Below are positions 1-64,000 of a DNA stretch of 64,000 nt, piece by piece (position 1 is the stretch's first letter; each line of letters opens with the position of its first letter). The position numbers were made by a program, and so were the translations under genes. The notes below the pieces were generated by a model. It saw only the letters and a program-made list of their open reading frames with translations, was not told where the DNA came from and did not search any database. Source of the DNA: an uncultured delta proteobacterium (GTDB taxonomy: Bacteria; Desulfobacterota; RBG-13-43-22); contig CAVUPH010000026.1 in the NCBI GenBank assembly GCA_963743305.1, forward strand, positions 1 through 64,000, in the 5' to 3' direction.

Positions 1-1007
1 GTCCCGGAAGAAATGATTCTGGCCGCCGGCGGCCAGCCCTTCCGCCTGGTGGATACGCCGGTCAAAAACGACCAGGCCCAGGCCTTTCTTCCGGCTTACT
101 GCTGCCATCCCGTTAAAATCCGATCTGCAGCATTTGTTGGCCGGAGACTTGGATTTCCTGAAAGGGGTGGTCTTTTCTCATAGCTGCGACGCCCATAAGG
201 GTCTTTCTGAAATCTGGATCAGACAGGGTCGCCTTCCTTTTCATTATAACTTGATGATCCCTACCCGGCTGCACTCCCCCTGGCCCGCACTTTTCTGCGA
301 GCGGAGTTCGGTTGCTTTCGGACGGAGCTGGAAAAGCATCTGGGACCGATTTCGGATGCTAAAATTAGAGAAGCCCTGGCCCTCTCTAAGGCTATTCGCG
401 ATCAACTGGCCGGATTGTATACGCTCCGGTTAGACTATTGGCACGAACTTCCGGCTGATTTTTTCGCCCGGCTGATACGGGCCGGTTTCTGGATGGATCG
501 CGAAGCCTACCTCCGGGTTCTTAAAGACCTGACCAAAGCGCTCCCGGAAACTCCCGAGTCGACACGCGACCGATCCCGGTTTTTGTCACCGGGAATATGA
601 ACCACGAACCTTACTGGCAGACACTTATTGAAGACAGCGGGGCCCGAATCGTCTGGGACGACTTGTGCAGCGGGGCCCGGACCTTTCGACTGAAATCCTC
701 GGATTTCGACGATCCCCTGGACACCCTGACCGACCGCTACTTCAGCAGCTTCTTCTGCCCCACCAAATACTACGGCCCCCTGGCCCGGCAAGAAACCCTG
801 GCTCAGGAAGTGAAAAGCTCCGGAGCCCAGGGGGTTATTTTTTTACTCTATAAATATTGTGAGCCCCACTTTTTTGATTATCCGGACCTGAAAACTTTTT
901 TTGAGGCGCAGGGGATTCCCACCTTGCTGCTCGAAGTCGAAGACCCCTCGCAATCCCGAGAGCAAAATAAGATTCGGATTCAGGCCTTTGTGGAGATGCT
1001 GGGATAA
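1..1007 (+). CDS. 2-hydroxyacyl-CoA dehydratase/benzoyl-CoA reductase subunit (HgdB/FldC/BcrC family), 5'-partial and frameshifted
   Basis: Frame 1 reads VPEEMILAAGGQPFRL...LPAYCCHP; later fragments read FSHSCD, DDLCSGAR and GVIFLLYKYCEPHFFD...TLLLEVE...IRIQAFVEML. Several frame changes occur between 120 and 600. Confidence 0.8.
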
Positions 1008-1118
1008 GACGCGGGGCGCGAGGCGCTGAGCGCTGAACGCAAGGGGCAATGGGGGAAGGGCATGGTACAAGACCTGGACCCGAAGACCCATACGGGTGTC
1101 CATTGAAGAATATGGCTT

Positions 1119-1196
1119 CAAATCCCCCTAAATCCCCCTTTGCAAAGGGGGACTTTAACTCCCCCCTTAGAAAGGGGGGGTCGGGGGGGGGATTTT
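1119..1196. repeat. Palindromic intergenic repeat (CCCCCTTT..AAAGGGGG type)
   Basis: aaatccccctaaatccccctttgcaaagggggact...ccccccttagaaaggggggg...gggggatttt forms nested inverted repeats. Confidence 0.75.
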
Positions 1197-1240
1197 CATG
1201 CTTCGGGGTACCCGCGCCGTCGAGCCTGGGGGTTTAATAC
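1191..1240 (-). repeat. ~50-nt dispersed module GTATTAAACCCCC...CCCCGAAGCATGAAAAT, copy 1
   Basis: Related copies lie at 10599-10646 (-), 19312-19356 (+) and 60863-60911 (+). Confidence 0.75.
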
Positions 1241-1263
1241 TTGAACATTGATATTTAAGGGCC

Positions 1264-2490
1264 ATGCCAGAACAATCCAAAGGATCCAAAAGCTATCGCG
1301 AAATCAAGTCCCTTTCGGCCTATCGGCGGCTGATGAAGAGCTATTATCTGGTCGCCAAAAATCCCGCTCGGTTCGGCAAAAAGGTGGCCTGGATCACCAG
1401 CGGCGGGCCGGTGGAACCTCTGTACGCCATGGGGGTCCTGCCCTTTTATCCTGAAAATTACGGGGCCATGTGCGGGGCCAGCCGCACGGCGGTGGGCCTC
1501 TGTGAAATAGCTGAGCAGCGGGGCTACTCCCGCGACCTTTGTTCCTATGCCCGCTGCGATATCGGCAGTTCCTTAAGCGGCCAAGGGCCTTTGGGCGCCC
1601 TGCCCCGGCCCGACTTCTTAGTTTGCGGCAACAATATTTGCGGGACCGTCATTAAATGGTATGAAATCCAGGCCCGCAATTACCGGGTTCCGCTATTTTT
1701 CTTGGACACTCCCTTCATCCACGACGAAATACCGGACCATGCCTTAACCTTCGTTCAGGCCCAATTGAAGGAATTCGTCGTCTTCCTGGAAACCCACCTG
1801 AAGAAATCGTTCTCCGTAAAACGGTTTGAAAGAGTTTCCGCCCGGTCGTTGGAGGCCATCACCCTCTGGAAGGATATCCTGGACCTCTCCCGCCATCGCC
1901 CGGCCCCCTTTGCCGCTTTCGACGCCTTTATCCATATGGCCCCGATCGTTACCCTGCGGGGGACCCGCTGGGCCGTCGCTTACTACCAAAAGCTCAAAAA
2001 AGAACTGGAAGAAAGGGTCCGCCAAGGAGAAGGGGCCTTCGCCCGGGAAGAGATCCGGCTGATTTGGGATAATATTCCCATCTGGTATGACATCCGGAAC
2101 CTGTCCAAAATGCTCTCCAGCCAGGGAGCGGTCCTGGTGGCCGACACCTATACCTCGGCCTGGACCTTGAAAGGGTTGGACCTGGAACGGCCTCTGGAAA
2201 GTCTGGCTCGGACCTACGCCACCGTTCACTTGAACCTGGGCTTGGACCATAAGATTCGTAAAATGGCTGCCTTGCTACAAGACTATCAGGCGGACGGCTT
2301 TATCATGCATTCCAACCGCAGTTGCAAAACCTACTCCCTGGGGCAATTCGATATCAAACGAAAGGTCTCGGAGATTACCGGCAAACCCGGTTTGATTATT
2401 GAAGCCGACCACACCGATGCTCGAAGCTATGCCCCCCAGCAGGCGGAAAATCAGATTCAGACCTTCATGGAAATGATTAAAAAGAATTGA
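1264..2490 (+). CDS. 2-hydroxyacyl-CoA dehydratase/benzoyl-CoA reductase subunit (HgdA/FldB/BcrB family)
   Basis: Motifs YPENYGAMC, YSRDLCSYAR, PRPDFLVCGNNICGT and HSNRSCK; adjacent to its partner subunit. Confidence 0.85.
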   Translation: MPEQSKGSKSYREIKSLSAYRRLMKSYYLVAKNPARFGKKVAWITSGGPVEPLYAMGVLPFYPENYGAMCGASRTAVGLCEIAEQRGYSRDLCSYARCDIGSSLSGQGPLGALPRPDFLVCGNNICGTVIKWYEIQARNYRVPLFFLDTPFIHDEIPDHALTFVQAQLKEFVVFLETHLKKSFSVKRFERVSARSLEAITLWKDILDLSRHRPAPFAAFDAFIHMAPIVTLRGTRWAVAYYQKLKKELEERVRQGEGAFAREEIRLIWDNIPIWYDIRNLSKMLSSQGAVLVADTYTSAWTLKGLDLERPLESLARTYATVHLNLGLDHKIRKMAALLQDYQADGFIMHSNRSCKTYSLGQFDIKRKVSEITGKPGLIIEADHTDARSYAPQQAENQIQTFMEMIKKN

Positions 2491-2705
2491 CAGACCGAGG
2501 GACGGTTGGTATTTAGTTAGAAGCCTTGGCCTTTGATAAAGTCGGGGAATCTGATCTCGCACTATTTCAGCCAAACATTGTTGGGGCACTCCTCCGAGGT
2601 TGCCCGCTCAAAAGAAGGGAGGGATGATTAAAACACGCCTGAGCCTCTTTCCAAAGTACTTAGTCGTTAATCATCATTAACCCCAATCCATTAAAGGAGA
2701 AAAAT

Positions 2706-3905
2706 ATGATCAGGAAAGCCGGTTGGATCGGAATAGGTAGTCTGGTGCTGTTACTGGGTTTCGTTTTTTCAACTCAGGCCGCCTCGGTATCAGGGGTGAC
2801 GGACACGGAAGTGACCGTCGGTATGACCACCCCCCTGTCGGGACCGGCCGCCCTCTGGGGCACCACGGCCCTTGGGGCTAAAGCCTGGGCCGACTATATT
2901 AATGATCAAGGCGGGGTTCACGGTCGCAAGATCAAAGTCATCATGAAGGACGATGGCTATAACCCGGCCCGGGCCATGGCCAACCTGACTGAAATGAAAG
3001 GTCAGGTCTTTGCCGTCAATGCCCTACTGGGCACGGCGATCATCAACGCCACCAAAGATTTTTTCGCGGAAAACAAAATCCCTTTGATTAATGCCTATGC
3101 CGATGTCCGCATTTGGGCCAAATATCCCAAGGACAAATTAAAATACGTTTTTATCGGCTACCCGGACTATGAAAATGAAGCCGAGTACCTGACTACCTAT
3201 GCCATCCAGCACTTGGGTGCTAAAAAAATCGCCCTTTTTTATCAGAATGATGATTATGGGAAAATGGCCATGGCGGGGGTTAACCTGGGGCTGAAGAAGC
3301 TGTCCGGGCAGGCCAGTCTGGTGGGCACCGTTCCTTATGAAGTAACGGAAAGGGCTCTAGCCACTCAGGCCCAGAAGCTCAAAGAAACGGGTGCCGATAC
3401 TCTGATCATGTATCCCACCATGACGCACGGGGCCTTAATCCTCAAGGAGATGGCTAAACTGGGCTACAAACCCAAAGTCCTGGTCACCTTTACCCTGGGC
3501 GATCCGATCATGTACAAAATTGCCGGACCGGAGGTCTGGGAAGGGGTTTATCCGGCCAGTCCGGCCAACTCCGGTGTCCCGGGGGAAAAAGAGGTGGATC
3601 GGGTGATCGAAATCCTGAAGAAATATGATCCCAAGCTGGCCGGTAAGGAATACCTGGCGGTTTTTGGGGCCACCTCCATGATGTACCTGGTGGAGGGCCT
3701 TAAAAATGCCGGCCGGAATCTGACCCCGGAGACCATGATCAAGGGTATGGAGATGATCAAAAACTGGAAACCGGAAGGGATCGGGGCCCCGGTGACTTTC
3801 ACACCGGACCGCCACCACGGGGTCAACGGTTCCCGGGTGATGCGAGCGGAAAAGGGCAAGCACGTCCCGATTACGGATTATACGCTTTTTAAACCGTTGT
3901 TTTAA
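2706..3905 (+). CDS. ABC transporter substrate-binding protein, LivK/Peripla_BP_6 family
   Basis: Signal peptide (AQA), PLSGPAA, INDQGGVHGRKI, DDGYNP and YQNDDYG; RBS aaggag. Confidence 0.9.
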   Translation: MIRKAGWIGIGSLVLLLGFVFSTQAASVSGVTDTEVTVGMTTPLSGPAALWGTTALGAKAWADYINDQGGVHGRKIKVIMKDDGYNPARAMANLTEMKGQVFAVNALLGTAIINATKDFFAENKIPLINAYADVRIWAKYPKDKLKYVFIGYPDYENEAEYLTTYAIQHLGAKKIALFYQNDDYGKMAMAGVNLGLKKLSGQASLVGTVPYEVTERALATQAQKLKETGADTLIMYPTMTHGALILKEMAKLGYKPKVLVTFTLGDPIMYKIAGPEVWEGVYPASPANSGVPGEKEVDRVIEILKKYDPKLAGKEYLAVFGATSMMYLVEGLKNAGRNLTPETMIKGMEMIKNWKPEGIGAPVTFTPDRHHGVNGSRVMRAEKGKHVPITDYTLFKPLF

Positions 3906-3919
3906 TGCCGAATGGAATG

Positions 3920-3985
3920 GTAGGGGCGGGGTCCCATCCTCGCCCTGGCTGGCAAAGGCGGGCGGGGATGGGACCCCGCCCCTTC
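3920..3985. repeat. GTAG-type REP doublet (REPIN-like)
   Basis: gtaggggcggggtcccatcctcgccc...gggcggggatgggaccccgccccttc is an inverted pair starting with GTAG. Confidence 0.75.
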
Positions 3986-4018
3986 AAAAAACCTATTCGT
4001 GGGCCAAATATTCTTCCA

Positions 4019-4771
4019 ATGTCTCTTTTAGAAATCAACGATCTATCGATCAGTTTCGGCGGAATCATGGCCTTGAGCGGGGTGGATCTTTCCGTCAAGG
4101 AAAATTCCATCCTGGGGATCATCGGCCCTAACGGTTCAGGCAAAACCACTCTTTTCAATTGTTTGACCGGCATCTACCATCCCAACCGGGGAGACATCCT
4201 CTTCCAGGGAAAAAGCGTTCGTCGGCTTTCTCCGGACCGTATCGCCGCCCGGGGGATGGCCCGCACCTTTCAGAACTTACGGTTGTTCATGAACATGAGC
4301 GTCCTGGACAATCTTTTGGTAGGACGGCATCTTCGTTTCAAGAAAAACCCGCTCTATCCCCTGTTCCGAATCCGTAAGGAGGAAATCCGCCACCGGGAGT
4401 GGGTGGAGGAGATTATCGACTTCCTGGATCTTCAAGCCTATCGCGGCGCCCGGGTTTCCGACTGCCCTTACGGCGTGCAGAAGCGGGTGGAGTTGGGCCG
4501 GGCCCTGGCCCTGGAGCCCAAGCTGCTCCTGCTCGATGAGCCCATCTCCGGGTTGACCTCTGAGGAAAAGGAGGAATCGGCCTACCGGATCAATGAAATC
4601 CGGGGGCGGTATCAAATGACCATCCTGCTGGTGGAACATGATCTACGGATTGCTTCCCGTTTGTCCGATTCCATGGTCGCCCTCTACTATGGACAAAAAA
4701 TGGCCGAGGGAACTCCCGCGGAGGTCCAGCGCAATCCCGAAGTGATCCGGGCCTACCTGGGGGATGACTGA
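4019..4771 (+). CDS. livG: Branched-chain-type ABC transporter ATP-binding protein
   Basis: GPNGSGKTT, ARTFQN, LLLDEP, LVEHD and VIRAYLG; likely start MSLLEI at 4019. Confidence 0.9.
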   Translation: MSLLEINDLSISFGGIMALSGVDLSVKENSILGIIGPNGSGKTTLFNCLTGIYHPNRGDILFQGKSVRRLSPDRIAARGMARTFQNLRLFMNMSVLDNLLVGRHLRFKKNPLYPLFRIRKEEIRHREWVEEIIDFLDLQAYRGARVSDCPYGVQKRVELGRALALEPKLLLLDEPISGLTSEEKEESAYRINEIRGRYQMTILLVEHDLRIASRLSDSMVALYYGQKMAEGTPAEVQRNPEVIRAYLGDD

Positions 4772-4868
4772 TGGGCTTCGAAGTCATCAGCAGGCCAGTG
4801 CGATTAGCCCCGTCCGGGTGAGGGTGGACAGTTGGCAAAAAGGTTTTAAATTTCTTGCGAGGTCATAA

Positions 4869-5644
4869 ATGATGGGCTTCCTGCAGATCGCCAATATCGA
4901 AACCCTTTATTTCGACCGGATTTACGCCCTGCACGGACTGACCCTGGAAATCAAGGAAAAGGAAATCTTCGCCGTCCTCGGGCCGAACGGCGCCGGAAAG
5001 ACCACCCTGCTCAAGACGGTAGCCGGACTGCTTAAGGACCAGCCCAAGAAAGGGAGCATCGAATTCGACGGGCATCGTATTCACCGGCTTCCGCCGGAAA
5101 AAGTCTCCTCCCTGGGAATCGTTTATGTGCCGGAAGACCGGGGCCTTTTCCGGGAATTGACCGTTCGAGAAAACCTGGAACTTGGCTGCTGGGGCCGGCA
5201 CGACAAGGGGATCAAGGACGATCTGGATTTTATTTACACCCTTTTCCCTATCTTAAAGGAACGCACCCACCAGCAATCGGAAACGCTGTCCGGCGGGGAA
5301 CAACAGATGCTGGCCATCGCCCGGGCCATCCTGCGCAGACCGCGGCTGCTGATGTTGGATGAACCCTCCCTGGGCCTGGCCCCTTTAGTGGCCCGCACGG
5401 TCTATGACGCCCTGGTTAAAATCAGCGAGTTGGGGACCACCATTCTGCTGGTCGAACAGAACGCCAAGCTGGCCCTGAAGATCGCCCATTACGGCTACAT
5501 CCTCGAGGCCGGCCGAATCGTGCTTAAAGGTACCGCGGAAGAACTCAAGAGCAACGAAGACGTGCAAGAATTGTATCTGGGCCTGGGCGGTCAAACGGAT
5601 TCTTCCAAAGGCTGGCGCCTGTACAAAAAAGGAGGCGCTGGTAA
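4869..5644 (+). CDS. livF: Branched-chain-type ABC transporter ATP-binding protein (probable 1-nt error in the terminal A-run)
   Basis: GPNGAGKTT, VPEDR, LSGGEQQM and DEPSLGLAP. Adding one A at ~5630 gives YKKRRRW* with TAA overlapping the next ATG. Confidence 0.88.
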
Positions 5645-7452
5645 TGGCCGCCGGGAACGGCAATTTTCCGGACCTTTTTTTCAGCCAGGTGGCCCGTTAT
5701 CAGGACCGGGTGGCCCTGCGCCACAAAGATTACGGCATCTGGAAACGGACCTCCTGGAAAGAATACGGGACCATGGTCCGCACCGTAGCCGCCGGGCTGA
5801 TTTCCCTGGGGGTGCAGCGGGGTGATAAAGTTTCCATCTTAGGGGAGAACCGCCCCGAATGGCTCTTCTGCGATCTGGGGAATATGAGTATCGGGGGGGT
5901 CTCGGTCGGGGTCTATCCGACTTCCGCCCCCGACCAGGTGGCCTATGTGGTGGGCCACTCGGAGTCCCAGGTCCTCTTTATCGAAAACGAGGAGCAGGTC
6001 GACAAGGTCCTGCAAATCCTTCCCGAACTGCAGGTGAAGCAAGTCATTATCTGGGACCCTAAAGGCCTCTGGGGGTTTTCCCAGGAACGGATTATCTTCT
6101 TCGACGAATTCCTTAAAAGGTCCCAAGCCTACCTGGAAGAAAATCCCGACTGTGTGGACCGGCGTTTGGCGGAAATCCAGCCGGAGGACACGGCGATGAT
6201 CATTTACACCTCGGGCACCACCGGAAGGCCCAAGGGCGCCATGATCAGCCATCACAACATCTTGAGCATGACCGAGTCGTATCTCCAGGCCAACCCCGGG
6301 TATGACACCGATGAAGCCTTGTCCTATCTGCCCCTGGCCCATATTTACGAAAATCTGATCTCCCTTTTCCAGGCCATCAAGGCCGGCGGCACGGTCAACT
6401 TTGTGGAAAGCATGGATACCCTGCCCCACAATCTGAAAGAAGTCTCCCCCACCATCTTTGCCAGCGTACCCCGGATCTGGGAAAAATTTGCTTCCCTGAT
6501 CGCCATCCGCATGGCCGATTCCACCCCTACCAAAAAATTGCTTTACCAATTAAGCATCGGGGTGGGCTTGAAGTACGTCCGGACCCCCGAGGGCTCCAGC
6601 CAGCGATTCTGGTGGAGCCTGCTTTACTGGCCCTTTTACGGACTGGTTCTCTACCATTTAAAAAAACAACTGGGATTGGAGCGGGTTCGGGTGGCCATCT
6701 GCGGGGCCGCACCGGCATCTCCGGAACTCTTTCAATACTACAATGCCATCGGGGTCCCTCTCCGGGAAGGGTACGGTCAGACCGAATCCACCGGGGTTAT
6801 CGCCCTCCAGCGTCTGGATCGCCCCCGCTGGGGTTATGTGGGTGAGGTAGTGCCCGGCGTGGAAGTCAAAATTGCCGAGGACGGGGAGATCCTGGCCAAG
6901 GGGCCCAACGTTTTCAAAGGATATTTCAAAAACCCGGAACTCACGGCCGAAACCGTGAAGGATGGCTGGCTTTATACCGGTGACGTGGGGACCCTGGAGG
7001 ACGGCTTCCTCAAAATCATGGATCGCAAAAAAGATATTCTCATCACGGCCGGGGGCAAAAATATCACCCCGGCCTTTATTGAAAACAAGCTCAAGTTCAG
7101 TTCCTATATCCAGGACGCCGTAGTCATCGGGGACGGGAGAAAATTTCTGTCGGCCCTGGTCCTGATCGACGAGGACAACGTCACCAAATATGCCCAGGAC
7201 AACCGCATCCCCTATACCACCTTTGAAGATCTGACCCAGAATCCGGATATCCTGAAATTGATCGATCAGGAGGTGGTCAAGGTCAACAAAACCCTTTCCC
7301 AGGTGGAGTCGATTAAAAAGTTTGCCCTCCTCCCGCGGAGGTTTTACGAGGAAGACGGCGATGTCACCCCCACTAAGAAAGTTAAAAGACGATTCCTGGA
7401 AAAGCGCTATGCCGACTTGATTGAGTCGTTGTATAAGGGAGGACGAGGATAA
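5644..7452 (+). CDS. Long-chain acyl-CoA synthetase (AMP-binding)
   Basis: YTSGTTGRPKG, YLPLAH, EGYGQTE, TGDVG and DRKKD. Confidence 0.92.
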   Translation: MAAGNGNFPDLFFSQVARYQDRVALRHKDYGIWKRTSWKEYGTMVRTVAAGLISLGVQRGDKVSILGENRPEWLFCDLGNMSIGGVSVGVYPTSAPDQVAYVVGHSESQVLFIENEEQVDKVLQILPELQVKQVIIWDPKGLWGFSQERIIFFDEFLKRSQAYLEENPDCVDRRLAEIQPEDTAMIIYTSGTTGRPKGAMISHHNILSMTESYLQANPGYDTDEALSYLPLAHIYENLISLFQAIKAGGTVNFVESMDTLPHNLKEVSPTIFASVPRIWEKFASLIAIRMADSTPTKKLLYQLSIGVGLKYVRTPEGSSQRFWWSLLYWPFYGLVLYHLKKQLGLERVRVAICGAAPASPELFQYYNAIGVPLREGYGQTESTGVIALQRLDRPRWGYVGEVVPGVEVKIAEDGEILAKGPNVFKGYFKNPELTAETVKDGWLYTGDVGTLEDGFLKIMDRKKDILITAGGKNITPAFIENKLKFSSYIQDAVVIGDGRKFLSALVLIDEDNVTKYAQDNRIPYTTFEDLTQNPDILKLIDQEVVKVNKTLSQVESIKKFALLPRRFYEEDGDVTPTKKVKRRFLEKRYADLIESLYKGGRG

Positions 7453-7457
7453 AGTAT

Positions 7458-7578
7458 CTCCCTCTCCCATCAGAGGGGGTTGGGGGGTGGGTGAACCTGG
7501 AATTTTCGACCATGCGGCTTCACCCCACCCTAACTTGGCTGAGCTCACGTGAAGCCCTACCCCGTCAAGGGGGAGGGA
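7458..7578. repeat. Palindromic intergenic repeat (CCCTCTCCC/GGGGAGGG type)
   Basis: ctccctctcccatcagagggg...gggtgggtgaa ... ttcaccccaccctaa...ccccgtcaaggggaggga. Confidence 0.6.
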
Positions 7579-7610
7579 ATCATTGGAATTTGGTCAGGTT
7601 TTTTAAAAAG

Positions 7611-8591
7611 ATGGATCTAATCGAAAGCTACAAACAAGAATTGCGGCTGATCCGCAAACCCTGGACCGGCTTCTGGATAGGCCTGTTGCTGGTTGCCCTG
7701 ATCCTCCTGCCCTGGTACGGCAAAGAGCACTGGGTCTACATCCTGACCCTGATCTTTGTCTTTTCCATCGGCGTCCAGGGACAGAACCTGCTTATCGGCT
7801 ATACCGGCCAGATCTCCTTCGGCCAAGCCGGGTTCCTGGCTCTGGGGGCCTTTACCTTCGGGCATTTGGTGCGTCTGGGGGTGCCGATACTCATGGCCCT
7901 GCTCGGTGCCGGTCTGTTGGCCGGCCTTTTCGGCTTATTGGTGGGGTTTCCCTCGCTTCGCCTGAAAGGACCTTACCTGGCTATCGCCACCTTGGGTTTC
8001 GGTATCGCGGTCTATCAGGTCTTTGTCAACTCGGAAGTACTTTCCGGGGGGCGCATGGGCCTGACGGTTCAAAAACTTCCCGCCCTTTTCGGGTTGAGCC
8101 AGGGGAACACCTATTATTATTTCAATCTGCTGCTGGCCACCCTTTTTACCCTGGCCTCCTACAACCTGGTTTCTTCGTTTCTAGGCCGGGCCTTCATTGC
8201 CATCCGCGACAACGACATCTCGGCGCAGGCCATGGGGATCAATCTTACCATTTACAAACTGCTGGCTTTCGCCATCAGCTCCTTCTATACCGGAATTCAG
8301 GGAGGGCTCTATGCTCTGCTCCTGGGCTACCTGGAACCCAACATGTTCACCTTTCTGGAAACGATCGGCCTTTTTGTAGCGGTCATCGTCGGCGGGCTGG
8401 CCTCAATAGAGGGATCCGTCCTGGGCGCCGCCTTTGTGATCCTGATTCCTCAAGTTTTCAGCAACGCCAAAAATCTGGTCCCGGTGGTTTATGGGGTGGC
8501 CATCCTGATCATCCTCATCTTTGAACCCTTAGGGCTGGCGGGCCGCTGGTTGAAATTCCGGTTGTATTTGAGAATGTGGCCCTTCCGGTAA
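7611..8591 (+). CDS. livM: Branched-chain-type ABC transporter permease
   Basis: GYTGQISFGQAGF, LRLKGPYLAIATLGF, GRAFIAIRDN and EPLGLAG. Confidence 0.9.
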   Translation: MDLIESYKQELRLIRKPWTGFWIGLLLVALILLPWYGKEHWVYILTLIFVFSIGVQGQNLLIGYTGQISFGQAGFLALGAFTFGHLVRLGVPILMALLGAGLLAGLFGLLVGFPSLRLKGPYLAIATLGFGIAVYQVFVNSEVLSGGRMGLTVQKLPALFGLSQGNTYYYFNLLLATLFTLASYNLVSSFLGRAFIAIRDNDISAQAMGINLTIYKLLAFAISSFYTGIQGGLYALLLGYLEPNMFTFLETIGLFVAVIVGGLASIEGSVLGAAFVILIPQVFSNAKNLVPVVYGVAILIILIFEPLGLAGRWLKFRLYLRMWPFR

Positions 8592-8760
8592 GGCGCAGAG
8601 CGGGAGCGTTGGGCGCGGAGCGTAAAAAAATTAAGATTTTCCATTCTGTGTGAAACGAAGGATTTCGGTTGTCGCTCAGGAAAAACTCCAATAAATGATA
8701 AGGTGTAAATTCTCGGTTTTTAACGCTAGGCGCTCGGCGCTCCGCGCTCCGCGTCTTTTC
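8592..8760. repeat. Inverted pair of short GCGC(A/T)G-type heptamer arrays
   Basis: ggcgcagagcgggagcgttgggcgcggagcgtaaaa...aacgctaggcgctcggcgctccgcgctccgcgtc; similar arrays at 1008-1045 and 60007-60193. Confidence 0.6.
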
Positions 8761-8772
8761 AAGGAACTATCT

Positions 8773-9657
8773 ATGAGTCAATTTCTGCAATACGCCGTAT
8801 CCGGTTTGTCCATTGGGGCCTTATACGCCCTGGTGGCCCTGGGGCTGGTCCTCATCTATCGCTCCACCCGCATCTTGAATTTCGCGCATGGGGACCTGGC
8901 CACGATCGGGACCTTTTTCGCTTTTACCCTTTTAAGTCATAATGTTTCCGGGATCGTTGCCTTCCCCCTGGCCCTGGTCATCGGCGCGGTCCTGGCCATG
9001 GTCTTTTATTTTGCCATTCTGATCCCGGCCCAGCGGCGCAATGCCACCCTCCTCGGCCAGATCATCCTCACCGTGGGCCTGAGCCTGATCATCCAGGGAT
9101 CGGTATCCCATTTTTGGGGCACTGAAACGCAGTCCTTTCCCTTTCCCCTCTCCGACACCAAGACCTGGAGGGTTTACCGGGACGTGGTCATCAGCGAACT
9201 CAGCTTGGGGGCCTTGGGCATAGGCCTTTTGGGTAGCCTGGCTCTCTTCCTCTTGGTTCAGAAAACCCGACTGGGCCTGGCCATGCGGGCTACCTCGGAA
9301 AACCTTTCGGCGGCCCAGACCCTGGGTATTCCCACCCGCCGGGTCCTTTCCCTATCCTGGGGCTTGGCCGCGCTCTTGGGCGTGCTGGCCGGGCTCTTCC
9401 TGGCCCCGGCTCTGCTGCTTGATCCTTTCTTTATGATGGAACCCTTCCTGAAAGGGTTTGCCGCCGCCATCCTGGGAGGCTTGAACAGCCTTCCCGGAGC
9501 TATTGTGGGGGGTCTCATTTTAGGGGTTGCGGAGAGTTTAGCCGGAGGCTACATTACCGTGGCCTTTAAGAATACCCTGGCCTTTGTGGTGATCATTGTG
9601 GTTCTGCTCATCCGCCCGGAGGGCCTCCTGGGCAAAGAATTTGTCGAACGGGTTTAA
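8773..9657 (+). CDS. livH: Branched-chain-type ABC transporter permease
   Basis: GALYALVALGLVLIY...LNFAHG, TRLGLAMRA, AAILGG and RPEGLLG. Confidence 0.9.
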   Translation: MSQFLQYAVSGLSIGALYALVALGLVLIYRSTRILNFAHGDLATIGTFFAFTLLSHNVSGIVAFPLALVIGAVLAMVFYFAILIPAQRRNATLLGQIILTVGLSLIIQGSVSHFWGTETQSFPFPLSDTKTWRVYRDVVISELSLGALGIGLLGSLALFLLVQKTRLGLAMRATSENLSAAQTLGIPTRRVLSLSWGLAALLGVLAGLFLAPALLLDPFFMMEPFLKGFAAAILGGLNSLPGAIVGGLILGVAESLAGGYITVAFKNTLAFVVIIVVLLIRPEGLLGKEFVERV

Positions 9658-9703
9658 CTTTTCTTAACTTTTCCGGAAAAAATTCGATATACTGACAAGG
9701 ACT

Positions 9704-10537
9704 ATGAGGAAACCCGTTCCCATTAAGAATTTTTTGATTTCGAGACTTATGTTTCCCGGAAAACTTCGTCCTTTCATCTGGCTTCTTTTTTGGGTTTTGG
9801 CCTTTGGGGGCCTCTTTCCCCCTGTCGGCGCCCAGGCTGCCATCGGCAAAAATAAATTGACCATCGTCAACCAGTCCGGGGAAGATACCGCCATTAAGCT
9901 CATCGGTCCACGGGAATGGCTTATCGAAATCCCGGCCGGCCAGGAACGGACCGTCCTGTTGCCCAGCGGAGATTACAGCTATGTGACCCGCTACGGCCAG
10001 GACCCGAATTTCCGGTATTCCCGCGGCACCCCCTTTCAGATTGAACAATCACGGATCGGCTTCACCGAAGCCACCTTGACACTCATTTCCGCTCCCAGCT
10101 CCACCTATATAGACCCGGCCCTGGTGGAAAAATTCAACCAACCGGTGACTCCCTCCCCCGAGTCCCCGGCCGCCAAACCACCCCAGGCAGAGAAGGCGCC
10201 GCCCGCACCGGCCTCTCCCAAAGACAAGCCCAAAGAAGATTTTATCCTTCACCGGGTATCCGCAGGGGAAACCCTGCCTGACATTTCCCAGTATTACTCG
10301 GGAGAAGCCGACTACTGGCCCGAGATAGCCAAGTATAATTCCAACCTGGACCCCTTTCGTTTGAAGCCCGGCACGACGGTTAAGGTCCCTATTTACCTGG
10401 CCATAATTCACAAAACCCCACCCGAGGCCAAACCTTCACCCCCGTCACCAAAGGCTCCCAAGAAAAAGACATCTAAGCCGTATTCCCCTCCTCCAGTTTT
10501 ACCCAAAGCCCCACCAGGCGGATTTGGGCCGAAATAA
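9704..10537 (+). CDS. Exported LysM-domain protein with Pro-rich linkers
   Basis: Signal peptide (AQA) and LysM pattern HRVSAGETLPDISQYYSG...WPEIAKYN...LKPGTTVKVP. Confidence 0.8.
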   Translation: MRKPVPIKNFLISRLMFPGKLRPFIWLLFWVLAFGGLFPPVGAQAAIGKNKLTIVNQSGEDTAIKLIGPREWLIEIPAGQERTVLLPSGDYSYVTRYGQDPNFRYSRGTPFQIEQSRIGFTEATLTLISAPSSTYIDPALVEKFNQPVTPSPESPAAKPPQAEKAPPAPASPKDKPKEDFILHRVSAGETLPDISQYYSGEADYWPEIAKYNSNLDPFRLKPGTTVKVPIYLAIIHKTPPEAKPSPPSPKAPKKKTSKPYSPPPVLPKAPPGGFGPK

Positions 10538-10542
10538 TAATA

Positions 10543-10646
10543 AGGGATTGCTCCGTCATCACGCCTAAGGCGTGACTCCTCGCCATGACTGGGGTCTGAT
10601 ATTTTCATGCTTCGTGGGTGCCCCGCCGGGCAAAGGGGTTTAATAC
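10543..10646 (-). repeat. GTCAT(T/G)GCGAG-type half palindrome joined to the 50-nt module (copy 2)
   Basis: Reverse strand reads gtattaaacccc...gaagcatgaaaatatcagaccccagtcatggcgagg...gcaatccc, the same layout as 60863-61020. Confidence 0.7.
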
Positions 10647-10689
10647 CAAATTAAAAACTAATTTCGAATGACGAAGTGGAAAGTGCGGA

Positions 10690-12198
10690 TTATCCGCGAA
10701 AAGAGGGTCCCGGACGGAAGCCCGGGACTTTTTTGGTTTCAGGAGTGGGTTTAGGCTTTTCTTCTTTGGAGGGAGCCAGCTTTTTGACTTCCTTTTCCAC
10801 CGTATCTTTCAGTTCCGGATCCTTGTCTAGATATTTCAAGGCAGTCTTAAAATGGAAAACCGCTTTATCGGTTTGACCCCGTCTTTGAAAAAAGAGCCCT
10901 AAATTGTAATGGGCCGGTCCCAGTTTACCAAGGTTCCCGTAGACCATCCCTAAATATTGGTAAACCTCGTCGTTTTCGGCACCCCGACTCAAGGCCCGCT
11001 GAAAATTCTCTAAGGCCAAGGGGTTATCGCCCTTTTCCAGGTAGGAGCGCCCCAGATAAAAGGCGGCATTGGAATCCCGGGGATTCATCAGCGAGGCCTG
11101 ACTCAAATATTGGATGGCTGAATTCAGGTCGTTTTTTAGCAGGTAGGTCTGACCCAGATCCCTCAAGATATAGGGGTCGTGTGGTTTCAGGCTCAACGCC
11201 TCTTGAAATTCCTTGACAGCCCCCTCCAGGTTCTTTTCCCGGAGGTCCACCCATCCCCAGGCATAGTGGATCAAGAAGGGCGGGGCGTTTTCCTGCTCCA
11301 TTTGTCGAAAACGATTCCGGGCTCTCTGAAGGTCCCCGTATTGGGCCAGAACGATAATCTGGAAACGCCGAAAATCTTCGGAACTGGCCCGGGTCCAGGG
11401 CCCCTTATTCTTATACTGTTTTTCCAGGGACTCGATTTGGGCAATCCGATCACCGGTGCCGGGATGGGTCAACATATAGGCCGGGATCAGATCGGAACCG
11501 AAAGACCCCCATTTTCGCAGCTTGTTCAGTAATTCTATCATTCCCTCCGGATTAAAATCGGCTCGAGTCATGGTTTTGAACCCGTAGTTATCCGCCTCGG
11601 TTTCATCTTCCCGGCTATATTTCAAGCCAAGCGATATCCCCGTGGCCAGGGAACTGGTAATCACCGCGCTGGCAATCCGGGGGTCGCCGGCGAAGATACT
11701 GGCCAGAACAGCCGCAACGGTTGCCAGGCTGATCTTCTTCTGTTGCTCCATCCGCTTGGCAATATGGCGAGAGGTTACATGCGCGATTTCGTGCCCCAGC
11801 AACCCGGCCAGTTCCGCTTCCGAATCCATAACCTCCAGAATACCCGTGGTAATGAAAACATGGCCCCCCGGTACCGAAAAGGCATTTAATTGGGGGTCTT
11901 TGATCAGGTAGAAGTGGAAGGGGTAAGCTATGGGCTGGGCGTCGCGCACCATTTCCTGGCCGATCCGATTCAAATAGTCCAGAAGCAGCGGATCGTGGAT
12001 AAGGGTAAAATGAGCCTCTACTTCCCGGAGTACCTGGTCCCCGAGCTTCTGTTCCTCTTCCAGCGTGATGGCATAAACCGGAGGAGTGGCGTTAAAGACC
12101 GGCGACCAAGAGGACACCCCGAAGAGGACCAGGAACAGGAGCCCCAGTCGTAAACAAAAAATAAACTTGGAGGTCATTATTACCTCGCAAAAAGTCAA
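10690..12198 (-). CDS. bepA: M48 metalloprotease with TPR repeats (BepA/YfgC-like)
   Basis: NAFSVPGG, HEIAH, YSREDETEAD, LTHP and C-terminal TPRs. Confidence 0.85.
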   Translation of the reverse strand: MTFCEVIMTSKFIFCLRLGLLFLVLFGVSSWSPVFNATPPVYAITLEEEQKLGDQVLREVEAHFTLIHDPLLLDYLNRIGQEMVRDAQPIAYPFHFYLIKDPQLNAFSVPGGHVFITTGILEVMDSEAELAGLLGHEIAHVTSRHIAKRMEQQKKISLATVAAVLASIFAGDPRIASAVITSSLATGISLGLKYSREDETEADNYGFKTMTRADFNPEGMIELLNKLRKWGSFGSDLIPAYMLTHPGTGDRIAQIESLEKQYKNKGPWTRASSEDFRRFQIIVLAQYGDLQRARNRFRQMEQENAPPFLIHYAWGWVDLREKNLEGAVKEFQEALSLKPHDPYILRDLGQTYLLKNDLNSAIQYLSQASLMNPRDSNAAFYLGRSYLEKGDNPLALENFQRALSRGAENDEVYQYLGMVYGNLGKLGPAHYNLGLFFQRRGQTDKAVFHFKTALKYLDKDPELKDTVEKEVKKLAPSKEEKPKPTPETKKVPGFRPGPSFRG

Positions 12199-12290
12199 AA
12201 AACGACTTTCTGCTCGGCGGGAGATTCCGCCTTAGGTGGGACTCCCCCGCCATTTGAAATGAATTCCAAAGGTGCCAACCCTACCTCGCC

Positions 12291-12692
12291 TTAAATCTCG
12301 CCTTCGCCGGAAAAGGATCCGGCCGGCAGGTCCAGCCGCGGGGCATCGATCCAGAGACCCTCGACATCGTAAAATTCCCGGACGGTCTCCAGAAAAATAT
12401 GGACGATCACTTCGTCGTAGTCCATAAGAATCCATTGCCCGGGTTCCTCTCCCTCCACCCCCAGGGGACGAATACCCTTTTTTCCCAAGGCCGTTCGCAG
12501 GTGCTCGGCTAAGGCCTGGGTTTGCCGGGTGGAATTCCCGCTTAAAATCAGAAAGTATTCGGAAAAGGAGCAAAAGCCCTCCACCTGCAGCGCAATCGGG
12601 TTAACCGGTTTCATTTGCAGAGCGGTTTGGATAATTAGCTGGGCCTTTTCACGGGCCGAGAGATTACTTCGCGGTTTTTTCTTGGGTTCCAT
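12291..12692 (-). CDS. rsfS: Ribosome silencing factor
   Basis: GNSTRQTQALA, WILMDYDEVIVHIF...REFYDVEGLW; follows nadD. Confidence 0.92.
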   Translation of the reverse strand: MEPKKKPRSNLSAREKAQLIIQTALQMKPVNPIALQVEGFCSFSEYFLILSGNSTRQTQALAEHLRTALGKKGIRPLGVEGEEPGQWILMDYDEVIVHIFLETVREFYDVEGLWIDAPRLDLPAGSFSGEGEI

Positions 12693-13329
12693 AGAGCCTT
12701 TTCTGGAGGATATATTCCTCCACGACCTCCGGGAGGAGGTAGGTGATGCTTTTCCCTTGCCGGCACAGTCCGCGGATGAAGGTGGATGAAATGTCCAGCC
12801 GGGTAATCGGTGCCCAGTGGACCGAAAATCCAGCGGGGTGAAGGAAACGATGTTCCCGAGGATAAGGAACGAAACCCGGGGATATTTCTCGATTGAGAAA
12901 TTCCGGCAAGCGGCGTCGCGAAACTCCCTGCCGGTCCAGGACGATGAAATGACAAAGTTCGAAAATTTGGAGATAATCCTTCCAGGAGGAAATTTCCAGG
13001 AAGGCATCCAAGCCGAGGATAAAAAAGAGCTCCACTCCTTGGGGGAAGGTTCGGTGAAAATGGCGCACGGTTTGGATGGAATAGGATTTTCCGCGACGCT
13101 TAATTTCCGCATCCGAGGCCTTTAAACGGGGTTGGCCCGCCACGGCCAACCGGACCATCTTCAGACGGTGGGCGAACGACAAGATCTCCCGGCTCGTCTT
13201 GTGCGGCGGGATGGCGGCCGGAAGGTAGAGGACCCGGTCCAAGTTAAAATGTTCCTGGATCTCCAACCCGGCCCGGAGATGACCGTGATGAATCGGATTA
13301 AAGGTCCCGCCGAAAAGTCCCAGTCGCAT
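12664..13329 (-). CDS. nadD: Nicotinate-nucleotide adenylyltransferase
   Basis: GGTFNPIHHGH, PPHK and ISSTFIR. Confidence 0.96.
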   Translation of the reverse strand: MRLGLFGGTFNPIHHGHLRAGLEIQEHFNLDRVLYLPAAIPPHKTSREILSFAHRLKMVRLAVAGQPRLKASDAEIKRRGKSYSIQTVRHFHRTFPQGVELFFILGLDAFLEISSWKDYLQIFELCHFIVLDRQGVSRRRLPEFLNREISPGFVPYPREHRFLHPAGFSVHWAPITRLDISSTFIRGLCRQGKSITYLLPEVVEEYILQKRLYGTQEKTAK

Positions 13330-13333
13330 CCAA

Positions 13334-14599
13334 CTAACTCCGGATTTGTCCCTGACCGAAGACGATGAACTTGGTGGTGGTTAATTCGTTCAGCCCCATG
13401 GGACCGAAGGCGTGCAGCTTGGACGTGCTGATGCCGATCTCGGCCCCCAAGCCTAATTGATTCCCGTCATTAAAACGGGTGGAGGCGTTCACCAGGACCA
13501 CCGAGGAATTAACCGCCTGGAGAAACTGCCGCGCCCGGGTATAATCCTGGGTGATGATGGCCTCCGTGTGTTGTGAACCGTAACGCTGGATATGCCGGAC
13601 GGCCTCTTCCAGATCCTTAACCACTCGAACGGCTAAAATCAAATCCAGGTACTCCGCGGACCAGTCCGCTTCCCGGGCCGGGATGATCCCCTTCCCTCCG
13701 CCCACTATCTTCAGAGTGGCCGGACAGCCCCGGATCTCCACGCCCGCTTCCCGAAAGCGTTTGATCATCTGTGGAAGAAACTTCGAAGCCGCTTGTCGAT
13801 GAACCAGCAGGGTTTCCATGGCGTTACAGACACCCGGCCGCTGCACCTTGGCATTGAGGCTGACGTTTTCCGCCAAAGCCAGGTCGGCGCCCTGGTCCAC
13901 GAAAATATGACAAACCCCCTTATAGTGTTTTAATACCGGGATCCGGGATTGGGCGGTCACCGTCCGGATCAGTCCCTCTCCGCCCCGGGGAATGATCAGG
14001 TCAATATACTCTTCCAGTTTGAGCAGCTCCGTGGTGGCCTCCCGGTCGGTGATCGGGACGAGCTGAATGGCGCCCGGATGGACCTCTTCCCGGATCAGCA
14101 CTTCCTGGAGAATTTGAGCCAATATCCGATTGGATTGCAGGGCTTCGCTTCCCCCCTTGAGGATCACGGCGTTGCCCGATTTTAAACAGAGTCCGGCGGC
14201 ATCCACCGTCACATTGGGCCGAGCTTCATAAATAAAGCCGATGACCCCCAAAGGGATGCGCATCCGCCCCACCTGCAATCCGTTGGGCCGAAGCCGTAAG
14301 CCGGTAACTTCTCCGACCGGATCGGGCAGTTGAACCACCTCCCGCAGCCCCCGAGCCATTTCAGCCAAGGTTTTTTCGGTAAGCTGCAGTCGATCTAAAA
14401 AAGCCCGGGGCCGGCCGGCCCGGTGCGCCAGAGTGAGGTCTTTTTTGTTCTCTTTGAGGATGGTCCTGGTTTTTTTCTCCAAGGCCTCGGCCATGGCCGA
14501 AAGGCAACGATTCTTTTGGCTGGTGTTCAGGAGAGGCAGGGTATGCGCAGCCGCCTTGGCTTTTTCAGCCAGTTCCAGGACCATTTTTTGAATGTCCAT
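13334..14599 (-). CDS. proA: Gamma-glutamyl phosphate reductase
   Basis: [31 protein letters not shown] and HAFGPMGL. Confidence 0.97.
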
Positions 14600-14646
14600 A
14601 TTGATATCCTTCTTCATTTGATCCGTGGTAGCAAAAAAAGGTTAAA

Positions 14647-15804
14647 TTAGAGATCATCCGAGACCAGCACCAGATTGTCCCGGTGGATGGCTTCGTCGGA
14701 CTGCTTGAACTCTAAGCGTTTTTCGATTTCAGAAGACTTCAGCCCTTTGATCTTCTCCAGATCGGAAGAGGAGTAATTCACCAGGCCCTTGGCCACCCGT
14801 CTACCCTCCTGATCCAGACAACCGACACAGGAGCCTACCCCAAAACGGCCCTGCACGGCGATGATACCCGAAGGCAAGAGACTCTTTCCTTTTTCGACCA
14901 GTGCTTTTCGGGCCCCTTCATCAAGAATGATTTCGCCGCGAGGTTTAAGGGTATAGGCAATCCAATGTTTCTTGCGACTTAACGATTGTTTCTGGGGGAG
15001 GAAAAGCGTCCCCCAGGGCTGGCCTTTAATAATCTCCTTCAAAACCCCTTCCCGGCGCCCGTTGGCAATGATGACCGGCGTACCTTGGAAGGTTACCTTA
15101 CGGGCGGCCTTGATTTTGGTCCGCATTCCCCCCAGGCCCCATTCACCGGAACTAAGGGAGGTGAAGCGTATGACCTGACTGTCCACCTTCTCTACTACCG
15201 GGACCAATTCAGCCTGGGGATACTGCCGGGGGTCCCGGCTGTAAAGTCCGTCCATATCGGTTAGGATGATCAACAAATCTCCATCAATGAGATGGGTAAT
15301 CAGGGCCGAGAGATTGTCGTTGTCGCCGAATTTGATCTCCTCCACGGCCACGGTATCATTCTCGTTGATGATGGGGATAATCCCCCAGTTCAGCAAGATA
15401 GTCAGGGTATTGCGGGCATTGAGGTATCTGCCCCGATGGGTCAGATCGTCCCGGGTAAGCAGGATCTGAGCGACTTTCAGGTCGAAACGGTCGAAGGCTT
15501 CCTCGTAGACCTGAATCAGACGGCCTTGGCCGATGGCGGCCACGGCCTGTTTCTCGGGAATGGTTTCCGGTTTTTTCCTGATCCCCAGCTTTCCCATCCC
15601 GGAGGCGATCGCCCCGGAAGAAACCAGGGTCACCTTCAACCCCTTTTTCTCCAGGAAGGCCATTTCTTCGGAGAGTCGCAGGATGGTCGGCCGGTGTAAA
15701 GCCCCATTTTCCGTGAGGACCGCGCTCCCCACCTTGATGACTACCCGATTGACTCCTTTAAGAAGTTCTTTCCGCTGTACCGTCAGTGATTCCTGGGGAG
15801 TCAT
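14647..15804 (-). CDS. proB: Glutamate 5-kinase with PUA domain
   Basis: VIKVGS, VSSGAI, NENDTV, FGDNDNL and GGMRTK. Confidence 0.97.
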   Translation of the reverse strand: MTPQESLTVQRKELLKGVNRVVIKVGSAVLTENGALHRPTILRLSEEMAFLEKKGLKVTLVSSGAIASGMGKLGIRKKPETIPEKQAVAAIGQGRLIQVYEEAFDRFDLKVAQILLTRDDLTHRGRYLNARNTLTILLNWGIIPIINENDTVAVEEIKFGDNDNLSALITHLIDGDLLIILTDMDGLYSRDPRQYPQAELVPVVEKVDSQVIRFTSLSSGEWGLGGMRTKIKAARKVTFQGTPVIIANGRREGVLKEIIKGQPWGTLFLPQKQSLSRKKHWIAYTLKPRGEIILDEGARKALVEKGKSLLPSGIIAVQGRFGVGSCVGCLDQEGRRVAKGLVNYSSSDLEKIKGLKSSEIEKRLEFKQSDEAIHRDNLVLVSDDL

Positions 15805-16795
15805 TTTGGATTTCAACCTTTAGAAAAATTTGAGCGACCAACTCTTCCAACCCCTCTCCGGTCAGCGCTGATATCCCCAAGGGGGCCGCCCCCTGTTCCC
15901 GAAAGCGCGCTGCCGTTTTCAGAAACTCCTTCCGGACCGGAGGTAAATCTATTTTGTTGATCACCACCAGGGAGGGCTTCTCCAGTATCCGGGGGTTAAA
16001 AGCTTGTATTTCCTGCCTAATGATCTGCCATGATCTTAGGGGATGGGCATCGGCTCCGTCAACCAAATAAATAAGCAGCCGGGTCCTTTCAATGTGGCGT
16101 AGAAATTTCAACCCCAGCCCGGAACCCGAACCGGCCCCCTCGATGAGCCCGGGTATGTCGGCCAGGGTCAATCGTCGACCACGCGGGTCTTCAACGACTC
16201 CCAGATTGGGGGTTAAGGTGGTAAAGGGATAATCGGCGATTTTTGGTTTAGCCGCGGAGATCTTCGAAAGCAGTGTGGATTTTCCGGCATTGGGGAGGCC
16301 GATCAGTCCCACCTGGGCTAAAAGTTTCAGTTCCAGGCGCAGCCATCGTTCTATTGCGGGTTCCCCGTCTTGGGCAAATCGGGGTGTCCGCTGGGTGGCC
16401 GAGGCGAAATGTTTATTCCCCTTTCCGCCGCGTCCCCCTGCTGCGGCAACCCAGATCTGGCCGTCCGCAACCAAATCCGCAAAAATTTCTCCGGATTCGG
16501 GATCCCGAACCAGGGTCCCCAGAGGAACCGGTATCCGAATGTCCTCGCCGTTCTTGCCGTGGCGGTCATTTCCCTGGCCTTGTCCGCCCTTGGTGGCCTT
16601 AAAATGTTGCTGGTATTGAAAGTCAAGAAGGGAATGGATCTTCGAAGAGGCAATGAAGAGTACGTCTCCCCCTCGGCCGCCGTCCCCGCCATCGGGGCCG
16701 CCAAAGGGTTTAAACCGCTCCCGCCGGAAACTGACACAGCCCTTCCCCCCGGCTCCGGAGCGAACAAATATTTTGGCCTCATCAACAAACTTCAA
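15758..16795 (-). CDS. obgE: GTPase Obg
   Basis: FVDEAKI, GGPDGGDGG, GLPNAGKST, DYPFTT, DIPG and NKID. Confidence 0.97.
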   Translation of the reverse strand: MKFVDEAKIFVRSGAGGKGCVSFRRERFKPFGGPDGGDGGRGGDVLFIASSKIHSLLDFQYQQHFKATKGGQGQGNDRHGKNGEDIRIPVPLGTLVRDPESGEIFADLVADGQIWVAAAGGRGGKGNKHFASATQRTPRFAQDGEPAIERWLRLELKLLAQVGLIGLPNAGKSTLLSKISAAKPKIADYPFTTLTPNLGVVEDPRGRRLTLADIPGLIEGAGSGSGLGLKFLRHIERTRLLIYLVDGADAHPLRSWQIIRQEIQAFNPRILEKPSLVVINKIDLPPVRKEFLKTAARFREQGAAPLGISALTGEGLEELVAQIFLKVEIQNDSPGITDGTAERTS

Positions 16796-16811
16796 CGATG
16801 ACCAGGATTGA

Positions 16812-16856
16812 CGGGCGTCGACCGCCCTGGAGGGCGGCCGACGGGCGCTTTATTTT
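16812..16856. terminator. Stem-loop between rpmA and obgE (possible terminator/attenuator)
   Basis: cgtcgaccgccctggagggcggccgacg forms a GC-rich hairpin. Confidence 0.45.
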
Positions 16857-16898
16857 AGAGGATTGGCTGTTCGTGAGATCAACGATTGGGTCGGCAAA

Positions 16899-17147
16899 TT
16901 AGCGGATGCTTATTCTTTTCCGGTCCTGGCCGAAGGCTTCAAAGGACACGACCCCCTCCACCTTGGCAAAAAGGGTATAGTCTTTGCCCATGCCCACATT
17001 TTCACCGGGGTGAAACTTGGTCCCAATCTGGCGGACGAGGATATTCCCCGCTTTAACCCGCTGCCCGGAATAGCGCTTGACCCCCAGCCGCTGTCCGCCG
17101 CTGTCTCGCCCGTTTCGAGAGCTGCCTCCCGCTTTTTTATGTGCCAT
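16899..17147 (-). CDS. rpmA: 50S ribosomal protein L27
   Basis: [16 protein letters not shown]...RLGVK. Confidence 0.98.
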
Positions 17148-17173
17148 ATTCGTTACTCCTTTTAACCGAAAAT

Positions 17174-17500
17174 CTAACTATTTTCGGTCAGGCCTTGGAT
17201 GGCCTTGATCTTTAGCGCCGTGAACGGCTGGCGGTGCCCCACCATCTTTCGATAGCCCTTGCGGCGTTTATGCTTAAATATTAATACCTTTCGTTGGCGT
17301 CCCTGCTGGAGGATTTCGCCCTCCACCGAGACCTCTTCCAAAAAAGGATGTCCCACCAAGACCTTTTCATCCTGGGCAATAAACAAAACCTGCGGGAGTA
17401 CCACGTTTTCCCCCACTTGTCCGCTTAATTGCTCCACCTGAATGATATCGCCCGGAGCTACCTGATACTGTTTTCCGCCGGTTTGGATGATGGCATACAT
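17174..17500 (-). CDS. rplU: 50S ribosomal protein L21
   Basis: [12 protein letters not shown]...GHRQPFT. Confidence 0.98.
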
Positions 17501-17558
17501 AAGCTTTTCCTTTGAAAAAAATTATAAAAAGAGTATTAAACCACAATTTTATTTTTTG

Positions 17559-19091
17559 TCAACTATAAATTTCAAATTGCTCGATATGAATATTCTCTCT
17601 CGATTCCACCGAAATGCGCTTACTGATCCGCTCCTCGAGTTCCTCCATGGCCGGTCGTTCCTCGTCCAAAAGCAGGTGGGCGATATCCGGGTGAACCCGC
17701 GCGACGACGTTCTCCCGATTCGACTCCCAGGCCTCCCTTTCAATCTGACGCAGGACCTGGTAGCAGATGGAACTACGTGACTTCAACCACCCTTCCCCCT
17801 CGCAATAGAAGCAGGGTTCCCGGAAAATCCGATTCAAATTTTCTCGGGTCCGTTTTCGGGTCATCTCGATCAAACCCAATTCGGACATTTTCAGCACGTT
17901 GGTCTTGCTTTTATCCCTTTTCAAGGCCTCTCTCAGGGCGTTGAAGACCTTTTCGCGATCATTCTTTTTTTCCATATCGATAAAATCGATGACCACCAGC
18001 CCTCCGATGTTACGCAGGCGCAACTGATAGGCGATCTCCTTGACCGCCTCCAGGTTGGTCTTGAGGATGGTTTCCTCCAGGTTGCGCTTCCCCACATATC
18101 TGCCGGTATTCACGTCGATGGAAGTCAAGGCCTCGGTCATTTCGATGACAATATAGCCGCCGGATTTCAGCCAGACCTTTCTTCCCAAGGCCCGTCCCAA
18201 TTCCATCTCGATCCCGTGGGCGTCAAAAAGGGGCTCCGGCTCCTCATATAAATGAACCAGATTCTTGAGCTTGGGATTGAAGGTATCAATAAAATTGAGG
18301 ATCTGCTCGTATTCCTTTTTTCCGTCGATCACCAGGCGGTCCACTTCCTTGGTGAACAGGTCCCGGACCGAACGGAGGGTGACGTTTAAGTCCTGATAAA
18401 TCAAACTGGAGACCGGTGCCCGGGACATCTTCTGTTGGATGTTATTCCAAAGTTTGATCAGGAAATCCATCTCGGTTTTGATCTTGTCTTTGGGCGCGCC
18501 CTCCCCGGCTGTCCGGGCAATCAAACCAAACCCGTCGGGTTTGATGCCGGTTAACAAGTCCCGAAGGTTCCGTCGTTCCTCTTCGTCTTCAATCCGTCGG
18601 GAAACCCCTACGTGATCCATGGTGGGCATCAAGACCAGGTGCCTCCCGGGCAGGGAAATGTGGGTGGTAATCCGCGCGCCTTTGGAGCCGATCGGTTCCC
18701 GCATGATCTGAACCAGAAGTTCCTGGCCTTCCTTCAAGAGGTCTTCGATATTGTTGAAGTAAAGGGGGCGAACCTTTTCTTCCAACTCCTCAGCGGCGTC
18801 GCCGAAAGTCTCTTCCAGGTCGCCCTCTTCTTCTTCGTGCATCAGGGCTTCAAATTCTTCAAAATTATCGGCCACGTCACTGACATATAAAAAACCGGCC
18901 CTTTCCAAACCGATATCCACAAAAGCCGCCTGCATCCCGGGCAAGACCCGGACCACTCGTCCTTTGTAAATATTGCCCGCCAGGCTGTTTCGCTGAGGCC
19001 GTTCCAAATGGAACTCGGTTAAGATGTTATTCTCAACCAGAGCGACCCGGGTTTCATAGGAGCGGGCGTTGATCAATAGTTCAATGGACAT
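17559..19091 (-). CDS. rng: Ribonuclease G (Rne/Rng family)
   Basis: GNIYKGRV...PGMQAAFVDIG, IDVNTG, GGLVVIDFIDM and CFYCEG; 510 aa with no long C-terminal scaffold. Confidence 0.93.
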   Translation of the reverse strand: MSIELLINARSYETRVALVENNILTEFHLERPQRNSLAGNIYKGRVVRVLPGMQAAFVDIGLERAGFLYVSDVADNFEEFEALMHEEEEGDLEETFGDAAEELEEKVRPLYFNNIEDLLKEGQELLVQIMREPIGSKGARITTHISLPGRHLVLMPTMDHVGVSRRIEDEEERRNLRDLLTGIKPDGFGLIARTAGEGAPKDKIKTEMDFLIKLWNNIQQKMSRAPVSSLIYQDLNVTLRSVRDLFTKEVDRLVIDGKKEYEQILNFIDTFNPKLKNLVHLYEEPEPLFDAHGIEMELGRALGRKVWLKSGGYIVIEMTEALTSIDVNTGRYVGKRNLEETILKTNLEAVKEIAYQLRLRNIGGLVVIDFIDMEKKNDREKVFNALREALKRDKSKTNVLKMSELGLIEMTRKRTRENLNRIFREPCFYCEGEGWLKSRSSICYQVLRQIEREAWESNRENVVARVHPDIAHLLLDEERPAMEELEERISKRISVESRENIHIEQFEIYS

Positions 19092-19311
19092 GCCGTATTT
19101 TCCTTTGGCCGAGGGTTAAAGGAACCGTATCCGGGAAATTAATTTTTATTTGAAATTATTACTCTTTTAGTTTACACCATTGACGGGTCCATGTCAAAAA
19201 CGATTCCCGGTTTCTCGGTTTTGGACCTTCTTTAAATATCGCTTCGGCCTATTTTCGGTGGGTACCCACCGGATCTGGTAGGGCCGCCGGGTCTCGGAGC
19301 TTCGATTCCAG

Positions 19312-19356
19312 ATTAAACCCCCATGCCCGGGGCGGGCACCCCAAAGCATGAAAATA
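19312..19356 (+). repeat. 50-nt dispersed module, copy 3 (stand-alone)
   Basis: attaaacccccatgcccggggcgggcaccccaaagcatgaaaata. Confidence 0.75.
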
Positions 19357-19528
19357 AAGGGGCAGACATAAGCCTAAGTTTTTGACATTAATAATTAATA
19401 ATCAATTGTTCATTATTCATTATTAATGAATGTCCGAGTGGCGCCGGGTTCTATTTTCGTATTAAGCTACCCCATATTACCCTATACCCAAATGGGCGAA
19501 CAACCGACCATTAGCCCCGCAGACGACC

Positions 19529-21226
19529 ATGAAACTGGTTCTAATACAACCTCCGATCGAAGATTTCTATCATACCCCGGTACGGTTGGTCCCCCTGGGC
19601 TTAGGATATTTAAAAGCGACGGTTAAGAAATACCTGCCCCAAGTGGAAGTGGTCATCAAAGATTACCACCAGGGTTGGGGTCGCCGAACCATCCCCCTCC
19701 CCCACGACCTGGCTTACTTGAAGGAGTATTACGCCTGGCCGGACCAGAGCCCCTTTTCCACCTTTTTTCACTATTACCATTTCGGGGCTGACTATAAAAC
19801 CCTGACCTCGGAAATCATCCGGGAAAAACCTGATCTCGTCGGGATTTCTTCCCTGTTTACTCCCTACCATCGTGAAGTCTGGCAAAGCGCCGAGGCCCTG
19901 AAGAAAAGGCTGAACATCCCGATTTTATTGGGCGGGGCGCATGTTTCCGCCGCCCCGGAATTGATGCTCGCTCATCCCGCGGTGGATTGGGTGATCCGGG
20001 GAGAGGGCGAAAAACCACTGGTCGAATTGCTCCGGGCCATCCTTCAGGGACGAGCCTTATCCGGAATCCCGAACTTGGGATTTAAACAAGAAGGGCGGAT
20101 AATTCTCAATCCCATCGAGGAAAACTATCCCCTGGAAGAGATCCCCTGTCCGGATCTCTCGGACCTGCCGCCGGATTACTATTTATACGATCGAAAACCC
20201 CTCTGTTTCCTGATGACCTCCAGAGGGTGCCCTCACCGTTGCGCTTTTTGCTCGGTTCATCTGACCTTCGGCCGAGGGCATCGTCGCCGCCGACCCGAGG
20301 CCGTTTTTGAAGAGATCCAAGAAAGGTATCGCCAGGGTTACCGGATTTTTGATTTTGAAGACGACAACCTGACCTTCTCCCGGGAGGACATGATCACCCT
20401 GGCCGAACAGCTCAGCCGGACCTTTGCCCCGGGGGAAGTGCAGTGTCTGGCCATGAATGGGATCTCCTATCAGAGTTTGGATCCGGAGTTGTTGGCGGTA
20501 ATGAAGAAAGCTCATTTCACCCAGCTAAACTTATCCTTGGTCAGCCTGGATCGTGAAACCCGGAATCGCGCCCAGCGGCCTCATACCTTGAACCGCTACA
20601 TCACCGTGGTCCAAGAGGCCCATCGATTGGGTTTCAAACTGGTTTCCTACCAGATTTTAGGCCTGCCCGGGGAATCCCTGGAGTCCATGATCCGGACCCT
20701 GGTCCTGGCCTCCGGCCTGCCCGTCCTGATCGGGGCCTCACCCTTTTACTTGTCCCCCCAAACCCCTTTATCCCTGAATTTTCCCGCGCCTGAAGCCGGC
20801 GATTTATTTCGCGCCCGGCTTACCGCGCTGGCCCTGGAGACCGACTCCTGTAAACGGGAGGACCTCTACACCCTTTGGGTGGCCACCCGAATCATCAATT
20901 TCCTGAAGGGCCTGCGCTTCAGCCCGGCCTGCATTTCTTTCTCGGAAGCCCTGGACCTGGCCCTGAAGCAAGGCCGCCGAGCCGCCTCGGGAGTGGAGAT
21001 CCTCTCCCGACTGCTGACGGAAAAAACGTTTTACGCCGCCACCCCGGACGGTTTAAGGCCCCTGCCCAAATTTCGCACCTCCCTCTTTTTCAAACTCTGG
21101 ACTCAATTGCGACAAATTGTCACTACGGAAGGGAAAGGAATAACTTTAGATAAATTTGATCTTGAAGAAAACGTTCTGCAGGTACTGGGCGTAGAGGTCG
21201 GCCATTCCGGTATTGAGAACCCATAA
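19529..21226 (+). CDS. B12-binding domain radical SAM protein
   Basis: PLGLGYL, PDLVGIS, LGGAH, GEGE, SRGCPHRCAFC and FEDDN. Confidence 0.9.
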   Translation: MKLVLIQPPIEDFYHTPVRLVPLGLGYLKATVKKYLPQVEVVIKDYHQGWGRRTIPLPHDLAYLKEYYAWPDQSPFSTFFHYYHFGADYKTLTSEIIREKPDLVGISSLFTPYHREVWQSAEALKKRLNIPILLGGAHVSAAPELMLAHPAVDWVIRGEGEKPLVELLRAILQGRALSGIPNLGFKQEGRIILNPIEENYPLEEIPCPDLSDLPPDYYLYDRKPLCFLMTSRGCPHRCAFCSVHLTFGRGHRRRRPEAVFEEIQERYRQGYRIFDFEDDNLTFSREDMITLAEQLSRTFAPGEVQCLAMNGISYQSLDPELLAVMKKAHFTQLNLSLVSLDRETRNRAQRPHTLNRYITVVQEAHRLGFKLVSYQILGLPGESLESMIRTLVLASGLPVLIGASPFYLSPQTPLSLNFPAPEAGDLFRARLTALALETDSCKREDLYTLWVATRIINFLKGLRFSPACISFSEALDLALKQGRRAASGVEILSRLLTEKTFYAATPDGLRPLPKFRTSLFFKLWTQLRQIVTTEGKGITLDKFDLEENVLQVLGVEVGHSGIENP

Positions 21227-23311
21227 GTTATAAATTCGATCGTAGGGGAAATTATTGTTTTTGAGGTAATCGGAGGGAAGGACCATAATAGGCATTTGCT
21301 GCACCGGATAATGGCTGCCCAACCAGGTCAGGACCTTAAGAAAAACATCAAAAGGCAAATGCTGATGGTCCAGGATGAACAGGCTGGCCGAATTGGTTAA
21401 TTCCGAGAGGTTCAACCCCATATTGGTCCTGGTGATGGACAGCACGAGGTAGAGATCTTTATTTTTTCTTAGGGCGAGAACATCTCTCTCCCGATAGAGA
21501 CCGGCTCGGGTGTAAGCTGGGCTCAGCGTATCCACGCCGATCCGGGAAGGCTTCAAGTCCAGGGCTTCCAAAAGCAACCCTCCGGAATAATCCTGGTAAA
21601 ATTCAGCCAATCTTTCCATATCCTCGGGTTCAGCCTTTTCAATCACCCACGAGTCCGGCAGGGCTTCCGGTCTTAAGTAGGAGGGGTAGTTCAAAAAAGC
21701 CAGGCCGTCTTGAGATATGGCAGCCAGGTTTTTAATTTTTCTGACCGCGCCGCCGAAAATCAGGTTGGAAAATTTATTGGTGGACTGGAAATAGCAGATG
21801 ATATATTTCATCCGCGATTGCGTTAAATTCAAGGAGTCGTTGATATACCGGTGGAGTTGGTAAAGCAGGGTCAAACCCACTTTTTTATATCGAAATTCAG
21901 GGTCGGCCGCGTAATGATGGATCATCCAGGCATTCTCATACACCCGCAACATCCCGATGTGGCCCTGGATTTCTCCACGCTCCTGGTAGGTGAAATGGCG
22001 GGCGATTTCGGGGTGATTCATATAAACGTTTTTATAAATCTCCGGCAGGTGCTGCTTGTTCTTTAAAATCTGTTGATATTTCTGGGGATAAATAAAACCC
22101 GACCGAAAAAACAAAGACCATAAGGATTCAAAATCGATCGGGCCACCCATCTCCACGTTTTGGTTGACGGTTTTATTTAAAAGATTGGACAGCCTTAAAT
22201 GGTCCTCCGTGGAAATATCCAAGATAAAAAAACCGAATTGCACCCTGGTCCCATGGGGTTGTTTGCGGTAAATAATCTGCCCTCGACATTTCAGGCAGGA
22301 TAAATCGGGAAATTCAATTTTAATCTCCGGGAGGATCAGACCGGGAATCAGGTTGGCGTTTTCCGTCTCTTCTTGCTCCACCGAAAACCCGGTGATGGAT
22401 ATATCCTGGGCCGGGAATTTAATCAGTTTTTTAATGAGGGGATGTTGAAAGATGATGTTGGGCGGCGGGGACAGTCTGAAGCGATCGGTTCGGAGTTCCC
22501 TTTTTTTGACCCGCTCGAAGCCATCCTCCAAAAGCCGCAAGACCACGACCCGGTCCCGCTGCTGGTCCCATTCCTTTAAAAGGGTGGCCCTGCCCGAATA
22601 AACGACCTCACCCTCTTCGGTGCTGAGCTGGATAGTCAACGGCTTGTCGGGATTGATCCAATTCCATTGGGATAGTTCGGCTTCGGGAATCAAAATCCGC
22701 AGGCTGGTGATACTGAATTCGTTTAAGCGACCCCGGCAACTGAACCCGTCTTGAAAGAAGTGCCCCCGCATCGACTGGCAGACAAACCGCCGGTTTTTTC
22801 GGGAGGCGACCTCAACCCCTTTAAGGGGAATTTTCAGAAACAGATGATCCTCTTCCAGCCGGATATCCTCCGGTTTGGCGATGACCACCGACCGGCCTTC
22901 ATCGATCAATAAACAAACCAGACGGGCATCCCGGGGAATGGCCGGGGATCCCTGGCTTCCTTCAAAGAGGAAATCAACTCGATCATTTTGAACGGGAGAA
23001 GGTTTGACCGGGGACAAAAGAAGTTTTTTATATCGCGGGTGACTGAAGACTAAGAAAACATCCTTTTCAAAAAAATTATTAAAATTGACCAGGTTAACCA
23101 ACTGGTTATGATGAAGGATTTTGATATTGGCCGGCAGGTTGTGGCCTTCCGGCCCCGCCTCCTGCAGCCACTCTTCCGTCAAATCCAAGAGACTCAACAG
23201 GTCTTTATATTGCAGGGGCTCCCTTTCAGGATGAGGGTCTTCACTCCCGTTGGGTATCGGTTTCTCTTCCCTGGAATTTGGAATTGAAAAAGGGCGATCG
23301 GATTCCGGCAT
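21146..23311 (-). CDS. Multi-PilZ-like protein with a probable C-terminal GNAT-like region
   Basis: RKNRRF/NEFS and RTDRF/DISITGFS resemble RxxxR and DxSxxG motifs; C-terminal GHIGMLRVYENAWMIHH. Confidence 0.6.
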   Translation of the reverse strand: MPESDRPFSIPNSREEKPIPNGSEDPHPEREPLQYKDLLSLLDLTEEWLQEAGPEGHNLPANIKILHHNQLVNLVNFNNFFEKDVFLVFSHPRYKKLLLSPVKPSPVQNDRVDFLFEGSQGSPAIPRDARLVCLLIDEGRSVVIAKPEDIRLEEDHLFLKIPLKGVEVASRKNRRFVCQSMRGHFFQDGFSCRGRLNEFSITSLRILIPEAELSQWNWINPDKPLTIQLSTEEGEVVYSGRATLLKEWDQQRDRVVVLRLLEDGFERVKKRELRTDRFRLSPPPNIIFQHPLIKKLIKFPAQDISITGFSVEQEETENANLIPGLILPEIKIEFPDLSCLKCRGQIIYRKQPHGTRVQFGFFILDISTEDHLRLSNLLNKTVNQNVEMGGPIDFESLWSLFFRSGFIYPQKYQQILKNKQHLPEIYKNVYMNHPEIARHFTYQERGEIQGHIGMLRVYENAWMIHHYAADPEFRYKKVGLTLLYQLHRYINDSLNLTQSRMKYIICYFQSTNKFSNLIFGGAVRKIKNLAAISQDGLAFLNYPSYLRPEALPDSWVIEKAEPEDMERLAEFYQDYSGGLLLEALDLKPSRIGVDTLSPAYTRAGLYRERDVLALRKNKDLYLVLSITRTNMGLNLSELTNSASLFILDHQHLPFDVFLKVLTWLGSHYPVQQMPIMVLPSDYLKNNNFPYDRIYNLWVLNTGMADLYAQYLQNVFFKIKFI

Positions 23312-23611
23312 GGCCTCTTCTTTATAATAAATCAGGGGACGGATTGGGATGAAAAGGGATAATGACGCCAGAGTGTAATGGGGAATTACTAGTATGTCAA
23401 TCAAAATTTACCACTACATCTTGTATATTTTATTAAATAAATTGGCCGCGGGGGAGACGGGAATTACTAAAAATTCAACCATAAAAATAGCAATCCGGCC
23501 CTGCTCCCTCCCGGGGACCGGTCGACGATCCGCCGCTTCGGCTCATACCCTGCGGCACCGCTTTTTATTGCAGGACCTGAGGGAGAAGCATTACCTGAAA
23601 TGGAACTGCTG

Positions 23612-23711
23612 AGGGCTTCAACCGGACCCGAACCACGCGGGACACTTAGCGTGGCATTCCAGGTAAGCTTGTCGGCCGCGTGGCTTGGGCCGGTTAAGCT
23701 CTTGATTGGGC
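23612..23711 (+). other. attC-like site
   Basis: The arms agggcttCaaccggAcccgaaccacgcgg and ccgcgtggcttgggccggttaagctct pair with two unpaired bases. A 6-nt spacer leads to R' ATTGGGC, which matches GCCCAAC at 24374-24380 after mazF. Confidence 0.75.
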
Positions 23712-23736
23712 AGTGAAATCACAAACTATTGAATCC

Positions 23737-23765
23737 TTGACTTATAAAATAGATGTAATTACAAT
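23737..23765 (+). promoter_or_regulatory. Sigma70 promoter and operator palindrome of mazEF
   Basis: TTGACT-17 nt-TACAAT, overlapped by the palindrome TGTAATTACA. Confidence 0.7.
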
Positions 23766-23797
23766 GTAGTCACTAATAGGTTTAGGAGGTCAAGACA

Positions 23798-24052
23798 ATG
23801 AGAGCACGAATTGTTAAAATAGGAAATTCCCAAGGAATCCGTATACCAAGACCATTACTTGATCAAACTGGAATTATGGATGACGTTGAGCTTGAGGTAG
23901 AGAAAACCCAAATCATTATTCGCCCGGTCACAAATCCACGGTCAAATTGGGACAATGCTTTCAAAGCAATGGCCAAGAACGGTCATGACGCGTTGATAGA
24001 CGGAAACGATAGTATTTTACATTCCTGGGATGATAAGGAATGGCAATGGTAG
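23798..24052 (+). CDS. mazE: AbrB/MazE-family antitoxin
   Basis: IVKIGNSQGIRIP...IIIRP, C-terminal EWQW; overlaps the toxin gene. Confidence 0.9.
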   Translation: MRARIVKIGNSQGIRIPRPLLDQTGIMDDVELEVEKTQIIIRPVTNPRSNWDNAFKAMAKNGHDALIDGNDSILHSWDDKEWQW

Positions 24053-24369
24053 TGAACCGATTCGATGTGTATTTGATCAATCTCGATCCTACTGTTGGTT
24101 CTGAAATTCAGAAAACACGACCCTGCGTTATTATTTCACCGGACGAAATGAACCGGCATATCCGCACCGTCATCATTGCCCCGCTGACGACCGCAGGGAA
24201 AGAGTATCCCACACGAATACCGTGTGAATTTAAGAAGAAAAAGGGACATATCGTCTTAGACCAGATACGAACGATCGACAAAAAAAGACTGATAAAAAAC
24301 CTCGGCGTACTTGATGCGGAAACCCAGTTAAAGGTTGTTTCCGTCTTACAGCAGCTATTTGCATTTTAA
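24040..24369 (+). CDS. mazF: PemK/MazF-family toxin
   Basis: LDPTVGSEIQKTRPCVIISP...APLTT...DQIRTIDK. Confidence 0.93.
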   Translation: MAMVVNRFDVYLINLDPTVGSEIQKTRPCVIISPDEMNRHIRTVIIAPLTTAGKEYPTRIPCEFKKKKGHIVLDQIRTIDKKRLIKNLGVLDAETQLKVVSVLQQLFAF

Positions 24370-24490
24370 AATTGCCCAACTATTTGAACCCTCCCACAAT
24401 GGTCCGCCGCCCCAGCCCCATATCCTGCGGCACCGCTCTTTATTAGACAGGACTTGCCGGATCGACCGGAACCGTTGGCCCGGCCGGATG

Positions 24491-24634
24491 CCGGGACAAA
24501 AGAGTCCTCTCCGCCTCCGGCGGATAAAGGTTGCCCCCTTCCTTCCGGGATGAGAGCAATAATCATGGATATGCTGTTAATCCTGTTTAAATTTTAGGCA
24601 TATATTGACATTTGAAATGATTTAATTAGGATAT
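24491..24634 (+). repeat. ~140-nt repeat ending in a TTGACA-16-TAGGAT promoter-like sequence, copy 1
   Basis: ccgggacaaaa...ccgcctccggcggataaaggttgc...aatcatg...atcctgt recurs at 25713-25853. Confidence 0.75.
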
Positions 24635-24673
24635 CTTTAGAATAACTTGAACGGACATGTGGTGGGGGGTCGT

Positions 24674-25174
24674 ATGACGGCTAAAGTGAACTTCGTCCGG
24701 CAGCAGGGCTTTAGGGACGCCTCGTCGGCTACCGGTGTGCACCAGTACCCAGCCTTGATGTGGCAGCCGCGCGCCATCGGGATTCTCGTCTTGGTTGGCC
24801 TGGCGGTCCAGGCCTGGCCCTACTTCCTGGCTCTGTCGGCGCTCCTCTGGTGGAACGTGGCCTTGCCACATCTCAATCCCTTTGACGCCCTCTATAACAC
24901 CCTGGTGGCGAAACCCAAGGGCCTGCCGCGGTTGGGCCCAGCGCCGGGCCCCCGCCGGTTCGCGCAAGGCATGGCGGGGACCTTCATGCTCGCCATCGGG
25001 CTGACGCTCTTCTCTGGCTGGCACACCTTTGCCTGGGCGCTCGAGGCACTCCTGCTCGTCGCTCTGGGAGCCCTGATCTTCGGCCGTTTTTGCCTGGGCT
25101 CCTACCTCTTTCTCCTCTTCACCGGGCAGGTTAGGTTTGCGAACCGAACCCTTCCGTGGACCCGTACCGAGTAG
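24674..25174 (+). CDS. DUF4395-like membrane protein
   Basis: PRRFAQGM and FGRFCLG motifs with hydrophobic segments. Confidence 0.75.
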   Translation: MTAKVNFVRQQGFRDASSATGVHQYPALMWQPRAIGILVLVGLAVQAWPYFLALSALLWWNVALPHLNPFDALYNTLVAKPKGLPRLGPAPGPRRFAQGMAGTFMLAIGLTLFSGWHTFAWALEALLLVALGALIFGRFCLGSYLFLLFTGQVRFANRTLPWTRTE

Positions 25175-25255
25175 CCTCTCGCCGGTCTGGGGGAATGGCG
25201 AGGACCGTCGAACAAGGGAATGAAGCGGATGAAACATAAGTGTACCGGAGGAACA

Positions 25256-25681
25256 ATGTATAAACTGTTTGGCGTTTTGATCGGGATCCTGGTTTGCACT
25301 TCCGTCGCAGCGGCGGATGAAAACGACTTTAGATGCCTTAAATCAATGGGGGTAAAGACGCCTCTCAGGCTTCAGTTTGTGTTCCAAACGGACAAGCCCG
25401 ACGTGGGCTCCGTTATCTACCAAAATGGCAGCAGGCCTATCGCGGTGAAAAAATTAAAAGAACGAGAAGTGCGGGGAGTACCGGGCGGAAGACCGTCGGT
25501 AACTGAAACCCAATGGGAAGAAATTACTTCAGACGGTACCGGTGGAAAATATATTATTGTCAGTCAAGGTGCACGAATATCTGAATTTCGATACATTCGA
25601 AAAAAAGATGGAAAACTATTTAAATTCGAAGAAGACGTGGAGGCATCCACTGAGAAGGGATGCGAGTGGAACAAAAAATAG
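25256..25681 (+). CDS. Exported hypothetical protein
   Basis: RBS ggagga, signal peptide ending VAAA and two Cys residues. Confidence 0.7.
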   Translation: MYKLFGVLIGILVCTSVAAADENDFRCLKSMGVKTPLRLQFVFQTDKPDVGSVIYQNGSRPIAVKKLKEREVRGVPGGRPSVTETQWEEITSDGTGGKYIIVSQGARISEFRYIRKKDGKLFKFEEDVEASTEKGCEWNKK

Positions 25682-25712
25682 AACCGATTAAAAAACGAGG
25701 CACTCTCTTATT

Positions 25713-25853
25713 CCGGGACAAAAAGCGTCCTCCCCGCCTCCGGCGGATAAAGGTTGCTCCCTTCATTCCGGAAAGGAGCAAAAATCATGTATATCCTGTT
25801 GATCCTGTCTGTCAGGAGATTTGTTGACAATTTCAATAAATTAAGTAGGATAT
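25713..25853 (+). repeat. ~140-nt repeat with promoter-like end, copy 2
   Basis: Matches 24491-24634; TTGACA at 25824 and TAGGAT at 25846. Confidence 0.75.
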
Positions 25854-26021
25854 GACAAGTTTGGCAACGAAAGGGGTATGGGTTTTCTTTTTTGGACCCG
25901 TGGAAATCATCTGGTTGCTGTAGTTCAAAATAAACAACAGAATAATTTGATGGGCCGGCGGCCCATCGGCTAGGCTGCGGAGCGCCCCATCAACAAGATT
26001 ATTAGGCCCGCGGGTCCCCCG

Positions 26022-26080
26022 GACCATCAAACGGATCGAGCAGACGCGCCAAGGAGCGCTCCTCATCCTGGGGGTTAGTC
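26022..26080 (+). other. attC-like site upstream of tcmP
   Basis: Arms ggatCgagcagacgcgc and gcgctcctcatcc; R' GTTAGTC; degenerate R'' GACCATC. Confidence 0.6.
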
Positions 26081-26155
26081 GCCAACGCAAATCTAGCCGA
26101 ACCGATATCCTTCGATGTCAGCCTCGGCAGCTACAATCATTTGGAGGAGGAGAGC

Positions 26156-27078
26156 ATGCGCAAGTTCGGGGGAGCTGGAGCGAATCGAAGCTGGGCTGCG
26201 TCGAGGACTACACGCGCGGCTACCTTCAGGTGATGCAAAACCAGCGCTGGTACGCATTGGACTACGTTGACGCTTTCGCTGGACGTGGCAAGCAAGCGCT
26301 CAAGTCAGACTCTGACCCAGGGGCAGACGCTCCGGAGCTGGAGTCCTTCTTTGGGGACGAGTCTGATAGGGGCGACACCGAGGAGTTCTTGGTCGGGTCA
26401 GCAATTCGGGCGCTTCGCGCCTCCACCGGATCGGCTCGTGGGTTCGATCGGTTCATCTTCATCGACGCTGACAAACCGTCATGTTGCGAGCTCGAGTCAG
26501 TCGTCCTGTCCGACTTCCGAGGAATTCAGCACGCAGTCAATGTGGTCTGCGGCGACGCAAACAAGAAATTGGACGAGTACGTCGCGACGGTCGACTGGAA
26601 TCGCACGCGCGCCCTTGTCTTCCTCGATCCGTACGGACTCGAGGTCGACTGGGACCTGATCATGCGCCTCGCAGAGACTGGGGCATGCGACGTCTGGTAC
26701 CTGTTCCCGCTGGGCGGAGTAATCCGCATGATGACTAAGGACGGCCAGGTACCAGATGCCTGGAGGGCTCGGTTGAATCGGGTGTTCGGAACAGACGAGT
26801 GGTATGAGGAGTTCTACAAGCCCAGTAGACAACAATCCCTGTTCGAAGAGGAAGAGGACCGCCTCTTCAAGGATGCAACAACGCAGCACGTGGTCGATTA
26901 CGTTCGTACGCGTCTGCAGACCACCTTTCCAGCGGTCTCCAACGCTGGGATACTCAGGAACGGTAAGGGCGCTCCGCTGTTCGCGCTGGTGTTAGGCGTT
27001 TCGAATCCAAGCCAGCCAGCGCAGAAGGCCGCACTCGCAATCGCAAACCATCTGGTCAAGGACTTGAGTCAGCAATGA
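26156..27078 (+). CDS. tcmP: Three-Cys-motif partner protein (TcmP family), one frameshift near the 5' end
   Basis: [30 protein letters not shown] and FLDPYG; adjacent to DUF5131. Confidence 0.85.
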
Positions 27079-27794
27079 GCACAACGACGATAGAGTGGAC
27101 GGAGGCAACCTGGAACCCCGTGACCGGGTGCTCCAAGGTGTCGCCAGGTTGCCAGAACTGCTACGCGGAGCGCATGGCCAAGCGACTGCAGGCGATGGGG
27201 CAACCCAACTACCGTGACGGGTTCGCTGTGCGTGTTCACGACCACATGCTTGCGTTGCCTGCGCATGGGTGAAACCACGGATGGTTTTCGTCAACTCGAT
27301 GGGCGACCTGTTCCACGAGGAGGTCCCTGTCGACTTCATCCAGCGGGTCTTCGAGGTGATGCAGGGTACGCCTCGCCACACCTACCAGCTGCTCACCAAG
27401 CGCGCAGACCGGCTCGCTGAGGTTGCTCCGCTCTGCCGTGGCCCGAGAACGTGTGGATGGGGGTCACAGTCGAGGACAACGAGCGGCTCTGCCGCGTGGA
27501 GCGGCTCCGGGAGGTTCCGTCCTCCGTCAGGTTCCTGTCCGTCGAGCCGCTGCTCGGACCACTACCGGATCTGAATCTCGATGGGATTGACTGGGTGATC
27601 GTCGGTGGCGAGTCGGGCCCCGGGCACGTCCGATGCAGCGGGATTGGGTGTTCGACATACGCGATGCCTGTGGCGATCGGGCGGTGCCTTTCTTCTTCAA
27701 GCAGTGGGGCGGAGTACGCAAGAAGGCGGCTGGCAGAGAACTCGAGAATCGAGTTGGAGTCAGATGCCGGGCGTAGCGGTATGCGTGGCCTAAC
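27075..27794 (+). CDS. DUF5131 / phage Gp37Gp68-family three-Cys protein, frameshifted
   Basis: [54 protein letters not shown] and FFFKQWGG spread over several frames. Confidence 0.88.
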
Positions 27795-27844
27795 CCCGGC
27801 ATCCAGCAGACAGCCGGCTGCATCTGACGCCGAACACGTTGCCC
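27788..27844 (+). other. attC-like site closing the tcmP-DUF5131 cassette
   Basis: R'' GCCTAAC at the gene end, an imperfect stem and R' GTTGCCC. Confidence 0.6.
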
Positions 27845-27976
27845 AGCGGAATTGGGGTTTGTGGTCGGACCAGACAAACCGATTGAATTTTCATGAATTA
27901 TGTTGAATCAGGCAGACATTTGAAGTCTTAAAGTGCACTTTTTATCCCCAAAAAGAGGCTTCTAAGCTAGCAACCC

Positions 27977-28465
27977 ATGCCCAGAGCCAATCAATATTTC
28001 GTCCCCGGCCAGGTCTGGCATATTATCCATCGCTGCCACAAAAGAGATTTCTCTCTTCGATTTGAACATGGTGCGGGCGGGGGTTGTGGTTCATCCGCAG
28101 GAATGGCCCCATTATGAATACAACAGAGTTCAAAAGACCCGGGAGGATACGGCCTGATTGACCACGACAAACTGATGGGTTTGGCCGGACTGAAAAGTCG
28201 CCAGGACCTGGAGCAACTCCATAAAGAATGGATTGACGAAGGATTGGCAAAGGGGAATCCCTTCAGAGAAGACCAATGGACGGAAAGCCTGGCGGTGGGT
28301 GGAGAGGACTTTGTAAAAGAAATTCGGGACGCCTTAGGGGTCAGGGCCATGGGCCGTTCGATAATCGATGATGGTGAACAACAGCAGCTTCGGGATGTTC
28401 TACAGCCTTATAACGGCAATTTTGCCCCCGAAAAGGACCGTTTAAACAAGAATATTGGTCTGTAA
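27977..28465 (+). pseudogene. REP-associated tyrosine (Y1/RAYT-like) transposase remnant with internal deletions
   Basis: MPRANQYFVPGQVWHIIHRCHKRDF is joined to NMVRAGVVVHPQEW and to WTESLAVGGEDFV; the HUH core is missing. Confidence 0.75.
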
Positions 28466-28519
28466 AGAGGAACGTTCTTCATTTCATTCAGTTATTTTGG
28501 TTGAATCGGGGTGGGACCA

Positions 28520-28792
28520 TTTGCAGTGGCAGGTGGTTGCGATGCAATTATAACGTACAATAAACGTCAATTCAAAAACGTCTATAAATATGGAATTTCC
28601 ATTAATCAATTTGTAGCCTCTGCTGCCGCCGAAAAAATGTCCGCACTATTGACTGAAGAATACATTGAAGCAAGGGCCAAAAGGGCAAGTTTGAAAAAAT
28701 TTCAGAAAATACTCAAAAAGATTCCTGATTCAGAACCGGAAGATTACGACCGGATAAAAATAACAAATTCCGCAAAACCTGTGCCTGCATAA
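28520..28792 (+). pseudogene. Chimera of a PIN toxin C-terminus and a CopG/HicB-like antitoxin C-terminus
   Basis: AVAGGCDAIITYNKRQF..YGI runs directly into ISINQFVASAAAEKMSAL...ARAKRAS. Confidence 0.65.
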
Positions 28793-28832
28793 GACCGCGC
28801 AGGAGTCGCCGCTGGTCAGGGCGGCGTTGCCC
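28772..28832 (+). other. attC-like site
   Basis: GCAAAAC, 5 nt, cctgCataagAccgcg paired with cgccgctggtcagg, then GTTGCCC. Confidence 0.6.
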
Positions 28833-28870
28833 CTATCGGGTCCATGTCCAGGCCGGCGACGTCGCAGCGG

Positions 28871-28962
28871 CGCCAACCAAGCCATTGGACACCGATGTCA
28901 CTCGCTTGCACGGGCCTTCGGCCCCGCAAACTGCGTGCCACGGGTCAACGCCGCAATCAGGC
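28871..28962 (+). other. attC-like site upstream of hicBA
   Basis: CGCCAAC...ttggacaccg / cgggtcaa with an inner stem gggccttcggccc; degenerate R' ATCAGGC. Confidence 0.55.
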
Positions 28963-28983
28963 TTGCAAAAAAAGGAGAATTTT

Positions 28984-29193
28984 ATGAGGTCATTTACTGC
29001 TGTTATTGAAAGATGTCCGGATACCGGGTTTTATGTTGGTTATATACCTGGCTTCCCTGGCGCCCATTCCCAGGGGGAAAGTCTGGAGGAATTGAATCGC
29101 AACCTCAAAGAAGTCATTGAATTGCTTCTTGAGGAAGGTGAACCTAGGTTGGAAGCCGAGTTTGTGGGGACGCAAAACGTGGTGGTGGCATAA
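28984..29193 (+). CDS. hicB: HicB-family antitoxin (short)
   Basis: YVGYIPGFPGAHSQGESLEELNRNLKEVIEL. Confidence 0.9.
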   Translation: MRSFTAVIERCPDTGFYVGYIPGFPGAHSQGESLEELNRNLKEVIELLLEEGEPRLEAEFVGTQNVVVA

Positions 29194-29195
29194 CC

Positions 29196-29420
29196 GTGGG
29201 CGACATCCCAGTTCTCAAACCATCGGAAGTCATCGCCCTCTTGGAAGCAATGGGATTCTTCGAGGCACGGCAGAAGGGTGGGCATAAGCAGTTCAGACAT
29301 GCCGACGGAAGGGGTACCACAGTCCCTTTCCACCAAGGCCGTGACATCTCCCCTATCATTCTGCGGAGGATCGCCAAGGACATCGGATTGACGGTGCGAG
29401 AGCTCCTGAAGGTCAAATAG
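29196..29420 (+). CDS. hicA: HicA-family toxin
   Basis: RQKGGHKQFRHADGRGTTVPFH...ILRRIAKDIGL. Confidence 0.9.
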   Translation: MGDIPVLKPSEVIALLEAMGFFEARQKGGHKQFRHADGRGTTVPFHQGRDISPIILRRIAKDIGLTVRELLKVK

Positions 29421-29517
29421 GTTTCGCCGACAATAGGCTGGACAAGGAATTGAGGAATTGGGGTCCGACCCAATACCGTTAACTTAACAGATTTAGTCCT
29501 GAAATTAAGTCGTTGCG

Positions 29518-29646
29518 GTCATTCCGGCGAAAGCCCTTCGGCTTACTCAGGGCCATGAGCTTAGTCGAATGGCCGGAATCCAGGTTTTTCACGCTTTCTG
29601 GACCCCGGCTGGAGTCTATCCCGCGGACGGCGGGACCGGGGTGACG
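29518..29646. repeat. GTCATTCCGGC-type palindromic repeat with a nested second hairpin
   Basis: gtcattccggcgaaagcc[cttcggcttactcagggccatgagcttagtcgaat]ggccggaatccag...ctggaccccggc...ccggggtgac. Confidence 0.7.
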
Positions 29647-29661
29647 CTTAGGAATCCCTAG

Positions 29662-30552
29662 ATGAACGGAGAATCTGAGAATTGGCCCAGCGACCGTCAA
29701 CCCCCATAAGCGCAAGATTTCCGTGGCTTTTTTTTGGTCTGACCTATGGTCTTTCTTGGGCTATTTGGGTTCCCTACATACTATCCGGTAATGCCGTAGA
29801 CGGTCCGGTCCCTGCGCTGATTATGGCCTGCTCCGTACCGAGCCTGGTGGGGATTCTGCTGACCCATTTAACCTCAGACCACGCTGGTAGAAATGACTTC
29901 TGGAAGCGCGTTGTCAGCTTCAAGCTGATTGGGTTGAGGTGGTTCGCTGTCATTATTTGTCTGTTTCCCTTTTTGTTGGCTCTAGGTCTGCTGGCGAATA
30001 ACCTGTTCGGAGGTGCGCTTCCGCCACTCCGAGGGGCGGCGCAGACTCTCACGCGGCCCGCTGCCCTGATGCTCTTTATTGGCGCCAATATTATCGGCGG
30101 TCCCCTCGGTGAAGAACTCGGCTGGCGTGGTTTCGCCCTCGACCGCCTTCAGAACAAATGGAACGCGCTGGTTGCGAGCCTGGTTCTTGGTATTATCTGG
30201 GCGGCCTGGCACCTCCCGCTTTTCTTTATCAAAGGCACTCCTCAACAAGGAATGGGATTTGGGCACCTTTCTTTTCTGGCTTTGGAGTCTCCAGGTTGTG
30301 TCTCTGTCGGTATTTACTACCTGGGTTTACAACAATACCCATCGCAGCATCTTATCAGCGGTCTTCATGCATTTCATGTTCAATTCAACCTATGGAATCA
30401 TTCAGCAAGATGGACTCCCATTGCCGCTAAGCACATTTGCAGCCAATACGGGGATTATTGCCGTCGCCGTGGTGATTGTTATCGGCTTGTGGGGATCCAA
30501 AACCATGATGTTCCACGGTGACGGCCAGGAGGACGTGACAGACGCCCATTGA
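29662..30552 (+). CDS. CPBP (CAAX/Abi) intramembrane metalloprotease, one frameshift
   Basis: GEELGWRG and WAAWHLP; then YNNTHRSILSAVFMHFMFN in another frame. Confidence 0.88.
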
Positions 30553-30617
30553 ACTATCAAATTCGGGGGGGGGGAGATATGAGAACTCCCCCAACGAATA
30601 AGGATTGAGATGACCAA

Positions 30618-31899
30618 ATGGCGTTTCTGCATTTAAATAACATGGCATTCAGTGTTGAAAAGCAAAGCCCTATCACCATAACTAAAGCGACTTTTCCGCT
30701 CCGATATGGAACATACTCAGAGATTAAAACCTCCGAATTCGAATTCATTTTTAATCTAAATGGTGAAATAAAATTTATTCGAGGACTAAATGCAAACTGG
30801 CCTCATCCTGCCGCGCAGCTCAAACGGGAACGGCACTGGCAATGATTGGGTGTACTATTCTCGTCGGCGACGTTAGCGGGGATAGCGGCATTATTTCCAT
30901 GGATGGGCGAGTATTATCTACCTTGTCTTCCCTTATCCCAGCAACGTAGTATGGGAGGTCAACGTATTCCACAAACCCGGTATAATGAAGGCGTTCGCAG
31001 CATGGTCCCAATTGTATGCCGACCTTTATGGCGCGCAAAAAGCTGGACTGCATCCCAAAACCAATGATTTGATAAGGCGGATTTTGCAGAACCACGATGG
31101 TGTACTTTATGAGCGATCTCAGAAATTGAATACATCATCGGCGAACGGTGACCGTTCTTCCGCCAGATACGCGACACGTCGATTACGAGATCATTCCAAT
31201 TATTATCGCAGATGGATGTCTCTATCACTGTGATTTTTGCTGCGTCAAATCCGGACAAAATTTTCATAAACGTGCCATAAGCGAGATCCTCGTGCAGATA
31301 CAACAACTTAAAGTCCATTATGGACGCAATATTCAGAACTTAAATGCACTATTTTTAGGAAATCACGATGCACTTGCGGCTGGGGATGAATTAATATGTT
31401 TCACTGCATCTGAAGCCTTTAAATCTTTTTATCTTGAAAACGCACGAGTTATGACTCCTTTCCTTTTTTTGTTTGGAAGCGTGGATTCCCTACTCAATTC
31501 TAAAGAGGAGCTATTTAAGAAACTCAGCCAACTTCCTTACTATACCTACGTTAACATTGGATTCGAGTCTGTTGATACATCAACTTTGAGTTTCATTCAA
31601 AAACCTGTCGATGCATCTAAAGTCGGGCCGCTTTCCAGAAAATGCTCGAAATTAATGATAATTATACAAACATTGAGATTACAGGCAATTTTCTCGGTGG
31701 AGAACAACTTTCGTCTGAACACTACCAATCCCTTACCAAGTTGCTTCGAGACCTATCAAGTCCATCAAAGGGAAGGGGCGCAATTTACCTGTCCCCATTA
31801 AAGGATAGCCCCAAAAGGCGTGAATTATTACCTCGCTTTTTTGAAATAAAGAACCAAAGTAAACCGCCGGTTGATATTTATTTGATTCAGCGATTATAA
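30618..31899 (+). CDS. Radical SAM protein, multiple frameshifts
   Basis: VLPPDTRHVDYEIIPIIIADGCLYHCDFC (CxxxCxxC) and NIGFES; low GC; pieces in about 5 frames. Confidence 0.75.
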
Positions 31900-31929
31900 T
31901 GAGGGCGAGGGAGATAATAGGACGAACAC

Positions 31930-31992
31930 TTTACCGGGCCAGGCACCGGAACGGCAGGAAACGGTTCTTGCCTCCCGGTGATGGCCCAACCC
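31930..31992 (+). other. attC-like stem with eroded R boxes
   Basis: gggccaggcaccggaacggcagga pairs with tcttgcctcccggtgatggccc, with bulges. Confidence 0.5.
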
Positions 31993-32011
31993 AAAAGAAA
32001 GGATCTTATTT

Positions 32012-32566
32012 ATGCTGAGAACACGAATTTTGTTGGTTGTCGTTTTTTGCTTGGCCTCCACGGTAGTCTACGCGGGCGCCTTTACCCTTACCAGTCCAAC
32101 CATTAAATCCGGGGCTCTTCTTACCGAGGAACAGGTGTTTAATGGATTCGGGTGCACGGGAAAGAATCAATCCCCAGCGCTTCAATGGACGGCAGGTCCA
32201 ACGGGAACGAAAAGCTACGCGCTTACCGTTTATGATCCTGACGCGCCGACGGGGTCGGGCTGGTGGCATTGGGTCGTCTACAATATCCCGGCTAATGTTA
32301 CCGAACTCCCGGTGGGCGCCGGCGATCAAGCGGGGAAGTTGTTGCCTGCGGGCGCCGTTCAAGGGCGCACGGATTTTGGGACCCACGCTTTTGGCGGCGC
32401 CTGCCCGCCACAAGGAGATAAGCCCCACCGCTATATTTTTACGGTTTATTCACTCAAGATCGAAAAAATAGACGTTCCCTCTGATGCGACCGCTGCCTTA
32501 ATCGGCTTCATGATTAATGCCAACTCCCTGGGGAAAGCCAGCTTTACGGCCAGGTATGGTCGCTGA
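32012..32566 (+). CDS. YbhB/YbcL (PEBP/Raf kinase inhibitor-like) exported protein
   Basis: YDPDAPTGSGWWHW, GACPP..PHRYIFTV and a signal peptide. Confidence 0.92.
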   Translation: MLRTRILLVVVFCLASTVVYAGAFTLTSPTIKSGALLTEEQVFNGFGCTGKNQSPALQWTAGPTGTKSYALTVYDPDAPTGSGWWHWVVYNIPANVTELPVGAGDQAGKLLPAGAVQGRTDFGTHAFGGACPPQGDKPHRYIFTVYSLKIEKIDVPSDATAALIGFMINANSLGKASFTARYGR

Positions 32567-32667
32567 CCATTGGGGCGAATTATTTTTGCCCAAATACCGG
32601 CCTGCCCGATGAAAAGAAAGCCTGACGGTGGAGGGAGCGACGTTTCAAAAAGCAAGGAGGGGAAACA

Positions 32668-33190
32668 ATGATTGAAATTTTAAGGTCCCGGCGGAGCATC
32701 CGGAAATACGAGAAGAGAACCCATCGACGAAAAATCTTTGGAGACGTTAAAAGAAGCCTTGCTGCGCTGTCCGTCTTCGCGGGGGATCAATCCCTGGACA
32801 TTCATATTCGTCGATGAGGTCGATCTGCTCGCCGGGCTATCCAAGGCTAAGGAGCACGGTTCGAACTTTCTCAAAAATGCCGCCCTGGCCATTGTGGTCT
32901 GCGGTGACGAGTCCGAATCCGATGTTTGGGTGGAAGATTGTTCCATCGCCGCCATCGTGGCCCATCTTACCGCCCACTCCCTGGGGCTCGGAAGCTGCTG
33001 GGTCCAGATCAGGAAGAGGAGCTATTCCATCGAAAAGACCGCCGAAGAGTATGTCCGGGACCTTCTCGGCATTCCTTCGAACCTGCGGGTGGAATCGATC
33101 ATCAGTATCGGTTTCCCCGGGGAGACCAAGACACCGGTTCCGGCGGAAAAACTACCCTATGAAAAGATAAAGGTCAATCGTTACGAATAA
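32668..33190 (+). CDS. Nitroreductase family protein, one frameshift near the start
   Basis: MIEILRSRRSIRKY, then PSSRGINPW and LGLGSCWVQ. Confidence 0.88.
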
Positions 33191-33204
33191 AGGGATACAG
33201 ACCC

Positions 33205-33390
33205 GCCTGGCACTCCCCTATGAATGGAAGGGAAAGACGATCGACAGTGGGGCCAGCATCGGCGTCGTCATGAACCTAACCGGATATGAACAGACAGATG
33301 ACATCATCCGGGATGCCGATATCGCCATGTATCGCGCCAAGGGCGACGGCGGCAATGCGTTTAGAGTATTTGAAGATTGGTCTCATGAAT
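33205..33390 (+). pseudogene. C-terminal remnant of a GGDEF domain
   Basis: GASIGV...DDIIRDADIAMYRAKGDGGNAFRVF, with no N-terminal part. Confidence 0.7.
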
Positions 33391-33579
33391 CGGAGAGGCC
33401 CTAGGGGGGGCAATCTGATGAAGACGGACTATGGATCAATCAATCGTTATATTAGCGATTTTCTAAATTCCGATTGATCAACCTATCCCCCTCGATCTCA
33501 TCACAAAGATCGTAAAATTCAGAGTCGAAGAAAATTCCGTCGGGTTTCGGGGGACGGGGCGTGAAAGCAGGTTCGGCGA

Positions 33580-34230
33580 TTAGGCGGCGATCCGGCCTTG
33601 TTCGATCCGAATGACCCAGTCGGTGATCCGCTTGACCTGCTCCATATCGTGGGTGGCCATGATCACCAGGGTCCGAGCCTCCCTTCGGAGTTTCAGGATG
33701 ATCTCCTCGATCACCGCGGTATTATGGGGATCGATGGAGGCCGTGGGTTCATCCAGGAAGAGGACTTCCGGTTCCACCACCAAAGCCCGGGCCAGGCCCA
33801 GACGCTGGGTTTCCCCGCTGGAAAGGGTCAGGGCATTCTGATCCTTCTTATGGGCTATCCCCACATAGTCCAGGGCCTCCGAGACTTTATCTTTGATCAG
33901 ACGGGCTGTCCCGCCCCTGATCTTCAGCCCGAAGGCCACATTCTTAAAAACCGAGGTATTAAAAACCCCGACCTTGGGCAAGACCAGGGTGATTCGCCTT
34001 CTGAGTTCCATGTTGGGCGCTATCATCCGGCCCGCGGACTCATAGGTAACGGCTCCCTGGTCAGGACTTTCCAGGAGAGCGCAAATCCTCAGAAAAGTGG
34101 ACTTCCCTCCCCCATTCGGCCCGATCAGACCATAAATCCCGGCCTGTCCAAAGGAATAGGAACAATTTTTGAGAATAGGCTTCCCTTCATATTGCTTGGA
34201 TACGTTGGTTACTTCCAGGGCAAGGCTCAT
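33580..34230 (-). CDS. tupC: Tungstate ABC transporter ATPase
   Basis: GPNGGGKST, LSSGETQR and LDEPTAS; follows tupB. Confidence 0.85.
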   Translation of the reverse strand: MSLALEVTNVSKQYEGKPILKNCSYSFGQAGIYGLIGPNGGGKSTFLRICALLESPDQGAVTYESAGRMIAPNMELRRRITLVLPKVGVFNTSVFKNVAFGLKIRGGTARLIKDKVSEALDYVGIAHKKDQNALTLSSGETQRLGLARALVVEPEVLFLDEPTASIDPHNTAVIEEIILKLRREARTLVIMATHDMEQVKRITDWVIRIEQGRIAA

Positions 34231-34934
34231 CCTTTGCCCCCCAAATCCCCTCGTTTTTGAATCAACCGCAGCGCGAAATTGATCAGCAGGGAGATGGTCA
34301 GCAGAATAGTCCCCAGGGCCAAGGCCAGCTCAAAGTTCCCTTTGTCGGTTTCCAGGGCGATGGTGGTGGTCATGACCCGGGTATAGCCGGCGATATTCCC
34401 CCCCACCATCAGGATCGCGCCTACCTCGGCCATGACCCGTCCGAACCCGGCGATGATCCCGGCCATGATCCCGTAGCGGGCTTCCCTGACCACTAAGATC
34501 GCCTCCTGGGAGGGAGTGGCGCCCAGGGTCTTGGCCGCCTGTCGGATCATGGTCGGAACATTCACAATGGCCGAGTGGCAGAGGGCGCTGACGATGGGAA
34601 AGGCCAGAATGGTCTGGGCAATCACCATCGCCGAGGGAGTATAGAGCAACCCCAGGAACCCGAAAGGTCCTCTCCGGGATAAAAGTAAATAAACAAAAAG
34701 GCCCACCACCACCGGCGGCAGGCCCATAAAGGTATTCAGCAGGTTGATGATCAGACCCCGGCCGGGGAACCTTTTAAGCCCCAACCAGGCGGCCAGGGGA
34801 AGCCCCAGAAGGGTGGCGAGAATCAAGGCCGATCCGGAGACTTTGAGGGACATCCAGATGATCCTCAAGAGTTCCCGGTCCAGATCTCCGATCAGGATCA
34901 AGGCCGCTGAAAAACTATTAAGAATGGAGTCCAC
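34227..34934 (-). CDS. tupB: Tungstate ABC transporter permease
   Basis: MGLPPVVVGL, FGRVMAEVGA and TRVMTTTIALET. Confidence 0.9.
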   Translation of the reverse strand: MDSILNSFSAALILIGDLDRELLRIIWMSLKVSGSALILATLLGLPLAAWLGLKRFPGRGLIINLLNTFMGLPPVVVGLFVYLLLSRRGPFGFLGLLYTPSAMVIAQTILAFPIVSALCHSAIVNVPTMIRQAAKTLGATPSQEAILVVREARYGIMAGIIAGFGRVMAEVGAILMVGGNIAGYTRVMTTTIALETDKGNFELALALGTILLTISLLINFALRLIQKRGDLGGKG

Positions 34935-34993
34935 TCTTGCCTAGCACCCTGAACAGAAACCCGACATTGAAAAAAGGGGTATCCGAAAAATTC

Positions 34994-35833
34994 CTATTTC
35001 GTTTGACCCGCGTTGGGGAAGAAGAGCACGTTCCCGAACTTGTCCTTATAGGAGCCGATGGCCTGCTGTCCCTCTTTGGAGATCAACCAGTTGACAAATT
35101 CCATCGCTTCTTTAAACTTGGCGTGTTTGTATTTTTCCGGGTTGACCGCCATGACGCCATACTGATTGAAGAGCGCCGGGTCCCCCTCCAGGACGATGGT
35201 CATTTCCAGTTTATCTTTGTCCTTGGTGGCCAGCCAGGTGCCCCGGTCGGTCAGGGTATAGCCCTTCTTTTCATTGGCGATCCGCTGTGTCTTTTCCATC
35301 CCCTGTCCGACCTCCAGGTACCAGTCCTGGCCTTTGGGATCCAGTCCCACCTTTTTCCAGAGGGAAAGCTCCATGGTGTTGGTCCCGGATTTATCCCCCC
35401 GGGAGATAAACGGTCCTTTGCCGGCAGCAATTTTGGAGAAGGCCTCGGTGGCCTGCTTCAGCCCCTTTATTTTCAAGGGGTCATTGGCCGGCCCGATAAT
35501 GACAAAATCGTTGTACATGACGTCATGCCGGTTGACGAAATAGCCTTCGGCCGCCGCCTTGAGCTCCAATTCCTTGGCGTGAACCAGGACCACGTCGCAG
35601 TCGCCCCGTTTGCCGATTTCAATGGCCGCTCCGGTGCCCACGGCTACCACATCGACTTTGATCCCGGTCTTTTTCTCAAACAAGGGCAGCAGGTATTCGA
35701 ATAATCCGGAATTCTGGGTGCTGGTGGTCGAGGCGCAACGGATGCGCGTCTGGGCCTGGGCTGTACCATTCAGCAGCAGGGAGCCCGTCATAAAAACAGA
35801 TAAAAACAAAATCATCGCTTTTCTCATCTTCAA
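34994..35833 (-). CDS. tupA: Tungstate-binding periplasmic protein
   Basis: Signal peptide (AQA), STTSTQNSGL, VGTG, VMYNDF, SRGDKSGT and LTDRGT. Confidence 0.92.
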   Translation of the reverse strand: MKMRKAMILFLSVFMTGSLLLNGTAQAQTRIRCASTTSTQNSGLFEYLLPLFEKKTGIKVDVVAVGTGAAIEIGKRGDCDVVLVHAKELELKAAAEGYFVNRHDVMYNDFVIIGPANDPLKIKGLKQATEAFSKIAAGKGPFISRGDKSGTNTMELSLWKKVGLDPKGQDWYLEVGQGMEKTQRIANEKKGYTLTDRGTWLATKDKDKLEMTIVLEGDPALFNQYGVMAVNPEKYKHAKFKEAMEFVNWLISKEGQQAIGSYKDKFGNVLFFPNAGQTK

Positions 35834-35871
35834 CCCTCCTTAATGCTTAACCAGAAAATTCTCCGACAGAA

Positions 35872-35918
35872 GAAAATGCCAAGGCGCGGGGTGGGGTTTC
35901 CCGGCCTTGGCATTTTTT
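35872..35918. terminator. Hairpin between the porin gene and tupA
   Basis: aaaatgccaagg...ccttggcatttttt. Confidence 0.55.
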
Positions 35919-35943
35919 CAGGAAATAGTAAACAGAACCCGGG

Positions 35944-37380
35944 CTACCAGACCACTTCAAAGCGGGTCAAAATGGCCTGTTCATTATCCATTTTTTTACC
36001 GCTGACGGTAATGGGGTCATCGAACTTGGTATAATAATAATTGACCATGAAGCGCAGCATGTCGTTCGGGTACCAGGTCAGACCCAGGGTATAGCCGGAG
36101 GCTTTGGCGGTGTATTTCTTGGGATCGGCAAATCCCAGGTTCAGGATATCCGGGTCCATATCGATCCACTCATATCGGCCCAGGAGCTGGAAGGCGCCAC
36201 AGTATCCCGATTTCCCCAAAACAAAGGGTTTTTTGGGGGTGATTTGCCCCGGCAGCCCGTTCCGCCAGGGTTCCTCTTCACCGGTCAGAAACCATCCCAA
36301 TGAAGCGTAGCCGGCCGTGTTGTCAAAACTGGCCTTCTTCTTGTTGAAGGTCAAATCATTCAACTGCATTTTCATATATTCGGACTTCAGGGAAACCGGA
36401 CCGACCATCCAGGCCAGTTCACCTCCCAAGCGATTGCGGCTGCCGTCCTGGGTCACCGTATCATTAAACTGCAGAAAGGTCGTTCCGCTTTCGGTTTTGT
36501 ATTGAGACCGCCACCAGTCCGTTGCCGGGGTGGTGGTATGCTGGATCCCGGTGGTGAAGGCCCCGCCAATATGGAAGCCTTTTAAGAATTTGTTGTCCAT
36601 CTTGGAGAAGGGCGCCAGGGTAACCCGACCGGCCACGTCTTTCTGGTCGTCCACATCGCTGGAATTGAGCTTCCGGCCGTTGAAGACCCCCAACTGATAA
36701 TAGAGGAGATCTTTGCTGATATTGCCGTGAAGCATGACGCCCACATCCCGGGAAGGAGCAAAATTATCGGACAGGGAGCGTTCCACGAAATCGATCCAGT
36801 TGTCCGAACTCAATTCTTCCAGACTGAAAGGGACCTTGTATTGCCCGAACATCAATTGGGCATAAGGAATGTAATTGATATTCAAAAAGGCATCGTTGAG
36901 CTGGGCGTTCCCCTGGCCCATCTCGTATTCCACGCTGAAATTATAGTGTTTGTAGAAAGTACCGATGGCGGCCAGCCGGGCCCGCCGGATCAGAAAGGTG
37001 TCGTTATTGGGATTGTCGTTCAGAAATTGTCGGTAGTCGGCATGCAGCCGTCCGGATAGTCGAAGCTTATTTTCACCATCCGCCGACTCCATGGTAAAAC
37101 CCTTTTTGAAATCCACCTTGGCATTTCCCGCCGGGGCCTTTTCTTCCTTGACCTTCTTTTCCAGTGCCCGCAGTCGGGTCAATTCCGCCTCTTCGGCCTC
37201 GGCCTGCTTCTTCATTTCCTGGTACTTTTCCGGGGTAACCATCTTGCTGTTCAGCAGAATTTCCAGGATCTGTTCATTGAGCGATTTGGCCTGGACCCCT
37301 TGGGGCAGGGCCCATATAAAAATTCCGGTCAGTAAGATGAATCCAATAGACCTGCCAAAGGTTCGCACGTTCCCCTTCAT
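35944..37380 (-). CDS. OprO/OprP-family anion-selective porin
   Basis: Signal peptide, coiled coil, IRRARL, GQYKVPFSLEEL, ERS, RDVG, WFLTGE and terminal W. Confidence 0.88.
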   Translation of the reverse strand: MKGNVRTFGRSIGFILLTGIFIWALPQGVQAKSLNEQILEILLNSKMVTPEKYQEMKKQAEAEEAELTRLRALEKKVKEEKAPAGNAKVDFKKGFTMESADGENKLRLSGRLHADYRQFLNDNPNNDTFLIRRARLAAIGTFYKHYNFSVEYEMGQGNAQLNDAFLNINYIPYAQLMFGQYKVPFSLEELSSDNWIDFVERSLSDNFAPSRDVGVMLHGNISKDLLYYQLGVFNGRKLNSSDVDDQKDVAGRVTLAPFSKMDNKFLKGFHIGGAFTTGIQHTTTPATDWWRSQYKTESGTTFLQFNDTVTQDGSRNRLGGELAWMVGPVSLKSEYMKMQLNDLTFNKKKASFDNTAGYASLGWFLTGEEEPWRNGLPGQITPKKPFVLGKSGYCGAFQLLGRYEWIDMDPDILNLGFADPKKYTAKASGYTLGLTWYPNDMLRFMVNYYYTKFDDPITVSGKKMDNEQAILTRFEVVW

Positions 37381-37415
37381 ATCTCCCTCCTTCATTTTGT
37401 AATTTCTCTGCCATA

Positions 37416-37442
37416 TATGTCAACAAAGGCATATCTGTCAAG
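37416..37442 (-). promoter_or_regulatory. Promoter -35 (TTGACA) with adjacent operator TATGTC-N6-GGCATA for porin-tupABC
   Basis: tatgtcaacaaaggcatatctgtcaag is 23/27 identical to 48302-48328. Confidence 0.75.
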
Positions 37443-37601
37443 TTATTTTTCGATTTCCAGAAATATGAGAAGGACGGATTTTGGGGAGTCGTTGGGGGGA
37501 AGAGGAATAACAACGTCGGATGAAGAAATCCGACCAAAGAAATTATAGAATCAAGGGGATAACCACGGGGAAAAAATTATCAGCACAATGGATGCAAGCA
37601 C

Positions 37602-38106
37602 CTAATCGGGCCGGCCCCGAGGTCCCGCGGCACCCCGGTACAGACCCTCCCCATACCGGTCTTTTCCAAAATCGCCGATGATCTGCTGTCCGCGATCCGA
37701 GGCTAAAAAATTCAGGAACTGTGCCCCCAGCTCCGCCCCGGGGGTGGCCGCGGAAGGCTGGACTAGACCATGGTAGGTATTAACCAGGAAGGGATCTCCT
37801 CGGAAGAGAACCCGTAATTGAGGTAAGCTGCTTTTCTCCATCACCCAGGTGCTGCTGTCGGTGCAGGAGACGCAACGACTCACCGGAACCGGCCTTAATC
37901 CAGCAAAGGGAGGCCCCCGCCTCTTTGGCAAAGGCCTCCCCCAGGACTTTCAGCAACCCTAATTCACCGGGGCTTCCGGTGGCTACCGAAAATGTACGCT
38001 TCCCTGCTCCAAATTCCCCGGTGCAGGCCGCTTGGGCTGATGGTTGAGGCCAGGCGGTAGCCAGTACCAGAGATACCCATAGAGTTATACCGCCGGCTCT
38101 ACGCAT
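37602..38106 (-). pseudogene. TupA-like binding protein with a large internal deletion
   Basis: N-terminal ATGSPGELGLL..KAGSGESL is joined out of frame to TDSSTW..LFRGDPFLVNTY; the SRGD segment is absent. Confidence 0.75.
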
Positions 38107-38115
38107 TTCCCTTGA

Positions 38116-38895
38116 TTACTTGCCCTTGATTACCGAGGGTATGGCCTCGGGATAAAACAAGTTGGTCCCATGCTTCTTATAGCCGGCAATCAGCTTTTGC
38201 CCTTCCAGGGAAGTGACGAAGGTGATAAATTCCATGGCCGCCAGATAATTGGCCTGGGGGAACTTATCCGGACAAACCGCCATGACGCTATAGAAATTCA
38301 GCAGCAAGGGGTCTCCCTTGAAAAGGATCTTCAAATCCAGCTTGGGTTCATATTTCAAGAAAGTCCCTAGATCGGTCAAGGTATAGGCCCCCTGACGATC
38401 CGCCGCGATCAGGGTATCGGCCATATTGGCCCCGGCCTCCTGGTACCAGCTCTTGCCTTTCGGAGTCAGCCCGGCATCGTCCCAGAGGTCCAATTCCCGG
38501 ATGTTGGTCCCCGAATCATCCCCTCGAGAGACAAACAGGCTGCCTTTCTCCGCGATCTCTTCCAAGGCTTCGATGACGGTTTGGGCCTTTTTCACCTTGG
38601 CCGGATCCTTGGCCGGGCCAACAATGGCAAATTCGTTGTACATCACCTCCCGGCGATTTACCCCATACCCTTCAGCAATGAATTTTTCTTCACGAAAGGG
38701 GTCATGGACAAAAAGCACATCGGCTTCTCCCTTTTTGGCCAACCGGATGGCCTTGCCCGTACCCACGGCAATAACCTCCACCTTGACCTGGTATTTCGAA
38801 AATTTCTCATAGGCCGGAATCAAGATGTCAAAAAGGCCTGAATTCTGGGTGCTGGTGGTTGAGGCAACGATCAGCTTGTTTTTTGCTTTAGCCAT
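38116..38895 (-). CDS. TupA paralog lacking a signal peptide
   Basis: MAKAKNKLIVASTTSTQNSGL, VGTG and SRGDDSGT; RBS aaggag just upstream, with AT-rich non-coding DNA before it. Confidence 0.85.
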   Translation of the reverse strand: MAKAKNKLIVASTTSTQNSGLFDILIPAYEKFSKYQVKVEVIAVGTGKAIRLAKKGEADVLFVHDPFREEKFIAEGYGVNRREVMYNEFAIVGPAKDPAKVKKAQTVIEALEEIAEKGSLFVSRGDDSGTNIRELDLWDDAGLTPKGKSWYQEAGANMADTLIAADRQGAYTLTDLGTFLKYEPKLDLKILFKGDPLLLNFYSVMAVCPDKFPQANYLAAMEFITFVTSLEGQKLIAGYKKHGTNLFYPEAIPSVIKGK

Positions 38896-38981
38896 AAGGG
38901 TCTCCTTTTTTGCAGGGTAGTTAAAATATTTATTCTATTAAATTAATACTTTAACCTGGAATGTCAATGGCCTTCCCGTTG

Positions 38982-39905
38982 TTATTTCCCCCCCGGATCA
39001 TCCCCGTGCTGTTTCTTGATAAAATTGTGGTGGGTGGCCGTACCTTCTTTTCGGGCCTGCCCGACGGTCAGGAACTTACCCACCAGGAGCATATGCATTT
39101 CCGGGGGCAGGTTCTGATAATCGATCTCTTTCAAAAACAGGCCGACCGTACTCCGCAGGACTTTTTCTTTTTCCCGGTCTCCGGCGTAAAGCACCACCGC
39201 CACCGGGGTGTTTTTGGAATAATGTTTTTTAAGCTGATCAAACAGCTTGGGATAGTCCAGCTTCATGGTATAAAAAACCATACTGGTTTTATGGGTCATC
39301 AGTTCCCTGTTTCTATCCCGCCGGCCCGGCCAGTCGGTCATGGTTAAAATAACCGAGCTGGTGTCCCAACCATAGGGCGGGCTCATCTTGACCGCGGCGC
39401 TGGAGGCCTGAAAGGCCCCGATCCCGGGGATGATTTCAGAGGGGAAATCCTTGGGCAGCATCTCCAGATAAAAGGTGGTTCCATACATCATGGGGTCCCC
39501 CCACTGGAGGGCCGCCACTTTTTTTCCCTGGGCCACCGCTTCTTTGATCTTGCCGATCATCGACTTTCGGGCTTCGGCGTTCCGGATGGCCTTGGCCCTG
39601 ACTTCGGGGTCTTTCAAGGTCTGCGGATCAATTCCATAATACACCCGGGCGACATGTCCCAGGTACCAGACCGGTTTGTCGCCGATCCACTGTTTCCAAG
39701 CCTCCAGATCCGACTGGTCTTCCAGGATGAAGATATCGGCCTGCTTAACCGTCTCGAGCCCCCGGAGGGTGATCAGGTCCGGGCTGCTGCCCATGCCGAC
39801 GATATAGAATTTTCCTTCGCCGGCCAGCAGAGAGCCGGGAAGAGCCAGCAACAATACCAGCAGGACGCCACTCAGTAACTTTATTAGACGCTCTTCTTTA
39901 AACAT
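38982..39905 (-). CDS. Tetrapyrrole (CobM/CbiF-like) methyltransferase-fold protein with an N-terminal signal peptide
   Basis: LLSGVLLVLLLALPGSLLA precedes FYIVGMGSSPDLITLRG, GDPMMYG, IPGIGAF and TPVAVV. Confidence 0.82.
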   Translation of the reverse strand: MFKEERLIKLLSGVLLVLLLALPGSLLAGEGKFYIVGMGSSPDLITLRGLETVKQADIFILEDQSDLEAWKQWIGDKPVWYLGHVARVYYGIDPQTLKDPEVRAKAIRNAEARKSMIGKIKEAVAQGKKVAALQWGDPMMYGTTFYLEMLPKDFPSEIIPGIGAFQASSAAVKMSPPYGWDTSSVILTMTDWPGRRDRNRELMTHKTSMVFYTMKLDYPKLFDQLKKHYSKNTPVAVVLYAGDREKEKVLRSTVGLFLKEIDYQNLPPEMHMLLVGKFLTVGQARKEGTATHHNFIKKQHGDDPGGK

Positions 39906-39924
39906 ATATCCTTTCCTTTCCAAT

Positions 39925-40698
39925 TTAATTTAATCGGTACACCACCGGGATCGTGATCTGGGCTTCCACGGGGGGACGTGGAAAAGGGGCGCTTTCCATT
40001 AAAGACTCCAGAGCTTTCTGATCCAGGAGTTCATAACCGGAACCCCTGGCCACCCGGGGATCTTTTATCAAGCCATTGGTCGTGATGATAAACGAGAGGA
40101 CGACTTTCCCCTCCCAGCCCAGGCGCCGCGCTATTGCCGGATAGTTGACATTTTTCAGAATCTTGTCCCGAATGTAGGCGAATTGTTCAGCCAGATAACG
40201 GTTTTTGGCCTTCTCGGCGGCACCGCTTTCTAAGTTGGATCCTCCACCACTTCCGCCTTTTCCAATGACCGGTCCGCTCCCGGAAATCCCGGATATACCC
40301 GTTCCACCGGCCTGCCCGTCTGGTTTTCCCGACCCTCCCGGCACATTCGGGACACCCGGCTCTTCCACGGGTACGCTCAAATCCGAAGTGGAATGAATCC
40401 AGGTGGGGGAGGTTCCCGGGACTTTCGGTGCTGCCGGAGGGGGAGGGAGTTTGACCTCTTCCCGGGGAACCGGGGCGGGAACGGCCTGGGATAGTTTTTT
40501 TGATGCCGGCTGGAATGATTTTTTTAGCGGGGTCTCCCGGATTTCTTGAACCGGGGCCGGAGTTGGTTTTTCCAAGTCAAAATCGATGATCACCGGGTGA
40601 TGTTTTTTTATTTCCAGCGTGCTGAGACCCAACACCCCGGCAATCACCACCGCGTGAATGATCAAAGAATATTGGACCCCTCTGGCTTGCGGTTTCAC
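39925..40698 (-). CDS. tonB: Energy transducer TonB
   Basis: SLIIH transmembrane segment, Pro/Gly linker and YPAIARRLGWEGKV...SGYELLD. Confidence 0.92.
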   Translation of the reverse strand: MKPQARGVQYSLIIHAVVIAGVLGLSTLEIKKHHPVIIDFDLEKPTPAPVQEIRETPLKKSFQPASKKLSQAVPAPVPREEVKLPPPPAAPKVPGTSPTWIHSTSDLSVPVEEPGVPNVPGGSGKPDGQAGGTGISGISGSGPVIGKGGSGGGSNLESGAAEKAKNRYLAEQFAYIRDKILKNVNYPAIARRLGWEGKVVLSFIITTNGLIKDPRVARGSGYELLDQKALESLMESAPFPRPPVEAQITIPVVYRLN

Positions 40699-41075
40699 GG
40701 CCGTTCTTCGGTCTGGAGACTGACCCGTTTAAACTGAAGTCCTTTGACCAGATCCAGGACATCGACAAACCCCTGTAGGGCGATCTGCCGATCCGCCCGG
40801 ATCAGGATCGGGATATTCCTATTCTGCCCCTCCAGGCCCTGTCTCAACCCATCCAGGGCCACCGCTTTAGCGTTCAAGAACAGCCCCCCCTGACGGTCGA
40901 TCGCAATGGTCTGGGTCCGCAGCATCTCCCCCTGGCTTTTGACCACTTTGGGCAGATCGATAGGAATCATCCCGGTGGCGATAAAGGATGAAGTGGTCAA
41001 AACGATCGCCAGCAGAACCAGCATGACGTCCACCAGCGGGATTACATTGATATAATCAAACTCTTTTTCTTCCAT
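40695..41075 (-). CDS. exbD: Biopolymer transporter ExbD
   Basis: INVIPLVDVMLVLL and IRAD. Confidence 0.93.
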   Translation of the reverse strand: MEEKEFDYINVIPLVDVMLVLLAIVLTTSSFIATGMIPIDLPKVVKSQGEMLRTQTIAIDRQGGLFLNAKAVALDGLRQGLEGQNRNIPILIRADRQIALQGFVDVLDLVKGLQFKRVSLQTEERP

Positions 41076-41490
41076 TCAGAACGTCCCAGTCCAGGAGCAA
41101 CACCTTGACCTTGCGCAACAGGAAATTATACAAGGTCACCGAGGGAATGGCCACCAGCAATCCCACGGCCGTGGCCTTCAGGGCCAGGGCCAGGCCCACC
41201 ATGATCTTACCGGTATCCATGAACCCTTCCAACCCGATGGTATAAAAGGTCAGCATGATCCCTAAAACGGTCCCGAGCAGGCCGATATAGGGCGCGTTGC
41301 TTCCAATGGTGGCGATCAGGTAAAGTTTTCCGGTCAGTTCCTTTTCCAGACCGGGTTTGTCGGGGAAGTCTTCTAAGCGTATACGCCGATAAACCAGGTG
41401 GCGTTCCAGGGCTACGCTCAGGGCCACGATGCTCAGCAGAATCAGGAACCCGATGATCCCGTAATCGACCGCAATTTTCACCCATTCCAT
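41056..41490 (-). CDS. exbB: TonB system ExbB (short type)
   Basis: NAPYIGLLGTVLGIM and ALKATAVGLLVAIP. Confidence 0.93.
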   Translation of the reverse strand: MEWVKIAVDYGIIGFLILLSIVALSVALERHLVYRRIRLEDFPDKPGLEKELTGKLYLIATIGSNAPYIGLLGTVLGIMLTFYTIGLEGFMDTGKIMVGLALALKATAVGLLVAIPSVTLYNFLLRKVKVLLLDWDVLNGRKRV

Positions 41491-41496
41491 AATTCG

Positions 41497-43568
41497 CTAG
41501 AACTTTCCGGTAACACCTGCCCAGAAAGCCCGTCCAGGACCGGGAAACCCGAATTCCGGCTCGTAGTTGATGTCAAAAATATTGTTCACCGCCACGTACA
41601 CCTCGAACCATTTCAGGATCGGCTGGGTGACCTTGAAGTTGGTCAGGAAATAGTCCCCGGTTTTCAGCGTGGGCACGGTCTTATTCTGGGGTGTGGGAAG
41701 CTGGGAATAGGCCTCGCCCACATACAATCCGATCAGGTCCAGCTTGGTTTTAACCTGAGGGATGACATATTGTACCCCGAGGTCCAACTTGTGCTGGGGG
41801 GAGAAGGTTACGTCGTCGGTGACCCGTCCGTCACTTTCATTCTTAGAATCGATATAGGCGTAATCACCCCGCAGGAGTCAGACCGTCCAACGGATATACG
41901 GCACCGCCCACTTCGATACCCATCCGCTTCACGTTCCCGTAGTTTTGATAGTTGCCGAGAATGCCAGGGGCATCGCGGGAGATCAGGTCGGTGACGTCAT
42001 GATAGAATAAGGCGAACTCCAATTGGCCCACCTTGCCCAGGGCCTGATCCACACCCACCGTATAGTTGATGCTTTTTTCCGAGGCCAGGTCGGTATTGCC
42101 GCCTTTGCTGGAGTAAAGCTGTTGCAGGGTCGGGAAGCGGGATTTACGGGCGATGCGAACCGAAGAGTTTGGTCCCGTCGGCCACCTGGTAATTCAACCC
42201 GATCATGGGATTGAATTCGCTGGTGTTGGGTTGGGGGTTGGAGATCTGGCGCACGAAGTTACCCGTTTTGGAGTCCGTGACGTTCTTCTGGGCCTGAGTC
42301 ACGTCGAACCAGTCGTAGCTGACTCCGCCCACCAGAGATAGATTTTTTACCAGGGTGAATTCGTCTTCCAGACCCCAGGATCCGGTGTAAGACTTGGACT
42401 CCGCAAAGGGCAGATAGGCATCGTCCCGCTCCTGGTGGTTGTCCTCCTTGTAATGCAAGGACATTCGCAGGTTGTTCCATTTCACCGGCTGGTAATCGAC
42501 AAAATAGGAGCCGCCCAGTGATATAATCCTCATAGCGGCTGACGGCGATCTGTTTGGTCAGGGCCGAATCGGCATAAGAAACGTAATCGTCGTTATGATG
42601 GTGATAAAAGAGCTTGGCCTTCATATTCCACTGGTCGTTCAACCGGTGCCTCCCGTCCAGGTCGACCCCCCAATCCTCATAATTCTGGATCCGGACGTTG
42701 GCCGTGGAAAACGCCGGACGGTTGGTAAACACCGGTTGCTATCAGGTGGAGGCCGGCGACCCTTTGTCTCGGTTCAGGTAGTGGAAATTGGCGAAAAATT
42801 CGAATCCTTTATGGGGGTCGCTCCGATTTTGGCCCAGAAGTTTTTGCTGGTTATGTCGGAATTGTCCCGTTTTCCCCCGTCTTCAAAGACGACGGTGCTT
42901 TTCCCCGCCCGGGCTGCGGGTCAGAGTCCCTTTTCTGGGCTTATAATCGTCCGAGAGATTCCAACCGTCCGACTTCAGGTAGCTGGCACTCAGCCACCAG
43001 TTCCAGATACCGGTCTTCATGCCGTGGGTGGCCGAGAGGCGGTAGGTGTTGTTTTCGCTGAATTCCATGGTGGCGCTGGTGAACGGTTTTTCCGAGGGTT
43101 GCCGGGTGATGATGTTGATCACCCCGGCCAGGGCATTGGCCCCGTACAGGACCGAGGCGCCGCCCTTGATGATCTCGATGCGGGCTACGTTGTCGGTGGG
43201 AATCTGGTTTAGGTCCAGTTTCCCGACATTGGTTTCGTAGTAGGGGACCCCGTCCATCAGGATCAGCGCCTCGGATTGATCGAACCCTCGAATCGAGATA
43301 TTGGGTTCGTTCTTTCGACCGGTGGTCACCGGATCCCCGGCGCATAGCTTAGGGCCTCGGCTACGGTTTTGCTGTTGGTCGCCGGGATGTCTTCGGCGGT
43401 GATCTCGGCGATCACCGTCGTCTCCCGGACCTTGTCCCCCGGCACCACGATCTCACCCAGGGTGTAGGTCTCGAATTCCTTGGGCATCTTTCCCTCGGCC
43501 CAGACCAGACCGGTCCCCCAAAAGAAGAACAGCGTTAACAGCAAACCCATCTTTTCTCTCTTCCTCAT
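41497..43568 (-). CDS. TonB-dependent receptor, multiple frameshifts
   Basis: Signal peptide, TonB-box-like LGEIVV, plug ISIRG..DGVP..RIEIIKGGASVLYGANALAGVINII and C-terminal NNIFD..PGPGR..GKF. Confidence 0.9.
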
Positions 43569-43574
43569 TTTCTC

Positions 43575-44901
43575 CTCCTCATTTTTGGTATTGGCTCTTT
43601 TCAATTTTCGCGACCAGAAAAAATAAAACGGCAACCCCGATAAGGCGATGACCAGCCCCAACAACGAGGTCTGGGGCTTCTCCCAGGAAATCTGCCAGGC
43701 AATCCAGCCGTAGGTCCCGACAAACAGAAGCGGCGTCAGGGGATAACCCCAGGTCCGGTAAGGTCGAAATAGGGCCGGCCTCCTGGCCCGGAGAGTCAAG
43801 TGCGCCAGACCCGTCGCCATCGAGGACACCAGCATGATGAGCACCACATAGCTCAAAAGCTGGTCGAAGCTTCCCCAAAGGACCATACCGGCCGCCAGCA
43901 GTCCCGTGGGTCAAAATCGATCCGTAGGGCGTCCGGTGCCGGGGATGAAGTTTTTTCAAGAACGACCAAAATAGACCGTCCTCGGCCATGGCGTAAAAAA
44001 TCCGTGAGCAGGCCAGGAGGGTGGCATTGATCCCGGAGGCGATGGCCAGTACGATCACCAGGGAGATCGAGTCCGGCGTAAGGCCTGCTGAACAGGGTTT
44101 CCGCCGCCAGTTGACCTACGTTGACCACCCCCTGAAGTTGCGGGATCGGGACGGCATACAGGTAGGTAATGTTCATCAAGGCGTACAATACGGTTACGAT
44201 CAGGGTCCCCGAGAGCAGCGATCCGGGGAACGTTTTTCTCCGGGTCCTTGACTTCACTGCCCACATAGGCCGAGGCGAACCAACCGCTGTAGGTAAAAAT
44301 GACGGCGATCATCGGCGAGGCGAAGAGTTTGGTCCAGGATAGGGTCCCGCCCGGGTCCCCGGAAAAATGTTGCCAACTCCCCTTCCCCAATAGTAGCCCA
44401 CCCAAGACGAACCGACCGATGAGCAACAGGGCGCCCAGGGTAAGATATCCTGGGTGGTGCTGCCCCAGCGTATCCCGCGGTAATTGATCCAGGTAAACAA
44501 GGCGATCACCGCCAGGGCCGGTACCTTTTCCGAACCCGAGCCAATCCCCGGCAGAAACGGTTTCAGGTAACTGACCAGCGCCAAGGTCAAGGCGGCCATT
44601 GAACCCGGAATAATGATCCAAAAGTTGACCCAGCCAAGCAAAAAACCGGCCCAGGACCCGTAGGCCTCCTTGAGGAACTGATAGTCGCCGCCGGCTCGGG
44701 GAAACAAACCGGCCAGTTCGGCATAGGTCAGGGCCCCGCAAAGCGTGAGCAACCCCCCGATGATCGGGATGCCGACAACCAGAAGGGCTGGGGCAGCTCA
44801 CCGGCCAGAAATCCGCTGGTGGTGAAGATGCCGGCGCCCACCACGTTGCCCACCACCAGCAATATGGCATCCGACAGTCTAATGTTTCGATTGAGCGGCA
44901 A
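43575..44901 (-). CDS. APC-family amino acid/polyamine permease, frameshifted
   Basis: GNVVGAGIF, GALTYAELAGLFPRAGGDY, FTYSGW, SRIFYAMAEDG and RPYRTWGYP. Confidence 0.88.
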
Positions 44902-44916
44902 GGATCGGTTTCCCGG

Positions 44917-46702
44917 TTAATGGTGGCGATCCAAAGTCTTGGCCTCCAGGCAGGCCCCGATGTGGGAAATCATGCCCAGCCACTTTTCCTTTTCTTCCCA
45001 GGCGATGGACAGGGCCTTGTCCAGCGTGGTCTTCACCAGGCGCTCGCTGTCGGCAAAGCCCACCCGATAGGCAAAATAAACCGGGTGGCCGGCGGGTAAT
45101 AGCCGCCCAACAGATCCAGCAGGCCTTTTAAATCCTTCAACCCCATGAACAGGGCCAGGGTGTCCCCCTTCTCGACCGCCGCCTTAAGCAACGCCGGGTT
45201 GTCCTTAAGGCCCAGGAGGTGGACAGGAACAACCGCCCTCCCGGCAGGCCAGCTCCTTCCCGATGAGCGCGTTGGCGGCATTGAAGGCGCTGATCCCCGA
45301 GATGAACTCCTTTTCCTGATCTCCCAACCGGGCGGCGATCTGGCGCAGACTCCCATAGATAAAGGGATCCCCGTATTCCAGCAGGGCCACGTTCTTCCCC
45401 TGTTGCAGTTCAGCCTGAATCAGTTTTACCGCTTCTCGATCTTTTTTTCCAGCAGGGTCTCTTTTTCCTTCGGGGACAGCTTGCCCAGCTCCTTTCCATA
45501 AATGGGCTCCGGCATCAAATACTTGAAAGGATCAAACAGGACCGGGCGCCCTCCGATGTAAGCGGACAGACGTTTTTTCAGATCGTCGCTGCAGACGAAG
45601 ACATCAGCCCGGCCCAGGGCCGACAAGGCCTGCTGGGTCAACAGGTCCGGATCGGCGCAGCCCATACTGATCAAGATAGGCCTTGGGTTTCCGGAGCAGG
45701 TTGATGACCTCGATCCGGGAAACGGCCTTCACCCAGCGATCGGCCGACAGGTCGTCGGGGATCACCAGTTTAAACTTGCCGTCCGCCTGAATGGGCTTTC
45801 CTTCCTTGCGGTCGGCGATGATGATTCGCCGGCCCAGGGGATTGAGCAACAGCTCCCCCATGGAGATCAGGGACCGGTACCCGTCCGGTGCCGAAATGAC
45901 CACGGCCAAATTCAGGTCCTTGGTTACCCCGGCCCGGGTGAGCACCTCCATCAAGGGGACCCCTTCAAATCGGAGCAGACCGTGATAGCCTCTCCCCTCG
46001 CCCGCGACCTTGCCCGTCACCTCCACCCGGGGATAGGCCGATAAATCGGTCACGGTCAGCGGGGGTTTGCGGCTCCTGAACCACCGTCAGATCGGGGGCA
46101 AAAAGCTCCTTCATCCGTTTCACCGGCATTTCGAAATGCAGGTCGACCACCTCGATACTGGTCACGTTTTCCAGAGACCGCTCGGTATAGAAATCGTTGG
46201 CCACCACCAGCCTGGGTAAGCCCACCTTTCTTTTCAAGGGATCGTGCCAGACCCGGTAAACCTCCGCTGGGTGACAGGCAGCGCAGTCTCTGAGAGGCAT
46301 GACCGGCTCCGTCTGGAAGGCCACGACGATGTCCGCCGGGTTGCGATAAAACACCTCCCCCCAGACAAGGCCGCCTGTTTCTCCCTCCCGGTTACGGACC
46401 ACGATGGCCATATCCAGCGGTTTACTAAAGGCCGATTCCCCTTTTTGGACCACCGCGGTCTCCAGCAGCTTCCTTCAACGACACCCCCCGGTAGTTGAAA
46501 ACCCCGTGAAAAGTCTTGTCCCGGGTCAGTTCATTCAGGCGCACCGGAATCGATTGGAAGCGAGCCAGATCGGAGAGGCTGAATTGAAGCGGTTGTTTGA
46601 CGGCGCCAATGATATGCAGGCTTTCCAAGGTACCGGCCTCCACCCCGGGAAGCGATCAACAGGAGACTCAGACCAATAAACGACCCATTTCATCTTCTTC
46701 AT
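44917..46702 (-). CDS. Exported multidomain protein: molybdopterin-oxidoreductase-like domains, CxxCH and C-terminal tetrapyrrole methylase fold (frameshifted)
   Basis: Fragments read GLSLLLIAS..VEA; GAVKQPLQFSLSDL..YRGVSL; DCAACHP; FEGVPL..APDGY..LVIPDD..RWVKAV; MGCADPDLLT; GDPFIYG; ISGISAFNAA. Confidence 0.72.
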
Positions 46703-47481
46703 AAAACGATACTCCTTTTTTAAACGGATTTTCGCTGCGGAAAGTACCAGACCAGGGCCAGGATCAGGACAATGAACCCCCAGAAAATGAAGGTGCCGGC
46801 CGGGATCCTGTTTGATGACCACCTTCAACTCCTGACCCGGTTGGGCCTTTTTGGCCATATCCAGATGAAAGGTATATCCCTTCCAGGAGACCGGTTGCAT
46901 GATCTGGAGCTCCCGGGATTTCAGGCTGCCGGCGGCGTCAAACAGCAGAACCGCCCGGCATTGTTTGTAGCATCCCCCGGATAGGTTCCGGACCCGGATA
47001 GCGCTGACAATCTTGACTGATCAACCGGACCATCCCGACGCCCGGAAGCTGGATACCGGTTTTCGGTTTGTTCGGAACGACCCCGTTGAAGCCCACGACC
47101 AGGCTGATCCAGTGCCCGGAAAGGATGACCAGGAAACATAAATGGATCAAGGAAGGGCTGAGTCGGAACGGAAAACGTTCGGACACCGATCTGTCTCCTT
47201 AAAGGCCATAAATGGATCAGTCGTTTCAAAGCGCAGACCACGGTATTGACGCCTAGAAAGAACAGCAGGAGAATAAGACTTCCCAGCCACCAGAGTTGGT
47301 TGATCTGGGAACGACCCACCTGTTGAACCCACTCTTGAATCAACATCTGGTTCAGCGGATTGAAGAAAGTAAAATTAAATTTCAAATAATAGGAACCGAT
47401 CCCCAGGTTGGCAGAAATCAACAAGAGCAACCAGAAGTTGACTTTGACCTCGCCGCAGAAATCCCAAATCTTTTGAAACAT
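46700..47481 (-). CDS. ResB/CcsB-like cytochrome c biogenesis protein, frameshifted
   Basis: N-terminal transmembrane segments, NTVVC, SLIHLCFLVILSGH and terminal QDPG plus a transmembrane segment; follows the ccsA-like gene. Confidence 0.7.
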
Positions 47482-47485
47482 TCCG

Positions 47486-48246
47486 CTATCCCCCGATCCG
47501 TGGCGGCAGGTTGGTTTCGGTCAAGAACCCTAAGTAGCCGTAAAGCAGGATCATTGCCAGCCCGACCAGCGAGAAGCGGGCTTCGGTCCGCAGATTCCAG
47601 ACCGGAAGATAGCGAAGATGCAGCAAAGCCGCATAAAAACACCAGAGTGAAGCGGATTGCAGATGACGGGCGCTCCAGTGCAAAGGGGTGGCCCAGCCTA
47701 GAAAGGCCCAGTAGGCGCCCACCACCTGGGCGCCGCTGAAAAAGATAAACCCCCAGACCAGGAAGGAATGGAAAAGGCGGGCCGTTTCGTCCTGCCGCAA
47801 GTAGATCAGGCCCAACATGCTCCCCGCGATAAAACAGGCGTGGCTGATAACCTCCAGCATAAAGAACAGCCAAGAAAACAAGGTCTGGGTTTTCGGATTG
47901 GGCGGAACCACCCCCAGGGGAAAAAGAAAAGCCAATACCGAGAAGACCACCAGGGGAATCAGTAGCCCGCCGGCGAGAGAGGCTTTCCCGGGAATGAATC
48001 TGAACCCCAAAGCCAGCGCCGCCAGGCACCAGGGCAGGAAAAAACTTTCTTCAAAAAGGGCATAGGGGGACCAAATCCCGACAAGCCCTCCCCGGTTGAC
48101 CAGAAAGACGGTGTGTCCCAGGAAACCGAGCACCAGGCAAGACGAATGGGAATGTATCTCCGCCGGAATAGCCAGGCGACCATTGAAGCGGCATAAAAAC
48201 CCGTTACGAGCGGAAACCCGTTATTTATTGTTATCGAGATCATCAA
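47486..48246 (-). CDS. ccsA: CcsA/ResC-like cytochrome c assembly protein (variant WWD motif), one frameshift
   Basis: GAYWAFLGWATPLHWSARH...WCFYAALLHLR with multiple transmembrane segments. Confidence 0.78.
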
Positions 48247-48283
48247 TTAAAAATTTCCCGGAAACGGGATGAGCGAGAAGAAC

Positions 48284-48328
48284 TATGTCTTTTTCGACAT
48301 GTATGTCAAAACAAGCATATATGTCAAG
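48284..48328 (-). promoter_or_regulatory. Tandem operators ATGTC-N6-GACAT / TATGTC-N6-AGCATA with a TTGACA -35
   Basis: tatgtctttttcgacatgtatgtcaaaacaagcatatatgtcaag; shared with 37416-37442. Confidence 0.75.
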
Positions 48329-48361
48329 AATTTTTTCCGGGGGATCGCAAAAAAATCAATT

Positions 48362-50566
48362 TTACTGGAATCGAGTCTGAAGCGCCTTATAGTTCCAGCC
48401 GAAGGAGACCAGCAGCTCCTCCCCGGCCTTGAGGAGCAGTTCGAGGTATTTCTTTCGATCGTAGGGTTCCTGGCCGGTCAGGAAGGGGGCGGGGACCACC
48501 CGCTCCTCGGGCAGGGCCGCCCCGCTGTCCCGCAGGAGAAAGGACACCCGCTGGCCGGGATGGAGGGTCAACCCCTCGGCCTCCAGTTGCTGGAGGGTCA
48601 GGGCCGACTGGGTAGCCACCCGGTACTGGTCCAGGGGACGGCTGGATCGGCGGGTGATGATCAGTTCCGTGGGGTGGACCCGTCCGTCTTTCAGCAGTCC
48701 GGCGTATTCGCCCAGACGGGTCAGCATTTCCGGCACCTGCTTTTCCAATGTCTGCCGGTCCCCGGCCCGGGCCATCCAACCCAGGAGTTCCTCCTGCACC
48801 TCCCGGACGAAGCGGGGGACGTCCTTGCGGCAGCGGGCGATCCCCCGGGTCTTGAGGGTCCCGTTTTGAAAGGCCCCGAAGTAGCGGTTGGCCACCGGAC
48901 GGCGCGGCTGGACCTTGGAAGGCAGGAAGACGATCCAGTGATAAATTCCCTCCAGACTTATGGGAACCTGGGTCTTTCGCTCGATTTCCTCAAGCAAAAT
49001 GTTAATGTCCCCTTCCGTCAGCCGCTCCCCCTGGAGCCAGAGGGAATCGGTCAGCCCGTGGAGGACCTGGTAGCCCCGGATCTCGGCGCACTCCTTGGCG
49101 ATCAGCAGCTTGTCCCGGCCGAAGGCGGTGATGGCCTCGTGGGCCTCGATCCGACCGAAGCGGGCGTTCTTGTAGCCCAGGTAGCCGAAGCAGGTGACCA
49201 GCACCCACTTCAACCCTTTCTGCAGGGCCTGATAAACGGCCTTCCGCGGATGCCCCTCCTTGATCCGGGCCTTGAGCTCGGTCCGCAGCTTCAGGATCGG
49301 CTCCAAGGTTTCAGGCACCAGGCCTCGACGGCGCCGACAGATATTGTAGCCCGCCTCCGGGACCACCGGTTCTGGGCAGCAGGAACATAGCATGGTTTCG
49401 GGCGAGATATTGTGCCGGACCATGATGGTGGGATACATGGAGGCATAGTCGATCTCGGCCACCCGCTCTCGGAGTCCGATCGGCGGCTGGAAGACCAGCC
49501 CTCCCTTGTCCGCAACCAGAAGGTCCCAGGCGGTCTTGAAGTCCTCGGGCCGCCCCTTTTTCCAGGGGATCAGGATTCCTTTTTGCACCGCCCGGTCGAG
49601 CTGCATGGAGGTGATGGCCGTGCCCGGCGAGGTCCGGGCCAGGGTCTGAACCGGGATCTTGGTCAGTCGCGCCAGAAAGATGGTTCCCTCCAAGCCGCAC
49701 TCCCCCTGGGTGAAGAAAAAGGAATTGTTCCGGTCGATGTGGAAGCGCCCGAAGAGGGGGAAGGCCGCGCCCTGGTAGGCAATCTGCCCGTAAGTAAAGT
49801 AGGAGCGCCCTTCCCCCACCCGCCGGCGCGGCGGAGGGTGGGGGTCCCGGTCCAGGACCAAAGGGATTTTCTCCTTCTCGGACCAGTGCCAGAGACAGGG
49901 AAAGATGCGTCCGTCCCCGTGTTGGGAGAGGAGGCAGTCGGGATCCAGGCGGGCTACGAGTTGGTTGAATTCGGTCAGCAGTTCGGCGGGAGTCAGGCCG
50001 TCCAGTTCGAAGACCCGGTCCTCATAAGTCACCTGCAGGCTGTTGCCCCGCTCCAAAGGGATCTGGGGGTGTTTAGCCAGGGTGAGCTCAACAACTTTTA
50101 GAGAAGGAATCGGAGCATCCGGGTCCCAGGGGGAATGGAGGACCTTGAGACCCCGGAGCTGATTGCGCTCCCATTCGAACTCGCAGAAGGCCAGGGGGAA
50201 GAGGCCCCGCTCGTAGGCGTAGTATTGGGGAACGGCCAGGTCGCAGTTGTAAAAGGTGATCCCGCCGGCCCAGTCGGCCAGGCGCCGCTGGATCTCCGGG
50301 AGCTTCTGCAGGGCCCGGACCTCCAGCTCGAAAACCGGCATTGCTTTGCCGCTCCAGAACTCAGTCCGCCTGGTCCAGCCCGTGCGCCGCAGATACCGGC
50401 CAAGCCCTCTTTCCAGGGCGCTCAGGGCGGACCGGGTCCCCTGGGCGTAAAAGCGGTAGTCGAAATAATCGGTCAGGCAGAGCATCTCCCCGCCCGTTAA
50501 TCGAAACCAGAGGACCATCACGTCCTCGCGCACGTACAAGTCGAAAAGCCAGCCTTTGGCGATCAT
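48362..50566 (-). CDS. polB: Family B DNA polymerase, PolB2-like
   Basis: Motif A DYASMYP, motif B KWVLVTCFGYLG, motif C HGLTDSL (first Asp of DTDS replaced), NRYFG and KTRG; exonuclease motifs look eroded. Confidence 0.9.
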   Translation of the reverse strand: MIAKGWLFDLYVREDVMVLWFRLTGGEMLCLTDYFDYRFYAQGTRSALSALERGLGRYLRRTGWTRRTEFWSGKAMPVFELEVRALQKLPEIQRRLADWAGGITFYNCDLAVPQYYAYERGLFPLAFCEFEWERNQLRGLKVLHSPWDPDAPIPSLKVVELTLAKHPQIPLERGNSLQVTYEDRVFELDGLTPAELLTEFNQLVARLDPDCLLSQHGDGRIFPCLWHWSEKEKIPLVLDRDPHPPPRRRVGEGRSYFTYGQIAYQGAAFPLFGRFHIDRNNSFFFTQGECGLEGTIFLARLTKIPVQTLARTSPGTAITSMQLDRAVQKGILIPWKKGRPEDFKTAWDLLVADKGGLVFQPPIGLRERVAEIDYASMYPTIMVRHNISPETMLCSCCPEPVVPEAGYNICRRRRGLVPETLEPILKLRTELKARIKEGHPRKAVYQALQKGLKWVLVTCFGYLGYKNARFGRIEAHEAITAFGRDKLLIAKECAEIRGYQVLHGLTDSLWLQGERLTEGDINILLEEIERKTQVPISLEGIYHWIVFLPSKVQPRRPVANRYFGAFQNGTLKTRGIARCRKDVPRFVREVQEELLGWMARAGDRQTLEKQVPEMLTRLGEYAGLLKDGRVHPTELIITRRSSRPLDQYRVATQSALTLQQLEAEGLTLHPGQRVSFLLRDSGAALPEERVVPAPFLTGQEPYDRKKYLELLLKAGEELLVSFGWNYKALQTRFQ

Positions 50567-50595
50567 GGGATTGAGGATAGAGTACTTGTCGGGAC

Positions 50596-50749
50596 TTAGA
50601 ACCCGTCAAGAAATAAGCTGTACAATACCGCTAATATCTCCGTTCATGCTGAGCCTGTCGAAGCATGGCCGTATCGTTCACCCTTCGACCAGCTCAGGGC
50701 GAACGGTTGTAGGGCCGCTTTGTCAAGGTTATTTGTTTACAGATCCTTA
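50596..50749. mobile_element. MITE-like element, copy 1 (imperfect ~21-nt TIRs, internal hairpin)
   Basis: Left end ttagaacccgtcaagaaataa versus reverse-complemented right end taaggatctgtaaacaaataa; internal ccgttcatgctgagcctgtcgaag...cttcgaccagctcagggcgaacgg. Confidence 0.7.
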
Positions 50750-50826
50750 GTACTTTGTTGTCAATTGGAAGATAATCTTCCAATTGACAGGGAAAGATTT
50801 AGGTAACCTAACCGATCTGGAGTCGG

Positions 50827-50979
50827 TTAGAACCCGTCAAGAAATAAGCTGTACAATACCGCTAATATCTCCGTTCATGCTGAGCCTGTCGAAGCATTGC
50901 CGTATCGTTCACCCTTCGACAAGCTCAGGGCGAACGATTGTAGGGCCGTTTGTCAAGGTTATTTGTTTACAGATCCTTA
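50827..50979. mobile_element. MITE-like element, copy 2 (near-identical direct repeat)
   Basis: Differs from copy 1 at about 4 positions. Confidence 0.7.
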
Positions 50980-51023
50980 TCGGCAGAAAGCCTGAAGCCA
51001 ACTATTTCCCTCCTAAAGCCTGG

Positions 51024-51649
51024 TTAATTCTTCTTTACCGGTTGCCGGATGATCGTCCTTAGCTTTTCCGGGGCGGTCTTGCGGGGATCGCTCAAATAAA
51101 TCTCGTGGTGTTTGCCGGCCAACCGGTAGCCGTGGTCCCTGACGAAAGCATGGATTCTTTGAATAGTCGCATGTTCTTCCGCAAAAGGCCCGACATACAA
51201 TATCTGGGCGGACAGCCCCTCGGCCAGGCTTTCCCAGCGAACCCGGGCCAGATGGGGGAGAGGCTTTTTCTTTTTCACCTGCTCCAGCGCCGGACCGAAT
51301 AGCTCCGGGCTGACCATGCTCCGGCTGCCGAATCATCAGCGTCCACTGCCAGCGGTCTTTATCCAATCTCTCCGGATTGAAGGCCTCCATATCCTCGGCC
51401 CACCAGAGCCCTTCCAGGGGCAGCACGGCATAGTCGATCCCCTGCCCTTTCTTGACCATAAACTTGAGCGTATAGGACAGGCTGTACAGAGCCTCCACCG
51501 CCGCCTGGAAATCCGGTGACGGTGTTGGGATCCCCGGCCCCGTCGGCCATGAGGAAGTTCATGCCCGGCACCTCCACCAGCGCCACTTCTTTGGCGGACG
51601 GGGCGTAGAGGTGCTTTTGGTCCTTTTTTAGGTCTATCTTTAAACCCAT
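51024..51649 (-). CDS. GyrI-like small-molecule-binding protein, frameshifted
   Basis: KIDLKK..DGAGDPN, PLEGLWW, WTLMIRQP and HHEIYLSDPRK..LRTIIRQP. Confidence 0.85.
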
Positions 51650-51662
51650 CTAATGCCCCCCA

Positions 51663-52571
51663 TTATTGGAGCCGTTTTCTGGCCGGTTTGACCGAATACA
51701 GGGCCTGTTCTTCCTTGATCAGGCAAGCTTTTTCAGTCTCGATCTTTTCAAAAATAAACTGGGTCTTCAAAAATAAATTCATATCCTCCGCTTTCAAGTA
51801 CCCGGCCGCCATTCGACAATATTCCGGATCAATTTCCACACCGATACTGTGGCGGGCATTTCGAAGAGCTGCCACCATAGTGGTGCCGGAACCGCAAAAA
51901 GGATCCAAAACGGTATCCCCCGTGAAAGAAAACATCCGCACCAGTCGGGAGGCCAGTTCAAACGGAAAGGGGGCGGGGTGATTACGAGTTGAGGCGCCGG
52001 GAACATTCCAGATTTGTTGAAACCAGCGGTCGAATTCATCCTTATTGATCCGACTGGCCTCGCGCTGGGCATTGGTCGGTTTCCGGCATCCTCCCGGTTT
52101 CCGCTGCATGAGAATGAACTCCATGTCGTTTTTAATGATGGCGTTCGGCTCGTAGGGTTTACCGAGAAATTTGGACCCGTTTGTCACCTCGTAGGAGGCA
52201 TTGGCGATTTTATGCCAGACAATCGGGTTCAAGTTATCAAAACCAATCCGTCGGCAACTGACGCAGATATCCGCGTGGAGCGGAAAAACGAGGTGCCGGC
52301 CGAAATTCCGCCGGGCTACACACACGTCGCCGACCACACAGACCAGTCGGCCTCCGGGGACCAGGACCCTATAAATATGTCGCCAGACCTTCTCCAATTC
52401 TCCCAAAAACGCTTCATAATCCTCGATGTGTCCGAGTTGATCTGAATTTTCGTTGTAGCGCTTGAGGTTCCAATAAGGTGGGGAGGTGACCACCAGATGC
52501 ACCGACTCGTCTTCAATAAAAGATAAATCGCGCGCATCGCCGTTGATTAACCGGTGGATCGTCTTTCCCAT
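51663..52571 (-). CDS. Site-specific DNA methyltransferase (N4-C/N6-A, beta class)
   Basis: VTSPPY near the N-terminus, HPAPFP and DPFCGSGTT. Confidence 0.92.
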   Translation of the reverse strand: MGKTIHRLINGDARDLSFIEDESVHLVVTSPPYWNLKRYNENSDQLGHIEDYEAFLGELEKVWRHIYRVLVPGGRLVCVVGDVCVARRNFGRHLVFPLHADICVSCRRIGFDNLNPIVWHKIANASYEVTNGSKFLGKPYEPNAIIKNDMEFILMQRKPGGCRKPTNAQREASRINKDEFDRWFQQIWNVPGASTRNHPAPFPFELASRLVRMFSFTGDTVLDPFCGSGTTMVAALRNARHSIGVEIDPEYCRMAAGYLKAEDMNLFLKTQFIFEKIETEKACLIKEEQALYSVKPARKRLQ

Positions 52572-52580
52572 AGTTTTAAA

Positions 52581-52636
52581 CTAGACTCGCCTGGCTGGCT
52601 TGACCAAAGCCTGTTCTTCTTTGCCCAGACAAGCCC
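52581..52636 (-). pseudogene. Stub matching the 3' end of the adjacent methyltransferase
   Basis: ACLGKEEQALVKPARRV* versus ACLIKEEQALYSVKPARKRLQ*. Confidence 0.65.
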
Positions 52637-52644
52637 GTATGGAC

Positions 52645-53072
52645 GTCGCCAGTCGAGTCGTAATCTTGTCGTAAGTTGTGTCACAAGATTGTCGCAAGTT
52701 CAGTCCTTATCCTTCGCCCGGTAAACGAGCTTGTTGGTCGCTCCCTCCGAAACCAACAACTCCATTTTCAAGGTATTCGGAGACCAATTCGAACGCCTTC
52801 CGATAGTTCAACAGCTCCCGCACGTCGTCCGGATGGGCCTCGGGAACCGAGTCCCCCGCAAGCAATCGTTCGGCTTGGTCCAGGGTCAGGCACGTTCCCT
52901 CGATGTGCGTGGTATGGTGCGCTTCCAGGATCAAAGCCCGACGGCCCATTTCACGCACCCAGGCTTCGGACAATGCCGCGGCCTCCAGGAATCCCCGAGC
53001 CCGCTCGATACGGGTCAACCCGGCGGTGATCCGGTTGGAGATCGTAAAAATAGGTTTGAAGTTCTTCTTCAT
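52645..53072 (-). pseudogene. Fic-family protein remnant (N-terminus only, catalytic HPFxxGNG absent)
   Basis: [34 protein letters not shown], then breaks off. Confidence 0.75.
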
Positions 53073-53120
53073 TTCACGCCTCCGAGGATTCCTAATATCG
53101 CCGAACCGACCCTTCCCTTT

Positions 53121-53255
53121 CTATCTTCTCCGGCATTTTTGTAGATTTCGATAAGCAATCCCTGGCCGCCACCCAAACCGCTGATGTGCCGGCATGATCT
53201 GCCGGTAGTCCTGCTGGATCTGCTTCTCCCGCAGCGCCAGATCGGAGATGCCCAT
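53121..53255 (-). pseudogene. Stub matching the 5' end of the DUF1156 methylase
   Basis: MGISDLALREKQIQQDYRQIMPAHQRFGWRPG versus IADLALREKQIQQNYRPIIAVHKWFARRPG. Confidence 0.75.
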
Positions 53256-53482
53256 CAAGCGGAAACGGCCTGACAAATGACCGGCCGGTACTTGGGCGGT
53301 GGAATGGGTTTCCCTTCAGCACGGGCCGCCTGCAGCCACAGCGCCTTGGCCTTCTGCACCTCCCGCAAGGCATCGTCCGGCGTTTCTCCGAAGGCGGAAC
53401 AGGCATCGAGATCGGGAATATCCGCGATATATCCGCCATCATCTTCCGAATAGAAAATATGGTATGTGGGGTTAATCATCAT
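53255..53482 (-). CDS. hicB: Orphan HicB-family antitoxin
   Basis: YSEDDGGYIADIPDLDACSAFGETPDDAL...GKPIPPP. Confidence 0.85.
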   Translation of the reverse strand: MMINPTYHIFYSEDDGGYIADIPDLDACSAFGETPDDALREVQKAKALWLQAARAEGKPIPPPKYRPVICQAVSA

Positions 53483-54195
53483 ATGGCCCGAGGAACCGCT
53501 CCCCGTTGAAATGGATCAAATGGGTCGGAGACTCGGCAATCCAGACCTCCGTTTCCCATGAAATATCATCAAGATATCTTACCATGGCGTGTCGATCAAG
53601 AAATGCGGTGACATAAACCAGCCCGACATTAGATCCGGAAAATAATTTCTTTAGTTCTTGTCGCCGTTTGGGGTTAACGGGTCCATGGCTGGTCACGGCT
53701 TCGATCAATACGAGCCATTTTCTTCGTATGTGGTATACGACGACATCCGGCATCTTACCGTGTTCCTCGATCCGGATTCCGAAATTTCTGAACGAATCCG
53801 AATCGAAATAGGCCCATTTCCTTTGGGTGTCACCAACATAAATAATCTGTCCGCCGGGAGTAAAAAGCGGACAGAACTCATCAATTATCTTCTTAACCAG
53901 TATATTATGCCCACCCGCTGAAAGCCGGATCTCTTTCCCGTGTGCCAGTACGATTGGGATACGATGCATTTCCCGCTCACGGGCATGCGGCGAAAAACTC
54001 CATCATTGGGGTAATTCCCATCAACGGGCTACCCGCCTTGTCCCATGGATCCCCAGGTTTTAGATCCAACAACGACAACAATGTCAATGCCGAACGTTCG
54101 TTTTGCTGCTGCCTGGGAAGTCCGAGAGCTTTTAAAATTTCAAGGGCTTCCCGCAGTTTCTGCTCAGCTTTGTCGACTTTTCCCCTTCTACCCAT
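53472..54195 (-). pseudogene. BsuBI/PstI-family restriction endonuclease with an internal deletion
   Basis: N-terminal QQNERSALTLL..GITPMMEF abuts IRLSAGGHN..YVGDT..HGKMPDVV..EAVTSHGP..WETEVW out of frame; the middle segment is missing. Confidence 0.8.
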
Positions 54196-55710
54196 TAGGT
54201 CCGCACTCCTTATCTAAAATTGCATCTATTGCCTCTTGGTCAGGGAGCCGTTGGTCAACATGATTGCCCATCCGGATCAACTGTTCACGAGTTGGATACC
54301 GCATCTTCCGCAGGTCCGTAGCATTTACCTGGGTATGCCCACTGAATAGCCGAAAGTACCGGTCAAATAAAGAGGAGTTAAGATAAACAGCCAGTCCCTT
54401 CGCCAACCTTGGAGACAAACCGATACCTCCGGTATGGAAGTAGTTTAAATGGTTCTCGAAAGCCACCAGCGGCGATTGAACCCGGTGGGGGTCGTAGATG
54501 GCCGCTACCACCCGTCGCCGCTCTTCCTTGGACGTAAATCGTTTGGTTAACACGTAATACCCACTTTCAATCAACAGATCACGAGTTCGATCGGATAATG
54601 CTACCGCATTCGGCTTTTTTCCTGATTGGCTCGGCCAACGTATAAAACCGTTTTCAAAATGACACGAAAAAATCAACGGCATCGTTCCTTCTTCTGGCAT
54701 AGCCCGCAGGTATTCTCGCGCCCGAAAATCTACCAAGCGCCCGGTAGAGACCTCTATCCCCAATTCGGGGAGTGAAGTCCGAAAGCCCCTCATCAGCTCT
54801 ATGACCTGATCATCGGTGTCGGCAAGGACGAGATGGATAAAAGCATCTTTGTCCTCGGGCATAACGAGACGTTCGTATAAAATCCGCCGCGGCTTTGTGT
54901 TGTCAAAATCCAACCCTTCAGAGACAGAAACGTTTACCTGCTTTGGTTTGCGTCTGTTCCTCGTAGCATAGAAAATAATATTTTCTTGAAGAACTTCATC
55001 GTCGCCAAAAGCTTTTTTCCTCGACTCGAAAACGTGAAGCCGTCGTAGGGCCATAAGTTCCAAAAAGGCCATGCGAAAACGCCGGAAATAAGGGCCGTTG
55101 CAGAAACTTCGAGGAGTGATCGCCACCAGTTCGCCATTCGGTTTCAGCATTCGTGCAGCCAACCACACAAACGCCGCGTATAAGTTCGATACCTCTATTC
55201 CCGCGGCATTTAACAGCCTTCGTGTAACCGAATCACCATTGATTTTCCTGTAGGGTGGATTAAGTATCGCGTGGGTAAACTTTTCTTTTTGGACAGCAAA
55301 CAGGCCTTCGTCAATCGCCTCCACACCGGCAACGATAAAATCTTCATCTAAAATAGATCCATGAAATGGAACGTTAACCAGATTTACAGGACAGTTCACA
55401 TCGTAGCCATCGTATCCTTAAGGTACGGAATTATCTGGGCATCGTTCTCGTAAGCAACGACTTCAATCTTCTTGGGCTTTGACTTTCTCGAAATTAGCGA
55501 CTCTATAGCCGCCGCGAGCAGAACCCCTGCACCTGCACCTGGATCCAAAATTCGCGCCTCTTCTACCTCTTTCTCAAACAAAGAGCCCATGAACTGAGCG
55601 ATAGCGGTTGGGGTGAGAAACTGGCCAATTGGGGATCGCTCGGACTTGCACTTCCTCCCATTAAAGGACGTTCGCACGTCATCAAGTATATTTGTGACCA
55701 CTATTCTCAT
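54188..55710 (-). CDS. BsuBI/PstI (Eco57I-like) N6-adenine methyltransferase, one frameshift
   Basis: GQFLTP, LDPGAGAG, NPPY, PRSFCNGPYF, ENHLN and GHTQVNATDL. Confidence 0.9.
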
Positions 55711-55734
55711 ATTTTATAGGACCTTTAAACCATC

Positions 55735-57869
55735 AAGCGGTAAAACTTCTCCCCTGGTCGTCAGGATCATTTTCTTCATATCCCCCGAATTTCCGAAGCC
55801 ATTCGACGATCGCCAGCATCTTTTAGGCCACTGGAGCTTTTTTGTCCCACTCTTTTCTCAAATGCCAAACGGCCAGGCGAATCAGATGGCCGTAGGTGAC
55901 ACAACGGGCGTCTCCGGGGGTAGGCTTTACCCCGCCCTCCCTGAGTCGGGCCAGGTCCTCGGCAACCAGATCGGCAACCCCTTCGATCGAATCGGGCAGC
56001 CATTTTCTGGAAATGGTTCCGGTAGACCGGCAGACAAAAACGGTGTCGATGATAGACGACCCCGTGCCGTTGATGTGAATGGACGCCCCCATTTCCGCCG
56101 GGCAGGGCAGTGAAGCGGAGCAGGTCAACCCGGCATCGAGTATGGCGACGGCTACCGGGGAATAGGCGTTGAGGTCATTGTGGTGGTACGTGAAAGCCAG
56201 GGGGGACCCCGGCTTCAAGGCCGCTGCCATGCGCTGATAAACGACGGAAAGACCCTGGGTAAAATGCTCCAGGCCCCGACCCATATCCTCGTTTCCGGTG
56301 AGTTCCTGGGAATTCCGGGTCGATTCCCGCTCGAAGGCCTTAACCTTTTCGCCCACCAGACGCCGCAGCCAGACATAGCAGAAATCCATCAGTTCCGCAT
56401 ATTGCACATTACCAAAATACGGAGGATCGGTGAAAACGGCATCCAGGGAGGCCTTCGGCAGCTTGACATCAGCCGCATCCCGACATTGGATGTCCACCAG
56501 TCGTCGCCCCTGGTTTGATCGCCGTTAGGATGATCACCGATCCATTCGCCTTTGATGGGCACCATTTCCTTTCGAAATCCATGGTGCCTGATCTCAAAAG
56601 GGGCATCACAGTAGGCCTTGGCCTTACGAAACTTATCGGTGATGTTGGCCCAGCCGCCGCTTCCCACACACATATTCTTGTTGGGATCCCGAATACCCAT
56701 AAAATTGGACTCACATTGAATAAGCCCCACCGGAAAGCCGTGGACGGAGAATATATCCAGTGATTTCAAGACCATCGTGTCGTAGCGGCACAGCATGTTC
56801 TGATAGCGCAACAAGTCGGAGAGATTCGTTGCTAGGGCATTACGGACGCGTTCATTCGCTGTTTTGGAAATAATCCGCGCCGAAAGTTCAAGCCCCAGGA
56901 GCTGTCGGGCGTTGAACATCTCCCGGTAGTGTCGGTATCCCCACCGATGCAGGCGATTGGTTTCATCGCCCGACGGAATTTCATCGTCCGGGACGAATCG
57001 CGGGCGCAATCCCTTCCATCGTTCCTCGGCTTCCGCCACCCGCTTCAGGTCTGATCCATCGGGGACCTTAAAGAACCGTCCCGCGTGACCTTTTTTGCAG
57101 GACGGACAGTGATATTCCATGGCGAAAAGCCGGTGCCGCGGCGCTCCCAGGCTGCTGTTCGGGTAAAGATTGTCGGTTTCACAATGAGGGCAACGGCACC
57201 GGTTTCGGCCGGCAGGACCATGCATCGACAGCCCGGTGCCGCAATGCCGGCAGTTGCCCGGATTTATCCGGTCTCCGGTCTCCGTCAATTGACCGCAAGC
57301 AGAGCAGACAAACACATTTTTGGGATGCCGTCTGATCGGCGGAAAGCAGGTAGCCAGGGAAAAGATCGATGTCCTTCCGACACTTACGACAGGAAGTCAC
57401 TTTGACCCACAAAAAGTATTTTACGGGCGTCCTGCTTTCCACAAAGAACGCATTCCGTTTGATACAGATGTCCGATTTCGTTTTCCAGCCTTCGGTTCAG
57501 CGATTCGACGGCATGATCATAGGCCCCCAGGTCCAGATGCTCGATTTCCTGTTTGACGATCCAATACGACATGGGGTTGATATCGAAGCCGGTCACGTGA
57601 CAACCCAAGCGGTTCGCTTCCAGAAGAGGCGTCCCGCCTCCCATGAAAGGATCGGCAACCCGGAGGTCTTTCAAATCGTTCGCCCGGTAAAAGGCCTCGC
57701 GAAGCGGACGGTCCGAGAATTCGGACAGCAACAGCCCTCGGAAGAGGGTCCCCGGCCGCCGCGCGAACCACTTGTGCACCGCAATGATCGGCCGGTAGTT
57801 CTGCTGAATCTGCTTCTCCCGCAAGGCCAGATCGGCGATGAAGGGTATGTCGAAGTTTTTTTCTATCAC
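55735..57869 (-). CDS. DUF1156-type adenine-specific DNA methylase with Zn ribbons, frameshifted
   Basis: HKWFARRP, DPFMGGGT, several CxxC motifs and TDPPYFGNVQYAEL. Confidence 0.85.
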
Positions 57870-58303
57870 TGCAGGTTCTCCAGATCAGCCAGGTCCTGCA
57901 GTCTCCCAGCCGCCCTCTTGGTTTTCTTCAGATTTTCCAGATCGATGAAATATACGGGGACGTCGTCGATTGTCACTACCACCCGGGCCGCGTAGGAACG
58001 GCCAAAATCAACGCCCGGCGGCGAAGTGATCAGGTCGATGCGGTTGGGCGGGTAGCCCAGTTGGATAATCTGTTCCGGTTCCAGGAAATCCCCCGCCGTC
58101 AGGTCCAGGGACCCGAAACCGAACTGGACCAGTGCCCGCATCAGCTTTGCCGCGTTATCCGGGTCCCGCTCGACCCACACGTCCAGGTCCTTGGTGTAGC
58201 GGGGATAGCCGTGCAGCGCCACCGCGTAGGCACCGATCACCAGGTAACGGACGCCGTTATCGTTTAACGACCGAATAAACTCTTTGAAATCCGGGTTCAG
58301 CAT
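57866..58303 (-). CDS. Nucleotidyltransferase-family protein (DUF6036-like)
   Basis: YLVIGAYAV..PRYTKDLD..K.AAGRLQDLADL. Confidence 0.85.
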   Translation of the reverse strand: MLNPDFKEFIRSLNDNGVRYLVIGAYAVALHGYPRYTKDLDVWVERDPDNAAKLMRALVQFGFGSLDLTAGDFLEPEQIIQLGYPPNRIDLITSPPGVDFGRSYAARVVVTIDDVPVYFIDLENLKKTKRAAGRLQDLADLENLQ

Positions 58304-58454
58304 CGTATTTCCACCTGTGGAATTCCTGCCGGATCTGCTCCAAGGCGGCCAGCCGGCGGGCATAGGGCTGGGTCTGCCAGTAATCAAAATCGGTCTTTTG
58401 TTCGCCGATTTTCACTTTGGTACAGACCTTGGCAATGGAGGGAGACGGTTCCAT
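58257..58454 (-). CDS. Small partner protein of the nucleotidyltransferase (putative TA pair)
   Basis: DFDYWQTQP..RLAALEQIR..FQRVYSVVKR; overlaps the downstream gene. Confidence 0.7.
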   Translation of the reverse strand: MEPSPSIAKVCTKVKIGEQKTDFDYWQTQPYARRLAALEQIRQEFHRWKYDAEPGFQRVYSVVKR

Positions 58455-58567
58455 ATTTAATTTCCTGATACTTCTTTTCTTTGTTTATAACTATCACATT
58501 TTACAAAAATAATCCAATAGACTCCCAAGGCAACCATTCCCTAAAAGCGGGGGATATGCACTCTTGA

Positions 58568-58600
58568 TTTTATCAAAATTATGTGCTAATTTTGATAAAA
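58568..58600 (+). promoter_or_regulatory. Perfect 14-bp inverted repeat, probable Phd autoregulatory operator
   Basis: TTTTATCAAAATTA-tgtgc-TAATTTTGATAAAA lies just upstream of the antitoxin RBS. Confidence 0.7.
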
Positions 58601-58617
58601 AAAGCGAGGGAATAAAT

Positions 58618-58887
58618 ATGCCCATTATCAAACCCATCTCCGCCCTGCGCAACAAGACCCGGGAAATCGCTTCTCTCTGTCATCAAGAAGATGAGCCGGT
58701 CTACCTGACCACCAACGGGGAAGGCGACCTGGTAGTCATGAGCATGGAACACTACGAGCACCTCCGGGCACGGGTGGATCTCTTCGAAAAACTAGCCGTC
58801 GCCCAGGGGCAATCGGCCTCCGACGACAAGGGGTTTACCCACACTCAGGTGATGAAAAAGCTTCGGCAGCGTCTGCATGGCCGGTAA
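58618..58887 (+). CDS. Phd/YefM-family antitoxin
   Basis: IKPISALRNK..EPVYLTTNGEGDLVVMSMEHYE. Confidence 0.88.
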   Translation: MPIIKPISALRNKTREIASLCHQEDEPVYLTTNGEGDLVVMSMEHYEHLRARVDLFEKLAVAQGQSASDDKGFTHTQVMKKLRQRLHGR

Positions 58888-58987
58888 GGTTTCCCTTCGT
58901 TATCTGCCGATAGCCGTTGATGATTTGACGGCCATCGAAATTCACCGCGTCGTCCACGGCTCCCGCAATCTGACCGATATCATCTAA
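58877..58987 (+). pseudogene. RelE/ParE toxin reduced to 36 aa by an in-frame internal deletion
   Basis: MAGKVSLRYLPIAVDDLTA/IEIHRVVHGSRNLTDII*: both termini kept, core absent. Confidence 0.75.
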
Positions 58988-59253
58988 AAAGCAGTCCCTT
59001 CTTTTCGTACCACTTCAAGTTTCCCCCGCAGCTCCGCCAGTTCTTTCTCCTGCTCCAAAAGAATGGAGACCAGAATGGTCTCCAGGGGCCAGGGCCGGGA
59101 GGCGTAGCTGCCGGCCTGGACGTGGATCCGGGCCCGGTCGAAGAGCCGGTCCAGGACCCGCTGGTCTTCCCGGCGCAGGGCCCGGCGGAATTTCTTCCAG
59201 TCCTCATATTCCCGCTCCAGGGCCTGGCTGAATGGCAGTACCGTCCTTCCCAT
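58984..59253 (-). CDS. Small helical PolB2-associated protein (PPB2-like)
   Basis: MGRTVLPF..W.KFRRALRREDQ..DRLF..AR.H..P.ETILVSILLEQ; follows the RadA-like gene. Confidence 0.75.
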   Translation of the reverse strand: MGRTVLPFSQALEREYEDWKKFRRALRREDQRVLDRLFDRARIHVQAGSYASRPWPLETILVSILLEQEKELAELRGKLEVVRKEGTAF

Positions 59254-59276
59254 ACACTCCTCAAAGTCGAAATTGC

Positions 59277-59374
59277 CCGCAAAGACGCAAAGGACGAAAA
59301 GAAGGAATTTTCTCCGGCTGTCGCCGGAGAAAAAATTCCTTTGCGCTCTTTGCGCCTTGAGCGAAGCGGGCGGT
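59277..59374. repeat. Inverted CGCAAAG-type repeat with an inner hairpin
   Basis: ccgcaaagacgcaaaggacgaaaag...tttgcgctctttgcgccttgagcgaagcgggcggt. Confidence 0.6.
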
Positions 59375-59410
59375 AAAAATTTTCGTCCGCGGATGTCTGC
59401 GGCTAAAAAA

Positions 59411-60001
59411 CTACCCTCTGCGGGGCACCACGGCGGCTTGGTGCTGCAGCATCCCCTCGATGCCCTGCTCGCCGTAGCGCACCCGGATCACCATTTCCAC
59501 CCGGGCGGCCAGTTCCCGGCCGTAAAAAAGGTTCTTGACCCGCGACGACACCGGCCCCTGGAAAAGGAATACCCCCCTCCCCCGCCGCCCCAGAACGGCC
59601 AGGGAGGCCGCCACTCGTTTAAAAAGGTTCCGGCGCTCCGTCAAGGCCACCTGATCGTCGTAGAACAGGGCGCAAGGGCCGAGGACGAAGAGGGGTTCCC
59701 CCGGCCCGGTCGCGGGCAGGGTCTCACAGAGCAGGGTGACCAACTGATGGCAGGTAAAGGCCCGGCTCAGACGGATACGCTCGAGCAGCGCCCGGGGGTC
59801 CAGCTCCCGGTAGCGGCTCATGCGGGCCACCAGGTAAGGGTCGAAGGACTGGGCGGCATCCACCAGGGTCACGGGACTCCCCTGCAGGGCGACCCGACCG
59901 ATGAGGTAGGCGGCCAGGCGGGGCATGGCCTCCCCGAAAAAAAGGATGCTCCGGCCGGTAAGGGCCAGACGGGTAATTTTTTGGAAAGGCAGTAAATCCA
60001 T
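59411..60001 (-). CDS. Inactive RadA/RecA-like protein (iRadA/ImuA-like)
   Basis: VDAAQSFDPY..LERIRLSRAFTCHQL matches a RadA core pattern; no Walker A GKT. Confidence 0.8.
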   Translation of the reverse strand: MDLLPFQKITRLALTGRSILFFGEAMPRLAAYLIGRVALQGSPVTLVDAAQSFDPYLVARMSRYRELDPRALLERIRLSRAFTCHQLVTLLCETLPATGPGEPLFVLGPCALFYDDQVALTERRNLFKRVAASLAVLGRRGRGVFLFQGPVSSRVKNLFYGRELAARVEMVIRVRYGEQGIEGMLQHQAAVVPRRG

Positions 60002-60192
60002 GGCTCAAAAGACGCGGGGCGCAGAGCGCAAAAAAAACTCCAAAGCTGTCGAGAACGAAACAAGAAATCTCGTTGAAGCTTCCAAAAACCGAGATCCTAC
60101 GCGGAGTCTACCCCGCGCCGAGATCGTCTTCTCTTCGCCAGGATGACTTCCGGCAGTTACGCTCTGCGCCCTGCGCTCAGCGCTTTGCGTCT

Positions 60193-60798
60193 TTATGGTA
60201 CCGGCCGGTAGATCCCGATCACCTGCCCGACGACCCCCAAATCGGCCAGATTTTTCCGTTCGATGGTCAAGGGCTCGAATTCCGGATTGTCTCCTTTGAG
60301 GACCACCCGATCCCCTTCCCGGTGCCAGCGCTTCAAGGTCACCTCGTTATCCAGGCGGAAGACCCCCACCGCCCCTTCAGGTAGGCGCTCCTGGCGGCGG
60401 ACGATCACCTGGTCTCCCGAGAGAATGGTGGGACGCATACTCTCGCCCTGGACTCGCAACAGAAAGACCTCCTCCCCTTTGGCCCAGTCCGCCGGCAGGG
60501 TTACCTGGTCTTCCGCTTCTTCGAGGACCAGCCGGGGGCCGCCGGCGGCAACGGCCCCGTACCGTGAAATGGTGCGCAGCGGACCAGGAACCGGCTTCAA
60601 GCTCAGGCCCCGGGAGCGGTTCGGCTCCCGCTTCAGACGGCCCTTCCGAATCAGGGCCTTCAGGTGGTCCTGGACAGAGCCCGGGTAGATCCGGAAGTGG
60701 GCGGCCACCTCCCGCCGTGAAGGCGGATACCCGTGCCGTTCCTGGAAATCCCGGAGGTAATCCAGGATCTCCTGCTGGCGGGAAGTCAATTCATCCAT
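60193..60798 (-). CDS. lexA: LexA repressor
   Basis: LTSRQQEIL..GYPPSRREV, VAAG cleavage site, GESM (Ser) and TLKR (Lys). Confidence 0.93.
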   Translation of the reverse strand: MDELTSRQQEILDYLRDFQERHGYPPSRREVAAHFRIYPGSVQDHLKALIRKGRLKREPNRSRGLSLKPVPGPLRTISRYGAVAAGGPRLVLEEAEDQVTLPADWAKGEEVFLLRVQGESMRPTILSGDQVIVRRQERLPEGAVGVFRLDNEVTLKRWHREGDRVVLKGDNPEFEPLTIERKNLADLGVVGQVIGIYRPVP

Positions 60799-60810
60799 GG
60801 GTTATCCGAT

Positions 60811-60834
60811 ACCATACATTTGTATGGTTGTCAA
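60811..60834 (-). promoter_or_regulatory. Candidate LexA box ACCATACA-N2-TGTATGGT directly after a TTGACA -35
   Basis: Perfect 8-bp inverted repeat, 12 nt upstream of the lexA ATG. Confidence 0.75.
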
Positions 60835-60862
60835 GGAGAAATCAAATTTTTCTGGAGGGCGC

Positions 60863-61020
60863 GTATTAAAACCCCCCAGGCCCGGGGCGGGAACCCCGAA
60901 GTATGGAAATAACAGATCCCCAGTCATTGCGAGGAGAGAAGCGACGAAGCAATCCCCGAGGCAGTTTACAAACCTTTCCTATACTCGACCGGGGGATTGC
61001 TTCGCTTCGCTCGCAATGAC
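60863..61020 (+). repeat. 50-nt module (copy 4) plus a GTCATTGCGAG...CTCGCAATGAC palindrome
   Basis: gtcattgcgaggagagaagcgacgaagcaatcccc...ggggattgcttcgcttcgctcgcaatgac. Confidence 0.78.
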
Positions 61021-61068
61021 ATCGGTCTTGGAGACCGAGTCGGTCGGAGTGCTTATTGGCCTGGAAGG

Positions 61069-61905
61069 CTATTTTTGCATTAACCAGTCGATGATCAGCC
61101 CGGCGGTTTCTTCGGGGAGTTCTTCCTGAGGGGCATGGCCGCAATGGGGGATAATGCGCAGGGTGGAATGGGGGAGATCCCGGTCCAAACGCCGGCCGAC
61201 GGGGAGTTTTACCCAGGGGTCATCCTCCCCCCAGATCAGCAAGGTGGGGATATCAATGGCGGGAAGACGTTGGTCGTACCGGCTCAAAATTTTGAAATCC
61301 AGAGAACGAACCAGTGCGATCTGGGCCTCCAGGCAGCCGGGGGACTTCAGCCGTTCATAATAGGCATCGATCCTTTCATCGCTGACCCGCTCCTGGTGGC
61401 AAAAGGCCTGTTTCATGGCCAGCTTGATCAGCCAGCGTTTGAAAACGATTCTGGACAATTCCTTCGAAAAAGGCAGTTTGGCCAAGCGAAAAACCCAGGG
61501 AAGTTTTTTTAAATAGGCCGCCGCGTCGATCAAAACCAGCCGATTGATCCGGTCCGGGTTTTCCAGGGCCAGGAGCAGCGCCAGCGAGCCTCCCAGCGAA
61601 TTGCCCACAAAAATAACCGTCCGCAGTTCCAAGGTTTCCAGCCAGCGATCGATCTCGTCTCTCAGGGTAAACAAATCATATTCGGAAGCGGCCGGCTTGT
61701 CCGACCAGCCGGAACCCTTCAGGTCGAGGGCATAGACCCGGTAGCCTGCCGCCTGTAGCAGCGGGGCCAGCGCTTCCCAGGAGTAGGTCGAGGAACCCAG
61801 GCCATGCAGCAGGAAGATCGTTTGCCCCGCTGCCGGGTATTTCAGGTAGTGATAGTTCACTCCCCGGATGGTAATAAATTGACTTTGGGGATGGTTCTTT
61901 TTCAT
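61069..61905 (-). CDS. Alpha/beta hydrolase
   Basis: LLHG, DLKGSG, GNSLGG, WGEDD and CGHAPQEE. Confidence 0.92.
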   Translation of the reverse strand: MKKNHPQSQFITIRGVNYHYLKYPAAGQTIFLLHGLGSSTYSWEALAPLLQAAGYRVYALDLKGSGWSDKPAASEYDLFTLRDEIDRWLETLELRTVIFVGNSLGGSLALLLALENPDRINRLVLIDAAAYLKKLPWVFRLAKLPFSKELSRIVFKRWLIKLAMKQAFCHQERVSDERIDAYYERLKSPGCLEAQIALVRSLDFKILSRYDQRLPAIDIPTLLIWGEDDPWVKLPVGRRLDRDLPHSTLRIIPHCGHAPQEELPEETAGLIIDWLMQK

Positions 61906-63603
61906 TTCTGACGCAGGGCTTTCTTGTCCACCTTCCCCACCGGGGTCAGCGGGAGGGAATCAACGAATTCAATAATCTTGGGCACCTTGTAGGGAGACAG
62001 GTTCTCCCGAGCGAAATTCAGGATTTCCTGTTTGAGCGTCTCTTCCGGCCGGTCTTTGGCAGCCGGGGATCTTTGAACCACCAGCTTGACCAGTTCACTG
62101 CCCGGCCGCTGGGGATTGGGAACACCGACGATGGCGCACAGGTCCACCGCCGGGTGGTCATAGAGTTTTTCTTCCACTTCCCGGGAGAAGACCTTAAAGC
62201 CCCCCACGTTGAGCATATCCTTGGCCCGGTCCACCAGGGTGAAATACCCGGCTTCATCCATGCGGGCCACGTCGCCGGTATGCATCCAGACTTCTCCCTG
62301 AAATTCACGCAGGGCATGGGCGGTTTCCTCCGGCCGGTTGAGATAGCCTTTCATCACCTGCGGGCCTTGAATGATAAGCTCCCCTTCCTCCCCGATGGGC
62401 ACCTCCCGGCTCCCGGTTTCCAGGTCGGCCAGCTTCACGCGCGTATTGGGCAGAGGCAGTCCGATGGTGCCGATTTTCTTTTGGCCCAAATGAGGGTTGC
62501 AGGTGATCAGCGGACTGGTTTCCGTCATCCCGTACACTTCCACGACTTTCCCGGTGCCCACGATTGCTTCCAGCGCCCGGATGGATTCCACAGGAAAAGG
62601 AGCGGCCCCGGACAGACAGAAAGTCAATTGGCTGAAATCGAGTTTCCGAAACTTCGGGTTCTCCATCAACATCAAATAGAGGGTCGGTACATTGACCAGG
62701 ATGGTGGGCCGGTACCGGCCGATTTCCCGACAAAGGTGGTCCGTATCCCGGGGGTTGGGGATCAGGACCTGGGTGCCGCCCAGGGCCAGGGTGGTCATGG
62801 CCAGCATTAATCCCGCCAGATGGAAAAAGGGGAATCCGGATAAAATGATCTCTCCCCCCGAACCCATATGCAACCAGGTTCTGGCCTGTATGATATTGGC
62901 CACCAGGTTGCGATGGGTCAGCATGGTCCCTTTGGGGAGACCGGTGGTGCCCCCCGTGTATTGAATCAGACAGACGGCCTCCGCGGGGATTTTTGAATCT
63001 ATCGGTAACGAGGGGTACCGGTCCATGACCCTCATGAAAGGGATCACGGTTTTATCAGGCAGGTCGAAGACCCTTCCCGTGGGGACTTTTTTAATTTTTT
63101 TCCCCAGGAACTGTTTCCAGCGGGGGAGGAAATCCAGGATCCCGGTCGGGCAAATCGTCCGGAGGTCCGGCAGTTCCTGGTGGATGGGGACCAGGCGTTT
63201 TTCAAAGATGGCATCCAGCGTCACCAGCACCTTGGCGCGGCTGTCTTTCAATTGGTAGGCCATCTCTTTCCCGGTATGAAGGGGCGAAAGGCCGGTGACG
63301 GCACACCCGGCCAGGATGGCGCCGATATGGGCGATGAGGTACTGGGGGATGTTGGGCAAATTGACGGCCACCACGTCCCCGGGTTGGCAGCCCTGCCCCC
63401 GGAGCATATGGGCGAATTTCAAGGCCCGGTTTTGGAATTCCTGGAAAGTGGTGGTCAGACCCATAAAATGATAAGCGGTTTTCTTGGGGAAACGCTGGAA
63501 GGTTTCCTGAAGCAGATCCGGATAGGATTGATCGGGGATGGGGATTTCAGGTCGAACATCCGCGTCATAAGAAGACAGCCACGGTCGGTCGTCGTAGTTC
63601 ATA
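61902..63603 (-). CDS. Long-chain fatty acid-CoA ligase (FadD-like)
   Basis: QYTGGTTGLPKG, YGMTE, HTGD, DRAKD and VGKV. Confidence 0.92.
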
Positions 63604-63725
63604 ATGGCCCTCCTGGGAAAAGGGAAGCGGTTGACTACGAAAAAAACGGGTTGACTTTTGAAATGACGGCTAAGATTAGACACGTTTTGAATAGGTTATC
63701 AAGAGAAATTATTCCCTGATACTAT

Positions 63726-63754
63726 TTGACATACGAAAAACTAACCCCTATAGT
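63726..63754 (+). promoter_or_regulatory. Sigma70-type promoter upstream of the hydrogenase gene
   Basis: TTGACA-17 nt-TATAGT. Confidence 0.6.
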
Positions 63755-63899
63755 CGCGAATTAAATAGTATTCTGTATGCAATTAAATCCACATTCGCTG
63801 AACCTGCTCTTACTCGGGTTCCGTGGCAACATAATTGCTTTGCAAGATAATAGCAGGGACCGTTGACGAGGCTTACTATCGTTCTCAGGAGGGTGAACA

Positions 63900-64000
63900 A
63901 TGAAATTAGACTTAAAAGGAAAAATGGAGAAACAAGGCCTAACCAGACGGGATTTTTTAAAATTCTGTAGTGTTATGGCGGCTACGCTCGGCCTGCCGGC
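63900..64000 (+). CDS. Tat-exported [NiFe] hydrogenase small subunit, 3'-partial
   Basis: MKLDLKGKMEKQGLTRRDFLKFCSVMAATLGLP; RBS aggagg. Confidence 0.75.
   Translation, partial: MKLDLKGKMEKQGLTRRDFLKFCSVMAATLGLP

Follow-up and report, generated by a model that had tools for sequence, protein, structure and literature searches.

The LexA-controlled PolB2 gene set in the 64,000-nt stretch of DNA analysed here (the window) is interrupted between PPB2 and polB, and we put at roughly 70% the probability that this junction serves as a long-lived gene-turnover slot in a family of uncultured Thermodesulfobacteriota. The cargo at this junction is co-oriented with the operon and comprises restriction-modification, methylase, Fic and toxin-antitoxin genes; it would be gained, shuffled, decayed and deleted via recombination anchored in the flanking mutasome genes. 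The gene set itself is already known; the new part is the gap between PPB2 and polB.

The mutasome genes and the LexA operator

The mutasome genes are located on the minus strand in the order lexA (60193-60798), iRadA (59411-60001) and PPB2 (58984-59253), followed by polB (48362-50566) after a gap of 8,417 nt (50567-58983), whose GC content is 0.47-0.56 as compared to 0.63-0.64 in polB and lexA-iRadA. The lexA gene encodes a protein of 201 amino acids (LexA_DNA_bind, 9.9e-21; Peptidase_S24, 1.5e-27), which retains the motifs VAAG, GESM and LKR; by analogy with E. coli LexA, we take VAAG to be the cleavage site and the serine of GESM and the lysine of LKR to be catalytic. iRadA has a RadA/Rad51-core fold lacking the Walker A motif, and GK[ST] is absent from its translation. 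No Pfam match was obtained for iRadA; a 29-row profile matches RadA (4a6p, E 1.8e-11), and the top Foldseek matches of its AlphaFold model (pLDDT 90.2) are RadA, RAD51 and DMC1 (E about 1e-10). PPB2 consists of 89 amino acids, contains KFRRALR and starts with MGRT, which is kept in 29/29 aligned homologues. PolB is an intact PolB2-type protein of 734 amino acids (PF00136, 2.7e-27; NF004416, 3.8e-118) with HGLTDS as motif C and a lost ExoI DxE. The original prediction had placed a lexA, a RadA-like gene without Walker A, an MGRT..FRRALR protein and a GLTDS polB on this strand, and all four are found there.

Its statement that PolB2 polymerases are known to occur with an inactive RadA and a small partner is likewise borne out, as gene order and MGRT motif match the bacterial (lexA-)iRadA-PPB2-PolB2 mutasome described by Timinskas, Timinskas and Venclovas (2025, PMC11791011), who also report that lexA is enriched beside these genes. 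The set in the window is this mutasome: it shares strand, lexA neighbour, the Walker-A-less RadA-fold partner, the MGRT-headed small partner, the substituted first Asp of motif C, the dead exonuclease site and a predicted PolB-iRadA contact via an FxxA-like motif (PMC11791011). In contrast to the published arrangement, an interval of 8.4 kb with about ten ORFs separates PPB2 from polB here, although the supplementary operon tables of that paper may list some such cases. The predicted iRadA-binding motif of PolB is FKTA (343-346), and in the modelled interface PolB residues 336-347 face iRadA residues 73-83. Makarova et al. (2014) are reportedly a further source on the bacterial PolB2 mutasome operon. 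The predicted PolB-iRadA complex reached an ipSAE of 0.78 vs 0.43 for the best control, at least 97% of the contacts were common to three runs and the partner pLDDT was at least 81. In the calibration of the tool, the ipSAE mark was met by 58/80 solved complexes and 2/110 mismatched pairs, counts which apply only approximately to this pair because custom alignments served as input. The omega values of polB, lexA, iRadA and PPB2 lie between 0.075 and 0.285 among the four split-operon genomes compared, which indicates that purifying selection acts on all four genes; in the window none of the four is disrupted, and assembly of their products is still predicted.

The lexA promoter (60806-60834, minus strand) consists of the -35 hexamer TTGACA (60829-60834), a 17-nt spacer and the -10 hexamer TATCGG (60806-60811), and the 16-nt LexA operator CCATACAAATGTATGG (60812-60827) lies inside the spacer. 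The mRNA of lexA is probably leaderless, since its ATG is only 7 nt downstream of the -10 hexamer. Of 14 operon-type lexA genes in the family, 12 carry this 16-mer with the same promoter frame around it. Its core, CATACN4GTATG, occurs a single time in the genome of the window, a 4.9-Mb metagenome-assembled genome (MAG; G000) with 90% completeness and 5.7% contamination, in which recA was not found. No LexA operator was detected upstream of polB in any split locus scanned. The sole operator of the set is at lexA, and through it LexA is predicted to repress the lexA-iRadA-PPB2 promoter; polB lacks an operator of its own.

Content and decay of the island

Restriction-modification, methylase and Fic genes are found in the gap together with toxin-antitoxin and GyrI-like genes; the majority have been cut short, have lost internal segments or carry frameshifts. 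On the plus strand, a single gene is supported, which is located next to PPB2, is convergent with the operon and encodes an orphan Phd/YefM antitoxin (58564-58887; TIGR01552, 1.7e-05). The related genome G001 carries both ParE (3.8e-17) and Phd (8.3e-11); the parE gene downstream of phd in G001 has been deleted here, leaving about 192 nt missing. All further cargo is encoded on the minus strand. An ORF of 65 aa and one encoding a DUF6036-type nucleotidyltransferase (57866-58454; DUF6036 3.4e-04, under the Pfam cut-off) may form a toxin-antitoxin-like pair; the pair has no PADLOC match, and the segment is 90% identical to one in G002. The adjacent DUF1156-type DNA methylase-like gene (55823-57869) is split over different reading frames into three ORFs (57384-57869, 56389-57315 and 55823-56497) and is intact in G007 (743 aa) and G016 (736 aa). 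A long plus-strand ORF at 57369-57995 was rejected as a spurious antisense frame of this gene. The DUF1156-type gene is followed by a PstI-type (N6_Mtase/Eco57I) methylase (54188-55710), which consists of two ORFs of 104 and 403 aa in different frames with a 4-nt overlap (PADLOC MTase_II, 3e-140, profile positions 112-486 of 494), and by the remnant of a PstI/BsuBI-type endonuclease (53472-54195). In the latter, the N-terminal HTH domain has lost about 80 aa and is reduced to 72 aa (profile positions 2-59 of 140), and the catalytic domain comprises 165 aa (profile positions 1-154 of 154); the PADLOC REase_II match of the remnant is limited to positions 154-316 of 317.

Towards polB, the endonuclease remnant is followed by a HicB-like antitoxin ORF of 75 aa (53255-53482; UPF0150 8.3e-06 and HicB_lk 1.7e-05, both slightly under the Pfam cut-offs), a second DUF1156 relic of 92 nt (53159-53250), which sequence comparison assigns to the 5' end of a DUF1156 gene, and a 121-aa N-terminal Fic/SoFic relic (52707-53072; Fic_N 5.3e-07; SoFic positions 25-109 of 361). 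The catalytic core of the Fic protein has been deleted, with about 680 nt missing vs G014; the gene is intact in G014 (349 aa) and G006 (362 aa). An N4/N6 DNA methylase of 302 aa (51663-52571), identified by Pfam and PADLOC scans, is intact and 86% identical to a G016 methylase that adjoins an XhoI endonuclease, but lacks an endonuclease partner here. The last gene, encoding a GyrI-like small-molecule-binding protein (51013-51649), has two 1-nt insertions as compared to G001 and G007; its pieces have no Pfam match, whereas the intact homologues match PF06445 (G007, 3.3e-14; G001, 1e-11). No complete known defence system was identified among the island genes.

In defence islands, restriction-modification and toxin-antitoxin genes cluster with further anti-phage genes. 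The islands of the family resemble them in the clustering of restriction-modification, Fic, toxin-antitoxin, DUF1156-type methylase and OLD/AAA_15-type ATPase genes that vary between relatives, and in a deviant GC content; they differ in that most systems are incomplete or broken in the window. The proposal of an 8.4-kb defence island holds for its size and gene types, and the restriction-modification, toxin-antitoxin, Fic and GyrI-like genes it listed are all present, Fic and the endonuclease in the shortened forms described above. The island in the window is largely wreckage. Five frame breaks are due to single bases (two each in the GyrI-like and DUF1156-type genes, one in the PstI-type methylase) and may be assembly errors; in the contigs of relatives, the extra base at 51520/51521 is absent and an extra C is present at 56506. 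The DUF1156 pieces show low omega values vs G007 (0.04-0.16), which suggests that the frame breaks of this gene are recent or not real. The same comparison gave dS values of 0.49-0.83, on the order of that of polB (0.58), and the gene is common to three genera. The DUF1156-type methylase is thus an old resident, and the site is more aptly viewed as an old island in which turnover continues than as one hit again and again by new insertions. The cargo found in three genera (DUF1156, N4/N6 methylase, Fic and GyrI-like genes) could stem from a single old insertion.

The PPB2-polB junction in relatives

Outside the family, PPB2 is located upstream of polB in 66/80 PolB2 loci, and the distance is at most 650 nt (median 68) in 64 of 65 loci, a count that leaves out L053, a duplicate of the G001 locus; the mutasome genes are also contiguous in three genomes of the same phylum but other families. 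PPB2 was found in 18 of 21 family genomes, which are not independent of each other and are mostly fragmented MAGs. Among these 18, polB adjoins PPB2 in two (G005 and G010), and in a third (G009) a 0.5-kb gap holds a 182-nt DUF1156 relic. Islands of 2.2-10.4 kb with differing cargo are spanned on one contig in six (G000, G001, G002, G007, G014 and G016); in six more, island cargo follows PPB2 on contigs that do not reach polB. Two contigs extend at least 10 kb past PPB2 without polB or recognised cargo, and one is too small to classify. The split state is the rule in this family. The PolB tree groups contiguous loci with split ones as sisters (G010 with G014; G009 with G016), and G000 and G002, which belong to the same genus, differ in cargo blocks of 4-5 kb despite a polB dS of only 0.18. 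The synteny comparison proposed with the original prediction hence gave the expected pattern, with contiguous genes in distant relatives and variable cargo exactly at the PPB2-polB junction; adjacency does occur, in G005 and G010, and the gap is at most 650 nt in nearly all outside loci with PPB2 upstream. An insertion hotspot is supported by the variable, mostly defence-type cargo, but the old shared cargo fits repeated fresh insertion less well.

It is barely conceivable that the island was wrongly joined into the operon during assembly. The contamination of the MAG would allow for this, and the listed public runs each hold at most 0.14 of the sampled words, with no contig spanning the stretch; however, eight other assemblies have single contigs on which cargo lies immediately after PPB2 or before polB, five of these eight (G001, G002, G007, G014 and G016) span the whole island, and the 486-kb contig of G002 has the same flanks as the window, from ccsA to an AMP ligase gene.

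The family-wide use of one junction could also point to a site-specific integrative element, integron-like or a tyrosine-recombinase island. Rhodes et al. (2014, PMC4542609) described such a precedent in rulAB, a Pol V-type mutasome operon, which is an insertion hotspot for integron-like elements and into which, as here, variable accessory genes land in a damage-inducible translesion-polymerase operon. The rulB elements, as described there, insert site-specifically inside the polymerase gene, with a 3-bp direct repeat and three recombinases (PMC4542609). In the window, by contrast, the insertion lies between genes and leaves the polymerase undamaged, and no recombinase was detected among the ORFs scanned. 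The polB-side border contains a unique palindrome (50759-50789), which would suit such an element; however, no integrase, transposase or other recombinase family was detected among the island ORFs scanned, which were part of the total, no bounding direct repeats were noticed when borders were compared by eye, and the borders differ between genera. A recurring segment of 90-180 nt was ruled out as an att site, as it is the 5' end of DUF1156 genes. A targeted element is therefore improbable. The preferred turnover slot resembles the hotspots of horizontal transfer between core genes without recognisable mobile elements described by Oliveira, Touchon, Cury and Rocha (2017, PMC5635113) in that turnover is concentrated in one interval between conserved genes with no mobility genes seen. 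That study reports that the core genes flanking such hotspots often undergo homologous recombination, which is only inferred here; moreover, unlike those hotspots, this interval lies inside an operon that is translationally tight elsewhere and encodes a protein complex, and its cargo is almost wholly co-oriented.

Transcription of the island and of polB

The observation that nearly all cargo is co-oriented was confirmed: in seven islands, 39 of the 43 cargo genes that were assigned to a family are on the operon strand, and the four exceptions all belong to the Phd(-ParE) module of genus g1. This would agree with a single SOS operon, in which one transcript of about 12.5 kb runs from the LexA promoter through the island to polB, the cargo is damage-induced and polB stays under LexA only by read-through. 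The islands of G007 and G016 are intact and tightly packed with overlapping ORFs, between-genome similarity upstream of polB ends at the ATG with no conserved promoter or Shine-Dalgarno sequence in the genomes compared, and terminator-like sites are not enriched (21 vs 18.7 +/- 4.2 in shuffles, consensus scan). Furthermore, the displaced polB genes of G020 and G018 are located directly behind their own lexA copy and operator, which suggests that LexA control is selected. However, minus-strand genes predominate from about 33.5 to 63.7 kb, so that co-orientation is weaker evidence than it appears, and the convergent phd gene lies directly 3' of PPB2. The iRadA-PPB2 spacer contains a hairpin (59308-59333, minus strand; 11-bp stem followed by a T-rich tail), which is terminator-like on both strands, and two structured repeat copies precede polB. 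Untranslated transcript stretches are expected to provoke Rho termination, as the pseudogenes should if their frame breaks are real. A single transcript is thus rather unlikely.

Alternatively, polB might be uncoupled from LexA and use its own promoter within 450 nt upstream of its start, with the island as inert filler. The 155-bp dispersed repeat (39 blastn matches genome-wide) is present there in two minus-strand copies (50827-50979 and 50590-50752), and the 31-nt palindrome between them, also on the minus strand and unique in the genome, overlaps a TTGACA. In G002, the repeat copy is absent and the palindrome region is present at the same place in decayed form; the promoter stretch would since have been rearranged by the two repeat insertions. 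Each repeat copy carries a promoter-like TCGACA-17-GATATT site, in one case at a distance of about 70 nt from the ATG, no LexA box is near polB, and no polB lies within 16 kb of the lexA-iRadA-PPB2 unit in G020 and G019. Nevertheless, promoter-like sites are not enriched (10 vs 6.5 +/- 2.8), genera g2 and g4 show no conservation of the palindrome, the repeat insertion parts the -35 hexamer from any -10, and constitutive expression of an error-prone polymerase is expected to be costly. Full uncoupling is possible, if doubtful.

In the LexA-regulated mutagenesis cassette imuA-imuB-dnaE2, an error-prone polymerase is paired with an inactive protein of RecA fold. The PolB2 set is likewise a self-contained LexA-controlled cassette with such a pairing; its polymerase, however, belongs to family B rather than C or Y, and its small partner is different. 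To our knowledge, no resident island has been reported within imuA-imuB-dnaE2. With the junction as a turnover slot, damage control of the PolB2 holoenzyme would persist mainly via its LexA-controlled partner subunits, and read-through across the island, if any, would add to the damage control of polB. Because control would be maintained via the partner subunits, the PPB2-polB junction may tolerate insertions in this family.

Identity of the mutasome genes

The window belongs to a 4.9-Mb metagenome-assembled genome (G000; 43 contigs, completeness 90%, contamination 5.7%). The first gene of the mutasome, lexA (60193-60798, minus strand), encodes a protein with both LexA domains, the DNA-binding domain and the S24 domain. 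A VAAG as well as Ser and Lys motifs can be read in its translation; VAAG is presumably the cleavage site, and the meaning of the Ser and Lys motifs is likewise assumed from E. coli LexA. The following gene (59411-60001, minus strand) codes for 196 amino acids without a Pfam match. A profile of 29 homologues matches archaeal RadA (E 1.8e-11), and a Foldseek search with the AlphaFold model (pLDDT 90.2, pTM 0.87) retrieved the cores of RadA, RAD51 and DMC1 (E ~1e-10, TMq 0.62-0.74); GK[ST] is absent over the entire length of the translation. As judged from the model, the product is iRadA, with a predicted RadA/Rad51 ATPase-core fold lacking the N-terminal domain and Walker A. The third gene (58984-59253, minus strand) encodes 89 amino acids starting with MGRT, which is invariant in 29/29 rows of PPB2 homologues, as are F22, L26, R27, D30 and P56; based on these residues, the product is assigned to PPB2. 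The intact polB gene (48362-50566, minus strand) encodes a family-B polymerase of 734 amino acids (PF00136, 2.7e-27; NF004416, 3.8e-118). Its motif C reads HGLTDS, in which D507 is invariant and L505 replaces the first Asp in an alignment of 11 rows. The D-I-E columns of the ExoI motif of P. abyssi PolB (4flt) correspond to V-L-E in the profile consensus according to one profile alignment, and the same stretch of the G000 polB is V-L-H by our own reading of the sequence; the proofreading exonuclease site thus appears to be lost.

In the original prediction, these genes were recognized as lexA, a Walker-A-less RadA-like gene, an MGRT protein gene and a polB with GLTDS, and the identities are upheld by profiles, motifs and the iRadA model. 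The PolB2 mutasome gene set itself is already known. PMC11791011 gives the order iRadA-PPB2-PolB2 and describes an MGRT arm, substitution of the first Asp, a dead exonuclease site and an enrichment of lexA beside bacterial copies; the window genes are alike in order, MGRT, Asp substitution, dead exonuclease and lexA neighbor. Order and strand are conserved in the window, but PPB2 and polB lie 8,417 nt apart. Because 'interspersed' variants are allowed in PMC11791011, what the missing adjacency weakens is solely the designation as a canonical operon.

Selection was compared in four genomes with a split operon (G000, G001, G002 and G007; dS up to ~0.7). Omega values of 0.10-0.16 for polB, 0.12-0.29 for lexA, 0.08-0.21 for iRadA and 0.08-0.19 for PPB2 indicate that all four genes are under purifying selection while split. 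The PolB-iRadA complex was modeled with an ipSAE of 0.78 (best control 0.43); in the calibration, 58 of 80 solved complexes attained this mark, as did 2 of 110 mismatched pairs, and these counts hold only roughly since our own alignments were used. At least 97% of the contacts were common to three runs, and the partner pLDDT was at least 81. The predicted interface places PolB 336-347, including F343-K-T-A346, against iRadA 73-83, and invariant columns are present in both stretches. A PolB2-iRadA contact via a Rad51-oligomerisation-like motif is also predicted in PMC11791011, with which the modeled F343-K-T-A346 contact agrees.

Cargo and turnover at the PPB2-polB junction

The 8,417-nt gap has a GC content of 0.47-0.56, compared to 0.63-0.64 for the mutasome genes on both sides. 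In operon direction, from PPB2 to polB, it begins with an orphan Phd antitoxin gene on the opposite strand, whose ParE partner is present in the related genome G001 and deleted in the window. Next come a 65-aa ORF and a DUF6036 nucleotidyltransferase gene (weak match), a DUF1156-type methylase gene reading as three ORFs, a PstI-type methylase gene reading as two ORFs, a PstI-type endonuclease gene whose N domain has lost about 80 aa, a HicB-like ORF and a 92-nt relic of the 5' end of a second DUF1156 gene (53159-53250). Closer to polB are a Fic gene of which only the first 121 aa are left, an intact N4/N6 methylase gene (302 aa), which is 86% identical to the methylase paired with the XhoI endonuclease of G016, and a GyrI-like gene into which two single nucleotides have been inserted compared to G001 and G007, and whose intact homologues match PF06445. 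The polB end of the gap is occupied by a 31-nt palindrome with one copy of a 155-bp dispersed repeat on each side.

PADLOC matches in this region comprise MTase_II (1.4e-68 and 3e-140), REase_II (1.6e-73) and SoFic (1.1e-06), and further DUF1156_MTase and HmaB; together with Phd and the HicB-like ORF, these form a cluster of genes of anti-phage systems. The proposed designation as a defense island holds for this cluster and for its variability in relatives. It does not extend to function: among the systems examined in the window island, none is complete and presumably working, and most genes are broken, with the endonuclease and Fic truncated, ParE deleted and the DUF1156-type and PstI-type methylases frame-broken. 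The 302-aa methylase, which has no endonuclease partner, is the sole clearly intact defense-type gene. The big lesions in the endonuclease, Fic, ParE and the DUF1156 relic cannot be sequencing noise. Noise might account for five single-base frame breaks, located near 51520 and 51315 in the GyrI-like gene, near 57380 and 56500 in the DUF1156 gene and at 55397 in the PstI-type methylase gene. In contigs of related strains, the extra base at 51520/51521 is missing and there is an additional C at 56506, and the DUF1156 pieces show an omega of 0.04-0.16 against the intact G007 gene; therefore, the single-base breaks are either very recent or assembly errors. Among the public sequencing runs listed, the best contains no more than 0.14 of the sampled words, and no RNA run is included. 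The aligned metagenome contigs are short pieces of related strains, none of which spans a junction, and neither support nor contradict the assembly. Two candidate features were rejected. The segment 57687-57868, which recurs in lengths of 90-180 nt (at 53159-53250 and in G009 and G016), was considered as an att site or cassette boundary and encodes the DUF1156 N-terminus; the plus-strand ORF 57369-57995 is an antisense frame rather than a gene.

Of the 20 other genomes of the family, 16 have PolB2; PPB2 occurs in 18 of all 21, including G000. In two of these 18 genomes (G005, G010), polB directly follows PPB2, and in G009 the gap measures 0.5 kb and contains a 182-nt DUF1156 relic. Islands spanned on one contig are found in six genomes: G014 (2.2 kb), G001 (5.5 kb), G000 (8.4 kb), G016 (8.6 kb), G002 (8.8 kb) and G007 (10.4 kb). 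Another six (G006, G011, G013, G015, G017, G019) have island cargo after PPB2 on contigs that end before polB or are devoid of it; on the long G019 contig, 16.8 kb after PPB2 contain no polB. In G012 and G020, neither polB nor cargo was recognized by the queries in at least 10 kb after PPB2, and the tiny PPB2 contig of G004 does not reveal the arrangement. A VapBC-like pair occurs in the islands of G007 (with a methylase-nuclease fusion, GMT-wHTH, DUF5131, ASCH, DUF1156 and a GyrI-like gene), G016 (with XhoI endonuclease and methylase and DUF1156) and G014 (with an intact Fic gene). The G001 island carries ParE-Phd, ASCH, a methylase, MNT-HepT and a GyrI-like gene, the G002 island a Ser/Thr kinase, another methylase, HEAT-repeat proteins and DUF1156 pieces, and the G006 island a glyoxalase, a cupin, Fic, two AAA_15 ATPases, DUF2130 and a Type I specificity subunit. 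The content thus varies between close relatives: G000 and G002, with a polB dS of only 0.18, have the DUF6036-DUF1156 block in common, and the adjoining 4-5-kb blocks differ. In the PolB tree, the contiguous G010 is sister to the split G014, and the relic-bearing G009 is sister to G016.

Outside the family, the best 80 PolB2 loci were surveyed, taking one genome per species from many phyla. By an iterated profile search, 66 of these loci, including two from archaeal metagenome-assembled genomes, have PPB2 upstream of polB in the same orientation. After exclusion of L053, which duplicates the G001 locus, PPB2 is located at most 650 nt from polB in 64 of 65 loci and at most 100 nt in 42, with a median of 68 nt; three genomes of the same phylum from other families are contiguous as well. 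The one exception is the Rokuibacteriota locus L118, with a gap of 2,290 nt; it is the sole split found outside the family among loci with PPB2 and too isolated for generalizing. In L118, iRadA is separated from PPB2 by a methylase-like gene, and PPB2 from polB by a GAF-HD gene on the opposite strand. Nine of the 14 loci without PPB2 upstream had less than 2 kb of upstream sequence, among them L121 with the partner genes on the opposite strand; the other five had 2.4 to 10 kb (L058 from the window's family, L073, L075, L086 and L120). The synteny comparison that had been suggested as a check therefore turned out as expected, with contiguous genes in distant relatives and variable cargo between PPB2 and polB within the family.

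The junction had also been proposed as an insertion hotspot. Integrase, transposase and other recombinase families were not found among the island ORFs scanned, and the recurrent segment is a gene fragment; neither these ORFs nor this segment thus point to a site-specific element, of which a recombinase with bounding att sites or direct repeats would be expected. DUF1156 is found in three genera, with a dS against G007 of the same order as that of polB; 'hotspot' therefore stands for a site occupied over a long time, at which genes continue to be gained, lost and degraded. In this sense the proposal stands, given the variable cargo; part of the cargo (DUF1156) is old, and many independent first insertions need not be assumed. 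We read the junction as a gene-turnover slot resembling the hotspots described in PMC5635113, which are flanked by core genes, lack mobile elements and show frequent homologous recombination at the flanking core genes. Compared to those, the slot is unusual in lying inside an operon for a protein complex. Between G000 and G001, PPB2 (58987-59253) has a dS of 0.61, compared to 0.21-0.35 for lexA, iRadA and polB; this excess, in a gene of only 89 codons, may point to a recombination breakpoint where PPB2 meets the island.

Predicted LexA control and possible access to polB

The lexA promoter consists of TTGACA, a 17-nt spacer and TATCGG, followed after 7 nt by the ATG. Its spacer contains the 16-nt palindrome CCATACAAATGTATGG (60812-60827), a candidate LexA operator. 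The protein thus combines the DNA-binding and S24 domains with a palindromic predicted operator in its own promoter, as expected of a LexA unit. Of 14 operon-type lexA promoters in the family, 12 contain the identical 16-mer in the same promoter frame; the G005 promoter has a variant of the CTGTAC type, and no operator was recognized in the G013 promoter. The 7-nt distance between the -10 hexamer and the start codon (60796-60811) is found in nearly all family members and suggests that the lexA mRNA is probably leaderless.

The operator core CATACN4GTATG occurs once in the whole G000 genome. No comparable LexA box was found before polB or inside the island of any split locus scanned, and the lone near-match lies about 200 nt upstream of the solo polB in G020. 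A LexA box was also not found upstream of the one Y-family polymerase gene of G000. Perfect palindromes of 16 nt that combine the core [TA]AC-N4-GT[AT] with an AT-rich spacer occur 8 times in G000, one of them being the lexA operator. RecA (PF00154) was not found in the G000 contigs at E 1e-10, which does not imply absence, as the genome is 90% complete. By these results, LexA seems to be dedicated to regulating its own cassette, with the reservation that degenerate sites would escape such scans.

Upstream of the lexA promoter is a hairpin-forming dispersed repeat (60830-61068) with 178 blastn matches across the genome, and in this bin the depth of aligned metagenome contigs climbs to 335-667. 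The alpha/beta-hydrolase gene further upstream (61069-61905) is whole in the window; only residues 1-66 and 199-275 are matched in G002 and residues 225-278 in G001 (L031, L032). The lexA-proximal flank therefore varies within the genus, too.

Directly upstream of polB, the 155-bp MITE-like repeat, which has 39 matches genome-wide, is present at 50590-50752 and 50827-50979, and each copy contains a promoter-like TCGACA-17-GATATT. The near-perfect 31-nt palindrome between the copies (50759-50789) has no second occurrence in the genome; it overlaps a TTGACA and may be the operator of some further polB regulator. At the corresponding place, G002 has no repeat copy and a decayed version of the palindrome. 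A purine-rich Shine-Dalgarno sequence before polB is absent in G000, G001, G002, G006, G007, G009, G014 and G016, all of which have a pyrimidine-rich stretch in the final 10-15 nt; at the contiguous loci of G005 and G010, the PPB2 stop codon is 0-8 nt away from the polB ATG.

It may be that polB is reached by read-through from the LexA promoter across the island. This is consistent with the orientation of the cargo, as 39 of 43 family-assigned genes in seven islands are on the operon strand, and with the tight packing of intact islands; furthermore, no conserved promoter, operator or Shine-Dalgarno sequence was found before polB, and terminator-like sites are not enriched compared to shuffled sequences. 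However, neighboring genes lie on the same strand in any case, the phd gene after PPB2 is convergent to the operon, the iRadA-PPB2 interval contains a hairpin, part of the cargo may be untranslated, and two structured repeats are located in front of polB. A promoter scan of the region gave no enrichment over shuffled sequences. We favor another route, in which damage control of the holoenzyme would persist mainly through the retained position of iRadA and PPB2 downstream of the predicted LexA operator. With both partner genes kept there, it would be the PPB2-polB junction, and not another one, that tolerates insertions.

A stronger version of read-through would wire the island into the SOS response, with the LexA promoter driving lexA-iRadA-PPB2, the cargo and polB as one damage-induced transcript, which we consider unlikely. 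If it were true, anti-phage, toxin-antitoxin and methylase genes would be induced together with translesion synthesis, and selection for the wiring would explain why the cargo is nearly always co-oriented and the slot is occupied across three genera.

Separated loci and implications

G020, G018 and G019 have a polB from a separate clade that immediately follows a second lexA, neither iRadA nor PPB2 lying in between (L034 on G020:C15, L045 on G018:C45, L047 on G019:C6). Within each genome, this second lexA shares 61-64% identity with the operon lexA, and its operator is of the CTGTAC type instead of the CCATAC type in G020 and G018; at the G019 locus, the operator is degenerate and polB frame-broken. 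Conversely, long contigs carry lexA-iRadA-PPB2 units without polB within 16-17 kb downstream (L134, G020:C10:956000-975900; L135, G019:C5:234000-253900), and the mutasome genes of G020 and G019 are thus physically unlinked. In these genomes, two mutasome operons seem to have undergone complementary loss, in the course of which polB remained under a LexA; if the island were wired into the SOS response, such loss would have repaired the break of the chain.

The literature search revealed no island inside a PolB2 operon; neither the family-wide island slot nor the gradation between contiguous and fully separated loci is described in the papers searched. After rulAB, this is a second translesion-polymerase operon serving as a landing place for accessory genes. 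Contiguous operons, a relic gap, small and large islands and separate loci provide a natural series for testing whether defense genes nested in an SOS operon are induced by damage. The PolB2 mutasome is a predicted five-subunit complex, whose genes are almost always packed together. As the family demonstrates, displacement of the catalytic gene by 2-10 kb, or its complete removal from the locus, can last over long evolutionary times, with the four genes remaining undecayed. By analogy with Pol V, which is controlled via UmuD' and RecA, control of the polymerase may run via its LexA-controlled partner subunits.
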